Positions 1 through 59,645 of a stretch of 59,645 nucleotides of DNA are shown one piece after another; position 1 is the first letter of the stretch; every line of letters starts with the position of its first letter. A program made the translations under genes and the position numbers. The DNA is from Candidatus Eiseniibacteriota bacterium (GTDB lineage: Bacteria > Eisenbacteria > RBG-16-71-46): positions 1 through 59,645 of the forward strand of contig JBGPFC010000026.1 of assembly GCA_041483195.1 (NCBI GenBank), given 5' to 3'. A model generated the notes under the pieces. The model was not told where the DNA came from, did no database searches, and was given only the letters and a program-made list of their open reading frames with translations.

Positions 1-675
1 CGCCAGCGGTGCGGTGCACACCGCGAGCCCGCCGACCGGCCAGCCCGCGACGCGAGTGCCGTCGCCGTTCAGGTGCTGCGCGTAGACATCCGCGTTGGCA
101 AAGCCGGAGCGCGAGTCTTCCCAGACGACGAACACACCGCCAGCACCATCCGCCAGCATCCGCGCCCGGTCCTGATCGCCGGGCGCGGTCCCGACCGGCA
201 AGCCATCGGCGGGCCAGCCGGGGGCGAGTGAGCCGTCACCTCGAACGTGCTGCGCGTAGATGTCGAGACCGTTCGGGGTCCAACTGCGGTAGTCCACCCA
301 CACGACGAACGCATCGCCCGCGCCATCGGGCACGATGTCAAGTAGATACTGATCGCCGGTCGCGAGCGTCGCGGGGCTTCCTGCGGCGGGCCAGCCCGAG
401 GCCATCGAGCCTGCGGAGATCACGCGGTGGACATATATGTTGATGTTGTCGCCGGTGAGATCGCGTTGCCACGCGATCAGCGCGCCTCCGGCACCATCGC
501 CGCAGATCTGCGGAGACGTACCATAGCAGTCCGGGGCGACGCAGACCGGGACGCCATTCGGAGTCCACTGCGCCTGCGCCCCCGCGATCATGGGCAGCAG
601 CGCGGCCAAGGCAATGGCGAGGAATCCCCGAACTCCTGCGCGCCGGCGTACCGAGGATCGAGGCTGAGTGATCAC
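1..675 (-). CDS. Secreted repeat (probable beta-propeller) protein, N-terminal part; runs off the left edge
   Basis: Not in the ORF track. Manual translation from GTG at 675: VITQPRSSVRRRAGVRGFLAIALAALLPMIAGAQAQWTPNGVPVC... Signal peptide, then about 65-aa repeats W..xG.....Q......DGAGG...vW.D.R....DIYAQH. Frame is open to position 1. Confidence 0.85.
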   Translation of the reverse strand, partial: MITQPRSSVRRRAGVRGFLAIALAALLPMIAGAQAQWTPNGVPVCVAPDCYGTSPQICGDGAGGALIAWQRDLTGDNINIYVHRVISAGSMASGWPAAGSPATLATGDQYLLDIVPDGAGDAFVVWVDYRSWTPNGLDIYAQHVRGDGSLAPGWPADGLPVGTAPGDQDRARMLADGAGGVFVVWEDSRSGFANADVYAQHLNGDGTRVAGWPVGGLAVCTAPLA

Positions 676-732
676 GGAGGAGGTTCCAAGGACGCCTGCG
701 AAGAGTCAACCACTCCGGAGGGTCCGGGTGCA

Positions 733-773
733 CAATAATTATTGACATACCGGGGGGGGGGGGAGTCCAGCAT
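733..773 (+). promoter_or_regulatory. Sigma70-like promoter with palindromic operator and G12 spacer tract
   Basis: Perfect palindrome CAATAATTATTG at 733-744 overlaps TTGACA at 742-747; G12 at 752-763; candidate -10 CAGCAT at 768-773. Confidence 0.55.
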
Positions 774-859
774 GAACTGCGTCCGGCATCCGGGAGCTTC
801 CACGCGAAATCCCGCATGCGAACGTCCCCGGAACCGGCCCATTCTTGAAGGAGGCCGCA

Positions 860-3800
860 GTGCACTCCCGGAGCCGATCCGATCGCGCGTTCCACACCCC
901 GCAGTTCTCGCCCTGGTTCATCGCCGCACCCTTTCTCATCATCGCGCTGGCCGGGGTGCTCGTCACGGGTGCGGCAGGCTACACGCTGGCTCAAACGGGC
1001 CGTTGGACCCCGCCCAAGGCGTGGGACGGTATCGAAGTCCACATGGCGTTGTTGCCGGGCCATGGCCCATACCACTCGGAGGTGATGTGGTGGACGGGGA
1101 CCGATGACGAAACTGGCGACTTCATCGGCGGCCTGTGGGGCTGGAAGCCGGGCGAGTATTATTGCACCGGCTTTCCCGACACGTTCAACCTCGCGCCGAT
1201 CTCGCTCCTCCCGCCGGACGACACGCACTTGTTCTGTGCCGGCGCCACCCAACTTGTTGACGGGAAACTGTTTACAGCTGGTGGCACGCAGGGAGGAACC
1301 GAGTTCGGGATCCGGCAGGCGTACACCTTCGACCCCTTTACCAACAACTGGACGCAGGTCGATTCGATGAGCCAGGCCCGATGGTACCCGACCGCGACCA
1401 CGCTCGCGAGCGGGAAGGTTCTGGTGTCATCGGGAAGCCACCATCCACACCTCGAATTCTTCGGGGGCCTGCGCGACGGCGCAGCCGATCCGGCGGACCG
1501 GGCACTCTTCCTTTACGGGATCGGCGAGAACGGATTGGCGGATCTCCCGGTCCGCGCGTCGCTCTCGCCCTCCTCTCCCGACTGGCCGACGCCCCGAACA
1601 CAACACACCGCGGTCGACTACATACGGACCACGTTCATGTTCGGCGGCAGGGATTCGGATGGCACCTACCTGGACCAGTACTGGCAGCTACGGCGCGCGC
1701 CAAACGAGCTCGGGAGCGACTACGACTACCAGTGGCAGTTCCTGAACATCACAGGTTCGAAGCCCGCCGCGCGTCGGAACCACTGTGCGATCGCCACGGA
1801 TAGCCCGCTTGCGCCGATGATCATCTTTGGCGGTGTCGCGAAGATTGCAGGCAACGACGTCACCATGAGCGATGTCTGGCGTCTTCGATTCGTCGGCACC
1901 CCCGTGAACGCTTGGAAGTGGTCTGAAGTGAATACGAGCGGCTCATCCGAATCCCCCGGTGCGCGCTGCGGGCAGGCCGCGATCTGGAGCCCGTCGCACC
2001 ACAGCATGCTGATGTACGGCGGCCGGAGCTCGGCGACCGGAAGCCCCACCGACACCACGCTCTGGCGCCTCGAGTTCGACGACACGTTCGAGAGCGCCAC
2101 CTGGGAGAGCGTGAGCGTCGCGGGCCTGAGCCCGGTTCCGCGCTTCGATCACGCGATGGTCCACGACCCCAGGTGGAGAGTCCCCGATGCCGCGAGACAA
2201 CCCACCGACACGACGGTGGCGTTTCTATTCGGCGGCGATCTCGGCGGAACCAAGTCCGACGAGCTCTGGCAGCTACAGCTCACACCCGCGTTCGCCTGGC
2301 GGAAGCTCGGCCTGGGAGGCTCCGCGCCCTCGGCGCGCAGCGGCCACACCCTGACGCCCGAGGGTGGGGACCACCTGCTCTATCTCTTCGGCGGGTCCCC
2401 GACCGACAGCGCGGTCTACATCGCCCACATCGATTCACTCAAGGTCGGCGAGCTGCGGCAGTGGTCAGCCTACCGCGCCAACGCGGCGGCGCTCACCGGC
2501 CACACCGCGATCTTCGGCAGTCCGATCTACGCGCGGGTGCCGGAGGTGTGGGATCCGGCCGCACCAGCGGACTCCGAATGGACCCGGCTCGACGATGCGC
2601 CGCACCTGCAGCAATGGTTTCCGCAGGCCTTTTCGAGCGGATCGGACGAGGTGTTCTACGCGGGCCCCGACTTGAATTCCTACAAGCTGACGCTGAGCAC
2701 TCAGCAGTGGACTCAGTTCCCGGAGGTAGAGCCTCCCGCGACCAACACCGGCTTCATCGGGGGCTCGGCGGTCATGTACCGGCCCGGCAAGGTCATGAAG
2801 TGCGGAACGCGCGACACCCAGGTGCTGACCTTCGCGGTAGGTACTACGAAGCATATCGATCTCATGCCTCGGCAGCTCGGCGACGTGGGACAGCTCCGCA
2901 AATCGGATGATCCCGCGCGTCAATCACAATCTGGTGATGCTCCCCACCGGCAAGGTGCTGGTGGTGGGTGGCAGCGGCTACGCTGACAACCAACGTGATT
3001 CGCTGACGGTACTGCAGCCCGAGATCTGGGATCCGGACTACAACGGCGGGCAGGGCCAGTGGTCGGGCGACGGGGTGCTCGCGAAACACGCGATCCACCG
3101 CGACTACCACTCGACGGCCATATTGCTGCCCGATGGGAGAGTCCTGATCGCCGGGGGGAATCAGGACGGTGTGAACGCCAAGTACGCCGAGATCTTCTGC
3201 CCGCCCTACCTGTTCAACTCGAGCGGGGGGTTGCTCGCCCGCCCGAGGATCGACTGCGCGCCCACCGCGCTCAACTACGGCCAGTGTTTCAAAGTCTGCA
3301 CGCCCCAGGCGGCGACCATCTCCAGCGCGTGCCTGATCCGCCCCGCGGCGGTGACCCACGGGTTCGATCAGAACCAGCGCTACGTGCCGCTCAGCATCAG
3401 CGCGACCACCGGCCCCGCGCGACTCCAGGTCACCGCCCCGGCGAGCGCGGTCGACGCTCCGCCCGGCTACTATCTGCTGTTCATCGTGGACGGCGCGAAT
3501 AGCAACTCGGTGCCCTCGGTGGCGCGCTGGGTGCGGCTCGACAGCACCTCGGCCAGCTGCGACAGCGTGGTGCCCGGGGGCGTGTCGGATCTCGCGGCCG
3601 AGTTCATCGCGCAGCACAGCATCGGGCTCAGCTGGACCGCGCCCGGCGACGATGGCGGCACCGGCACCGCGACCGCCTACGACGTGCGCTACTCGGGGAG
3701 CGCGATCACCAGCGAGAGCAGTTTCAACGGAGCCTCCCCGGCGCAGGACGAGCCGGCCCCGCAGGAGGCGGGAAACGGCGAGAGCTTCGAGCTCACCGGG

Positions 3801-4895
3801 CTCGCCGCCTGCACCAACTACTACTTCCGGATGCGGACCTACGATGAGCTGTGCAACACCTCGGGGCTCAGCAACGACCCGGGCAAGACCAGGACCCTGT
3901 GCAGCGGCGGAGGCGGCGGCGCCTCGGCGCAGCAGGTCCACGGGGATACTGAGGGCGGCACCGGCACCATCGTGGTGAGCACGACCACCCGGGCCTCGAC
4001 GCTGAAGCGCGCCCCGATCGGAGGTGCCGCGCCGGGGAGCGGCTCGATGCAACCCGCCCCGTTGCTCGCGCGCACCCACGAAGCCGCGACCCTGAAGCCT
4101 TCATCGGGCACGCTGGTGGTCGGAACCACGCGTACCGCGGATGGCGGCTGGCAGATCAAGGTGACGAGCGCCGAGTCATCCGAGGGATCGGACCTGCCGG
4201 ATGGAGCCGCGCTCACCATCCAGGACCGTGAAGGCGGGACCGCGTGGCGCACGCGATCGCGCTACGAATCGGCCGCGGCCGAGGACGTCGTGGGCCTGAG
4301 CGCGCTCCACGATCGAGGCCGCGCCGTGCTGCCCGGCGGCTACGGCCTGCAGCGGGTGATCGGTGCGATCCGCTGCGGCGGCTCCACCTGTGCGCTCACC
4401 GCCGCGTCGCATTCGAGCCTCGGCACGCTCGATGTCGCTGCGATCGCCAGCGGCGATGCCATCTCGCTGACGGTGGGCGACACGCTGAGCCTGACCTACG
4501 CTCCGGACAGCTCGGTGGCGGCGTCCGCAGAAGACTGGTACCTGATCGCGGGCAGGGGGCTGCTCATGACCGCAACGCGCCAGCAACCGGTGGCGAGCGA
4601 GACCATGGCGCTGCCCCTGCGCTTCGCGCTCCATCAGAACCAGCCCAATCCATTCAGCGCGCACACCACGATCCGCTTCGATCTCCCGAGCGGGGCGATG
4701 GTGCGACTCGAAGTGTTCGATGTCTCGGGACGGCGGGTGAAGGTGCTCGCCCACCACTACTACCCGCCGGGCTATCAGGCGATCGAGTGGGATCAGCGCA
4801 ATGACGCGGGCGGGCGGGTCGGCCCCGGCGTCTACTTCTATCGCATCGAAGCCGGCCCGCTGCGGGATCGCAAGAAGATGGCGTTGACGCCCTGA
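860..4895 (+). pseudogene. Copper-radical oxidase (galactose/glyoxal oxidase, AA5-like) with Kelch insertion, DUF1929, FN3 and FlgD-Ig domains; frameshifted near 2862 (or a sequencing error)
   Basis: RBS AAGGAGG then GTG at 860. ORF1 has HLFCAG and RWYPT; ORF2 (2907-4895) has RDYHS and THGFDQNQR. ORF2's frame reads CLGSSATWDSSANR upstream of its ATG, continuing ORF1's KHIDL. C-terminus has QNQPNPF...FDVSGRRV..WDQRNDAG...GVYFYR. Confidence 0.85.
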
Positions 4896-4947
4896 AGCGC
4901 GCAGCATCGCGGGCGCACGCGGTCCGCCATGGCAGCACGACACGATC

Positions 4948-4975
4948 GAACGGGAGGCCGCAGGGCCTCCCGTTC
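4948..4975. terminator. Hairpin between convergent genes
   Basis: GAACGGGAGGCC-gcag-GGCCTCCCGTTC, a 12-bp perfect stem. Confidence 0.7.
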
Positions 4976-5027
4976 ATTCGTACCTCACGATCAAGACTCG
5001 CTTGCGTCGCTCGCGCCGCTCCCGCCC

Positions 5028-8000
5028 CTATTCCAGCGCCACGAGCCGCTTCTGCAGTCGCCCGGCCGGCGTGATCAGCCGGTAGTAGTAGACGCCGGGC
5101 TTCACGCGCGCTCCGCCGTCGTCGGCTCCGTCCCACGTGGCGAGATGATCTCCCGCGGGCAGCAATCCGCCGGCCAGCCGCCGCACGCGGCGACCCTGGG
5201 TGTCGAAGATGCTGAGGTCCACCTCGCCGGGCAGCGCGAGCCCGAAGCGGATCGCGATCCGTCCGCTCCGCGACGGATTGGGCACGCTCTGCGCGAGGAA
5301 GGTGACCGCGGGGCGATCGCGCACCGCCACCGGGTCGGTGCCGTTGACGAGCAGCGTGAGCGCGGACCACGCGCCCCAGTTGCCGGCCGCGTCGCGCGCG
5401 CGCACCCAGAGCTTGCGCGTGCCGGTGAAGAAGAAGTCGGTGGCGATCGTGGCCGACACGTCCACGGTGGTCGCGCCGAACGCGCCGCTCATCGCGCCGC
5501 CGAGTCCGGCGATGCCGGGCGCGCTGCCGTAGGACCACTCCGCGGCGGCCACGGTCCCGCCGCCGGTGAGCTGGTCGGTCACGCGCGCGGCGAGCGTCGC
5601 CGCGTTGCCTCGCACGATCGGATTGGGCGCCGATTCGATCGAGCCCGCCAGCACGACCGGGCCCTGCGAGTCGCCGCCCGAGTGATTGACCGTGAACACG
5701 GCGGCGCTGCGATCGGTCGCGCCGAGCGCGGGCGTGCCGTCGTCGGTGATGCGCACCCGCACCAGCACGCTCGGCGAGTTGGGAACGCCGGTGAGGTTCC
5801 ACGCGTAGGGGCTCGCGCCGGCCGCGGGGGTGATGAGCGCCCACGAATCGCCGCCGTCGATCGAATACTCGAGCGTGCGCGTGGCCACGCTGTGTCCGCC
5901 GCCCACGGTCTCGCTCCAGGCGATGTTGGTGCTCGCTCCCGCCAGGGTCTCGCCGCCGTTCGGCGCGGCGAGCGAGACGGTGGGATGCGCGCGCCCGATC
6001 AGCCACACGATGGTCTTGTCGAGGATGTCGTCGCGAACCGCGTCCGGCGAATTGTAGGGCGGGCGCAGCGCGGTCCATTCGAAGAACATGTTCACCATGC
6101 GTGAGGGCTGGCCGCCCCACATCGCGGTCGATGCGTCGCCGTTGGGGCTCGCGTTCTCCCAGCGGAACGCGCAGTTGCCGGGCGATGCGTAGTTGTCGCT
6201 CCATACGTAATTGCCGGTGCCGCCCGATCCGGTGATCGCGACCTGGTCGCTCGCGAGGCCGCTGCCGAGCGGCTCGTAGACGACGCCCCCGGTGTAGACG
6301 CCCGAGATGGGATCGCTCGCCACGCCCAGCGCCGTGTCCCAGAGCGGTGGATCGGCGAGGAAGGTGGCGTGCAGCGTGTTCGCGAGCCAGGCGGCGCGCG
6401 CCGCGCTGTAGCCGGGCGACGAGGGATCGGCGAGGCCCCAGCCCATGTCGTGCCCAACGGTCGCGAGCCGGCCGCCGCCGTTCAGGTACGCGTCGATGCT
6501 GTCGCGCTGCTCGTCCGAGAACGCCGGATAGTCGTCCACTCCGTTCTGCCAGAGCACGGCCTTGTACGCGCGCAGCCCGCCCGCCAGGTTGCCGACCGGC
6601 GGATGGTCGGCGATCGCGCCCGACCAGATGTCGTAGTCGTATCCCTTCGCCGTGAGCGATTGGGTCCAGGCGATCGTGCGCTCGAAGCCGGGATCGCCGA
6701 GCAGGAGCAGGATGTCGGCGGGGCCCTTGCCGGTGAAGCGATAGTGCGCGCCGCCGAGGCTGTCGCGCGCCGCGCTCCCCGCGAGGCTCACCGACTCGAC
6801 GTCGTAGTCGTACGATTGCCCGGGGACGATGCCGGTGAGCAGCACGCTGTGGCCGAGCACCGAGCCCGACGAATCCACGGCGCCCAGCTCGAGCGCGGAG
6901 CCGGTGCCGTACCAGACGCGCGAGCTGGCGTTGCGGTCGGTGGTCCACGTGACGAGTGTTCCCGCCGAGCCGAGCGACGTGGCGTGCACGTTCGTGATGG
7001 CGGGCGTGTCGAAGTCGACGCTCGCGGTGGCGGTGAGCGTGATCACGGGCGATGCGTCGTCGTAGGTCGCGGTGATCGCGTCGCCCTGCGACACCGTGAG
7101 CGTGCCGTCGTGATTGCCGCTCGGGAGCGGCGAGAGCGCGAGCGTGCCGGAGAAGATGCCGCTCCCCGCGGTGGTGAGCGTGACGGATTCGCCCCCGGGC
7201 TCGGTGGCCGACGCCACGTTCACGCCGACGGTCGGGCCGGCGTTGCTGTCGATCACCTGCAGCTCCATGACGTTGGTCGAGCCGTACACGCCGCGATCGA
7301 GCGCGAGCGCGCCTGCGCCGTTGCCGACGCCGCCCGTGATGCAGAGCGCGAACGGCTGCGGGCCGACCGGCACGCTGGGCGCGGAGATCCGCACCGTCCA
7401 GATCCCGGTCGCGGGCGACGCCGAGCGCACGCACTCCTCGACGTTCAGGTTGTCGTAGCTGCCGCCGGTGATCGAAGAGCCGCCCGAGTACACGTTGCCC
7501 TTGTAGACGCTCGCGCCCTTGGTGACCGTGAGGTTGAGGTTGTTCACGAGCTGCACGGCGGCGGCGGGGCTGCCCGGGTAGTCGGTCCACACCAGCGTGA
7601 TCTCGAGCGGCACCGTGCCGTCCACCACGTTGATCTGGTACTCGATGGCTTCGCCGTTGGCGAGGCCATCGGTGTTGTCCACCACCAGCAGTTTCTTCGC
7701 GTCGCCGGCGAAGTAGAGCACGTCGTCGGCGGTGATGCGGCCCCATCCGATGTTGTTGTCGGGCGTGACGGCGTTCTTCACGTGGTTGTCGCCGGAGTTG
7801 ATCGCCATCGCCTTGAGCAGCGCGGACGACGGCGAGAAACCGTTGGCCGGAACCGCCGCGCCGGTCGGATACCAGCCGTCCGTGAGGTACTGGCGCAGGA
7901 GCGCCACCGCGCCAGCGCCCGATGGCGTCGCCATCGAGGTGCCGGTGTAGTTCGCGTACGAGGCGTTGGTGGGTCCCACCGACGAGGTCACGCCTTGGCC

Positions 8001-9887
8001 GGGCGCGCAGAAGGAGGGCTTGCGCCGCCCGTCGGCGGTGGGGCCGCGGCTCGAGCCGCTGTAGATGAGCGTGTCGGCGAGGCCGTTCTGCACGCCGCCC
8101 GTGCTCCCGCAATTCTTCGCGGTGGCCGGCGAGATCACGCTGGCGACCGATGGACCGGAGTTTCCATTCGCGAACGCGATGTAGTAGTCGCGGTGGTTCC
8201 ACATGAACTGATCCACCTGCATCGAGTTCAGCGTGTACGCGCCCGCAGCTCCGCCGCCCCACGAGTTCGAGCACACCCGCGCCGCGCCCGCGGAATTGCC
8301 GAGATAGCCGGGCAGGTAGAGATCGTTGAGGTCGGGGAAGATGTCGAGCCCGGTGCCGAGCGACGGGCCCCCGATGTCCATGAAGTAGAGCTTGGCTTCC
8401 TTCGCCATGCCGTCGCGCGCGCTGCTGCCGATCCCGTCGTCGTTGCCCGCGATGGTGCCCGCGGTGTGCGTGCCGTGCCAGCTCGAGCTCGAGTTGTCGC
8501 CGAACGTCACGAGGGAGCTGTTCGAGCCCTTCTCGTAGGCGATGATCTTGCGGTGGCCCGTGTAGTCGCCGAAGTCGTTGATCGGCGACGTCGAGTCGTA
8601 GAACTCGTTGTGCGTCGTCAGAATTCCGCTGTCGGTGGTCTCGACCACCTGGCCCTGCCCGCGGATGCCCATGGTCCACACCCGGCGGCTGTTGTTGATG
8701 CCGGTCTGGACCACCCACTGATCGAGGTCGTTGAGGCACTGCATCTGCGTGACCGGCTCGATCCACGCCACCTCGGAGCGCACGGCGACCCGCGCGAGCG
8801 CATCGCCCGCTGCGCGGAAGCGCACCAGCTTGTTCACGCCGTTGTCCGATTCGTCCATCAGGCTCGCGCCGTTCGCGGCGAGCGCGGCGCGCACGCGCGC
8901 GAGATCGGCGTCGGGGAACAGCAGCGCGACGAACGCCGTGCCCGCGGGAGCCGAGCGATCGGCGCTCGGGCTCAACTTGTAGGCGGGCTCGAAGTCGCCG
9001 ATCCACGCGGCGCCCGATTCGTTCGCGAGCTTCGCGCGCGCCGCGTCGCTCATGCGCACCAGATACGCCTGCTCCGGGATGTACGCGAACACCGCGCCGC
9101 CGGCGCGGGTGATGCCGGCGATCGCGTCGGCTCCGGGCGGCGCCTCGAACTGGACGAGGTAGGAGTGCAGCGCGTTGGGATCGCCCTCGTCGCGCGGAAC
9201 CGCCGCGCTCGAGAGCGATGGCGGCACCAGCGGCTCGCCATCGGCCGGCGCGAAGTCGTAGCCGGCGGTCAGCCGGATGCGCGGCGCGATCGAAGCCGCG
9301 GAGGCCGCGGAGGCCGCCGCGCCGGGCCGCAGCGCGCGCGAGGCCGCGATCTCGCCGGCGTCCACGCGGCCGCGCGTCGCGGGCGGCAGGAATGGCGATG
9401 GCGCGATGCGATTCGCGAACTTGCGGAGCGCGACGAAAGAACGCACCTCGCTCACCACCAGCGCGCCGGTCGCGTTGTCGCGAGCCGCGATCGCCCACCA
9501 GATCGGCGTGTCGGCGTCGACGCTCAGCCCGGCATCGGCGAGCGAGAGCACGGGACGGCTCGCGTCGCGCACGATCAGCGCCTCGTCATCCGGGATCGCG
9601 TTCCATCCCGAGGGGTCGAAGGTCTGGCGCGAGATCACCAGCACCGGCCGTGAGGTGCCGCGCGCGGTCTCGAACGCGAAGCGCGTCGCGCTCTCGACCA
9701 GGCGCTCACCCGGGGCGGGCGCGACCAGCCGCGGGCGCGCGCGGTGCGCGTGATCGCCGGGGCGCGCCGCGCCCCACGCGGAGGCGGCGAGCACGAGCAG
9801 GCCGATCGCGAGCATGGCGATCGCGGCCACGAGGCGTCGCGAGCGGGCAATCACGGATGGCGCGCGTCTCGGATCGCGGTGGGTCAT
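5028..9887 (-). CDS. Secreted S8 subtilisin-like serine protease (KP-43-like) with FN3/Ig domains and C-terminal FlgD-Ig
   Basis: Catalytic triad TTDSG / HGTHTAG / GTSMATP; signal peptide; ATG 9887 with GAGGA RBS; C-terminal QSVPNP..FDTQGRRVR..WDG..PGVYYYRL. Confidence 0.92.
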   Translation of the reverse strand: MTHRDPRRAPSVIARSRRLVAAIAMLAIGLLVLAASAWGAARPGDHAHRARPRLVAPAPGERLVESATRFAFETARGTSRPVLVISRQTFDPSGWNAIPDDEALIVRDASRPVLSLADAGLSVDADTPIWWAIAARDNATGALVVSEVRSFVALRKFANRIAPSPFLPPATRGRVDAGEIAASRALRPGAAASAASAASIAPRIRLTAGYDFAPADGEPLVPPSLSSAAVPRDEGDPNALHSYLVQFEAPPGADAIAGITRAGGAVFAYIPEQAYLVRMSDAARAKLANESGAAWIGDFEPAYKLSPSADRSAPAGTAFVALLFPDADLARVRAALAANGASLMDESDNGVNKLVRFRAAGDALARVAVRSEVAWIEPVTQMQCLNDLDQWVVQTGINNSRRVWTMGIRGQGQVVETTDSGILTTHNEFYDSTSPINDFGDYTGHRKIIAYEKGSNSSLVTFGDNSSSSWHGTHTAGTIAGNDDGIGSSARDGMAKEAKLYFMDIGGPSLGTGLDIFPDLNDLYLPGYLGNSAGAARVCSNSWGGGAAGAYTLNSMQVDQFMWNHRDYYIAFANGNSGPSVASVISPATAKNCGSTGGVQNGLADTLIYSGSSRGPTADGRRKPSFCAPGQGVTSSVGPTNASYANYTGTSMATPSGAGAVALLRQYLTDGWYPTGAAVPANGFSPSSALLKAMAINSGDNHVKNAVTPDNNIGWGRITADDVLYFAGDAKKLLVVDNTDGLANGEAIEYQINVVDGTVPLEITLVWTDYPGSPAAAVQLVNNLNLTVTKGASVYKGNVYSGGSSITGGSYDNLNVEECVRSASPATGIWTVRISAPSVPVGPQPFALCITGGVGNGAGALALDRGVYGSTNVMELQVIDSNAGPTVGVNVASATEPGGESVTLTTAGSGIFSGTLALSPLPSGNHDGTLTVSQGDAITATYDDASPVITLTATASVDFDTPAITNVHATSLGSAGTLVTWTTDRNASSRVWYGTGSALELGAVDSSGSVLGHSVLLTGIVPGQSYDYDVESVSLAGSAARDSLGGAHYRFTGKGPADILLLLGDPGFERTIAWTQSLTAKGYDYDIWSGAIADHPPVGNLAGGLRAYKAVLWQNGVDDYPAFSDEQRDSIDAYLNGGGRLATVGHDMGWGLADPSSPGYSAARAAWLANTLHATFLADPPLWDTALGVASDPISGVYTGGVVYEPLGSGLASDQVAITGSGGTGNYVWSDNYASPGNCAFRWENASPNGDASTAMWGGQPSRMVNMFFEWTALRPPYNSPDAVRDDILDKTIVWLIGRAHPTVSLAAPNGGETLAGASTNIAWSETVGGGHSVATRTLEYSIDGGDSWALITPAAGASPYAWNLTGVPNSPSVLVRVRITDDGTPALGATDRSAAVFTVNHSGGDSQGPVVLAGSIESAPNPIVRGNAATLAARVTDQLTGGGTVAAAEWSYGSAPGIAGLGGAMSGAFGATTVDVSATIATDFFFTGTRKLWVRARDAAGNWGAWSALTLLVNGTDPVAVRDRPAVTFLAQSVPNPSRSGRIAIRFGLALPGEVDLSIFDTQGRRVRRLAGGLLPAGDHLATWDGADDGGARVKPGVYYYRLITPAGRLQKRLVALE

Positions 9888-10069
9888 GCGTTTCCTCGGG
9901 AAGTGAGGGCAGGATGTCGGCGCGGGCACCATTAATGAAACCGCGAATCGGCCCGAAACTCCAGCGCGATTACCGGGGGCGGTTTTCCCTCGCCATTCCC
10001 CTGCGCTAGATTGCCCACGCGCCGCGCGCGAGTCTTCGATCCCGAGCCGACCCAGAGGAGGATCTCGTC

Positions 10070-10729
10070 ATCTCATCCACTTCATCGCGGCCGCGCCGGA
10101 ATTCGCTCTGGGTCTGGGCCGCGGTGTTTGCCGCGCTCGCCGTGAGCGGCACGGCGTTCGTGAAGCATAAGGATCAGGACAATCGCTTCTGCATCTCCTG
10201 CCACCTGCACGAGGACTTCTACCGCCACACGGTGGCCGCCCCGCCCGCCACGCTCGCGGGCGCGCATTACGCTGCCCAATATCGGATGGAGCATCCGGCG
10301 GGGGACAGCGCGAAGTGGAACGCGGACGCCTCGCGATCGACCGCGCACCCCGCGCGATGGAGCGGCCACCCGGAGCGCTGCTTCACCTGCCACAGCGGGG
10401 AGGGCGTGGTGGGCTGGTCGCAGGTGACGCTGCTCTCCGCCTGGGACGCCGCGCGCTGGGTGGTTGGCGACCGCCACGAGCCCATCCACATGCGGCTGCC
10501 GCTCACGAACGAGGCCTGCCTCAAGTGCCACGCCTCCGAGGTACGGGGCACGAAGAGCGAGGACGAGACCTCGAAATATCATGAACTCGTCAACCATCGC
10601 GCGGTCAGGATGCCGTGTGTTTCCTGTCACGTGACACATGCCCCGGGCGTCCGCGCCAAGCTGTTCCTCGACGACGCCACGGTGCGCGCGCGCTGCCAGA
10701 CCTGTCACCGGAATCTCGACGAGTCGTGA
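10070..10729 (+). CDS. Membrane-anchored pentaheme c-type cytochrome (NapC/NirT/NrfH-like); start uncertain (ATC 10070 or GTG 10124)
   Basis: Five CxxCH motifs (CISCH, CFTCH, CLKCH, CVSCH, CQTCH) after an N-terminal hydrophobic helix. Confidence 0.85.
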   Translation: MSSTSSRPRRNSLWVWAAVFAALAVSGTAFVKHKDQDNRFCISCHLHEDFYRHTVAAPPATLAGAHYAAQYRMEHPAGDSAKWNADASRSTAHPARWSGHPERCFTCHSGEGVVGWSQVTLLSAWDAARWVVGDRHEPIHMRLPLTNEACLKCHASEVRGTKSEDETSKYHELVNHRAVRMPCVSCHVTHAPGVRAKLFLDDATVRARCQTCHRNLDES

Positions 10730-10814
10730 TCGCCCGCCTCGGCGCGCCGCGCCGCCCCCCGCTCTGCTAGTATCGCCGCTCGCACTTTTCCAGGAACCCG
10801 AAAGGAGTCAGCTC

Positions 10815-11633
10815 ATGATTCGTCGTGTGATTTCGGTGGTGGCGGTCGCGCTCGTGGCGGCGCTCGCGCTGTCGAGCCAGCTCCGGGCGTACCCGGGTGG
10901 AACCCCCCGCTTCGTCACGAACGCCGAGCCCTATTGCGCGGGCTGTCACTCGTCTGTGAACGCCGAGCAGCTGCGCGACATGACCGCCGAGGCGAGCGCT
11001 GGGATGCTGCCCGAGAAGCGCCACTACACCGAGATCCTCGGCGGTGAGGAGGGCTACGGGAAGCTGCAGCCGGGAGATCGCGAGAAGCTGCTCGCGTCGA
11101 TCAAGACGATGGACGCGAACTGCAGCGTGACGCTCGCGGTCTCCGCGACCAGCGTGAAGCCGCTCGCGCCGATGACCGCGACCGTGACGACGCACGGCGG
11201 AGCGGGGCCGGTGGTCGGCGTGATGCTGACCGACAACGACCTGCGCTTCGAGTCGAGCCCGATCCAGACCGAAGGGTTCTTCATCACCGATGCGCCGCAG
11301 GTGACGGGCCCCGATGGCAGGCCGCAGACCGCGTTCCTCGACGGACGATTCAGCGAGCTGAAGAAGAACATCAACTACGTGAACATCCAGGGCGTGAGGA
11401 GCAACCCGGACAGCAGCATCTATCCCGAGTGCAAGGTGGTCTACTCGCTCCAGGCGCCGGCCGCGCCCGGCGATTACACGATCACGGCCGCGTTCCTCTA
11501 CGGAACCGAGAAGGCGACGGCGCTGGGCCGCGTGGATGCGCCCGGTGGGCGCGTGCTGCCGGTGGGCGGCCAGGGCGCGCACTCCGGCCGCATCCAGTTC
11601 GCGAAGGTGATGAAGATCACGGTGAAGAAGTAG
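10815..11633 (+). CDS. Secreted protein with a single CxxCH heme motif
   Basis: AAGGAG RBS, ATG 10815, signal peptide (..QLRA|YPGG), CAGCH; extended -10 TGcTAGTAT at about 10765-10773. Confidence 0.8.
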   Translation: MIRRVISVVAVALVAALALSSQLRAYPGGTPRFVTNAEPYCAGCHSSVNAEQLRDMTAEASAGMLPEKRHYTEILGGEEGYGKLQPGDREKLLASIKTMDANCSVTLAVSATSVKPLAPMTATVTTHGGAGPVVGVMLTDNDLRFESSPIQTEGFFITDAPQVTGPDGRPQTAFLDGRFSELKKNINYVNIQGVRSNPDSSIYPECKVVYSLQAPAAPGDYTITAAFLYGTEKATALGRVDAPGGRVLPVGGQGAHSGRIQFAKVMKITVKK

Positions 11634-12537
11634 CCGATCGCACGCTCTCGCGCGTGGAGCCGGCCACCGGCGCCGTCGCCGGTGGCCGCTTCGCGCGGAA
11701 CACCATCACCGCCACCTTCCAGGGATCGGCCTCATCGATGCCGCGCGCCCGCGCGGCGAGCCGGAACAGCGGCAGCACCGCGCACAGCGAGAACAGCGCG
11801 TAGAACATCGAGTAGCGCACCTCGTTGTAGCGCAGCACGCCATCGAGCAGCGCGATCAGGAGCCCCCACACGATGCGCGCGCCGCGCGCGGGCGGATTGG
11901 TCTTGGGGTCGGGGATCATCGAGAACGTGAAGAGCGTGAACTCGGCGCCGGTCATGGGCCCGAGCGCGAACACCAGCCCGCCCTGACCGAGCGCGACGCG
12001 CGCGAGGCTCATCACCACGAAGCCGGAGAGCCACGCGAGCACCAGGTCGAGCCGGTTGACGCGCCGCATGAGCATGAGCCCGAGCACCATGATGAGCGCC
12101 GCCACGCGGGCGTCGCCGCCCCACTGTGAGCCGGGCGCGACGGTCGCGACGCCGTGCGCGAGCAGGAGTCCGGTCACGATCGCGAAGTTCGACGGGTTGA
12201 AGAAATGCCGGTCGCCGTCGCGCAGGAGGTATTTCGAGGCGATGCCCCACATCGAAGCCGCCGCGAACACGCGCCAGTCGTAGCTCTGGAGCAGGAGTCC
12301 GATCGAGAGCCCGGTGATGTAGGCGCTGATCGGGACCAGGATCTGGCGCTGGATCACGAGCGCGAGGAGGAAGTCAGCTGCGCACGCGACCCCGACCGCG
12401 ATCAGGAGCTGCCCGAAATCGATGTCGAAGTAGAGAAAGGTCTGGCCCAGCACCGTCCAGGTGGTGAGCCCCAGCGCGAGCGTGAGCCGCGGGTCGCGCA
12501 GCTTCGGGACGACGAGCGAGTAGTGGCGTGAGGTCAC
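11617..12537 (-). CDS. UnbU / RnfD-NqrB-like integral membrane protein
   Basis: Multiple TM segments; motifs SKYLLR..HFFNPSN, QWG and MIPDPKTNP; located downstream of an ASPIC/UnbV gene. Confidence 0.75.
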   Translation of the reverse strand: MTSRHYSLVVPKLRDPRLTLALGLTTWTVLGQTFLYFDIDFGQLLIAVGVACAADFLLALVIQRQILVPISAYITGLSIGLLLQSYDWRVFAAASMWGIASKYLLRDGDRHFFNPSNFAIVTGLLLAHGVATVAPGSQWGGDARVAALIMVLGLMLMRRVNRLDLVLAWLSGFVVMSLARVALGQGGLVFALGPMTGAEFTLFTFSMIPDPKTNPPARGARIVWGLLIALLDGVLRYNEVRYSMFYALFSLCAVLPLFRLAARARGIDEADPWKVAVMVFRAKRPPATAPVAGSTRESVRSATSSP

Positions 12538-12550
12538 GGCTCGCTCCGCG

Positions 12551-13582
12551 CTAGCGCCACATGATGGCGAGGTCGGTCATCGGGTGATCGAGGTCGAGCA
12601 TGCGGCCCTGCAATTCCTCCTCGAGCCGGTCGAGCAGCTCGCCGTCCTGCCAGGTGAAGCGGCGGCGGAACGCGGCGCGCAGGTCTCGATCGCCGCACAC
12701 GCCCTGCCCGATCTGCCACCACGAGCGCGCGCGGCTCGCGCGGCCCTCCTTCGCGAACGCGTCGCCCAGAGCCATCGCGAGGCTCGCGACCAGCCGCGGC
12801 GATGCGCCGCCCAGCGCGCGGCCGATCGCCACGCACGCCCCGAAGTCGCGGCTCGCGGCGTCGGGCGGAGCCTTCACGCGCTCCGGCCACACCAGCCGCG
12901 CGGGGCGGTGCAGGTAGTTGAGGCCGCGGCCGTAGAGCGCGGGAACGTAGGATGGGTCTTCGCGCAGGATCTCGGTGAACCACTTCACCGACTCGACGCT
13001 CGCCGGCGCCTTGATCTCGAGCGCGCCGTTGAGCACGATCTCGTCGGCCCACGCGAGCGCGAGCTGGAGCGTGGTCTCGCGCGAGGGGTGCGCGCGATGG
13101 AGCGCGTCCAGAAACGCGACCGGCTGCCCATCGAGCGCGGGCGGCATGGTGGGCGCGAGCGTCTCGCGCCCTGCCGCGTCCGCCATCACCGCGCGTCGCA
13201 TGCGAAACACCTCCATGCGGTACGCGTTCCCGATCACCAGGTCGCGTGGCGCGATCTCGATCGCGCGGCGGAGCGACGCGAGCCCCGGCTCGATCGCGCC
13301 GCGCCGAAGCTCCGCGATGCCGCCCGCGGCGATCTCGAGCGCGGAGTCCGCGCCCGCCGGCGGCTGCGCGCTCTCGAGCGCACGGGCGCGCGCGGCGAGC
13401 GCCGCGAGATCGCCGATGCCGGCGCGCTCGCGCGTGGTGCCGGGCGGGGGCGGAGGGAGCCCGAGCAATCCCCCGCGGATCAATGCGAGCACGGCGAGCG
13501 CCGCGATCACGACGATCGCGGTGATCGCGAGCCGCGCGTCGTATGGCGCGCGCGTCGCCCGGGCAGGGGCGGTCGCGCTCAT
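12551..13582 (-). CDS. Membrane-anchored TPR-like hypothetical protein
   Basis: N-terminal TM helix; helical TPR-like segments (PALYGRGLNY, LGDAFAKEG); 4-nt overlap with the upstream gene. Confidence 0.7.
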   Translation of the reverse strand: MSATAPARATRAPYDARLAITAIVVIAALAVLALIRGGLLGLPPPPPGTTRERAGIGDLAALAARARALESAQPPAGADSALEIAAGGIAELRRGAIEPGLASLRRAIEIAPRDLVIGNAYRMEVFRMRRAVMADAAGRETLAPTMPPALDGQPVAFLDALHRAHPSRETTLQLALAWADEIVLNGALEIKAPASVESVKWFTEILREDPSYVPALYGRGLNYLHRPARLVWPERVKAPPDAASRDFGACVAIGRALGGASPRLVASLAMALGDAFAKEGRASRARSWWQIGQGVCGDRDLRAAFRRRFTWQDGELLDRLEEELQGRMLDLDHPMTDLAIMWR

Positions 13583-15570
13583 GGACTCGCCCCGCTCATC
13601 GCGAGGCGGCGCGGCGCGGGCGCGCCGGCGTGCGGCTCGAGCGCCCCGCCTTCGATCAGCCGCGCGTAGCCGTCAACGCACGCGGCCGCTTCCGCGCCGC
13701 CGAAGCTCTGGACGCGCCCGCTCGGCCAGCGCACCGTGAGGCTCGTGGGGATCGCGGCGCCGAGCCCGAAGTGAACCCGGCGCTCGCTCTGGGACGCGTA
13801 CCCGGTGCCGCCGCTCACCTCGCGGATCTGGCGCCGTCCTGCCGCCTCGACCTCGACCCGCGCGCCCACCGCGCTCGCGCTGCTCGCGAGCGTGCGCGCG
13901 CCGACCCGTCGCGCGAGGCCGGGCCGGCCCACCAGTGCGAGGCCCAGCCAGTGCGGACGCGGCGCGGGGATCGCGCCGTGATAGAGCACCGACGGCCCGC
14001 CCTGGTTCGCGACGTAGATGTCGAGCACGCCGTCGGCATCCACGTCGAGCAACGCCACGCCGCGCCCGTTCCAGAGGTCGGTGACGCCCGCCTCGGCGCT
14101 CAGATCGGCGAAGCGCGGATCGTCGGGGGCGCCCGCGCCGTTCACGCCGCCCGCGCCGCCACGCGCCGCTCGCCGCGCCCCGCCCGCCCCGCTCTCGAGC
14201 TGAATGAAGAGCCGGTTGCGCTCGTTCCCCGAGAGATCGCGGTTGCCCATCACCGGCCAGTCCTTGGCGTCGGCCGCGTTGTTCTTGGTCTGCGTCACCA
14301 TCTCCTGCAGCGCGTACCAGTAGGTGTGGGCGCTGTCGCCCGTCACGAAGCCGTTGGCCGCGAAGATGTCGAGCCGCCCGTCGTCGTTCGCGTCGAGGAA
14401 CTTCGCGCCCCAGCCCCAGCCGCCGTCGAACGTGCCGCTCTCGAGCCCGACGTTTCGGAATCGCCGCCCGCCGGGCGCTGCGGGATCGCCGTCGTTGAGC
14501 CAGAGCATGTTGCCCTCGTCGCTCTTGTAGCGGCGCGCGAGGATGTTGGTGACGTAGATGTCGAGGTAGCCGTTCCCGTCCACGTCGCCGAAGTCCACGT
14601 TCATGCCCTTCCACCAGTCGTTGCCGATGCCGGGGTGGCCCGAGGTGTCGAGCACGCGGCGGAAACGCGGCGGCCGCTCGGTGGCGCCGGTGTTGAGGTA
14701 CAGCTCGTCCGGGCCGAAGTCGTTCGCGAGGTAGAGATCGGGCCAGCCGTCGTTGTTGAGATCCGCCGCGCCCACCGCCAGCGTCCAGCCGCGGAACTTG
14801 AGCCCCGAGGCCTGCGCCACCTCCTCGAACGTTCCGTCGCCGCGATTGTGATAGAGCAGCGTCTTCCCGCCGTTGTCCGCGTGGGTGAAGGTGGAGTGCA
14901 TGACGCGCGTGGTGATCGGATTCCAGAGGTTGGAGCGCGCCATGCGGCCGGTCGTGGGGTCCGGCAGACTGTCGGCGAAGTAGTTGCCGACCAGGATGTC
15001 GAGCAGGCCGTCGCGATCGTAGTCGAGGAAGGTCGCGCCGTTGCCGTAGCCCCAGTAGCCGACGCCCGCGCGCTTCGTGACGTCGGTGAAGGTGCCGTCG
15101 CCGTTGTTGTGGAAGAGCTGGTTCGGCTCGGCCCACTTGATGACGTAGAGATCGGGGCGGCCGTCGTTGTCCACGTCGCCCCACACCGCGTGCATGCACG
15201 CGCCATCGGGATTGCCGCATGCGACGCCCGCAGCGCGCGCCACGTCCTCGAACGTGCCGTCGCCGCGCGCGTGGAACAGGCGGTTCGGATCGCCGCGGCC
15301 GCAATTGACGACGTAGAGGTCGGTGAAGCCGTCGCCGTCGAAGTCTTCGGCCGCGACCGCCGCGCCCACCGAAGAGAGCCAGGGCATGATGTTCGCGAAG
15401 CGCGGCGAGAGCGCGACCATCGTGTGCCGGTTGAGGCAGCCGGCCTTCGCCGCGATCTCTTCGTAATGCACGCCCGGGTCCGCGGTGCGCGGATCGCGCG
15501 GCAGAAGCCAGAGCGAGCCGGCCGCGAGCAACGCGGCCATCAACGCGGCTCTCGAGAGGAAGGCGGCCAT
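13579..15570 (-). CDS. CRTAC1 / ASPIC-UnbV family FG-GAP repeat protein
   Basis: Repeated DxDxDGxxDLY FG-GAP motifs; C-terminal GGTGYASQSE.RVHFGLG..VRWPSG; ATG 15570 with GGAG RBS and signal peptide. Confidence 0.9.
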   Translation of the reverse strand: MAAFLSRAALMAALLAAGSLWLLPRDPRTADPGVHYEEIAAKAGCLNRHTMVALSPRFANIMPWLSSVGAAVAAEDFDGDGFTDLYVVNCGRGDPNRLFHARGDGTFEDVARAAGVACGNPDGACMHAVWGDVDNDGRPDLYVIKWAEPNQLFHNNGDGTFTDVTKRAGVGYWGYGNGATFLDYDRDGLLDILVGNYFADSLPDPTTGRMARSNLWNPITTRVMHSTFTHADNGGKTLLYHNRGDGTFEEVAQASGLKFRGWTLAVGAADLNNDGWPDLYLANDFGPDELYLNTGATERPPRFRRVLDTSGHPGIGNDWWKGMNVDFGDVDGNGYLDIYVTNILARRYKSDEGNMLWLNDGDPAAPGGRRFRNVGLESGTFDGGWGWGAKFLDANDDGRLDIFAANGFVTGDSAHTYWYALQEMVTQTKNNAADAKDWPVMGNRDLSGNERNRLFIQLESGAGGARRAARGGAGGVNGAGAPDDPRFADLSAEAGVTDLWNGRGVALLDVDADGVLDIYVANQGGPSVLYHGAIPAPRPHWLGLALVGRPGLARRVGARTLASSASAVGARVEVEAAGRRQIREVSGGTGYASQSERRVHFGLGAAIPTSLTVRWPSGRVQSFGGAEAAACVDGYARLIEGGALEPHAGAPAPRRLAMSGASP

Positions 15571-15696
15571 GGCGGCTCCATGGGGTGGGCAAAGCGCGGG
15601 GCGACGCTGGGTAGCGAAAAAGGGTAGGCTCCACACCCCCTGAGAATCAAGACTCCCGCACGGTAGCCCCCACGACCAGGACGGGGAGAGTGTCGA

Positions 15697-16272
15697 ATGA
15701 AGGAGAAACAGCGTTGTGGCTGGGCGAAGAGCGACATCATGCTGGCGTACCACGACGCCGAGTGGGGCGTCCCGGTGCACGACGATTGCAAGCAATTCGA
15801 GTTCCTGATCCTCGAGGGCGCGCAGGCCGGACTCAGCTGGGAGACCGTGCTCAAGAAGCGCGAGGCCTATCGCGTCGCGTTCGATCGCTTCGATCCCGAG
15901 AAGGTGGCGCGCTACACGGCGAAGCGAATCGAGAAGCTGCTCGGCAACGCCGGCATCATCCGCAACCGGCTCAAGGTCGAGTCCGCCGTGAAGAACGCGC
16001 GCGCGTTCCTCGCGGTGCGCGAGGAGTTCAAGAGCTTCGACGCCTACATCTGGCGCTTCGTGGGCGGCAGGCCGAAGGTCAACAAGTGGCGCGCACTCTC
16101 CGAGATCCCGCCGCGCACCGATGAGTCCGACGTGCTGAGCAAGGACCTCAAGCAGCGCGGTTTCTCGTTCGTGGGCTCGACCATCATGTACGCCCACATG
16201 CAGGCGGCCGGGCTGGTGAACGACCACCTCGTTCACTGCTTCCGCCACCGCGCGGCGGGACGGGCGAAGTAA
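15697..16272 (+). CDS. tag: DNA-3-methyladenine glycosylase I
   Basis: RCGW..YHDAEWGVP, LEGAQAGLSW, IIRNRLK, GFSFVG, GLVNDHLVHC. Confidence 0.95.
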   Translation: MKEKQRCGWAKSDIMLAYHDAEWGVPVHDDCKQFEFLILEGAQAGLSWETVLKKREAYRVAFDRFDPEKVARYTAKRIEKLLGNAGIIRNRLKVESAVKNARAFLAVREEFKSFDAYIWRFVGGRPKVNKWRALSEIPPRTDESDVLSKDLKQRGFSFVGSTIMYAHMQAAGLVNDHLVHCFRHRAAGRAK

Positions 16273-16487
16273 CGGCGGGCGGCGAACCGGCACGACGGCG
16301 AGGAATGGGGAAAGCCAAACAGCTCCTAGAGGAGTAGTGGAGCATCACCCAACGAGACCGATTGACATTGGGTATCCCGGGGCGTTGACTCCATTTGGTG
16401 GTGGGCTTCTGCATGGCGTCCTGTTTCGCGGGGATCACAGCGCGTCCGGGCGCCTCGCAATGAGTCTCGCACCGAACATCAGGAACT

Positions 16488-17555
16488 GTGCCAGTCATGC
16501 TGATGCGGGGTGGACGGCGGCTCGGACCCGGTAGATGGGTCGAATCGGTGGCCGGCATCGTTCTCCTCTCGGCCGTCGCCTGCGCGAAGGAGCCGACGAA
16601 ACCCACACGGCTATCTTCCCCATCCACGTTCCGGCCGGATATCGACGACGCACAGGTTTGGTCCCACGACGGCCGCCAGATCGCCTATCACCGGAGATAT
16701 CGCAGCGCGGACGGTCCCCCCGGCGTCTACATCATCAGCCGCTGGGGCGGGGCGCCCCGGTTCCTCGCGCTCGGGAACTTCTGGTGGCCGAAAGAGCTGC
16801 ACTTCTCGCCCGACGACCGCTACCTGGTGGGCAACCGGGACTTCACGCTCATTGTGATCGATGTCGCCACCGCGACCGTGACATCGCCCATGTACACACC
16901 AGGGGGTGCGCACGAACCCGACTGGTCGCCGGATGGGAAGACCATCCTCTACTTTCGTGCGGGCTTCACCTACACGCCGGGTCAGCCGCAGGATTCCATC
17001 GGGCTTCATTTTTTCGAGCCCTCGACGGGAAAGGACCGGGCGCTGCACTACCACGGGGGCGTGGTGTTCGGCACCAACCCGCTGTGGTCCCCGGACGGGA
17101 GGGAGATCGCGCTGATCGATGATGACGGGACTCGCGAGAGAATCTCGATCGTCCGCTCCGACGGCACCGAATTGCGCGTGATGGTGGAAGGCCAATCCTA
17201 CGACCACCTGCACTGGTACACGCCGAGCGTTTACGGCAGACAAGCGCTGCTGTTCGAACAGACCAACGCGCCGGGCGGAGGCACGTACATCGTCAACCGG
17301 GACGGCTCTGGCTTTTCGCGCGCGCCGTTCCGCCTGAACGTTGGGGACGCGCTCTCACCCGATGGCAGCGAGGTGGTGACCAGCGGGTGGGATCCGAACG
17401 ACTCCCTGGCTGTTCTATTTGTCGCTCGCACGGGGGATCCGAGCGGTGCGAGCCGGCGACAGCTCACTCATTGGGCCCCAGCCCCCGGCGCGGTAGTGAC
17501 ACCTATCGCCGGGGTAGGACCGGGCGGTGCGCTCGGCCCCGAGCCACCGCGGTAA
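16488..17555 (+). CDS. TolB-like / PD40 beta-propeller lipoprotein (start uncertain)
   Basis: Lipobox AVAC; repeated WSHDG / FSPDD / WSPDG / LSPDG motifs. Confidence 0.8.
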   Translation: MPVMLMRGGRRLGPGRWVESVAGIVLLSAVACAKEPTKPTRLSSPSTFRPDIDDAQVWSHDGRQIAYHRRYRSADGPPGVYIISRWGGAPRFLALGNFWWPKELHFSPDDRYLVGNRDFTLIVIDVATATVTSPMYTPGGAHEPDWSPDGKTILYFRAGFTYTPGQPQDSIGLHFFEPSTGKDRALHYHGGVVFGTNPLWSPDGREIALIDDDGTRERISIVRSDGTELRVMVEGQSYDHLHWYTPSVYGRQALLFEQTNAPGGGTYIVNRDGSGFSRAPFRLNVGDALSPDGSEVVTSGWDPNDSLAVLFVARTGDPSGASRRQLTHWAPAPGAVVTPIAGVGPGGALGPEPPR

Positions 17556-17561
17556 CCTACA

Positions 17562-18305
17562 ATGGAGGCGCCGCATGCCTTCTCATCTGTTCCTTGTCGC
17601 TTGAACGCGGCGCGAACCGCGCGTTGTCCCCAGCGGCGTTCACAGCTGTATTGGGGCTGCGCCGCGGGGTGCTTGATCGTTCTCATGAGTTTGAGTGCGA
17701 GCGGCGCGGGCGCCTCGGGTTCGTCGGATCGGGGGGCCTTGGCGCTCGGGGTCGAAACCGGGGCCCGGACGTTCGACGCCCTGAGCGCCAGCGATGTTCG
17801 GCCCCAACCGCGCGGCGAAGCGATCGCCGGATTTGAGGCCGGCTACGCGCTTTCGAAGCGTTGGGGCGTGGCCGTCTCGGGACGCTTTGGCGGCGCGTGG
17901 TTCGATTTCTCAAATGGGGGAGGCGCGTCCGGCAAGATCGAGGACGACTCCTGGTCCGTCCGGGCGTTCTTCGACCGGCACGTCCGCATGGCCGAGGGCC
18001 GGGGACTCAGATTCGGCCTCGGGTACCAATACGGAGAGGCCCGCTCGTGGGTAAAGAACTTCGTACCCGTCGGCGTCCTGTCCCGCTATGAGGGGCCGCA
18101 CGCCTTCATGTCGGGAGGAGCCTTCAGGTCCGGAGTCGCCCAGTCGCTGGGCTCTCGCTGCGAGCTTTCGGCCGAGTTGGAGGAGTCCGTCTACAACGCG
18201 CACGCGACCGACCCGCGAATTGGGAACAAATACGATTGGCTGGGGAGGGCCTTCTCGGCGACCGTCGGAATCCGGGTTGTCCTGATTCGGGGCCGAGAGG
18301 AGTGA
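17562..18305 (+). CDS. Hypothetical protein, possibly an outer-membrane beta-barrel (start uncertain)
   Basis: Hydrophobic leader followed by alternating amphipathic strands (FEAGYAL, FGLGYQYG, FSATVGIRV). Confidence 0.55.
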   Translation: MEAPHAFSSVPCRLNAARTARCPQRRSQLYWGCAAGCLIVLMSLSASGAGASGSSDRGALALGVETGARTFDALSASDVRPQPRGEAIAGFEAGYALSKRWGVAVSGRFGGAWFDFSNGGGASGKIEDDSWSVRAFFDRHVRMAEGRGLRFGLGYQYGEARSWVKNFVPVGVLSRYEGPHAFMSGGAFRSGVAQSLGSRCELSAELEESVYNAHATDPRIGNKYDWLGRAFSATVGIRVVLIRGREE

Positions 18306-18454
18306 CCGATGGGATGCCCGAGGCTGGGCTGTCCCCTTCCCTCGGACCCGCGACTACAACAGGTGCTCCGGGCGATGACCTGCCGCCCGAAAGCTGATGC
18401 AGCAGGAGTCAGCATCCTCCCGAAGCTCGAAAAGGACCGCGCGTCGTGTCGCCC

Positions 18455-20098
18455 CTACCTCACCCGCGCGCGCGCCAGCACCATCGCCGGGGTGCGCAGC
18501 ATGATCTCGAGCGGCGCGTTGGCCGCGAGCGCGACCTCGTGCTCGCGCTCCGCGCGGAACGCCACGTAGGTGAGGCTGTCGCTCGCGCGCCACTCGTAGA
18601 GCCCGCTCGCGAGCGAATCCACGGCGACGAGATTGCGTCGCGTGTAGAGCCGCAGCGAGGGCGGCGCGGGCTCGGCCAGCACCAGCGCCGCGCTGGGCGG
18701 CGCCGCGGTCGCCATCGCCTCGGCCACCGCTCGCGTGTTCAGGTACTCCTCCATCGCGGGCATCACCCGGTACGCCACCACCGGCACGCCGAGCGCGACC
18801 GGCAGCGCGATGAGCGCCGCGGCCACGCGCCGCCGGCCGACGAAGTTGGCGAGGAACGGCGCCCACGAGGTGACGAGCAGCAGCGACGCGAGCAGCCGCA
18901 GCTCGGGCGAGGCCTCGCGGATCTGGGGCGCGACCGCGGCGAGCAGCAGCGCGCCGGCGCTCCCCACCACCGCGAGCATCAGCACCGCGCGCGCGAGCGG
19001 CGCCGCGACCCGCCTCGCGTCCTCGAACAGGTGATCGAGGAAGCGCGCGCACAGCAGCGCCGCGGCCGGCATCGCGGTGAGCGCGGCGGACAGCGGGGGC
19101 GCGGGGTAGATCGCGATCGGCACCAGCGCGGCGAGCGTGCATGCGATGAAGAAATGCGCGGCGCCCTCCTCGTGACGCTCGCGCGCGATCGGGTCGTATT
19201 CGGATTCATGCGCGGGTGGCGCCTCGGCGCCGGCGAGCGCGCGGCGCGCGGCGCGCCACGAGATGGCGGCGTGCAGCATCGCGCCCGGGAGCAGCGCGCT
19301 CCACGGGAAGAAGCCGACGACCAGGAACGACGCCATCAGCACCGGACCCGCGTACCACGGCCCGCGCGGGTCCATCGCGTATGGGAAGAACGCCATGCGC
19401 GAGAGGAACGAGCCGCCATGGCGCTCGATCATCGCGCCGTACCATGGGAGCGCGAGGCCGAGCATGACCGCGAGCCCGGCGAGCGGCTGCACAGCTGCCA
19501 TGCCGCGCGGCGGACGCGCGAGCAGCACGTAGAGGGCGAGACCGCCGAGCGGCCACAGCGCGGGCAGCGGCCCCGCGATCACGAGCGCGGCCGCGAGCGC
19601 GCCCCACGCGACCACCAGCCGCGAGGCGCGGCCCCCGCGGCGGTTGAACAGCGCGTCCGCGAATCCCGCGCAGCCCACCCAGCCGAACAACGCGCCCAGC
19701 GCCTGGCCGGCGTCGGTGCGCGCGGCGAGCGGCGTCGCGAACGAGGTTGCGAGCACGCCGGCGGCGATCCAGCCCGCTCGCGCTCCGAAATGCTGGCCGC
19801 CGATCGATGCGGTGACCAGCAGCAGCGCGAGCACCGCGAGCGCGCGCATCAGGCGCGAGTTCCGCGGCGTCTCGCCGTGGATCAGGCCGGCCACCACGTC
19901 GGGCGCGTATGCGAGGATCGGTTTCTCGAGCCATGACTCGTGGGCGAGCAGGGGCGTGAGCGGCTCGCGGCGGCCCGTGAGCTCACGCGAGACCTGGACG
20001 TCGCGCGCCTCCCGCCAGTCGAGGAAGCCGACCCGGTCGAGGCCGGTGAACAGCACGAGCAGGCAGATCAGGGCGAACACCAGCGGGGCGAAGCGCAT
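18455..20098 (-). CDS. ArnT/PMT-like (GT-C) membrane glycosyltransferase
   Basis: DWREARD..SRE, WLEKPIL, LALPWY, GPWY, GFFPWS motifs; polytopic. Confidence 0.8.
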   Translation of the reverse strand: MRFAPLVFALICLLVLFTGLDRVGFLDWREARDVQVSRELTGRREPLTPLLAHESWLEKPILAYAPDVVAGLIHGETPRNSRLMRALAVLALLLVTASIGGQHFGARAGWIAAGVLATSFATPLAARTDAGQALGALFGWVGCAGFADALFNRRGGRASRLVVAWGALAAALVIAGPLPALWPLGGLALYVLLARPPRGMAAVQPLAGLAVMLGLALPWYGAMIERHGGSFLSRMAFFPYAMDPRGPWYAGPVLMASFLVVGFFPWSALLPGAMLHAAISWRAARRALAGAEAPPAHESEYDPIARERHEEGAAHFFIACTLAALVPIAIYPAPPLSAALTAMPAAALLCARFLDHLFEDARRVAAPLARAVLMLAVVGSAGALLLAAVAPQIREASPELRLLASLLLVTSWAPFLANFVGRRRVAAALIALPVALGVPVVAYRVMPAMEEYLNTRAVAEAMATAAPPSAALVLAEPAPPSLRLYTRRNLVAVDSLASGLYEWRASDSLTYVAFRAEREHEVALAANAPLEIMLRTPAMVLARARVR

Positions 20099-20158
20099 GA
20101 GCGCCGCAGAGTATCAGAGCGCGGGCGCGGAGGCGCGCGGGTGTATGCTCCCTCCGTC

Positions 20159-20644
20159 ATGTCGTCCCGCACCTACCCCACGGTGATCATGCGCCGGGCG
20201 CGTCCCGAGGATCTGCCCGTGGTGCGCGGCCTGCTGAGCGGTGCCGAGCTGCCGCTCGCCGGCGTCGACGAACACTTCGAAGCTTTCATGGTGGCGGTCA
20301 CAGCGGGCGGCGTGGTGGGCGCGGTGGGCGTCGAGAAGTACGGCGAGTACGGGCTGCTGCGCTCGGCCGTGGTCGTGCCCGAATCGCGGGGCCGGGGGAT
20401 CGGCGCGCTGCTCACCCTGCGCGCGCTCGAGACCTCCCGCACCCGCGGCGTGCGCGCGGTGTACCTGCTCACCACCACCGCGGCCGACTACTTCACGCGC
20501 TTCGGGTTCCGGCGCATCGCGCGCGAGGACGTCCCGCAGGAGCTGTGGCAATCGGCTGAGCTGAAGGGCGCCTGCCCCGAGAGCGCGACCGTGATGATGG
20601 TCGAGACGGCGCCGCCGGCCGAGCCGGAGCCGAAGCGGAAGTAG
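20159..20644 (+). CDS. GNAT N-acetyltransferase (ArsN2-like)
   Basis: GLLRSAVV..RGRGIG, YLLTTTAADYF..FGF, CPESATVM. Confidence 0.85.
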   Translation: MSSRTYPTVIMRRARPEDLPVVRGLLSGAELPLAGVDEHFEAFMVAVTAGGVVGAVGVEKYGEYGLLRSAVVVPESRGRGIGALLTLRALETSRTRGVRAVYLLTTTAADYFTRFGFRRIAREDVPQELWQSAELKGACPESATVMMVETAPPAEPEPKRK

Positions 20645-20695
20645 CGGGCGGGCGCGCGGACCGGGCGGACACGGCTGGGCGCGAACTACCGCGCC

Positions 20696-22843
20696 CTAAC
20701 GGCGCGAGCCCTCGACCTCCGCCGGATCGGGCGCGGCGTTCAGCGCCTGCATGTGCGAGTACGAGTCGTCCACCCTGAGGGAACCGCTTCGCGCGAGCTC
20801 GCGAAGTCTTCCAAGCATGGCTCCCTGTTTCGCCATGCGTCCTTCGTTTTCCGCCAGCCCCTCGGGCCGGTTGTGTCTTAGCCAGAGGAGGCCGAACTCG
20901 GCCTGCAGGGCGTTTGCCGTCGTCTCCAGGCGGCCAAGCTCGCGCGCGAGCTGATCCCGCTCTGCCTGCGACAGCTGAGCGGCGGTTCGGCCCTCGAGCC
21001 TGCGCCCGATCGCATCGAGAAGAAGCTCGCGTTCCGCGACGTACCCGTAGCGGCGCGCACAGTGACGCGCCGCCGCGAGATGTTCCCTGTTGAATCGGAC
21101 TTCGGCTTCGATAGCCGCGAGATCCTGCTGGACCTGTCGCATGTCGGCGTCGAGCGTGTTCATGCGCTCGACCCATCGCTGAGGACGTGCGCGCACCGGC
21201 AGAGGCCGGTGGTACAGCCGTCCGGCCCAGCCGACGTTTTCGAATTCCTGCCAGCCGAGAAGCCTCTCGGCGCGCGCAAGCTCCGGAGAGTCGATTCCGT
21301 AGTGAGCGACCACGAACCGCCGCAGGAAACTGTCCGCGGGCGGCGCGTCTTGTTCCCATGAGGCTGCGGCAGAAAACGCGTACCCGGCCCAATTGTTTTC
21401 GCGAAGGTTCTCGGCGCCGCCATCTCCCCAGGCGGCGGTGACGCAGCCCAGGGCCCTCTCACGCTTTCCCGCTTGCGCGAAGGACGCGACGTTGCTGAAA
21501 CCCGACGCGTAGTTCGGATAGAACGTGCGCCACGTCCAGAGCCCCGGGCTCACCATCACGTCGCGAAAGCCCTGATCCTTGATCTGCCGCAGACTCGGAA
21601 ACGAATCCTGCGGGTCGTAATGCCAGTCGACCACGATCACGTCGCGGGGCAGATCCCGGGCCGCCTCCGGATGTTCCAGGATGACGTCGCCATACACCAT
21701 CGCGCGGCAACCGTAGCGCTCGCCGAGGTGATCCGCGATCCGTCCGAGGTAGTGCCCATAGCTGCGCATGCCGTCATCCGCGGCCGTCGCGGCGGCACCC
21801 GCCGGCGCGGTAGGGGGTTGCCACTCGTCGCCGCCGATGTGGAAGAACGGTCCGCGCGTCACGGCCGCGATCTCATCCACGAGTGACTGGGCGAAATGAA
21901 GCGCGTGCTCATTGCCGGCCGAGAACGCCGCCGGGGCCGCCGTCTCCGCGCCGCCCGGCATCACGAGCCTGCCGAAGACGTCTCGCGCGACACGGACCAG
22001 CATTCCCCACGGATCTTCCGGCGCGGCCCCGCCCCGTTCCTCCGCGTCCGCCGCCGCATATCGCCGATGCTCCTTCAGGCTCAACAATCGCTCCTGGTGC
22101 GCGAGGGTCTCGAAGATCGGCGAGACGACCACATGATTACGCAGCCCCTCCGTCACCAGCTGCTCGAGGTCGCCCCTCGTGAGCGCACCGCGCGTCTGGC
22201 CGCTCGTCGCGCTGCCCTCGAAGCGATACATGTCCTCGATATAGAGCTGATACAGGTTGATCTTGTAATAGGCGAGCTGCCTGATGATCGCCTTGAAGTC
22301 CTCGATGGTGGATACCTGCCCGCGGCTGATGTCGTCCGAGATTCCCCTCCAGGCCAGCGCGGGATAGTCCTCGATCCCGACGCAGGGAATGACCCCGTCG
22401 GGGTGTGCCCGGAGCAACTGGCGAAGCGTCTGGGCGCCGTAGAAGCGGCCCTGAGCGGTCGCCCCCTCGATCACCACGTGCTCTCGCGTGATCTCGAGAC
22501 GGTAGCCCTGCTCGGCGAACAGAGCCGGGCAACCTGCCGGGGGCGCGATCGCGCGGAGCTCGACCGTCCGGAGTTGAGTGCCGGCGGGGACCACTCGCCA
22601 TGTCCAGCGGTAGCAATCCGCCGCCTCCCGGACCAGAAGCCGGACCGCCTGATCATCCTCCGCACTCGTGGCGGAGACCGTCCACTCGGGGCCCAACGAA
22701 GCCGATCCAGGCCGCGACTCGACTTCCCGCGGCATCGGCACCAGCGGCACGAATTGGGAATTGGCGAACGCCGGGCTCGCGACAGCAAGAAGGGAGGCGC
22801 CGAGCACCATGCCACGCAGGAGGGCCACACGAGGGGAAGTCAT
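20696..22843 (-). CDS. Glycoside hydrolase family 20 (beta-N-acetylhexosaminidase)
   Basis: Signal peptide; QGYRL..GRFYGAQTLRQL, IEDYP..WRG..DDISRG; catalytic HIGGDE. Confidence 0.9.
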   Translation of the reverse strand: MTSPRVALLRGMVLGASLLAVASPAFANSQFVPLVPMPREVESRPGSASLGPEWTVSATSAEDDQAVRLLVREAADCYRWTWRVVPAGTQLRTVELRAIAPPAGCPALFAEQGYRLEITREHVVIEGATAQGRFYGAQTLRQLLRAHPDGVIPCVGIEDYPALAWRGISDDISRGQVSTIEDFKAIIRQLAYYKINLYQLYIEDMYRFEGSATSGQTRGALTRGDLEQLVTEGLRNHVVVSPIFETLAHQERLLSLKEHRRYAAADAEERGGAAPEDPWGMLVRVARDVFGRLVMPGGAETAAPAAFSAGNEHALHFAQSLVDEIAAVTRGPFFHIGGDEWQPPTAPAGAAATAADDGMRSYGHYLGRIADHLGERYGCRAMVYGDVILEHPEAARDLPRDVIVVDWHYDPQDSFPSLRQIKDQGFRDVMVSPGLWTWRTFYPNYASGFSNVASFAQAGKRERALGCVTAAWGDGGAENLRENNWAGYAFSAAASWEQDAPPADSFLRRFVVAHYGIDSPELARAERLLGWQEFENVGWAGRLYHRPLPVRARPQRWVERMNTLDADMRQVQQDLAAIEAEVRFNREHLAAARHCARRYGYVAERELLLDAIGRRLEGRTAAQLSQAERDQLARELGRLETTANALQAEFGLLWLRHNRPEGLAENEGRMAKQGAMLGRLRELARSGSLRVDDSYSHMQALNAAPDPAEVEGSRR

Positions 22844-22922
22844 GATGCCTAGTCATCGGCACGAAGCGGACCGCGGAACAGTCTCGCGGTCCGGAGCCTT
22901 GCGGCCGGCGGAAGGCCGGCCC

Positions 22923-23339
22923 CTACCCCTTGCCGCCCTTGCGCGGGCCCAGGATGGCGTCGAGCGAGATGGCCCCCGGGCCGGTGCAGAGCAGCGCGAG
23001 GAAGGGCACGGCGTAGATCGCGGCGAGATCGCGATCGCCCCACGGCGCCGCGCCGAGCTGGATGAAGAACGCGACGCCGAAGAAGATCAGGAGCGGGATC
23101 ACCGCGATCTGCGTGAACAGCCCGAGCGCGACGAAGATCGAGCAGAAGACCTCGGCAAACACCACGAGGCCGAGGCTCAGCGGGTGGCCGAGGTGGATGG
23201 GATCCGGGAACTTCGAGGCACGCTCCGCGAAGTGCGTGATCTTGGGCCAGCCGTGCCCGTAGAAGAGCAGGCCCGCCGCGCCGAGGCGCAGCAGCAGCAG
23301 GCCGATCGAATTCGTGACGCCGCCACCGTTCGATGCCAT
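22923..23339 (-). CDS. DoxX family membrane protein
   Basis: LLLLRL..HGWPKI..AE..LGLFT..GPGAISLD; GGAGG RBS. Confidence 0.9.
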   Translation of the reverse strand: MASNGGGVTNSIGLLLLRLGAAGLLFYGHGWPKITHFAERASKFPDPIHLGHPLSLGLVVFAEVFCSIFVALGLFTQIAVIPLLIFFGVAFFIQLGAAPWGDRDLAAIYAVPFLALLCTGPGAISLDAILGPRKGGKG

Positions 23340-23407
23340 CGTGCCTCCAGGCTCGTGAGAGGGATTCCCGGCGCGCATTCCTACCACATTCCGAGTATCG
23401 TGCGCGC

Positions 23408-24292
23408 GTGAAGCTCGCGATCGAGAACGTCGGCAAGCGCTACCCGCGAGACGTCTGGGGGCTGCGCGAGTTCAGCATCGAGCTGGGCCCTGGCGTGCTC
23501 GGGCTGCTCGGCCCCAACGGCGCGGGCAAGTCGACGCTGATGCGCATCCTCGCCACCGTCACCGGCTGCACGCAGGGCCGCGTCACATGGAATGGCGTGG
23601 ACATCGCGAAGACACCCGACGCGCTGCGCACGGTGCTGGGTTACCTGCCGCAGGACTTCGGCGTGTATCCCAATCTCAACACCGACGAGTTCCTCGAGTA
23701 CCTCGCGGCGGCGCGCGGACTCGACGCGCGCGCCGCGCGCCGGCGCATCGACCAGCTGCTTGAGCTGGTGAATCTCACCGACGCGCGCCGCCGGCCGCTG
23801 GGCGGGTTCTCGGGCGGCATGCGCCAGCGCGTCGGCATCGCTCAGGCGCTGCTCAACGACCCGGAGCTGCTGATCGTGGACGAGCCGACCGGCGGACTCG
23901 ACCCGGAGGAGCGCGTGCGCTTTCGCAACCTGCTCTCCGAGCTGTCGGGCGAGCGCGTGGTGGTGCTCTCGACGCACATCGTGTCCGACGTCGAGGCGGT
24001 CGCGACCCGCATCGCGCTCATCGCGCACGGCCGGCTGCTCGCGGACGAGACGCCCGAAGGGCTGCTGCGCTCGGTCCTGGGCAAGGTGTGGGAATGCGTG
24101 GTGTCGAGCGACGCGCTGGGCGCGTTCAAGCAGCGCCACCTGCTGAGCGGAACCATGCGCCGCGCGGACGGCGTGCACGCGCGGGTGGTGGCGGACCAGG
24201 CGCCCGAAGCCGGCGCGCAGCCGCTGCCGCCCACGCTCGAGGACGCATACCTCCATCGCATGTCGCTCGCTCGCGCCGGGGCCCCGGCGTGA
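23408..24292 (+). CDS. ABC transporter ATP-binding protein
   Basis: Walker A GPNGAGKS, signature FSGGMRQR, Walker B LIVDEP, H-loop STH; GTG start. Confidence 0.93.
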   Translation: MKLAIENVGKRYPRDVWGLREFSIELGPGVLGLLGPNGAGKSTLMRILATVTGCTQGRVTWNGVDIAKTPDALRTVLGYLPQDFGVYPNLNTDEFLEYLAAARGLDARAARRRIDQLLELVNLTDARRRPLGGFSGGMRQRVGIAQALLNDPELLIVDEPTGGLDPEERVRFRNLLSELSGERVVVLSTHIVSDVEAVATRIALIAHGRLLADETPEGLLRSVLGKVWECVVSSDALGAFKQRHLLSGTMRRADGVHARVVADQAPEAGAQPLPPTLEDAYLHRMSLARAGAPA

Positions 24293-24317
24293 GCGGCGGG
24301 CGCGGCGGGGCCGCGGC

Positions 24318-25928
24318 GTGAGCGCGGCGCGCGCCATCTCCCAGATCGTGCGCGCGGACTTCCTCGAGCGGGCCCGGCGCTTCGGCTTCCTCGTTACGCT
24401 GGCGGTGACGGTCTACGTCGCGTGGTTGTTCCTGCCGCCCAATCACTCCCGCTACGCGACGCTTCAGATGGGCGACCACCGCGGCATCTACAACTCGGCG
24501 TGGGTGGGCGGACTGGTCGCGATCATGACCAACGTCTTCCTCTCGTTCGCGGGCTTCTTCGTGGTGAAGGGCGCGGTGGACCGCGACCGCCGGACCGGCG
24601 TCGGGCAGATCCTCGCGGCCACGCCGCTCGGCCGCGTCGAGTACACCGTCGGCAAGTGGCTCAGCAACTTCGCCGTGCTGGCCGCGATGGTCGCGGTGAT
24701 GGCGATCGCCTCGGCGGTCATGCAGATCGTGCTCGGCGAGGACCGCCACCTGGTCCCGCTCGTGCTGCTCGCGCCGTATGTGTTCGTGACGCTCCCCGCG
24801 ATGGCGATGGTGGCGGCGGTGGCCGTGATGTTCGAGACGCTGCCGGGGCTCGGCGGCGGGCTCGGCAACGTCGTCTATTTCTTCGCGTGGATCCTCGCGT
24901 TCTCGCTCCCCATGGCGACCAGCGATCGCGCGACCGAGATGAACGACCTGATGGGCACGGGCCTGATCCTGCCCGGCATGCTCCACGCCTGCGAGGCCGT
25001 GTATCCGGGCTCGCACTCGGTATCCGGCAACTTCAGCCTGGGGTTCAACGTGCGCTCGAGCGGCGGCTGGGATCTCACGACGTATCGATGGGACGGCGTG
25101 CGCTGGACCGGCGCGATGCTGCTCGGGCGCCTCGCGTGGATGGGCGCGGCGCTCGGCGTCGCGATGGCGGCGGCGATCCCGTTCGATCGCTTCGACGGCG
25201 CGCGGGCGCTTGCCCCCGCACGGCGCGGGCGCGCTCGCGGCGCACGGAGCGCGGATGCCGCGGCGCCGGACGACGCGTCCGCGCTGGCCGCGCCGAGGCC
25301 CGAGCGCGCGCACGTCGGCGCGCTGGCGCGAGTGCCGCGCGGCTTCCGATTCGGCGCGATGCTCGTCGGCGAGCTGCGGCTGCTGCTCAACGGACTGCGC
25401 GTGTGGTACGTGGTCGCGCTCGGGCTCGCAATTCCGCAGGCGTTCGCGCCGCTCGCGGTCGCGGCCAAGTTCGCGGCGTTCGCGTGGATCTGGCCGGTGC
25501 TGATCTGGTCGGCGCTGGGTTCGCGCGAGAGCCGGCACGGGACCGGATCGCTGCTCTTCTCGTCGGCGCACCCGCTCGCGCGCCAGTTGCCCGCCGCGTG
25601 GCTCGCGGGTCTGGCGGTCGCGATTGCCCTAGGCGGCGCGTTCGGCGCGCGCCTCGCGCTCGCGGGGCACACGGCGGAGTTCGCCACCTGGCTCGCGGGC
25701 GCGGCGTTCATCCCGTCGCTCGCGCTCGCGCTCGGGGTGTGGACCGGAAGCGGGAAGATGTTCGAGGTACTGTACCTGGTGCTGTGGTACTGCGGCCCGC
25801 TCAACTCGACGCCCGTGCTCGACTACACCGGGGGATCGGGGAGCGCGCCGCTCGCGGGGTTCGCGGCCGCGGCCGCGGCGCTGGCCGCCCTCGCGTTCGC
25901 CGGGCGGCGGCGCCAGCTCGGAGCCTGA
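24318..25928 (+). CDS. ABC-2-type exporter permease
   Basis: Polytopic; follows the ATPase; RDRRTGV.QILAATP...Y..GK motif and a second internal repeat (RESRHGT). Confidence 0.8.
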   Translation: MSAARAISQIVRADFLERARRFGFLVTLAVTVYVAWLFLPPNHSRYATLQMGDHRGIYNSAWVGGLVAIMTNVFLSFAGFFVVKGAVDRDRRTGVGQILAATPLGRVEYTVGKWLSNFAVLAAMVAVMAIASAVMQIVLGEDRHLVPLVLLAPYVFVTLPAMAMVAAVAVMFETLPGLGGGLGNVVYFFAWILAFSLPMATSDRATEMNDLMGTGLILPGMLHACEAVYPGSHSVSGNFSLGFNVRSSGGWDLTTYRWDGVRWTGAMLLGRLAWMGAALGVAMAAAIPFDRFDGARALAPARRGRARGARSADAAAPDDASALAAPRPERAHVGALARVPRGFRFGAMLVGELRLLLNGLRVWYVVALGLAIPQAFAPLAVAAKFAAFAWIWPVLIWSALGSRESRHGTGSLLFSSAHPLARQLPAAWLAGLAVAIALGGAFGARLALAGHTAEFATWLAGAAFIPSLALALGVWTGSGKMFEVLYLVLWYCGPLNSTPVLDYTGGSGSAPLAGFAAAAAALAALAFAGRRRQLGA

Positions 25929-26074
25929 TCGAGGCAGATGGGGCGAGGGCCGCGCCGCCGCCCCTCTCGCCAGCGCCCGGCGCCGAGATTCGGCGTTGAC
26001 GCCCCCGCGGGCTCTGGCTAGCCTTCAGCGCGCTTTCGATCGCGTCATCGCGTTCCCACCGTGCGGAGAAGACC

Positions 26075-27793
<1,719 letters not shown>

Positions 27794-27847
27794 CGCGACC
27801 GCGCCAGACCGAGCAATCGCCTTGCCCCGCCCGCCGAGCCCCGCCCG

Positions 27848-29884
27848 ATGACGTCGCCTTCCGAACGCCGGCCTCGGCTTGCCGCGATCGGCGCCGCGGC
27901 CGCCGGGTCGCTCGTCCTCTACCTCCTCACGCTCACGCCCACCGTTCCGCTCAACGACGGCGGCGAGTTGATCGCCGCGGTGAAGTCGCTCGGGGTCGCG
28001 CACGCCCCGGGGTTTCCGCTCTACATCCTGCTCGCCCACGCCGCGACTTGGCTGCCGTTCGGCAGCGTCGCGGCGCGCGTGAACGCGGCCTCCGCGATCT
28101 TCGGGGCGCTGGCGGTGGCGCTGATGGTGATCGCGGCCGGCGAGGCGCTGGCACTGGCCCCGCGCGGCGCTACGCGCGAGAACGCGCGCGGGTCCGCGCT
28201 CCCCGCCGCCACGCCGCAGCCGGACTCCGCGATCCCCGCGCTGGCCGCCGCGCTGCTGCTCGCCTGCGGGCGCACGTTCTGGAACTACGCGACGCAGGCG
28301 GAGGTGTACACGCTCAACACGGCGATCGTGGTCGCGATCCTCGCGCTCATGTTGAGGTGGCGGCGCGGGCGCACGGCGCCGGCGGGGGAGCGCGGCGACG
28401 ATCGGCCGCTGCTCGCCGCGGCGTTCCTGTTCGGCCTCGGGCTCGCGGTTCACCACGTCACGATCGCGCTCATGCTGCCGGCGCTCGCGATGCTGGTGCT
28501 CGCGACCGAAGGCCCGCGCTTCTTCGCCGGCCCGCGCTTCGGGCTCGCGCTGCTCGCGGCGCTCGGCGGGCTCAGCGTGTACGCGTACCTGCCGTTCGCG
28601 GCGGCGCGATCGCCGATCATGAACTGGGGCGACGCGCGAAGCCTCGACCGGCTCATCATGCAGGTCACGGGCCGCGAGTACTGGGTGTTCTTCGAATTCC
28701 ACGCGTCCCAGCTGCGCGAGGAGATTCCGCGCTTCGCCGGCCTGTTCGCGCGCGAGTTCGGCCCGCCGTGGCTGCCGCTCGCGCCGGTCCTCGCGGCGGT
28801 GGGGCTCGCCGACGCGTGGCGGCGCGACCGCGCGCTCGCGATGTTCCTCGCGCTGATCGTGGCGGTGAACGTCGGCTACTCGCTGATCTATCACATCTCG
28901 CAGGATCAGGACGCGTACTTCCTGCCGGCGTTCGTCGCGATCGCGCTCGCGGCGGGACTGGGCGCGTCGCGGCTGCTGCGGTCCGGGCGCGGCGGAACCC
29001 CGCACGCCGCGGGGGCGCCGCGCGCCGCGGGAATGCCGCGCGCCGCGGCCGCGGCGTTCTGCCTCGTCGCACCCGCCATCGCGTTCGCCGCGAACCTGCC
29101 ATACGACGACCGGCACCGCGACACCATCGCGCGCGATCAGGTCGAGAACTTCCTGGCGGCGGCGAAGCCGGGCGGGCTGGTGCTCACCTTCGACTGGCAA
29201 TTCGTCTCGCCGCATTTCTACGTTCGCGAGATCGAGGGCCGGCACCGTGACGTGGCCGTGATCGACGTGCACATGATGCGCCGCTCGTGGTACGTGGACT
29301 ACGTGCGCCGCGCCTATCCGGAGCTCGCGCGCGGTCACGAGCGCGAGTTCGACGACTACCTCGCGGGGCTCCGCGAATGGGAGCACGACGCCACCCGCTT
29401 CGAGCGCGAGGCGGCGCTGCGGCAGCCGGTGCACCGGCTGTACTACCGGCTGATGCTCGCGCTCGCGCACGACCGGCCGGCGAACGCCCCGGTCTATCTG
29501 ACGGAAGAAGTCGCGCTGTCCCCGGACGCCCAGGACGGGGTGTTCGCCCGCGCAATCACCGCCGGCACGACGCTGGTGCCGCAGGGCATGCTGTTCGAGC
29601 TCACGCGCGGCGGCGGATTCCGCGAGACCACGGTGCCGCGCCTCGAGACGCGCGCGCTGCTCCACGGCCGGTCGCGCTTCGCAGCTGACGACGTGGTGCG
29701 CACGCAGATCATCCCCACCTATGCCGCGCTGCTGCTCGACCGCGGGCGTTATCTCATCGCGTACGGCCATCGCGACGAGGCGATCGCGATGCTCGAACAG
29801 GCGCTCGCGCTGGATCCGTCGTTCACCCCGGCGCGCGAGGCGATCGTGGCCGCGCGGAGCGGGGGCGTCCCGGCCGCCCCGTAG
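27848..29884 (+). CDS. DUF2723 (TMEM260-like GT-C) membrane protein with C-terminal TPR
   Basis: TLTPTV..DGGELI..LGVAHAPGFPLY, FW.YATQAEVY.L, NWGD; terminal TPR (ALALDP). Confidence 0.85.
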   Translation: MTSPSERRPRLAAIGAAAAGSLVLYLLTLTPTVPLNDGGELIAAVKSLGVAHAPGFPLYILLAHAATWLPFGSVAARVNAASAIFGALAVALMVIAAGEALALAPRGATRENARGSALPAATPQPDSAIPALAAALLLACGRTFWNYATQAEVYTLNTAIVVAILALMLRWRRGRTAPAGERGDDRPLLAAAFLFGLGLAVHHVTIALMLPALAMLVLATEGPRFFAGPRFGLALLAALGGLSVYAYLPFAAARSPIMNWGDARSLDRLIMQVTGREYWVFFEFHASQLREEIPRFAGLFAREFGPPWLPLAPVLAAVGLADAWRRDRALAMFLALIVAVNVGYSLIYHISQDQDAYFLPAFVAIALAAGLGASRLLRSGRGGTPHAAGAPRAAGMPRAAAAAFCLVAPAIAFAANLPYDDRHRDTIARDQVENFLAAAKPGGLVLTFDWQFVSPHFYVREIEGRHRDVAVIDVHMMRRSWYVDYVRRAYPELARGHEREFDDYLAGLREWEHDATRFEREAALRQPVHRLYYRLMLALAHDRPANAPVYLTEEVALSPDAQDGVFARAITAGTTLVPQGMLFELTRGGGFRETTVPRLETRALLHGRSRFAADDVVRTQIIPTYAALLLDRGRYLIAYGHRDEAIAMLEQALALDPSFTPAREAIVAARSGGVPAAP

Positions 29885-30042
29885 GCCGCGCCCGGTCGAA
29901 CGTCGCCGGGCGGCGCTCTCCGAGGGTCATGCGGCCTGCGGATGGCGCTCGTACCACGCCCACTTTGCCTCTACGCCGGGCGCGCGCATTGGGACATAAT
30001 CGGGGCGACGCGACCGACCCCGTCGCGCAAAGGAGAGCCGCC

Positions 30043-30642
30043 ATGGATCCCATGTTCCTCGAGCGCGTGCAGCAGGGCGAGCCACGCGGCGCATACGCCG
30101 GTCCCATCGGCATGATGCGCGCCGCGGGTCAGCACGTGCCGCACATCATGCACCTGTTCGCCTTCAAGCCGGACCGCACCGACCATCTCTCGCGCTTCAC
30201 GCAGGGAGTGATGCGCGGGCCGTCGCCGCTCTCGCCCGGCTTCCGCGAGCTGATCGCGGCCTACACCTCGAAGCTCAACCAGTGCCCCTTCTGAATCGGT
30301 TCCCACGCCGCGGTCGCGGCGGTACTGCTGGGAGACCGGGAGCTGGTGGACGCCGTGCTCGAGGATCCGGCCACCGCGCCGATCTCTGAGAAGGAGAAGG
30401 CGCTGCTCGCGTACATCAAGCGCGTCAACGGAACGTCGTACGCGCTGCGCCAGGAAGAGGTGGACGCGGTGCGCGCGGCGGGCTGGAATGACGAGGCGAT
30501 CTACGACGCGATCTCGGTGTGCGCGCTCTTCAACTTCTACAACCGCTGGTGCGACGGGAGCGGGGTTCAGCCGATGACGCCGGAGCAGTACGCCGGGTCG
30601 GGACAGCGCCTCGCCGAGTTCGGGTACGCGCCGCCGGGATAG
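30043..30642 (+). CDS. AhpD/CMD-like peroxidase-related selenoprotein (CxxU), in-frame TGA at 30292-30294
   Basis: AAGGAG RBS. RELIAAYTSKLNQCPF-TGA-IGSHAAVAA continues in the same frame to ..ISVCALFNFYNRW; TGA occupies the second Cys of the CxxCxxxH motif. Confidence 0.88.
30297..30338 (+). promoter_or_regulatory. Bacterial SECIS-like hairpin
   Basis: Lower stem CGGTTCCCA / TGGGAGACCG; upper stem CGCCGC-ggtc-GCGGCG; the loop begins with G 18 nt after the TGA. Confidence 0.7.
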
Positions 30643-30694
30643 ATCGCCGTGCGGGGGCGTGATGCGACGACACCCGCCCCCGCTCCGGCGGCGC

Positions 30695-31189
30695 CTACTT
30701 CTTCCGCTCGAACTCGAACTTCTTGACGTCGTCCATGCCCTTCATGCGCATGCTCCACTCCTGCGTGAAGTGGTCGGCGTCCACGAAATGCACCCTGAGG
30801 CCGTGCATGTGGGGCGCGTCCGGGCTCGGGAGGTTGGTCGCGCTCACGAACTTGAAATTCACGACACCGGCCTGCGCGGCCGATGGTTCGGCACGCATGC
30901 GCGGTTGATTCCCGACCGAGCAGTAGTGATCCATCGTCAGGCGGGAGCCGTCCATGAAGTACATGGTGACCATGTCGCCATGATCGGGCGTGTGCAGGGT
31001 CTCCATGACGCAGCTTCCGGCCGCGGTCGTCGCGTACGAACAGCTCACCGGCTTGCCGTCCTCCATCCTGCCGGTCCACTCGCCGGCCAGCGCCTTGAAC
31101 TGATCGAGGCCGGCGGCGCGCGCCGCGGCGGGCGCGAGGCAGAGCGCGGCGAGCAGCAGCACGGAACATCTGGCGATCGACATTCTCAT
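30695..31189 (-). CDS. Secreted hypothetical protein (beta-rich)
   Basis: Signal peptide (AARA|AG); LAGEWTG, MVTMY..L.MDHYCSVGNQPRM, HMH; GGGGA RBS. Confidence 0.8.
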   Translation of the reverse strand: MRMSIARCSVLLLAALCLAPAAARAAGLDQFKALAGEWTGRMEDGKPVSCSYATTAAGSCVMETLHTPDHGDMVTMYFMDGSRLTMDHYCSVGNQPRMRAEPSAAQAGVVNFKFVSATNLPSPDAPHMHGLRVHFVDADHFTQEWSMRMKGMDDVKKFEFERKK

Positions 31190-31327
31190 GACCTGAGTCC
31201 CCCTCGAACGTGAGCGGCGGTCCGGAATCCCGGACCCGGATCGGCCCGAAACTCGAGTAGGGGACCCGCGGCGCGGGCCGCTGTCAAGAGGGGAGTGCCG
31301 CGGGGCGCGGGAGCGCCGCCGCCCGCT

Positions 31328-33151
31328 TCAGGCCGCTTCGCTGAGCCGCCGCTCCATGTCGAGCGGCACGCGAATCACGAAAGCGCTGCCCTTGCCGACC
31401 TTGCTGGTCACGCTGATCGTCCCGCCGTGCGCCTCGACGATGCCGCGCGTGATCGAGAGCCCGAGTCCGAGTCCCGGCTTGTTGAACTCGAGGGAGCCGA
31501 AGCCGGGGTGGGTATCGACCTCGTTGAGGAGGAATGCATTCTTGAAGATGGCATCCAACGCCTCCTCCGCGATCCCGACGCCGTTGTCGCGAACCTCGAG
31601 CGCCAGCTCGCCGTCCTTCACGCGCGGGATCACGTCGACGCGCCCGCCGTCGGGGGTGAAGCGGATCCCGTTCGCGATCAGGTTGCTGATCGCCTGGGTG
31701 AGCATGCCGGCGTCCACCCGCCCGGCCCCGAGCGCCGGACCTTCGCGCCGCTTCACCTCGACGTCGCGGTTCGTCGCCTGCGCGACCGCCATGCCCATCG
31801 CGGCGTCGACGAGGCTCGATAGGTCCTGCTCCTCGCGCTGGATCGTCACACGGTCGCCCCGCACCTGAGCCATGAGGGTCGCGTCGTCTGCGACCTTCAG
31901 CAGGTTGCTGAGGCTGTCGTGAATGCCGGTGAGCGCCTGCTTCTGGTGGGGCTGCAGCGCGCCCAGCGTGCCGTCCGCGAGCAGGTCGCAGTAGCCGCGG
32001 ATCACGCTGATCGGCGAACGCAGCGCCTGCGAGGCGACGCTGATGAAACTGCTCTTCAGGCGCGTCGCCTCCTCGAGACCGCTCACGTATGCGCGTTCCT
32101 GCTGGCGCATGATCAGGAAGCGTTCCGCGAGATAGCCGATCTCGTCGCGTCCCCTGACCTCGATCGGGAATTCGTAGTTGCCGCGTTCCATCTCGTGCGC
32201 GCCCTCAACGAGGCGCTTGAGCGGCCGCGTGATGCGCTCCGAGAAGATGAATCCGGCCGCCAGCGCGAAGGCGACCGCGAGCAGGCCGAGCAGCACGAGG
32301 CGCCCCTGCATCTGCTTCAGGAACGAGATCTCGGGGTCGGCCGAGCGCTGCATGACGTAGAGCTGGCGGCGCGCAGGATCGCCGCGCGGGATGGGCCGGA
32401 CCACCGTGAAATAGGTGTTCACCGGGCCATGGATCTCGGTGATCCCGGTCTGCGAGAAGTCTCCGTCGTGCTGGGCGCCGATCCCGTCGAGCGCCTCCAA
32501 CAGCGTCGCGCGATCGGCATCGTTGTCGAGCGTGCTGCCGGTCACGACGTCGCCCGAGACGAACGTCACCTCGCTCCGCGTCTCGTTGCGCAGCTCGCGG
32601 GCCATCTCCGGCCCGAGGCTCGAGCCCAGGATCAGGGCGCCCACCACCACCTTGTCGGCGAGCACCGGCATCACGACGACCTGGAACTGTACACGGCCCT
32701 CCACGAGCAGGCCGGAGGTCATCACGCCGCCGATGGCGCTCGTCACGAACGGCTTGCGCGCATCGGGGAGCGAGATCGAGCGCCCGGTCGACGCGAGCAT
32801 GCGCCCGCGGCGGTCCACGACCTCGAACAGGTCGGTGCGCGTGATCTTCTGGAAGTCGCGCGCCATCCCCTTCACGGTGCGCCGGTAGCGGCCGTCGCGC
32901 TGCGATTCGCGCAGGCCGACCAGCGAGAAGAAGCGCGGGTCCTGGACGATGACGCGCGCCGCGGTGCCCAGCGCGTCGGAGCGCGCCATCAGCATGCTCT
33001 CGAACACCGACGAGGAGCGCTCGAGGCTCTCGTGGATGCTCGATGTGTTGACGTGGTGCGACACGTCGACGTGGACGGTCCACAGGCTGGCGAGCCCGAG
33101 CGTGAGCGGCGTCAGCAGCGTGACGAAGAGAATCTTCCAGCGGAGTCCCAT
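31328..33151 (-). CDS. Membrane sensor histidine kinase-like protein (Cache-HAMP-HisKA-HATPase) lacking the phosphoacceptor His
   Basis: Two TMs; HAMP (ITRPL..RDEIGYL); H-box reads ASQALRSP; N, G1 and G2 boxes NLIANG, DNGVGI, GLGLGLSI are present. Confidence 0.88.
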   Translation of the reverse strand: MGLRWKILFVTLLTPLTLGLASLWTVHVDVSHHVNTSSIHESLERSSSVFESMLMARSDALGTAARVIVQDPRFFSLVGLRESQRDGRYRRTVKGMARDFQKITRTDLFEVVDRRGRMLASTGRSISLPDARKPFVTSAIGGVMTSGLLVEGRVQFQVVVMPVLADKVVVGALILGSSLGPEMARELRNETRSEVTFVSGDVVTGSTLDNDADRATLLEALDGIGAQHDGDFSQTGITEIHGPVNTYFTVVRPIPRGDPARRQLYVMQRSADPEISFLKQMQGRLVLLGLLAVAFALAAGFIFSERITRPLKRLVEGAHEMERGNYEFPIEVRGRDEIGYLAERFLIMRQQERAYVSGLEEATRLKSSFISVASQALRSPISVIRGYCDLLADGTLGALQPHQKQALTGIHDSLSNLLKVADDATLMAQVRGDRVTIQREEQDLSSLVDAAMGMAVAQATNRDVEVKRREGPALGAGRVDAGMLTQAISNLIANGIRFTPDGGRVDVIPRVKDGELALEVRDNGVGIAEEALDAIFKNAFLLNEVDTHPGFGSLEFNKPGLGLGLSITRGIVEAHGGTISVTSKVGKGSAFVIRVPLDMERRLSEAA

Positions 33152-33153
33152 GG

Positions 33154-33789
33154 CTAGAATCTGAGTTCCAGGTCCACGTTGCCCTTCTTCTTCACGTCGA
33201 ACGCGCGCGTGATGGTGCCCATGCGCGGGTGCCAGACCTTGAGCGTGTAGGATCCGACCGGCAGCTTCGGCAGCTTGAAGCGGCCGAGCGAATCCGGCCG
33301 GGTGAAGATGTGATTGGGAACCGCCACGACGAATCCCGCCTCGCTCGGGTGGATGTCGCAGTGCAGGTTGACGATCCCCGCGTTGTCGAACACGATCGGC
33401 GTGACGAACCCCGGCGCGTACTTGCCGAGGTCGAAGCGCTTCGCCGGCGAGACGCTGAACGTGTTGTGGTAGACGCGATCCAGGTTCTCGATCTCCACGG
33501 TGTCGCCGATCGCGACCGCGAGCACCCGCGGCGTGAACGCGAGCCTCTGCTGGACGATGTGAAGCTTGGCCTTGTGGGCTTTCTTCGCGAGCTTCTTCTC
33601 GAGCTTCGCCGGCGCGTCCTCCAGATACACGACGGCGTCGGCGTACCGCCCATCGTCATCTGGCGCGCGACTCACGGCCGCCGAGGCGAGGCCCGGAGGG
33701 TGCAGCGTTCCGCGCACCGGCCCCCGGGCGAAGCAGGGCGGCGCCGCGCAGCACATCAGCAGCAGGATGGCGATCGTCCGACGTGTCAT
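33154..33789 (-). CDS. Secreted cupredoxin-like / carboxypeptidase-regulatory-like domain protein
   Basis: Signal peptide; DAVVYL, F.PRVL..GDTV..N.D..YHNTFS, FDLGKY, HCDIHPSE, G.YTLKVWHP. Confidence 0.82.
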   Translation of the reverse strand: MTRRTIAILLLMCCAAPPCFARGPVRGTLHPPGLASAAVSRAPDDDGRYADAVVYLEDAPAKLEKKLAKKAHKAKLHIVQQRLAFTPRVLAVAIGDTVEIENLDRVYHNTFSVSPAKRFDLGKYAPGFVTPIVFDNAGIVNLHCDIHPSEAGFVVAVPNHIFTRPDSLGRFKLPKLPVGSYTLKVWHPRMGTITRAFDVKKKGNVDLELRF

Positions 33790-33875
33790 GTATGCCTCAC
33801 CCGGTCTCGAGCTCCGGGTTCCCTCGTGCGCTCCGTCCGATGCCTGCGATCCGATGAAGTCTCTTCCCCGCATAG

Positions 33876-33903
33876 GTTTCGGCGCCATGCGGTCCCTGCT
33901 TGA
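33876..33903 (-). promoter_or_regulatory. Sigma-28 (FliA/WhiG)-like promoter
   Basis: TCAA-N16-GCCGAAAC on the minus strand, upstream of the cupredoxin/kinase operon. Confidence 0.6.
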
Positions 33904-33996
33904 GCGCGATGATGTGGAACGCCGCTCCGCGAGCGGCGGGCGCGGCGGCCGGGCTCCGAGCGCACCTGTGCTCGATCGGCCCCGCGGCTCGCCCGT

Positions 33997-35466
33997 TCAT
34001 GCCGCCAGCAGATCCGCGGCGTTGCCCTGGAACTCGTCGGGCCGCATCACGCGTGCGACCCGCTCTTCCTGGGGCATGGGGTCCCAGGTCTGCACCTCCC
34101 GCTCCCCGGGGACCTGGCCGTCGGGTCGCGCGAGCACACGGCAGAATGGGCGCCTGAGGTCGGCGGGGTTGGGGCTGAGGCTGAGCGCGGTGTGACCGGA
34201 ATCCGTGAGCAGCACGGTCCCGGCCGGGTAGAGGCCGACGGTCTTCACGAGGGCCCACAGCACGGCGGGATCGAAGTGCGCGCGGTCCGGGCCCATCAGG
34301 TGCTGCAGGCCCTCGTGGGCCGTGAGCGCGCGGGCCCGGTACTCCCGATGCGCCGTGATGGCGTCGAAGCAGTCGGCGACCGCCACGATGCGCGCGAACG
34401 TCACCGGCAGCCGACCGCTCGGCGCGACCGGATAGCCGGAATGGTCGAGGTTCATGTGGTGCTGGAAGCAGACGCGCATCATGTCGAGGGTCAGCGTCGA
34501 AAGCCCGGGCATGCGCGCGACCATCTTCACGCCCTCGATCGGGTGGCGCCGCACCTGCACCCATTCACCCGCGTCGAGCGCGCCGGGTTTGTGCAGCACC
34601 CCCGCCGGCACCGCGATCTTTCCGATGTCGTGGAGCAGGGAGGCGACGCCCAGGTTGGCGAGCGCGCTTCGCGAGAGACCCAGCGCCTGGCCCATGCCGA
34701 TCGAGAGCACGCTCACGTTGACGCAGTGCGCGTAGGTGTACTCGTCGTGATCCTTGAGGGCGGTGAGTCCGAGGATCGAATACTCGTTCTTCATGATGTT
34801 GTCGACCAGCGGCTGCACGAGCCGGCGCGCCTGGCGCAGCGCGGGACGGCCGGTCTGAGCGGTGCGCAGCAGCATCGCGCGGGTGCCCACGACGGCGCGC
34901 CAGTAGGTCTGGCGGGCGCGCTGGCGGACGCCAGACGGATCGCCTGCCTCCTGCTCCTCCTCCTGCTGGCTTCCGTGATCGTCAGGGCGCAGATCCCGCG
35001 CCCGGACTGGAATCACGTGAAGCACGCCGGCGGCGGGCAGCTCGTCTGGCAATTGCTCCCCGCGCTCCGGGTTGCGCGCCGCGAGAAACTGCTTCAGGAA
35101 CGTCTCGAGCTCGTCGGCGCTGATGCCCCGCAGGAAGCGAACGGCACCGAGCGCGCGGCATTCGAACTCCGCGAACAGCACGTGGAAGATCGAGAGCTTC
35201 GACGCCTGAGCCTTGAGCCGCACCCCGTTGAGATAGAAGTAGTCGCCCATCGCCACCAGCGTGGTCTCTTCCTCCTGCATCGCGGCCACGACGACTTCCA
35301 TGAAGTCCTGCAGCTGGCGCTGGTAGGCCTGATTGGAGCGGTTGTAGAGCCGCGCGGCGCGCAGCAGCCCCTGGAATCGAACCACCAGCTCGGGCCCGAC
35401 CGCGCGCTCACGCGCGCCGTCGTCGTCGCCGAGCATGTGCCGGAGCGTGCGCCTGGAATCAGCCAT
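33997..35466 (-). CDS. HD-GYP domain phosphodiesterase (copy 1)
   Basis: HDEYTYAHCVNV, LLHDIGK, RRHP, QHHMNLDHSGYP, AVADCFDA. Confidence 0.9.
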   Translation of the reverse strand: MADSRRTLRHMLGDDDGARERAVGPELVVRFQGLLRAARLYNRSNQAYQRQLQDFMEVVVAAMQEEETTLVAMGDYFYLNGVRLKAQASKLSIFHVLFAEFECRALGAVRFLRGISADELETFLKQFLAARNPERGEQLPDELPAAGVLHVIPVRARDLRPDDHGSQQEEEQEAGDPSGVRQRARQTYWRAVVGTRAMLLRTAQTGRPALRQARRLVQPLVDNIMKNEYSILGLTALKDHDEYTYAHCVNVSVLSIGMGQALGLSRSALANLGVASLLHDIGKIAVPAGVLHKPGALDAGEWVQVRRHPIEGVKMVARMPGLSTLTLDMMRVCFQHHMNLDHSGYPVAPSGRLPVTFARIVAVADCFDAITAHREYRARALTAHEGLQHLMGPDRAHFDPAVLWALVKTVGLYPAGTVLLTDSGHTALSLSPNPADLRRPFCRVLARPDGQVPGEREVQTWDPMPQEERVARVMRPDEFQGNAADLLAA

Positions 35467-37267
35467 TGGGGTGGAATCCCTCGAGCGCGCTCTGGCACGC
35501 CTGTTTGACCGGGGCCCGCCGCGAGGACGCGCCGCGCTGGAGCGTGGACCGCGCCGCCTCGGTGCCGATGCGGGCGATGCAGCGCGCGATCGCCTGCAGG
35601 CGAGGGTCGGGCTTGAGCGCGAGCCAGTTGCCCTTGTGCAGCTCCGCCTCCAGCTCCGGGATCAGATCATCCGCGGCGGTGGAGCCGAGCGCCAGATAGA
35701 TCGCGTGGCGTTCGTCCGCCGGACGCGCGTCGAATCCGGGATCCTGAAGCAGCCGGGCGATCCGGCGCGCGGTGTTCGCGTCGCGCGCGGCGGAGAGCTG
35801 GTGCAGCACCGAGCTGAAGACGTGAGCGTCCGCGACGTCCAGCATCTCGAGCAGCAACGGCCGCGCCCGTTCGACGCTCACCTGCTCCAGTGCCGCGACC
35901 ACCTCGCGGCGAACCCGCGGCTCGGGGTGGGCCGCGGCCGGACGCAGCAGGCCGGCGATCGCGTCACCCCCGATCCAGCTCAGGATCTGAACCGCGTTGC
36001 GGACGACGTACCACCTCGAGTCGGAGAGCCATGGCGCGATCCGCTCCGGGTTGTCCTTCACCAGCTCGGAGACGAGCTTCGCCACCGTGCGACGCGCGCG
36101 CTCCTGCTGGCTCTCGCCCAGCACCCGCATCAGCCATTCCGCGGCCGGCGGTCCCAGGTCGTCCGCCAGCGCGAGGAACTCCTGCAGGCCCCGCGTGTCC
36201 TGCTGATCGAGCTGCGCCACCGCGCCCGAGGTCGTGACCGAGGTGGGAAGCTCCAGCTCGTGAACGAATGCCGCGGCCGACCATTCCGGGCTCACGCAGC
36301 GATTCAGCAGGGCGAGCGCCACCCGTCCCTCGTTCCACAATCCGAGCCCGACCGCTTCGTGCAACACCCGCGGGAGGAATCGCGCGAGCTCGACGCGGTC
36401 CTGTTCCCCGGCGCCCGAGTCGAGGCAATCGCTCATCAGCGCGAGCGTCGAGCTCACCGTGGTGAGCTTGTATTCGGAACGGAACTCCTGCTGGAATCGC
36501 CCGGTCAACCCTTCGGACTCCGCTTCGATCTTCGCGAACTCGACCTCGAGATCGCCGGGGATCACGCCGGTCGCGCGATCGTCGGACCGGGTGGTCGTGG
36601 CGGAACCGTCGCCCGTGGATGGCGCCGCGCCCGGCGCCGCGCCTGGCGCCGCGCCCGGCGCTCCGCCGCCCGCGCCACCGCCCGCGCCACCGCCCGCTCC
36701 GCCCCCCGTCTTCGCGGGCCACGGCGCGACCGGCGCATCGTCGAGCGGCGGCTCGTCGCCGCCGCCGCCGCCTTCCACGTCGCCATCGGTCGAGACGAAG
36801 TCCACGTCGACGTGCGTCAGATGGGCGTCCCAGAGCAGGGTGACGAGATCCTCGTCGCCGGCCTCGCGCGAAGTCACCCGCAGCAGCCGGTCGACCAGCG
36901 CCTCGACCTCCGCGGGCTCGATACCCGGGGAGAACGTGATCGCGCGAATCCCGTCGCGGAAGAAGGGGAGCGCGACGTTGTCCTCGCGCGAGCGCGCCGG
37001 GTGCAGCGAGACCTCGCCGAGCATCACGTCGCTGGAGGTAAACGACAGTCTCACCGGCCCGTGCGCCTCGAGCATGAGGGAAAGGGTCGAAGCGAGATCC
37101 TCCCGGAAGCGCACCACCGTCGGATTGGCGCGATCGTAGAGCCGGCAGGTCTTCAGCGTTCGTCCGAGCTGAGTCACCCAGGCGGCGGCAGCGCGGGACG
37201 GCCCCGTCTCGGGCGCCGCCTGAGGGGGAGGGGAAACACTCCGGCTGGGATTCCGTTCCTCGGCCAT
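35459..37267 (-). CDS. HEAT-repeat protein (copy 1)
   Basis: DSRWYVVRNAV.ILSWIG, HPEPRVRREVV HEAT repeats; overlaps the HD-GYP start by 8 nt. Confidence 0.85.
   Translation of the reverse strand: MAEERNPSRSVSPPPQAAPETGPSRAAAAWVTQLGRTLKTCRLYDRANPTVVRFREDLASTLSLMLEAHGPVRLSFTSSDVMLGEVSLHPARSREDNVALPFFRDGIRAITFSPGIEPAEVEALVDRLLRVTSREAGDEDLVTLLWDAHLTHVDVDFVSTDGDVEGGGGGDEPPLDDAPVAPWPAKTGGGAGGGAGGGAGGGAPGAAPGAAPGAAPSTGDGSATTTRSDDRATGVIPGDLEVEFAKIEAESEGLTGRFQQEFRSEYKLTTVSSTLALMSDCLDSGAGEQDRVELARFLPRVLHEAVGLGLWNEGRVALALLNRCVSPEWSAAAFVHELELPTSVTTSGAVAQLDQQDTRGLQEFLALADDLGPPAAEWLMRVLGESQQERARRTVAKLVSELVKDNPERIAPWLSDSRWYVVRNAVQILSWIGGDAIAGLLRPAAAHPEPRVRREVVAALEQVSVERARPLLLEMLDVADAHVFSSVLHQLSAARDANTARRIARLLQDPGFDARPADERHAIYLALGSTAADDLIPELEAELHKGNWLALKPDPRLQAIARCIARIGTEAARSTLQRGASSRRAPVKQACQSALEGFHPNG
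36621..36707. repeat. In-frame 12-bp tandem repeats (GGGA x4, PGAA x3)
   Basis: GGCGCCGCGCC(C/T) x3 followed by CC(A/G)CCGCCCGC(G/T)-type units, inside HEAT copy 1. Confidence 0.75.
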
Positions 37268-37315
37268 AATGGGGTGCGCATCGCCGACGCGGATCGTCGT
37301 CGATGGGCAATGATG

Positions 37316-37343
37316 CTATCGGCATTACGGACGCCGGAGTTGA
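37316..37343 (-). promoter_or_regulatory. Sigma-28-like promoter of HEAT/HD-GYP copy 1
   Basis: TCAA-N16-GCCGATAG on the minus strand. Confidence 0.65.
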
Positions 37344-37373
37344 GCGCCGGATCGCGCCGCGGAACGGACCCTG

Positions 37374-40682
<3,309 letters not shown>

Positions 40683-40831
40683 GGACGGCGGTTCCTCCAT
40701 CATTCGAAGTGAACGGTACGGGGCGCGGCAGTGTCGTCGCGCGCCCGGGGCGCGGTCAACCTCTGGTGGCCCAACGGGGCCGTTCCGCGCACGGACGCGG
40801 GTGGGCGCGCCGGCCGCCCCGGGGTTTGCCA

Positions 40832-40859
40832 TCAAGGCGTTCGCCCCGCGCGCCGATAA
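40832..40859 (+). promoter_or_regulatory. Sigma-28-like promoter of HEAT/HD-GYP copy 2
   Basis: TCAA-N16-GCCGATAA; the -10 element is a perfect match to the FliA consensus. Confidence 0.7.
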
Positions 40860-40917
40860 TCCCCGTGTCTTCCGTAATGCCCTCGGTCCCGATCGTCTGG
40901 AGCTCGAACTCCCTCCC

Positions 40918-42660
40918 ATGAACGCAACTGCCCGCGCCGATCGCGAGGCGCCGCCCGAACCGCGCTCGCCGGAGCAGGAAGCCACCCTGAAGGCGGCTTC
41001 GGCGTGGCTCCAGCAGCTTGCGCGCACGCTCAAGACCTGCCGGCTCTACGACGCGAGCAACCCCACCGTCGTCCGCTTTCGCACCGAGCTCGGCGTCGCG
41101 CTGCGCAAGGTGCTCGACGAGCATGGGCCGCTCCGCTATCGATTCACCTCCGACGACGTGTTCTTCGACGAGGCTTCGATTTACCCGGCGCGTTCGCGCG
41201 ACGACAACCTCGCGCTGGCATTCTATCGCGACGGGGTGCGCGGCATCACGTTCCTGCCCGGCATCGAGCCGCGCGAGATCGACGTCCTGATCGAAGCGGT
41301 GCTGCTCGTGTCCGGGCAGAACTTCGGAGAGGACGACCTCATCACGCTGCTGTGGGAGGCGCAACTCCCGCACCTCGAGGTGGACTACGTCCCGGCCGAA
41401 GGCGAAGTCGGCGGCGCGAGCGCGCCGGACGACGGCACGCCGCTGATGCCATGGCCCACCGCCGCGGTCGAGGAGACCGCCGCCGACGAGACCCATTCCG
41501 CCGCGACCGCCGCCGAGAGCCCGCACGCCGGCGCGGAATCGCGCTCCGACGACTGGAACGCCGGGGATCTCACCGTCGAGATCGAGGCGGGCTTCGAAGA
41601 GCTCGAGTCGCTCTCGACGAGCGAGGTCGCGCGGTTCCGCGACGAGTTCCGCGCCGAGCACGAGGTGCCCACCGTGACCGCGACCATCGCCGTCGCGTAC
41701 GCCTACAACGCGGCCGGCGCCGGTCCCGACGATCGCGCCGAGCTCGCGCGCTTCGCGCCGCGGCTGCTGCGCCAGGCGGTCACCCACGGCAGCTGGCTCG
41801 AGGCCCGCGAGGCGCTGCTGCTGCTGCGGCAGTGCGGGACCGGCGAGTGGTCGATGGAGACCTTCGCGCAGGAGCTGTTGCAGCCAATCTCGATCTCGAG
41901 CGCTGTCGAGAAGCTCGACCAGCAGGAAGGTCCGGCGGTGCTCGAGTTCATCACGTTCGCGCGGGAGCTCGGCGATCCGTCCGTGGACTGGCTCAATCTG
42001 GTGCTCGCCGAGTCGCAGAGCCGCCGCAATCGCAAGCTGCTCGCCGAGGCGATCGCAGAGCTTTGCCGGTCGAACCCGGAGCGGCTCGCCCCGTGGATCT
42101 CCGACCCGCGCTGGTTCGTGGTCCGCAACATCGTCCACATCCTGGGCTGGATCGGCGGGAGCGGCACGATCGGGATGCTCCAGTCGGCGATCCGTCATCC
42201 CGACATCCGCGTGCGGCAGGAAGTCATCTCGGCGCTCGGACAGGTGGAGCCCAGGCTCGCGCGCCCGCTGCTGGTGCGCATGCTGGATGGCGCGGACCCG
42301 CGCATGTTCTGCGGCGTGCTCCACCAGCTCGCGACCGAACGCGACGCGGGGACCGCGCGGCTCATGCTGAACTACCTGCAGGATCCGAACTTCGAAACGC
42401 GCTCGCCCGAGGAACGCCACGCCATCTACGCCACGCTCTCCGCGACCGGGGGCGACGAGAGCATCCCGGATCTCGAGGCCGAGCTGCACAAGGGCAACTG
42501 GTTCGCCCACAACCAGGAGATCCACCGCGCCTCGGTGGCGCGGATCCTCGCGCGGATCGCGACGCCGCTGGCGCGCATGGTGCTCGAGCGCGGCGCGCAA
42601 TCGAAGCGGGCTCCGATTCGCAAGGCATGCGAGGAAGCGCTCATGGGATTCCCGACATGA
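40918..42660 (+). CDS. HEAT-repeat protein (copy 2)
   Basis: Colinear paralog of 35459-37267 (RTLKTCRLYD..NPTVVRFR, NPER.APW.SD.RW.VVRN, LEAELHKGNW). Confidence 0.87.
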   Translation: MNATARADREAPPEPRSPEQEATLKAASAWLQQLARTLKTCRLYDASNPTVVRFRTELGVALRKVLDEHGPLRYRFTSDDVFFDEASIYPARSRDDNLALAFYRDGVRGITFLPGIEPREIDVLIEAVLLVSGQNFGEDDLITLLWEAQLPHLEVDYVPAEGEVGGASAPDDGTPLMPWPTAAVEETAADETHSAATAAESPHAGAESRSDDWNAGDLTVEIEAGFEELESLSTSEVARFRDEFRAEHEVPTVTATIAVAYAYNAAGAGPDDRAELARFAPRLLRQAVTHGSWLEAREALLLLRQCGTGEWSMETFAQELLQPISISSAVEKLDQQEGPAVLEFITFARELGDPSVDWLNLVLAESQSRRNRKLLAEAIAELCRSNPERLAPWISDPRWFVVRNIVHILGWIGGSGTIGMLQSAIRHPDIRVRQEVISALGQVEPRLARPLLVRMLDGADPRMFCGVLHQLATERDAGTARLMLNYLQDPNFETRSPEERHAIYATLSATGGDESIPDLEAELHKGNWFAHNQEIHRASVARILARIATPLARMVLERGAQSKRAPIRKACEEALMGFPT

Positions 42661-44114
42661 TCGATCCGGTTCCCGCGAACGACTCCGATCGCGGCGAGAG
42701 CCAGCTGCTGGTCGAGCTGGGTCCGCAGCTGCTGGTGCGGCTGGCGGCGATGCTGCGCACCGCCCGCACCTACGACGTCACGAACCAGGCGTTCCGGCGA
42801 CAGCTCGAAGACTGCCTCGCGCTCATCACGCGCGGGCTCGACGAGGAAGACGAGCTCGCGCTGGTCGCGGTCGCCGACTACTTCTACTTGAACGGGGTGC
42901 GCATCAAGGCGCAGGCTTCGCTGCTCTCGGTGTACCACTCGCTGATGACCGAGTTCGAGCGCCGCTCGCTGGGCGGCCTGCGATTCCAGCAGGGAGTCTC
43001 GCCGGCCGAGTTCGAGCGCTTCCTCCAGCTGTTCATGGCGGCCGAGGATCCCGCGCTCGCCGAGCACCTGCCCGAGGCGGTGGTCGAGGCCAGCATCGAG
43101 CACATCGTGGCGGTGGGAGCGGTGGAGCTCGACGAAGACGACATCACCCGCTCGCTCGAGGAGAAGAAGGACACGGGCTCGGAGCGCGGACGCGCGAAGC
43201 GCGTGTTCTGGCGCACCGTGCTCGGCACCAAGAAGATCGTGCTGCGCGCCAAGCAGACCGGGCGTCCCGACCTGCGCCACGCGAAGCGACTCGTGCAGCC
43301 GGTCGTGGACAGCATCATGAAGCACGAGTACTCGATCGTCGGACTCACGGCGCTCAAGGACCACGACGAGTACACGTACGCCCACTGCGTGAACGTGAGC
43401 ATTCTCTCGGTGAGCATGGGGCAGGTGCTCGGCCTGTCGCGCCAGACGCTCGCCGATCTCGGCGTCGCCGCGCTGCTCCACGACATCGGCAAGATGGCGG
43501 TGCCGGCCGAGGTGCTGCGCAAGCCTGCCGCACTCACCGCTGAGGAGTGGGGCATGGTCCGCCGTCACCCGCTCGAGGGCGTGAAGATGATGATCCGCAT
43601 GCCCGGGCTCTCGACACTCATGCTCGACTCGATGCGCGTGTGCCTGGAGCATCACATGAACTTCGATCGCACCGGCTATCCCGAGGTCGCGGTCGAGTGG
43701 GGCCAGGCCACCCTGTCACGCATCGTGGCGGTGGCCGACTGCTTCGACGCGATCACCGCGCACCGCGCCTATCACAAGCGGCCCCGCACCGCGTTCGAGG
43801 GCCTTCAATACCTCATGGGTCCGACGCGCGTCTCGTTCGATCCGGCGGTGCTGTGGGCGCTGGCGAAGACCGTGGGTCTCTACCCCGCCGGCTCGGTGCT
43901 GGTGACGAGCTCCGGCCACGTCGTGCTCGCGCTCAGCCCCAATCACGTCGACATCCGCCGGCCCAACTGCCGCGTGCTGGTGCGGCCCGACGGCGCGATG
44001 GAGCCCGACGAGAACGCAGAGCTCTGGAACCCGATGCCGGAGACCGAGAGCGTGGTACGCGTGCTGAGGCCGGAAGAGCATTCGGTCAACACCGGAGAGC
44101 TGCTCGCCGCCTGA
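42657..44114 (+). CDS. HD-GYP domain phosphodiesterase (copy 2)
   Basis: ATGA overlap with the HEAT gene; HDEYTYAHCVNV, HDIGK, EHHMNFDRTGYP; paralog of 33997-35466. Confidence 0.9.
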   Translation: MIDPVPANDSDRGESQLLVELGPQLLVRLAAMLRTARTYDVTNQAFRRQLEDCLALITRGLDEEDELALVAVADYFYLNGVRIKAQASLLSVYHSLMTEFERRSLGGLRFQQGVSPAEFERFLQLFMAAEDPALAEHLPEAVVEASIEHIVAVGAVELDEDDITRSLEEKKDTGSERGRAKRVFWRTVLGTKKIVLRAKQTGRPDLRHAKRLVQPVVDSIMKHEYSIVGLTALKDHDEYTYAHCVNVSILSVSMGQVLGLSRQTLADLGVAALLHDIGKMAVPAEVLRKPAALTAEEWGMVRRHPLEGVKMMIRMPGLSTLMLDSMRVCLEHHMNFDRTGYPEVAVEWGQATLSRIVAVADCFDAITAHRAYHKRPRTAFEGLQYLMGPTRVSFDPAVLWALAKTVGLYPAGSVLVTSSGHVVLALSPNHVDIRRPNCRVLVRPDGAMEPDENAELWNPMPETESVVRVLRPEEHSVNTGELLAA

Positions 44115-44141
44115 TCGGCCCCGCACATTTCGCGCTCGAAG

Positions 44142-44183
44142 ACACGAACGGGCGGCGTCTCCATGACGCCGCCCGCCGTGTTT
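44142..44183. terminator. Hairpin terminator between convergent genes
   Basis: CGGGCGGCGTC-tccat-GACGCCGCCCG stem, extended by ACACG/CGTGT and followed by a short T run. Confidence 0.7.
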
Positions 44184-44257
44184 CGGTGAGTCCGTCTGCG
44201 CAGCCTTGGACGCTCCCCGTCTCCAACCGCGCCGGGAACGAACTCACACGCCTGAGA

Positions 44258-44740
44258 TCAGTCGCCCCAATCCTGGTCGTCGTGCTGCGAGCGCCAGCCG
44301 CCATCGCGCCAGTGGTAGCTGTCCACGCACGCGCCGTTGTCGAGCTCGATGACGCGCACGATCCGCGGGTGGTGGTGGCAATAGAGGTGCTCGCGGTAGA
44401 CCTCGAGCGACGGGAACTGCTCGTCGCAGTATGGGTCGTAATATCCGTACGAAGCGCGGACCACGACCGGCGGCGCGCTGTGCGCGACCGCGGTGCCGAG
44501 CACGAAGCCACCGATCAGGCCCGCGATCAGCGGAGCGGCGCTCGAGTGGCGGTCGCCGTAGAACGCGCGCGGCGCGTAGCCGAGGTGACGCACCGCCGGG
44601 GGCGGACCGTATCCCGGCAGGCCCCTGTAGCGGCGGCCATGCCCGGAGCCGGCCTGCGCGGCGGGTGAGAGAACGGCCACCGCCATCGCGGCGAGCACGA
44701 GGGCGGAGATTCCGCGCTTGGAGTTCAGGAGCGTCTTCAT
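44258..44740 (-). CDS. Small secreted protein with glycine-zipper-like helix and zinc-finger-like motif
   Basis: GGAGGA RBS; MKTLLNSKR..AAQA signal; LIAGLIGGFVLG; DPYCDEQFPSLEVYREHLYCHHH. Confidence 0.75.
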   Translation of the reverse strand: MKTLLNSKRGISALVLAAMAVAVLSPAAQAGSGHGRRYRGLPGYGPPPAVRHLGYAPRAFYGDRHSSAAPLIAGLIGGFVLGTAVAHSAPPVVVRASYGYYDPYCDEQFPSLEVYREHLYCHHHPRIVRVIELDNGACVDSYHWRDGGWRSQHDDQDWGD

Positions 44741-44783
44741 GGATTCCTCCCGGTTGCGGACGTGATGCTCTGCGACGATCCAG

Positions 44784-44799
44784 AGCAGGGCGCGTGCCA
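44784..44799 (-). promoter_or_regulatory. Sigma-54 (-24/-12) promoter
   Basis: TGGCACGCGCCCTGCT has GG-N10-GC spacing, 43 nt upstream of ATG 44740. Confidence 0.65.
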
Positions 44800-44907
44800 C
44801 CCTGGTCCGGACCGAAACGGCGCGTGGTCGCAATCGTTTGGACGGATCCGCGAGCGCCGGGGTTGGGTGCGGGGCGCCGGGCTGTGGCGGCCCCGCCACA
44901 CGGCGCG

Positions 44908-45285
44908 CTATGGCCGCGTCACGGTGTGCAGGCCCGAGCCGTTCACCCACTTCACGTAGCCGCCGGGCTTGACCGGTCCGCTGGGAGCCGTGAAGAAGAA
45001 ATTGCCCATCGGGATGATGATCGAGTCCGCGCCTCCGCCGATCACCTGGATCGTGCCGGTCATGCTCGGATGGTGGCGGCAGCGAAAGTCGAAGCTCCCG
45101 GTCGCGTTGAAGGTGTGGACGAAGATGCTCGTCGGCCCGGCCGTCGCGAGATCTCCCGATTCGAAGGGTTCGACGGTCGGCGTCGGCGCGGCCGGGTTCG
45201 ACTTGCTCTTCGAGCAGGCGGAGAAGCCGATCAGCGCGACGATGGCGAGGGTGAGCGAGAGCGCGACTTGATGCCGTGAAACCAT
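44908..45285 (-). CDS. Cupredoxin (plastocyanin-like) lipoprotein, circularly permuted
   Basis: AGGAG RBS; lipobox FSAC; CRHHPSM precedes VKWVN..HTVT. Confidence 0.82.
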   Translation of the reverse strand: MVSRHQVALSLTLAIVALIGFSACSKSKSNPAAPTPTVEPFESGDLATAGPTSIFVHTFNATGSFDFRCRHHPSMTGTIQVIGGGADSIIIPMGNFFFTAPSGPVKPGGYVKWVNGSGLHTVTRP

Positions 45286-45593
45286 GGAGCCACTCCTGCG
45301 TTCGGCCGTGCGTGGGACGAGATTCGCGAGGGGGGGGGGCGCCCACTCTGGATGTATGAAGCTCTTCCCGAGGTCCGGAACCATTCGGGCATCGCCCAGT
45401 AGCCGCAAGGGTTTATCGATGCTGAACCGGGCGCCGCCGCTGGCCGCGCACCGCAGGCGCGAGTTCGCATACGAGATCGTGCCCAGGGCGCCCGCCGTCC
45501 GCGGAATTGGGGCTCGCCCCACCGATCGCGCCGGGCATAGACTTACATCCCCCACGAGAACCGTCTCGATCCGTCGCGTTGACGGGAGGTCCC

Positions 45594-46223
45594 ATGAAAC
45601 GTTTGATCCCACTGCTCGTGCTCGTCCTCACGCTCTCGCCGCTCATCGTCTCCGCCGCCGCTCTCAGCGTGCCATCACCCTCCAATTCGTCGATCGAGCC
45701 CTGCCTCCGGGTATGCCCGGCGGGCGATTTCGGGTTCCACATCGTGGTGCGCGATCTCGCCAGCAACCCGGTCGTCGGCTCAATGGTCGTGATCGACTTC
45801 TGTGGCTGCTCGAACGTCGTGCTGTGCCCGGTGTCCACGACCGATCCCTATCTGCGGGCGAGCCCCTGCTCGATCAGGCAGGTCACGGACGCGTCCGGCT
45901 CCGTGAACTTCCCGATTCGCGCGGGGGGGGTCTGCGGCGGCGCGGGGGCCGTGGTGTACGCCGACGGCGTGCTGCTCGCGTATCGCAGCGTCGCGTCCCC
46001 CGACCAGAACGGAAACCTGATCGTGGACGGGCCGGACGTCGCGCTGCTCGCGGCGAAGATCGGCTCTGGCGATCCTACCGGGGATCTCGACTGCGACGGC
46101 CTGGTGACGCAGGCCGACTCCGACATTCTCACGCACGTGCATATCGGGCACCTGTGCCCGCCGCCGGATCCCACGCCGTCCTCCCGCACCACATGGGGAC
46201 GGCTGAAGACCATCTACCGCTAG
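45594..46223 (+). CDS. Secreted Cys-rich protein with dockerin/EF-hand-like loops and TWGxLKxxYR tail
   Basis: GGAGG RBS; signal peptide; DQNGNLIVDGPD and DLDCDGLVTQAD; ends TTWGRLKTIYR. Confidence 0.82.
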   Translation: MKRLIPLLVLVLTLSPLIVSAAALSVPSPSNSSIEPCLRVCPAGDFGFHIVVRDLASNPVVGSMVVIDFCGCSNVVLCPVSTTDPYLRASPCSIRQVTDASGSVNFPIRAGGVCGGAGAVVYADGVLLAYRSVASPDQNGNLIVDGPDVALLAAKIGSGDPTGDLDCDGLVTQADSDILTHVHIGHLCPPPDPTPSSRTTWGRLKTIYR

Positions 46224-46405
46224 GGCGAGCGCCGCGCGGCGCGGGTAGCCGCGTCGCGCGGCAGCCGCGCCGCGTCGATCAGCGCGCGGCGCAGCAAGAA
46301 CTCGATCTGGGCGTTCAGGCTCCTCAGATCGTCGGCCGCCCAGCGCTGCAGCGCGTCGAGCGTCTGCGGATCGAGCCGCAGCAGGAAGGGTCTGCGCTCC
46401 GCCAC
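46220..46405 (-). CDS. Arc-family ribbon-helix-helix DNA-binding protein
   Basis: (M)AERRPFLLRLDP..DALQRWAADDLRSLNAQIEFLLR; directly downstream of the SPFH gene. Confidence 0.85.
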   Translation of the reverse strand: MAERRPFLLRLDPQTLDALQRWAADDLRSLNAQIEFLLRRALIDAARLPRDAATRAARRSP

Positions 46406-46416
46406 GAGCCCCCCGC

Positions 46417-47289
46417 CTACGTGTACAGCGTGCCGGTGTTGACGACGGGCTGGGTGTGCGAATCGCTGCACAGCACGACGAGCAGATTACTCACCATCGC
46501 GGCCTTGCGCTCGTCGTCGAGCACGACGAGCTGCTTCTGCGAGATCTGCTCGAGCGCCATCTCGACCATCCCGACCGCGCCCTCGACGATCTTCTGACGC
46601 GCGGCGACGACCGCGCTCGCCTGCTGGCGCCGCAGCATCGCGCCCGCGATCTCGGGCGCGTAGGCGAGGTGGCTGATCCGGGCCTCGATCACCTCGACCC
46701 CGGCCTGAGCGAGCCGGGCCTGGATCTCCTTGCGGAGCTGCTCCGCGACGTCCGGGGCGTTTCCCCGCAGCGAATGCTCGCCATCGACGTGGGCATCGTA
46801 CGAATACGTCGTCGCGAGATTGCGAACCGCGGACTCTGTCTGCACCTTGACGAAGTTCTCGTAGTTGTCGACGTGGAACATCGCTTCCGCGGTCTCGACC
46901 ACCTTCCACACCACCACCGCCGCGATCTCGATCGGGTTGCCGGTGAGGTCGTTCACCTTGAGCTTGGCGCTCTCGAAGTTGCGCACCCGCAACGACACCG
47001 TGCGGCGCAGGCTGAAGGGATTGATCCACCAGAACCCCGGATCCTTGAGGCTCCCGGCGTAGCTGCCGAACACCAGCAGCACCCTCGCCTGATTGGGGTT
47101 GACGATCGTGAGCCCGAACGCGCTCACGACGGTCGCGGCCCAGAGCAGCGCGCTCCCCAGCACGCTGATCGCGCCCGCGTGATCGCGAACCGCCGAGACG
47201 AACCACGCGATGGCGAAGATGAAGAGGAAGATCAACAGCATGAGCATGAACCCGCCCGACACTCGTGAGGCCTGCTTCTCGTGAATCAT
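46417..47289 (-). CDS. SPFH / Band 7 domain membrane protein
   Basis: Two TMs; KVNDLTGNPIEIAAVVVW, LAYAPEIAGAMLRRQQA, MVSNLLVVLC..PVVNTGTLY. Confidence 0.92.
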   Translation of the reverse strand: MIHEKQASRVSGGFMLMLLIFLFIFAIAWFVSAVRDHAGAISVLGSALLWAATVVSAFGLTIVNPNQARVLLVFGSYAGSLKDPGFWWINPFSLRRTVSLRVRNFESAKLKVNDLTGNPIEIAAVVVWKVVETAEAMFHVDNYENFVKVQTESAVRNLATTYSYDAHVDGEHSLRGNAPDVAEQLRKEIQARLAQAGVEVIEARISHLAYAPEIAGAMLRRQQASAVVAARQKIVEGAVGMVEMALEQISQKQLVVLDDERKAAMVSNLLVVLCSDSHTQPVVNTGTLYT

Positions 47290-47306
47290 GGCGCCCTCCT
47301 CCGGGG

Positions 47307-47336
47307 TGATGTCAGAATGATATCATAATGATGTCA
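47307..47336. promoter_or_regulatory. Triple TGAT(G/A)TCA operator array
   Basis: TGATGTCA-gaa-TGATATCA-taa-TGATGTCA with an 11-bp period, just upstream of the SPFH RBS. Confidence 0.75.
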
Positions 47337-47464
47337 CTCGCCACCAGAGGGATTCCGGGAATTTCGGAGGGGAGGGCGATCCCCGCCCGGCGCAGCGGGT
47401 TGCGATGGGTGCACGCCGCCCGGAGCGGCCGCGCGCCCGGAGCGGGCCGCGGGCGGCGCCGCGT

Positions 47465-47989
47465 TCAGCGCGTGAGCGAGCGGATCAGGTCTTCGAACTC
47501 GGGGAAGCGTCGCGCGAGCGCATCGCGCTCGCCGGTCGCGTAGTCGCGAAGATCGAAGCCGGGCGAGACGGTGGTTCCGAGCAGCGCGAACGATCCTCCC
47601 GGTTTGAGCCGCGAGCCCTGCCACACGCCGCGCGGCACCACGACCTGCGGGCGCATGCCCGCCGCGAGATCCGTCCCGAGCGTGAGCACGTGCCCGCCGC
47701 CCGCGGGGTCGAGCTGCAGCATCTCGACCGGATCGCCGAGATAGAAGTGGAAGATCTCGTCGGAGCCGAGCCGGTGCATCGCCGAGAACATGTTGGGCGT
47801 GATCATGAAGTAGATCGCGGTGGCGATCGGTCGCGGCTCGCCCGCCGGCGCGCCGGCGGACGATGCGCCGGCCCCGGCCGCGCCGCCCCCGAGCCGCAGG
47901 TCGCTGCGATAGGTCTCTGCGTAGTACCCGCCCTCCAGGGGATGCGGCTCGAGTCCCAACCAGCGCCGGATATCCGCGGGGTCGATCAT
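47465..47989 (-). CDS. Cupin_5 (DUF985) protein
   Basis: LEPHPLEGGYYAETYRS, TAIYF, HRLGSDEIFHFYLG, GTTVSPGFD. Confidence 0.9.
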   Translation of the reverse strand: MIDPADIRRWLGLEPHPLEGGYYAETYRSDLRLGGGAAGAGASSAGAPAGEPRPIATAIYFMITPNMFSAMHRLGSDEIFHFYLGDPVEMLQLDPAGGGHVLTLGTDLAAGMRPQVVVPRGVWQGSRLKPGGSFALLGTTVSPGFDLRDYATGERDALARRFPEFEDLIRSLTR

Positions 47990-48107
47990 GCCGCTCTCCT
48001 CGGCCGGAGCGCGCGGTGGGGCCGCGCGCGGGGCGTCAACGACGGCGGCCCGGGAGCAAGCCCGGGCCGCGCGTCGCACGTGCGGATCACATCGATGACG
48101 GGTTCCG

Positions 48108-48626
48108 CTAGACGGTGGCCTTCGCCTTCGGCTGATATTCCGGCGCGTTGTGCTCGAAGTCCCACATCATCGGCACGTCCTGCCCCAGCTGCCGCAGGAA
48201 GGCGTAGAGCTGGCCGCGATGATGGAAGAACTCGTCGCGCACCACGTCGAGCGCGAACGCGCCGGGGAAATCCATGCCCCATGGCGTCTTCACCATGCCC
48301 GCGAGGTGCGTGTCGCCGATCTGGGCGACCGCCTTGTCCGCGGCGTTCCAGCATTCGCGGCAGTACGCGACCAGCTCGTCGCGGGTCTTGATCCGCGCGC
48401 AGATCGCGGGCTCGTCCAACTCCTTGATCTCGCCCGACAGCGCGCCCTCCGCGGTGGCGCGGATCACCATGCCGTAGAGGTGGACCAGCAGCTCCTTCGG
48501 GCTCCGCATCTTCGTGATCGGATGGCTCTCCAGCTTGTCCGACGGGACCGCCGCGACCAACCGCATCGCGATGCCGTTCGCCTGCCGCAAGTGATCCCAC
48601 GTGGCGGTGAGGTGCTTCTTGTTCAT
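48108..48626 (-). CDS. DinB family protein
   Basis: MRSPKELLVH..EFFHHRGQLYAFLRQLG..P; GGAGG RBS. Confidence 0.88.
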   Translation of the reverse strand: MNKKHLTATWDHLRQANGIAMRLVAAVPSDKLESHPITKMRSPKELLVHLYGMVIRATAEGALSGEIKELDEPAICARIKTRDELVAYCRECWNAADKAVAQIGDTHLAGMVKTPWGMDFPGAFALDVVRDEFFHHRGQLYAFLRQLGQDVPMMWDFEHNAPEYQPKAKATV

Positions 48627-48974
48627 GCTCTGCCTCCGGTATTGGGGTGGACGCGCGGGGATGATCGATGGGCACGCGTGCGGCGCGCGGGCCCTCACAA
48701 CGGGCGCTGCATAGTCGTTCGTGCGCGGCGGCGGATCAAGCTCCAAGAACATCGACCGGGATTCTTGACGCGGACCAGACGCCCCAATCGGGAGGAAGCC
48801 AGGGCCCCGAGATTCCGCGTCCCGTTCGCTCACGGCTTCCGCATTTTCTGCGTACTTCCGCACGCACGAGCCGGCGTCGCGGCAATCGATTCCGGCGGCG
48901 CGCCCGTTGCCAAGTTCGCCATGGCCAGCGGCTTGAGTCGCGGTCACACCGCGATCCGCCGCGCATTCACGGAC

Positions 48975-48990
48975 CGGCACGGAGGTTGAT
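48975..48990 (+). promoter_or_regulatory. Sigma-54-like promoter with candidate upstream activator site at 48836-48862
   Basis: CGGCACGGAGGTTGAT (-12 element is GA rather than GC); CGCA-ttttc-TGCG at 48840-48852. Confidence 0.5.
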
Positions 48991-49078
48991 ATGTCACTCC
49001 CGCGTGAACGGCAGCCTGGAGCAGACAACTCGATCCTGATTCGGAACACGGCTCGTACCGAAAGAGGAGGTCGCGGTC

Positions 49079-49372
49079 ATGAGGAAGAACGAAGCGGTTC
49101 GGCGGGCGGCCATGGTTGCGATGGTCGCGGCAGTGCTGATGATGGGCGCGGGCGCGGCATCGGCGGCGGCGCGCAAGGCTCCGGCGGACGGAACCCTGAA
49201 GGATCGCACCGACATGCGTGCGCGGCAGGTCTCGAGCTCCAGCAGAGTCTCCAGCCTCCGGGCGTCGTTCGGCACGCTGCTGGGCAAGATCCGGGACTGG
49301 GACTGGGAGGGAATCGGGGTCGGCGGTTCGGCGCCCCGGCTGCCCGTCCAGCAAGTGAGCGGCGATCAGTGA
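49079..49372 (+). CDS. Small secreted hypothetical protein (97 aa)
   Basis: Strong GAGGAGG RBS; signal peptide ending ASA; terminator downstream. Confidence 0.7.
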   Translation: MRKNEAVRRAAMVAMVAAVLMMGAGAASAAARKAPADGTLKDRTDMRARQVSSSSRVSSLRASFGTLLGKIRDWDWEGIGVGGSAPRLPVQQVSGDQ

Positions 49373-49420
49373 TCCTCACGCGATCGGCAGGTCGCGTCGA
49401 GACGGAAGCGAGCGAGGTGT

Positions 49421-49446
49421 GAAGGGGCGGGGCGACCCGCCCCTTC
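49421..49446. terminator. Hairpin with GNRA loop between convergent genes
   Basis: GAAGGGGCGGG-gcga-CCCGCCCCTTC. Confidence 0.7.
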
Positions 49447-49499
49447 TCGCATTCATATTGCCGCGGGCCGGGCGCGATGCCGCATCGCGCCGCGCTCGA

Positions 49500-51356
49500 T
49501 CACGCTCTGCGCCGCCTCTCGCGGGAGGCTCTCGAAGCCGCGGACGCCGCCGGCGACTTCTTTCCGTCCGCCCGGTCTCCGCGGCCCGCCGCATCGACCA
49601 GCGCCCGCGGAACGCTCACCTCCATCGCGAGCAGCGCGTGCGAGAGCGTCTTGCCCTGCGCGTCGAGACGCAGCGAGACCGTGCCGCCGCCGCCCAGGGA
49701 TTCGTGCAGCAGGAAGTTGAGCGCATGGAGATTGGGCACCTCGTGCCGCTCGACCCGGCCCAGGCAAATGCCCTTGAAACGCCGCTGCACCACGCCGGCG
49801 GTGAGGGTGCGGCGGAGCCAGGGATAGATTTCCGCTGCGCGTGCGATCACGCCGATGTTGCAGGTATCGCCCTTGTCTCCGCTCCGCGCGTGCGCGATGG
49901 CGGCGAGCGGCACGCGCACGACCTTCGCGGCGCCCTTCGCTTTCGGCCACGCCGCGCGCGCGAGCGCGGCGGGCGGGCGCGCTGCGACCAGCGGCGTCGG
50001 CCATTCGAGCGTGCGCTCGCCGTCGCGCGTCACCAGCCGCGGCTTCACACGGTCGCGCGGGACCAGCGCCGGCCAGTATGCGACGACCTCCTGCGGCTGC
50101 GGCCGCCCGCCCGTGACCGCGACGCCCGGCGGGCCGGAGAGGATGACCGCCGGCACCATCTTCGCGAAGGCGTCGATCTTCTCGCGGTCGGCGTCGCGCA
50201 CCGAGAGCCGCAGCAGCACCTCGGGCGGATCGGAGGGCGGGGCGAGCGGGCCCCAGCACGCCGAATGGCCCACCAGCTCGGTGTGCGTCGCGTCGAAGCG
50301 GAGCGCGAGCCGCTTCCAGAAGAGCGTCGCGAACGCGCGTGCCTTGGCCGCGGCCTCGGGCGCCGAGATGATGAGCGTGCCGCTCGCTTTCCAACCGTCG
50401 AAGTAGGAGGCGCTCACCTTGAGGCTCGGCGGGGCGGGCCGGCCCTTCGCGCCCCACACGCGCACGCGATCGCGGCCCGCCTGCTCGAGACGGATCGATC
50501 CGAAGTCGGCGACCACGTCGGGCGTGATGTAACTGCGCGGATCGCCCATCTCGTACACCAGCTGTTCCTTCACCGTGCGCACCGAGACGCCGCCGCCGGT
50601 GCCGGCGTGCTTGGTGACGACGAACGATCCGTCGGGAGACACCTCGATCAGCGGGTAGCCGATCGCATCGAGCCGCGGAATGCGCCGCCAATCGGTGAAG
50701 TTGCCCCCGGTGGATTGCGCGCCGCACTCCACGATGTGCCCGGCGACGATCCCGGAGGCGAGGCGGTCCCAGTCGTCCGGCGCCCAGTCGAAAGCATGGA
50801 TCATGGGCGCGAGCGTGATGCCGGTATCGGTGCAGCGCCCGGTGACCACGATCTGCGCGCCGCCGCGCAGCGCCTCGACCACCGGCCAGGCCCCGTAGTA
50901 CGCGTTGGCGGACGAGACGCGATCGCGCACCCGCGCGAACGAGGCTCTGTCGTCCATGTTGTCGAGCGTGACCCCCGCCGCGTTCAGCTCGCCCAGCCGG
51001 TCCATGAGGTCGTCGCCCACCACCGCCGCCACCTCGAACGCGTGGCCGTGCAGCTGCGCCATCTCGAGGATCGCGCCCCGGCACGCGAGCGGGTTCACGC
51101 CGCCCGCGTTCGAGATCACGCGCGTCCCGCGCGCGACCAGCAGCGGCAGCGTCTCCTCGACCTGCGCGACGAAATCACGCGCGTAACCCGCCCGCGGATC
51201 GCGGGCGCGCTGCTTCTGCATGATGGACATGGTGATCTCGGCGAGAAAATCGAGCGTCACGTAGTCCACCGGGCCGAGCTCGACCTGTCGCTTGAACTGC
51301 TCGAGATCGTCGCCCCAGTAGCCACCGGCGTTGGCGATGCGGATCAGGTTGGGCAC
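49500..51356 (-). CDS. Acyclic terpene utilization AtuA family protein (DUF1446 plus C-terminal domain)
   Basis: IRIANAGGYWGD, DFLAEITM, NAGGVNP, GHIVECGAQSTGGN, HARSGDKGD, LDAQGK; GTG start at 51356. Confidence 0.9.
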   Translation of the reverse strand: MPNLIRIANAGGYWGDDLEQFKRQVELGPVDYVTLDFLAEITMSIMQKQRARDPRAGYARDFVAQVEETLPLLVARGTRVISNAGGVNPLACRGAILEMAQLHGHAFEVAAVVGDDLMDRLGELNAAGVTLDNMDDRASFARVRDRVSSANAYYGAWPVVEALRGGAQIVVTGRCTDTGITLAPMIHAFDWAPDDWDRLASGIVAGHIVECGAQSTGGNFTDWRRIPRLDAIGYPLIEVSPDGSFVVTKHAGTGGGVSVRTVKEQLVYEMGDPRSYITPDVVADFGSIRLEQAGRDRVRVWGAKGRPAPPSLKVSASYFDGWKASGTLIISAPEAAAKARAFATLFWKRLALRFDATHTELVGHSACWGPLAPPSDPPEVLLRLSVRDADREKIDAFAKMVPAVILSGPPGVAVTGGRPQPQEVVAYWPALVPRDRVKPRLVTRDGERTLEWPTPLVAARPPAALARAAWPKAKGAAKVVRVPLAAIAHARSGDKGDTCNIGVIARAAEIYPWLRRTLTAGVVQRRFKGICLGRVERHEVPNLHALNFLLHESLGGGGTVSLRLDAQGKTLSHALLAMEVSVPRALVDAAGRGDRADGKKSPAASAASRASRERRRRA

Positions 51357-51507
51357 GGCGCGGGAGGGTAGCACACGGCGACCCCGCGCCGTGCGCGGTT
51401 GCCGCGGCCATTCGAGCGTGCTAACTTCGCCCCCGCGAAGCGCATCCATCGCCATTCAGGAGTCCTGCGGGCCGCCCCCCGGTTCGCGACACCCACCCGA
51501 GGTGCCC

Positions 51508-52098
51508 ATGTCCTCCGTTCGCACGCTGACGCTGGCGGATCTCGCCGTGCCCCGCCCCGGCGCGCTCGAGCAATGCATGCTCGTGCTCGCGGCCAGCCTC
51601 GTGACCGCGCTCGCCGCGCAGATCGCGTTCCCCGTGCCCTGGTCGCCGGTGCCGATCACCGGGCAGACCTTCGCGGTGCTGCTGTGCGGTGCGGCGCTCG
51701 GCGCGCGCCGGGCGTTCTTCGCGCAGATGCTCTATCTCGCAGAGGGTGCGCTCGGGCTGCCGGTGTTCGCGGCCGGGGCGTCTGGCGCGCTCACGTTGGC
51801 CGGCCCGACCGGCGGCTACCTCGTCGCGTTCCCGTTCGCGGCGGCGCTCACCGGGGCGCTCGCCGAGCGCGGATGGGACCGGCGTTTCTTGACGATGCTG
51901 GCGGCGATGCTGCTCGGCAGCGTCGTGATCTTCGCGGCCGGGCTCGCGCAGCTCGCGCGCTTCGTGCCGCGGAGCCAGCTGCTGGTCGCGGGGCTGCTGC
52001 CGTTCGTGCCCGGCGATCTCGTGAAGGCTTCGCTCGCCGCGCTCGCGCTTCCCGCGGCCTGGCGTGTCGCGCAGCGCACCCGCGGGACCGGCGCGTGA
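51508..52098 (+). CDS. bioY: Biotin transporter BioY
   Basis: PVPITGQTFAVLL.GA.LG, GLPVFA, GPTGGYL, PFVPGDLVK. Confidence 0.93.
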   Translation: MSSVRTLTLADLAVPRPGALEQCMLVLAASLVTALAAQIAFPVPWSPVPITGQTFAVLLCGAALGARRAFFAQMLYLAEGALGLPVFAAGASGALTLAGPTGGYLVAFPFAAALTGALAERGWDRRFLTMLAAMLLGSVVIFAAGLAQLARFVPRSQLLVAGLLPFVPGDLVKASLAALALPAAWRVAQRTRGTGA

Positions 52099-52952
52099 CG
52101 ATTCGCACGGTGGCCGTGCTCGGCGCCGGCATCATGGGGCGCGGCATCGCGTACGTCGCGATGCTGGGTGGATTCCGCACCGTGCTGCAGGACACCAGCG
52201 ACGAGGCGCTCGACAAGGCCACGAACGACCTGTCCGCGTTGCTCGAGAAGGGTGTCGCGCTCGGCAAGCTCGAAGGCGAGGCGGCCGCCGCCGCCCACAA
52301 GCGCCTGTCCTCCGCGCGTGCGCTCGAGGAGGCGGTCGCCGGCGCCGACCTGGTCATCGAAGCGGTGCCCGAGAACATCGCGCTCAAGGTCGACCTGTTC
52401 GCGAAACTCGACCGGCTCGCGCGTCCGGGCGCGATCCTCGCGACCAACACCTCGTCGCTCTCGATCACCGAGATGGCCGCCGCGACCGGGCGCGCGCCGC
52501 TGGTGGTGGGCATGCACTTCTTCAACCCCGTGCACCGGATGAAGCTGCTCGAGGTGGTGCGCGGGCTCGAGACCAGCGAGGCCACCATCGCGGCCGCCTG
52601 CGCGGTGGGCGAGGCGATGGGCAAGGAATGCATCACCGTGCGCGAATCGCCCGGGTTCGTCACGAGCCGCATCAACGCGATGATCGGGAACGAGGCGTTC
52701 TACATGCTGCAGGAAGGCGTCGCCAGCGCGCGCGACATCGACAAGGCGCTGAAGCTCGGCCTCAATCATCCGATGGGGCCGTTCGAACTCGTGGATCTGG
52801 TCGGGCTCGACACGCGGCTCGCGATCCTCAAATTCCTGAATCGCACGCTCGGCGAAAAGTTCCGGCCCTGCCCGCTCATGGAGCAGTACGTCGCGGCCGG
52901 ACGGCTCGGCCGCAAGGCGGGCCGCGGCGTGTACGAATACGAGGCCTCATGA
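52095..52952 (+). CDS. 3-hydroxyacyl(butyryl)-CoA dehydrogenase
   Basis: GAGIMGRGIA, IEAVPE, ATNTSSL, GMHFFNP, HPMGPF; GTGA overlap with bioY. Confidence 0.92.
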   Translation: MTIRTVAVLGAGIMGRGIAYVAMLGGFRTVLQDTSDEALDKATNDLSALLEKGVALGKLEGEAAAAAHKRLSSARALEEAVAGADLVIEAVPENIALKVDLFAKLDRLARPGAILATNTSSLSITEMAAATGRAPLVVGMHFFNPVHRMKLLEVVRGLETSEATIAAACAVGEAMGKECITVRESPGFVTSRINAMIGNEAFYMLQEGVASARDIDKALKLGLNHPMGPFELVDLVGLDTRLAILKFLNRTLGEKFRPCPLMEQYVAAGRLGRKAGRGVYEYEAS

Positions 52953-53698
52953 GTCCATCGAAGAAACTTGCGAAACGTCGCGCCCCCAGGCGGCGCGCGA
53001 AATCGGTGCCGAAGCTGAGGACGAGGCGCGCGACGAAGCGCACGGCGCGGCGTTCGCCGGTGACGAAGCGCGCGGCGAAACGCGTGACGAAACGCGCGGG
53101 GAAGCGCACGGCGAAGCGTTCGTCCACGCCGAAACGGCCGCCGCTCGCGCTCGTGCCGCGACCGGCGCCCAAGAAGCCGCGGGCCTCGCGTTCACGCTCC
53201 GCGGTCACCGAGTTCGCGGGCGCCCGCGCGAACGCGACGCGCAAGGATCTCGCGCTGTTCGAGCTGGAGCGCGCGCGGGTGGCGGTGCAGGCCGCGATCC
53301 AGGGCCTGGGGCTGGGCGCAGCCAACGACGCGATCTCGCCCGGCGGATGGTCCGCCCGCCAGATCGTGCTGCACCTCGCGCTCTGGGATCGCGAGCTGAT
53401 GCGCCGCCTCGAGGCGGCGGCCTCGCGCAATCAGCGCCCCGACTACGAAGCCCTCGAGCAGGGCGCGATGAACGCCGAGGGCCTCGGACAATTCGGCCAC
53501 CTCGACTGGGAGGCCGCGAAGCGCGCGCTCCAGGCCGCGCGCGAGAAGCTGTTCGAGGAGTTCACGTCCGTTCCCGCGAAGCCCGACGAGGTGTGGGCGG
53601 AGTCTCACGCGGTCGGAGAGATGGTGCGCATGCTGGCCCGCCATGACCGGCGGTACGCCGACATCATCAAGCGCTTCCGGGCCGAGTCGGACGCCTGA
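52949..53698 (+). CDS. DinB-like protein with Lys/Arg-rich N-terminal extension
   Basis: ATGA overlap; xxKR repeats followed by WSARQIVLHLALWD...HDRRY. Confidence 0.75.
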   Translation: MSPSKKLAKRRAPRRRAKSVPKLRTRRATKRTARRSPVTKRAAKRVTKRAGKRTAKRSSTPKRPPLALVPRPAPKKPRASRSRSAVTEFAGARANATRKDLALFELERARVAVQAAIQGLGLGAANDAISPGGWSARQIVLHLALWDRELMRRLEAAASRNQRPDYEALEQGAMNAEGLGQFGHLDWEAAKRALQAAREKLFEEFTSVPAKPDEVWAESHAVGEMVRMLARHDRRYADIIKRFRAESDA

Positions 53699-53716
53699 TC
53701 TAGGGAGGCTCGAGGC

Positions 53717-55180
53717 ATGACCGAGACGCTCGCCCCTGTGAAACCGGGCAAGCTCATCATCAACGGCGAGGCGGTGGACGCCGTCTCCGGCGAAACCTTC
53801 ACGACGGTGAATCCCGCGACCGAAGAGCCGATCTGCATGGTCGCGAAGGCCGGAGTGGAAGACGTGGATCGCGCGGTGCGCGCCGCGCGCGCAGCGTTCG
53901 ACGGCGGCCCGTGGCCTTCGATGAAGCCCGCCGACCGCCAGCGCATCCTGTGGCGGCTGGGCGATCTCATCATGGAGCACGCGGACGAGCTGGGCCGGCT
54001 CGAGACGCTCGACAACGGCAAGCCCATCTTCGAGTCGCGCCAGATCGACGTGCCGATGGCCGCGAACTGCTTCCACTACTTCGCGGGCTGGGCGACCAAG
54101 CTCGCGGGCGAGACGCTGCCCGTCCATCCCGCGTTCTTCACGTACACCCTGCGCGAGCCGATCGGCGTGGTCGGCGCGATCATCCCATGGAACTTCCCGA
54201 TGATCATGGTGGGCTGGAAGGCGGCGCCCGCGCTCGCAGCGGGCAACACCGTGGTGCTGAAGCCCGCCGAGCTGACGCCGCTCACCGCGATCCGCATCGG
54301 CGAGCTCGCGCTCGAGGCGGGGATCCCTCCCGGCGTTTTCAACGTGCTGCCCGGCCCCGGATCGGTGGCGGGCGAGGCGCTGGTGCGTCACCCGCTGGTC
54401 GACAAGATCAGCTTCACGGGCTCGACCGAAGTCGGCAAGCACCTCATGAAGAGCGCGGCCGACACCATGAAGAAGCTCACGCTCGAGCTGGGCGGGAAAT
54501 CTCCCAACATCGTGTTCGCCGACGCCGACCTGGAGGCCGCGGTGCGCGGCGCGACCACCGGCATCTTCTACGGCAAGGGCGAGGTGTGCGCGGCCGGATC
54601 GCGCCTGCTGGTGGAACGGAGCATCCACGCCGAGTTCGTCGCGAAGCTCGCCGAGCGCGCGAAGAAGCTCACGCCCGCCGATCCGCTCGATCCGAAGACT
54701 CGGCTCGGCGCGCTGGTGAGCCGCAAGCAGATGGAGCAGGTGCTGGGCTACGTCGCGACCGGTGTGGGCGAGGGCGCGAAGCTGGTCGCCGGCGGCGAGC
54801 GGGCGCCCGTGAACGGCAAGGGATTCTTCGTGCAGGCCACGGTGCTCGACGGGGTGGACAACCACATGCGGGTCGCGCAGGAGGAGATCTTCGGCCCGGT
54901 GCTCGTGGTGGTGCCGTTCGACGACGTGGACGACGCTGTGAAGAAGGGCAACGACATTCTCTACGGCCTCGCGGCCGGAATCTGGACGCGCGACGTCAAG
55001 AAGGCGCACGCCGTCGCGCGGCGAATCCAGGCCGGCACGGTGTGGGTCAACGCCTACAATTTCTACGACGCCGGCATGCCGTTCGGCGGCTACAAGGCCT
55101 CGGGCTTCGGGCGGGATCTCGGCCCGGAGTGCCTGCGCGACGTCACCCAGACCAAGAGCGTGTGGGTGAGCATCGAGTAG
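53717..55180 (+). CDS. NAD(P)-dependent aldehyde dehydrogenase
   Basis: IIPWNFP, FTGSTEVG, LELGGKSP, GEVCAAG, EEIFGPV, PFGGYKASG. Confidence 0.95.
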   Translation: MTETLAPVKPGKLIINGEAVDAVSGETFTTVNPATEEPICMVAKAGVEDVDRAVRAARAAFDGGPWPSMKPADRQRILWRLGDLIMEHADELGRLETLDNGKPIFESRQIDVPMAANCFHYFAGWATKLAGETLPVHPAFFTYTLREPIGVVGAIIPWNFPMIMVGWKAAPALAAGNTVVLKPAELTPLTAIRIGELALEAGIPPGVFNVLPGPGSVAGEALVRHPLVDKISFTGSTEVGKHLMKSAADTMKKLTLELGGKSPNIVFADADLEAAVRGATTGIFYGKGEVCAAGSRLLVERSIHAEFVAKLAERAKKLTPADPLDPKTRLGALVSRKQMEQVLGYVATGVGEGAKLVAGGERAPVNGKGFFVQATVLDGVDNHMRVAQEEIFGPVLVVVPFDDVDDAVKKGNDILYGLAAGIWTRDVKKAHAVARRIQAGTVWVNAYNFYDAGMPFGGYKASGFGRDLGPECLRDVTQTKSVWVSIE

Positions 55181-55219
55181 GCGCAGCTGGCCGGCGAAGC
55201 ATCGGACGGGAGAGTCACG

Positions 55220-56329
55220 ATGAGCCGTCTCATATACACGATCGTCTTCACGAACAACTTCGCGACCATGCGGCCGTTCTACGAAGACGGAGTCGGGCTC
55301 CGCGTGCGCGCGGTCAAGCGCGGCTGGGTCGAGTTCGATACCGGCGGGGCTCTGCTCGCGCTCCACGAGACGGCGGACGAGACGCGGCAGGGCATCGACC
55401 TCCGCTTCGAGGTCGCGAATCTCGATCTCGCGATGCGCGAGCACGCCGCACGGCGCGTCGAGTTCGCCGGCGACCCGGTCGCGTTCTCCGAGGGCCGGGT
55501 GGTCGACCTCCGCGACCCCGAGGACAACCTGCTCTCGCTGTTCGAGCCGGCCGTGCCCACGGTCTCGGGCGTCGGGCACCGGCTCGGAACGGTGATCCTC
55601 AACGTGCGTGATTTCTCGCGCGCCGTCGCGTTCTACCGCGACCGCATGAAGCTGCGGCCGGTGGCGGAGGCGCCGCACTGGGTGGAGTTCGACACCGGTT
55701 CGACGCGGCTCGCCGTTCACGGGCGCCCCGCCGGCGTCGATCATCCGCGCCACGCAGAGGAAGCCGTCACCTTCACGCTCGAGAGCGACGACCTCACCGG
55801 CTGGGTCGAGGGCATGCGCGGCCGCGGGCTGCACTTTCTCACCGCGCCGGTGCTCGAGGAGTTCGGGGTGTACGCCGAGGTCGCCGACCCCGACGGGCGC
55901 ATTGTCGTGTTCCGCGAGCCGCCCGAGCCGATGACGCTGGAAGAGGAGCTGGCCGAGCCGTTCGAAGACGACGCGCCGCTGCGCACCGCGATCCGCAAGC
56001 CGATCAAGAAGGGATCCACCGCGCTCAGCTCGCTGGTGATGCAGCCCCACTACAAGCCGCCTTCGATCGCGAAGGCGGATCAGACCCGCAAGCGGCCGTC
56101 GGCGACCACCCGCAGCGTTGCGTCGGTGCGCGGCGCCGGCCCGGAAGGCACGCGGCTGCGTCCGCGCAAGACCGGCGACGAGAAGAAGGCGAAGGTGAAG
56201 CCCGGGGCGGGGCGCCTCGCGAAAGCGAAGCGCGAGAACGTCGCGAGCAAGAAGCGCGCGGTGGCTGGGGCGAGCAAGCGGCGGCCGGTCAAGCGCGCCA
56301 GCGCGAAGGCGGCGCGGCGCACGAGATGA
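55220..56329 (+). CDS. Tandem VOC/glyoxalase domain protein with basic C-terminal tail
   Basis: Two repeats FY...GL..WVEFDTG...DP.GN/R; final ~115 aa are K/R-rich. Confidence 0.85.
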   Translation: MSRLIYTIVFTNNFATMRPFYEDGVGLRVRAVKRGWVEFDTGGALLALHETADETRQGIDLRFEVANLDLAMREHAARRVEFAGDPVAFSEGRVVDLRDPEDNLLSLFEPAVPTVSGVGHRLGTVILNVRDFSRAVAFYRDRMKLRPVAEAPHWVEFDTGSTRLAVHGRPAGVDHPRHAEEAVTFTLESDDLTGWVEGMRGRGLHFLTAPVLEEFGVYAEVADPDGRIVVFREPPEPMTLEEELAEPFEDDAPLRTAIRKPIKKGSTALSSLVMQPHYKPPSIAKADQTRKRPSATTRSVASVRGAGPEGTRLRPRKTGDEKKAKVKPGAGRLAKAKRENVASKKRAVAGASKRRPVKRASAKAARRTR

Positions 56330-57510
56330 GCGCCCCCCGCGTGCTGCTCGCGGGCGGAGTGCGCACGCCGATCGGCAACTTCGGCGGGGCGCTCGCCGCA
56401 TCCTCCGCCGCCGAGCTCGGCGGCCTCGTGGCGCGCGCGGCGCTCGAGCGCGCGCGAGTGCCGGCGAGCGCGGTGGACGAGGTGATCGTCGGCCACGCCC
56501 GGCAGGCCGGCAACGGTCCCAACCTCGCGCGCCAGGTGGTGCGCCGCGCAGGTCTCGCGGACGGCGTGCCGGCGTTCACCATCAACAAGGCGTGCGCATC
56601 GGGACTCCAGGCGATCGTGAGCGGTGCGCAGAGCATCCGGCTCGGCGACGGCGCGGTGACGCTCGCCGGCGGCACCGAGCACATGTCGAGCATCCCGTTC
56701 CTCGCGATGGACGTGCGCTGGGGAAAGAAGCTGGGCGAGCAGCCGCTGCTCGATGCGATGTACCGCGACGGCTACCTGTGCCCGCTCTGCGACCAGCTGA
56801 TGGGCGAGACCAGCGAGACGCTCGCGACCGAGTACGCGATCGCGCGCGATGAGCAGGACGCTTACGCGCTCGCGAGCAACCGGCGTGCGGCGCGGGCGTG
56901 GGAAGAAGGCCGCTTCGCGCGCGAGGTGATGCCGGTCACGGTCGGCGATGGCAAGCGCGCGGTCACGGTCACCCGCGACGAACACTTCCGCGCCGACGCC
57001 TCGCTCGATGAGATGGCGAAGCTCAAGCCGGTGTTCCGCAAGGACGGCACCATCACGGCCGGCAACGCGTCGGCGATCACCGATGGCGCGGCGGCGATCG
57101 TGGTGCTGAGCGAGGCGGCGGCGACGCGCCACGGCGTGACCCCGCAGGCCGCGCTGCTGGGCTATACGAGCGTCGGCGTCGATCCCGCGCGCATGGGGCT
57201 GGGGCCGGTGCCGGCGGTGCGCAGGCTGCTCGAGCGGCATAAGCTGACGCTCGATGAGATCGCGGTGGTCGAGCTGAATGAGGCGTTCGCATCTCAGGTG
57301 CTGGCGTGCGACCGCGAGCTGCGCTTCGACCGCGAGCGCCTGAACCCGAACGGCGGCGGCATCGCCCTCGGGCATCCCACCGGTTGCAGCGGCGCCCGCA
57401 TCGTGGTGACGCTGCTCGCCGAGCTGGAGCGCGTGAAGGGCCGCTACGGCCTCGCGACACTGTGCGTCTCGGGCGGACAGGGCATGGCGGTGTTGTTCGA
57501 GCGGGTGTAG
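56326..57510 (+). CDS. Acetyl-CoA C-acyltransferase (thiolase)
   Basis: RTPIG, NKACASG, TAGNAS..DGA, NEAFA, GHPTG, LCVSGGQG. Confidence 0.95.
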   Translation: MSAPRVLLAGGVRTPIGNFGGALAASSAAELGGLVARAALERARVPASAVDEVIVGHARQAGNGPNLARQVVRRAGLADGVPAFTINKACASGLQAIVSGAQSIRLGDGAVTLAGGTEHMSSIPFLAMDVRWGKKLGEQPLLDAMYRDGYLCPLCDQLMGETSETLATEYAIARDEQDAYALASNRRAARAWEEGRFAREVMPVTVGDGKRAVTVTRDEHFRADASLDEMAKLKPVFRKDGTITAGNASAITDGAAAIVVLSEAAATRHGVTPQAALLGYTSVGVDPARMGLGPVPAVRRLLERHKLTLDEIAVVELNEAFASQVLACDRELRFDRERLNPNGGGIALGHPTGCSGARIVVTLLAELERVKGRYGLATLCVSGGQGMAVLFERV

Positions 57511-57558
57511 CGTCCCCCCGCCGCGGCGCGCCCGCGCCGCACTCACGGAGGAGGTCGC

Positions 57559-58404
57559 ATGTCGCCCAGAGTGCTCGACATCGGAGATGCCGCAGCGTCC
57601 GGCATCCGCACCGTCCGCATCATCGTCGTCCTGATCCTGCTGTTCCTGTTCTTCGTGTTCTTCAACCCGGTCAAGGTCATCCCCGCCGGACACGTCGGGG
57701 TGAAGGACTTCTTCGGCATCGTCTCGTCGAACGTCCTCTCGCCGGGCGTCCACATGGTGGTGCCCATGACGCGCGTGATCGTCATGTCGGTCCAGACCCA
57801 GGAGTTGAAGGAGAACGCGGAGGTTCCGTCGCAGGAAGGCCTCATCATGGACCTCGAGGCCTCGCTGCTCTTCCGCCTCGATCCGGAGCGGGCCGACGAC
57901 ATGTACCGCACGGTCGGTCGGGACTACCAGAGCATCATGGTCGAGCCGCAGATCCGCTCGGCGATCCGCGAGATCACGGCCTCTTACGACGCGAAGGCGC
58001 TCTACTCGTCAGAGCGCGAGAAGGTGTCGCACGAGATCCTCGTGTTCTTCACGAAGCTCGCGAGCGATCGCGGGATCATCGCGGAGGCGGTGCTGCTGCG
58101 GAAGGTCGGGCTCCCCTCGATCGTCGCCAACGCGATCCAGGAGAAGCTGCGGCGCGAGCAGGAGGCGGAGCAGATGAAGTTCGTCCTGCAGAAGGAGGAG
58201 CAGGAGGCTGAGCGCAAGCGCATCGAGGCCCGGGGCATCTCGGACTTCCAGCGCATCGTCGCCTCCGGCATCAGCCCGCAACTGCTGGAGTGGAAGGGGA
58301 TCGAGGCCACCGAGAAGCTCGCGATGTCGCCGAACTCGAAGGTGGTGGTGATCGGAAATTCCAAGACCGGGCTGCCGATCATTCTCGGGGGCGGAGACAA
58401 GTAG
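57559..58404 (+). CDS. Prohibitin-type SPFH protein
   Basis: GGAGG RBS; TM helix; IPAGHVGV, SQEGL, QEAERKRIEARG, SPNSKVVVIG..GLPIIL. Confidence 0.92.
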   Translation: MSPRVLDIGDAAASGIRTVRIIVVLILLFLFFVFFNPVKVIPAGHVGVKDFFGIVSSNVLSPGVHMVVPMTRVIVMSVQTQELKENAEVPSQEGLIMDLEASLLFRLDPERADDMYRTVGRDYQSIMVEPQIRSAIREITASYDAKALYSSEREKVSHEILVFFTKLASDRGIIAEAVLLRKVGLPSIVANAIQEKLRREQEAEQMKFVLQKEEQEAERKRIEARGISDFQRIVASGISPQLLEWKGIEATEKLAMSPNSKVVVIGNSKTGLPIILGGGDK

Positions 58405-58418
58405 CGGACGCTGCGGCT

Positions 58419-58504
58419 GGCGGCGGGGAGGCGGCGGGAGGCATGTCTGGCCTCATAGAGGTAAACCTTCGGCCCGACATGCCTCCCGCCGCCTCCCCGC
58501 CGCC
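58419..58504. repeat. 29-bp perfect inverted repeat (REP/MITE-like element or terminator)
   Basis: GGCGGCGGGGAGGCGGCGGGAGGCATGTC (58419-58447) is the exact reverse complement of 58476-58504. Confidence 0.85.
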
Positions 58505-58610
58505 CGCCCTCACGCCCTGCGCACGATCAGCGGCCGCAGCAGCGCGGCAACGATCAGCAGCGCTCCGAAGGCGTGGTCCGACCGCGTGGACGAGAAGGGG
58601 GCGGCGTCGA

Positions 58611-59540
58611 TCACGGCGAAGGTGAGCGCGTCGTCGTGGGTGAGGGATTGCTCGGGCTCGGGGCGGCGCGTCGCTCCGATCCAAACTCCGGCACCGCGGC
58701 GCGCGTGCCATTCATCTTGTCGTCGACGTACTTCATGCGGACCGAGAGCGAAATGATGGCCACCGTCACGCCGAACAGGCACACGATGGTGGCACCCATC
58801 GGCCAGTCCCTGACGTATGAGAACACCGCGCCGAGGACGGAGACCACGAACCCGATCGCCCAGGCCCAGTAGAGTTGGGCCGGGCCCCTCCGGCCCAGCA
58901 GGGTCGAGCAGACCACCGGGACGATCAGATAGGAGAATACCGCCAGGACGCCGGACACTTTCACGGAACTCGTGACCACGAGACCGAATGAGGCGTAAAA
59001 GAAAAAGTCCCACTTCTTGACCGACAGGCCCATCTGCCGCGCCTTCTTGGGGTCTTCGGAACAGAGCAGGAGTTTTCGGCGGCGGGAGTACAGGAACGCC
59101 CCGACGATCGCGAACAGCGTCGCCATGATCGCGATGTCCTTCCACGTCACCCAGCCGAGCGCCTCTCCGCTCAGCGTCCCGCTCACGTGCTCCGCTCCGT
59201 GGGGAGCGTTCGACAGCAACAGCAACGTGGCGGCCGTCGCCAGCGCGAACGAGATTCCGATGAAGGCCTCCTGCAGCACCGAGTGTTCCCGATCCCACAG
59301 GAAACTGAAGAGGGCGGCGCCCAGCAGCGTGAAACCAAAGGACCAGTAGTACGTGCTGGGGTCGTGCGGGTCCGCTCCGAGCAGGAACGCCACGCTCTGG
59401 CCCAGCGCGGCGATCTGCGCCAGCGCGAGGTCCACGAAGATCACTCCCCGGGCCAATACGTGCCGGCCCAGGGCGGGAAGGATCAAGACCAGGAGGAGGC
59501 AGGCCAGAAGCGGCAGCGCCATGACCGCGAGGAAGTTCAT
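58611..59540 (-). CDS. Metal (Zn/Mn) ABC transporter permease
   Basis: LGRHVLARGVIFVDLALAQIAALG, EAFIG, SSVKVSGVLAVFSYLIVP, DWPMGATIV. Confidence 0.9.
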   Translation of the reverse strand: MNFLAVMALPLLACLLLVLILPALGRHVLARGVIFVDLALAQIAALGQSVAFLLGADPHDPSTYYWSFGFTLLGAALFSFLWDREHSVLQEAFIGISFALATAATLLLLSNAPHGAEHVSGTLSGEALGWVTWKDIAIMATLFAIVGAFLYSRRRKLLLCSEDPKKARQMGLSVKKWDFFFYASFGLVVTSSVKVSGVLAVFSYLIVPVVCSTLLGRRGPAQLYWAWAIGFVVSVLGAVFSYVRDWPMGATIVCLFGVTVAIISLSVRMKYVDDKMNGTRAAVPEFGSERRAAPSPSNPSPTTTRSPSP

Positions 59541-59645
59541 CGCGATGCTCCTGACTTGCCGGAAAGGGCTCCGGCGATGGACGACACCAAGGTGTCGAAC
59601 TTGGTGAACACGTCGTCGGTTCCGGGGATCCCGCCCACCTCGGTC
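59537..59645 (-). CDS. Metal ABC transporter substrate-binding protein, C-terminus only (partial)
   Basis: ..TEVGGIPGTDDVFTKFDTLVSSIAGALSGKSGASR*; stop overlaps the permease ATG (ATGA). Confidence 0.7.
   Translation of the reverse strand, partial: TEVGGIPGTDDVFTKFDTLVSSIAGALSGKSGASR

Follow-up and report, generated by a model that had tools for sequence, protein, structure and literature searches.

An in-frame UGA in an AhpD-like gene of Candidatus Eiseniibacteriota very probably encodes selenocysteine

The AhpD-like enzyme family has been known to use selenocysteine (Sec) since 2005. In the window analysed here, which is the whole 59,645-nt stretch of contig JBGPFC010000026.1 from a Candidatus Eiseniibacteriota genome, two open reading frames (ORFs) at 29929..30294 and 30346..30642 (table 11) lie in the same frame, which raises the question of whether the TGA between them ends one small gene or is recoded within a single larger one. 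A sequence-only reading of this DNA had proposed that one TGA, at the second Cys position, splits an AhpD-like CxxU selenoprotein gene, and the frame is as described: from the ATG at 30043, exactly one stop codon, the TGA at 30292-30294 (residue 84), precedes the TAG at 30640-30642, giving a single frame of 199 codons. The TGA stands in the context NQC81-P-F-U84-I-G-S-H88, where AhpD has the second Cys of its motif. That gene callers would report two fragments was also foreseen, and the public gene calls for the locus are indeed of 83 and 98 residues. The ATG at 30043 was favoured as the start over the upstream ATG at 29929 because the orthologues begin with M-[DEK]-P-M-[FY]-L at the equivalent position. 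Neither a promoter nor a terminator was found by scanning 29700-30900, and the sole match of an Rfam scan of 29500-31200 at E<=10 was a chance snoRNA match outside the gene. The features of the gene are as follows.

30030..30035, + strand: Shine-Dalgarno-like AAGGAG, 7 nt before the ATG at 30043, read from the sequence.
30043..30642, + strand: putative Sec-containing AhpD-like / peroxidase-related coding sequence (TIGR01926), 199 codons plus TAG.
30292..30294, + strand: UGA, probably read as selenocysteine (Sec84), judging by conservation of the TGA and by Cys in homologues.

The family of the encoded protein was assigned by profile searches in which Cys was substituted for U. The protein matched the Pfam CMD family (PF02627) at 3e-9 and scored 103.8 bits with the NCBIfam family TIGR01926, 'peroxidase-related enzyme', whose curated cut-off is 81.8, and the six-frame genome search with TIGR01926 returned 96 bits for the selenoprotein gene. 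A Cys-containing TIGR01926 paralogue is also present in the genome, on contig C50 (128.4 bits). The AlphaFold2 model, for which a 27-row alignment (A1) was the input, is all-helical with a mean pLDDT of 94.6. This predicted structure has the AhpD/CMD fold, its best Foldseek matches in the PDB being 3c1l, 2prr, 2pfx, 6k40 and 2oyo (TM 0.72-0.78). Using phmmer against the sequences of known structures, 'peroxidase-related' AhpD-like entries were retrieved at E-values from 1.3e-18 to 7.5e-15, with 2pfx at 1.3e-18 and 6k40 at 1.9e-17. The AhpD of M. tuberculosis (1gu9) is a weak Foldseek match, at rank 50 with an E-value of 0.17 and a TM of 0.35.

Conservation of the TGA was assessed in metagenomes, genomes and protein records. 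The metagenome scan with alignment A1 found 548 relatives, of which the best 80, at 58-78% identity, were kept, and all of these 80 carry TGA at residue 84. On named genome contigs, seven of the ten loci examined have TGA, two have Cys, and one (L044) has TGG and has lost the first Cys; the seven TGA loci come from a Gemmatimonadetes MAG (62% identity), two Planctomycetota MAGs, two Halanaerobium isolates, a Halanaerobiales MAG and an Acidobacteria MAG. The search of 301 genomes belonging to the same class as one Terriglobia MAG returned 58 matches at E<=1e-40, spread over 54 genomes; 48 of these matches contain TGA (one TGA in 47 and two in 1) and ten contain none. When the unique orthologue sequences were pooled (n=117), 104 carried TGA, 11 Cys, 1 TGG and 1 TCC. 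The sequence-only reading had expected a genuine Sec codon to be conserved in orthologues, as it is in these metagenome and Terriglobia sets, and had expected Cys to be aligned with it in other homologues. The latter were found among the 120 best protein-database homologues, a collection in which Sec forms are expected to be split: 78 have CxxC, 22 have W at the site, 18 read TPFC and 2 have S or R. All 22 W-form homologues come from contigs of at most 1,897 bases, and for each of them the nearest compared DNA carries TGA. Because the contigs are short and the nearest DNA has TGA, the W forms most likely stem from gene calling with TGA set to Trp, a reading drawn from the nearest DNA; exact matches between the 22 proteins and the collected DNA translated with TGA as W numbered 0 of 22.

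The sequence-only reading also implied that Sec machinery should be encoded elsewhere in the genome, having seen none in this DNA. No Sec machinery gene lies within the 59,645-nt window, and the complete set was found in the rest of the source genome, a metagenome-type assembly of 4.17 Mb in 93 contigs that is 96.8% complete and has 70% G+C. The genes selA (552 bits), selB (352.7 bits) and selD (348.6 bits) and a tRNA-Sec (69.9 bits) all scored over their cut-offs, and ARAGORN called the last as tRNA-SeC with the anticodon tca. Both selA and selB are free of internal stops; selD has one in-frame TGA, in ...ACAGUASKLG..., at the Sec position of the SelD example printed in PMC13326102. Among other genomes, selA was over the cut-off in all five tested that have the TGA form and in three of five that have the Cys form only, one of these three being fragmented with 2 TGA; with so small a sample, this co-occurrence is only suggestive. 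Sequence comparison makes it almost certain that the internal TGA is a codon for selenocysteine.

The region directly 3' of the UGA was then considered as the recoding signal. The sequence-only reading had described a two-tier hairpin at 30297-30338 with a GGTC loop beginning 18 nt after the TGA, and the elements concerned are listed below.

30297..30338, + strand: two-tier hairpin, with the lower tier formed by 30297-30305 and 30329-30338; it folds here and is weakly conserved.
30306..30321, + strand: putative SECIS upper stem-loop with a 6-bp stem (CGCCGC/GCGGCG) and a GGUC loop (30312-30315), starting 11 nt after the UGA, -10.8 kcal/mol.

Using RNAfold on 30295-30338, both tiers were reproduced (-21.9 kcal/mol), with the GGUC loop at nt 18-21 after the TGA, exactly where it had been placed. 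Compared with shuffled sequences, the 59-nt fold had a z of -1.64 (16 of 200 shuffles as good), the 44-nt fold a z of -1.94 (5 of 200) and the 16-nt upper hairpin a z of -2.53 (7 of 200), and the genome contains 11 copies of the 14-nt core of the hairpin, of which a single one follows a TGA. Taken alone, the hairpin is not exceptional at 70% G+C, and the case beyond chance is comparative. RNAalifold, applied to 73 distinct sequences over 60 nt from the TGA, gave a single consensus helix pairing columns 15-20 with 25-30 around a loop at columns 21-24, which corresponds to 30306-30321; the lower tier is absent from the consensus. When the full two-tier structure was imposed, 98.6% of cells were paired in the upper helix versus 70.9% in the lower. 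The two-tier description thus holds for the fold of this one sequence, but only its upper tier, 30306-30321, is conserved.

Within the 104 Sec forms, the upper stem has 6 bp in 90, 5 bp in 13 and 2 bp in 1, where the hairpin is shifted; the apical loop reads GGTC in 85 of them and AGTT in 9, and the 18-mer formed by the His88-Ala93 codons is identical in 68. Compensated variants occur as well: C18U is matched by G27A, and of two re-built stems one reads GGAG/CUCC and the other, in L126, has 7 bp and a GGG loop. Covariation is thin, with a double change at one of the six pairs in alignment A2, because almost all hairpin pairs are invariant. Reciprocally, none of the 11 Cys forms has a 6-bp stem at the same register, the maximum being 5 bp, in two of them, and Cys forms that encode the same residues pick other synonymous codons. 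At codon 7, for instance, Cys forms use GCC (5), GCG (2) and GCT (1), whereas GCG is used by 88 of the 104 Sec forms. Furthermore, third-position entropy was calculated across 108 unique Sec-form genes and was 0.14-0.69 bits at residues 89-93 versus 1.11-1.93 bits in the other 35 columns, so that the five hairpin codons have the five lowest synonymous entropies among 40 conserved fourfold-degenerate codons. The case for a SECIS element rests on this synonymous-site constraint and on the contrast with the Cys forms, of which there are only 11.

The upper hairpin was compared with the published descriptions of bacterial SECIS elements. The model given in PMC13188914 has a loop of 3-9 nt with a G in its first two positions, a stem of 4-16 bp, a spacing of 16-37 nt and a minimum free energy of at most -7.5 kcal/mol, and the hairpin here falls within every one of these published limits, with a 4-nt loop (GG..), a 6-bp stem, a spacing of 17 nt and -10.8 kcal/mol. 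Its resemblance to a bacterial SECIS with an apical G, pointed out from the single sequence, is therefore backed by both the published model and the synonymous constraint. As described in PMC8659212, the SECIS of E. coli fdhF shares the 11-nt gap, its stem also starting at nt 15, and has a G followed by a U in its small apical loop (G23-U24 in fdhF, G22-U23 here). The two elements differ in that the 5' arm of fdhF carries a bulged U (U17; PMC8659212), whereas the stem here is a perfect 6 bp, and in that the element here has a 4-nt loop (G21-G22-U23-C24) and a poorly conserved lower helix. On the basis of the machinery and the conservation, SelB carrying Sec-tRNA(Sec) with the anticodon UCA would bind the 6-bp GGUC-loop hairpin located 11 nt 3' of the UGA, and would then deliver selenocysteine at the UGA 30292-30294 in place of termination.

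Several other explanations of the internal TGA were weighed against this proposal. A nonsense mutation that had turned the gene into a pseudogene, or into a pair of small independent genes with products of 83 and 98 residues, would agree with the two fragments reported by gene callers, and decay does occur in the lineage, as indicated by a relative (G011) whose locus, examined by tblastn, retains no more of an orthologue than the C-terminal residues 151-195, at 78% identity. Such an origin is nevertheless extremely improbable and is effectively refuted by conservation: the same TGA recurs in the 80 best metagenome orthologues and in the 104 unique sequences, across several phyla, and the orthologues show no relaxed constraint downstream of it. 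Moreover, the stretch between the two fragments (IGSHAAVAAVLLGDREL) is in frame, conserved and holds the invariant motif His, and the whole protein is modelled as one domain at the high pLDDT given above. The chance that a sequencing or assembly error at 30292-30294 conceals a true TGC or TGT is close to nil, even though the source is a metagenome-type assembly in 93 contigs, as contigs of two independent runs match the assembly with 0 differences, the one from X3, which is not flagged as a possible source, over 30130-30597 and the one from X4 over 30292-30552, no variant letter is listed at the codon across 4 sequencing runs, and the orthologues have the same codon.

Translation of the UGA as something other than Sec would require a reassigned code (Trp or Gly), near-cognate readthrough, or insertion of Cys from a mischarged tRNA-Sec. 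The 22 of 120 database homologues deposited with W and the true TGG of orthologue L044 lend some colour to this view, which we regard as very unlikely, given that the W forms lie on short contigs whose nearest DNA has TGA, that selA and selB of the source genome have no internal stops, that the genome has the full Sec machinery including a SelD with TGA at the known Sec site, and that the hairpin is constrained in the TGA forms only. A different doubt concerns the hairpin, which could be conserved in a real selenoprotein through codon or peptide constraint while the SelB-binding element lies elsewhere. The codons of a strongly conserved peptide, HAAVAA, overlap it, the G+C-rich codons of Ala lend themselves to pairing, and 12.6% of the bacterial selenoprotein genes catalogued in PMC13326102 are without a canonical SECIS. 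Against this, the Cys forms choose other synonymous codons and none has the 6-bp stem, the drop in entropy is confined to the five hairpin codons, and both position and loop fit the SECIS model; we consider this possibility improbable and leave it a small chance. With these alternatives weighed, the gene product is very probably a 199-residue, all-helical AhpD-like thiol/selenol oxidoreductase in which UGA is read as Sec84 through SelB and the hairpin. The proposal of an AhpD-like CxxU selenoprotein is upheld by the TIGR01926 score, the presence of Sec machinery, the conservation of the TGA and the constraint on the hairpin taken together.

The chemistry of the protein was considered by reference to the AhpD of M. 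tuberculosis, for which the relay residues are given as Glu118, Cys130, His132, Cys133 and His137, with Glu36, Cys48, Cys51 and His55 as the counterparts in PA0269 (PMC3141380). In addition to Sec84, the putative active site of the protein comprises three residues.

30247..30249, + strand: codon of Glu69, which is invariant in A1, precedes Cys81 by 12 residues and is proposed to take part in the proton relay.
30283..30285, + strand: TGC codon of Cys81, the first residue of CxxU and proposed resolving Cys; the Sec-form orthologues listed all have TGC or TGT here.
30304..30306, + strand: codon of His88, the motif His of CxxUxxxH, invariant in A1 and with the spacing of His137 in the M. tuberculosis AhpD.

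In the 27 rows of A1, E69 and H88 are invariant and C81 is nearly so. The spacing Glu-12-Cys-x-x-(Cys/Sec)-3-His is the same here, in the M. tuberculosis AhpD and in PA0269, going by the residues listed in PMC3141380. Sec84 occupies the position of Cys133, the second Cys of the M. tuberculosis AhpD, which is reported to attack Cys61 of AhpC (PMC6626918). Among the 120 best database homologues, 18 have lost the first Cys and kept the second (TPFC), as would be expected if the second residue were the essential nucleophile, the role of Cys133 in the M. tuberculosis AhpD. By analogy with the M. tuberculosis enzyme, Sec84 may be the nucleophile that attacks a peroxide or an oxidised partner protein, Cys81 may resolve the Sec84 intermediate as a selenenylsulfide, and Glu69 and His88 could form the proton relay. 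The analogy has its bounds: Phe83 here replaces His132, so that the five-residue relay of Glu, Cys, His, Cys and His is incomplete, and the structural similarity to 1gu9 is remote, as its TM indicates. The protein also differs from canonical AhpC-reducing AhpD in its surroundings, as linkage to ahpC or another peroxiredoxin is lacking among the six neighbouring ORFs scanned.

The neighbours of the gene encode a TMEM260-like membrane protein, a 164-aa protein without a Pfam match, a dCache/HAMP histidine kinase, an AMP-binding enzyme and an HD-domain protein, and the six neighbouring ORFs scanned include no peroxiredoxin or other redox partner. A tblastn search with the three window neighbours against all collected loci gave no match outside the window's own locus, and clustering of the flanking ORFs of about 120 orthologue loci returned overlapping frames of the gene itself and one upstream family in 10 loci. 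As no neighbour is conserved, no partner can be inferred from the genomic context, and the substrate and the reductant named for the enzyme are guesses. The 24 related genomes of the window's own family hold distant paralogues only, at no more than 38% identity; beyond these, the search listed short stretches of C-terminal similarity, at 69% for residues 139-196 in G011 and at 62% for residues 170-198 in G002. By pattern search, the own-family paralogue loci examined (n=19) comprised 6 with CxxU, 10 with CxxC and 3 without the motif. The collected sequences of the clade are almost entirely Sec-bearing and come from sediment and soil metagenomes and from MAGs of Gemmatimonadetes, Terriglobia and Planctomycetota. 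Because this soil and sediment clade of TIGR01926 is overwhelmingly Sec-bearing, in contrast to most selenoprotein families, and widespread over several phyla, with a nearly invariant putative SECIS and a patchy distribution, it is conceivable, as a tentative suggestion, that the gene and its SECIS are transferred together horizontally and that a single hairpin is recognised by SelB across distant phyla.

The main value of these findings is for annotation, the gene being stored publicly as two fragments. Some records of relatives show W in place of Sec, and others are odd fusions. Records that are split, carry W or are fused imply that the selenoproteomes of soil and sediment bacteria are under-counted. 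Furthermore, the 104 Sec forms set against 11 Cys forms provide a clean example of synonymous-site constraint marking a SECIS within a coding region. Knowledge of selenoprotein biology is unchanged by the gene, which is an ordinary, correctly recognised member of the catalogued AhpD-like selenoprotein family. That such proteins were already established, as the sequence-only reading had stated, agrees with the literature (PMC1088965, PMC13188914): an 'AhpD-like protein' with CxxU (COG2128) was reported from the Sargasso Sea, where 27 sequences represented a new selenoprotein family (PMC1088965), the GOS data yielded 299 'AhpD-like 1' selenoproteins, making the family one of the most abundant there (PMC2398784), a 2026 review lists 'AhpD-like protein, TIGR01926, CxxU' (PMC13188914), and the family serves as the browsing example of BSepDB (PMC13326102).

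Among proteins of known structure, 2PFX, 3C1L, 2PRR, 2OYO and the D. radiodurans AhpD 6K40 are the best matches in both sequence and fold. In 2pfx and 6k40, the CxxC...H aligns with the motif described here, with Cys at the Sec position, at 24-29% identity in the fold alignments. The substrates of these structural-genomics 'peroxidase-related' entries are mostly undefined, judging by the entry titles. Compared with the known AhpD-like selenoproteins, the protein belongs to the same HMM family and shares the CxxU motif, the SECIS directly 3' of the UGA and the widespread Cys homologues. There is no essential difference between them, the first descriptions having been marine and this clade being one of soil and sediment.

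The genome carrying the window (G000) contains a selD gene and a tRNA-Sec gene on one contig (loci L010 and L014, respectively), together with a second TIGR01926 gene on another:

C9:87663-88583, minus strand, selD, with an in-frame TGA in ...ACAGUASKLG...
C9:87191-87284, minus strand, tRNA-Sec gene
C50:11828-12352, plus strand, second TIGR01926 gene, 128.4 bits

This selD likewise encodes a selenoprotein, the TGA lying within the ...ACAGUASKLG... motif, and the tRNA-Sec gene follows selD ~380 bases downstream on the same strand. The second TIGR01926 gene has no internal stops and is a Cys-type paralogue, of the CGYCVAHH type found in relatives.

TGA and Cys forms of the enzyme were also found at separate sites within one genome in G041, and likewise in G323. 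In G084, a Terriglobia-class genome, two orthologue copies with one TGA each lie in tandem on one contig (C64:22773-23366 and C64:23863-24474), spaced by ~500 bases. Five database proteins of 323-336 aa (P0002-P0006) begin with the post-UGA portion of an AhpD-like gene, from LLGD..., which is followed, through a linker of ~40 residues and with no stop, by a complete Cys-containing paralogue. They look as if the gene caller had cut short at the UGA either a Sec-form gene standing in tandem with a Cys-form gene or a single protein of two domains.

Within the window's own family, a C-terminal remnant of the orthologue, comprising only residues 151-195 at 78% identity, was observed in G011 (L025; contig C18, ~1504-1638, minus strand). 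It sits inside the contig and not at its edge, and is apparently a relic of the gene. In another genome, G254, which has only the Cys form of the enzyme, the selA region (C9:338555-339832) consists of fragments in differing frames with two internal TGA codons. This selA appears broken, and its occurrence together with the Cys form would fit a loss of the Sec trait accompanying the Cys form.

At the nucleotide level, the stretch embedding the CxxU motif and the hairpin (window 30244-30322) is the most conserved region of the gene. Contigs of other organisms from four sediment metagenomes, with 4-7 differences, align to the window within this stretch only, and their alignments stop where the hairpin ends on its 3′ side, at position 30321 or 30322. 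Across the 104 unique orthologue sequences carrying the TGA, the first and last nucleotides of the hairpin loop (alignment columns 21 and 24; window 30312 and 30315) are able to pair in 99, either as G..C (87 sequences; GGTC in 85 and GGGC in 2) or as A..T (12 sequences; AGTT in 9, AGGT in 2, and AACT in 1). These pairable loop ends recall the N1-N2 pair of the published bSECIS loop pattern.
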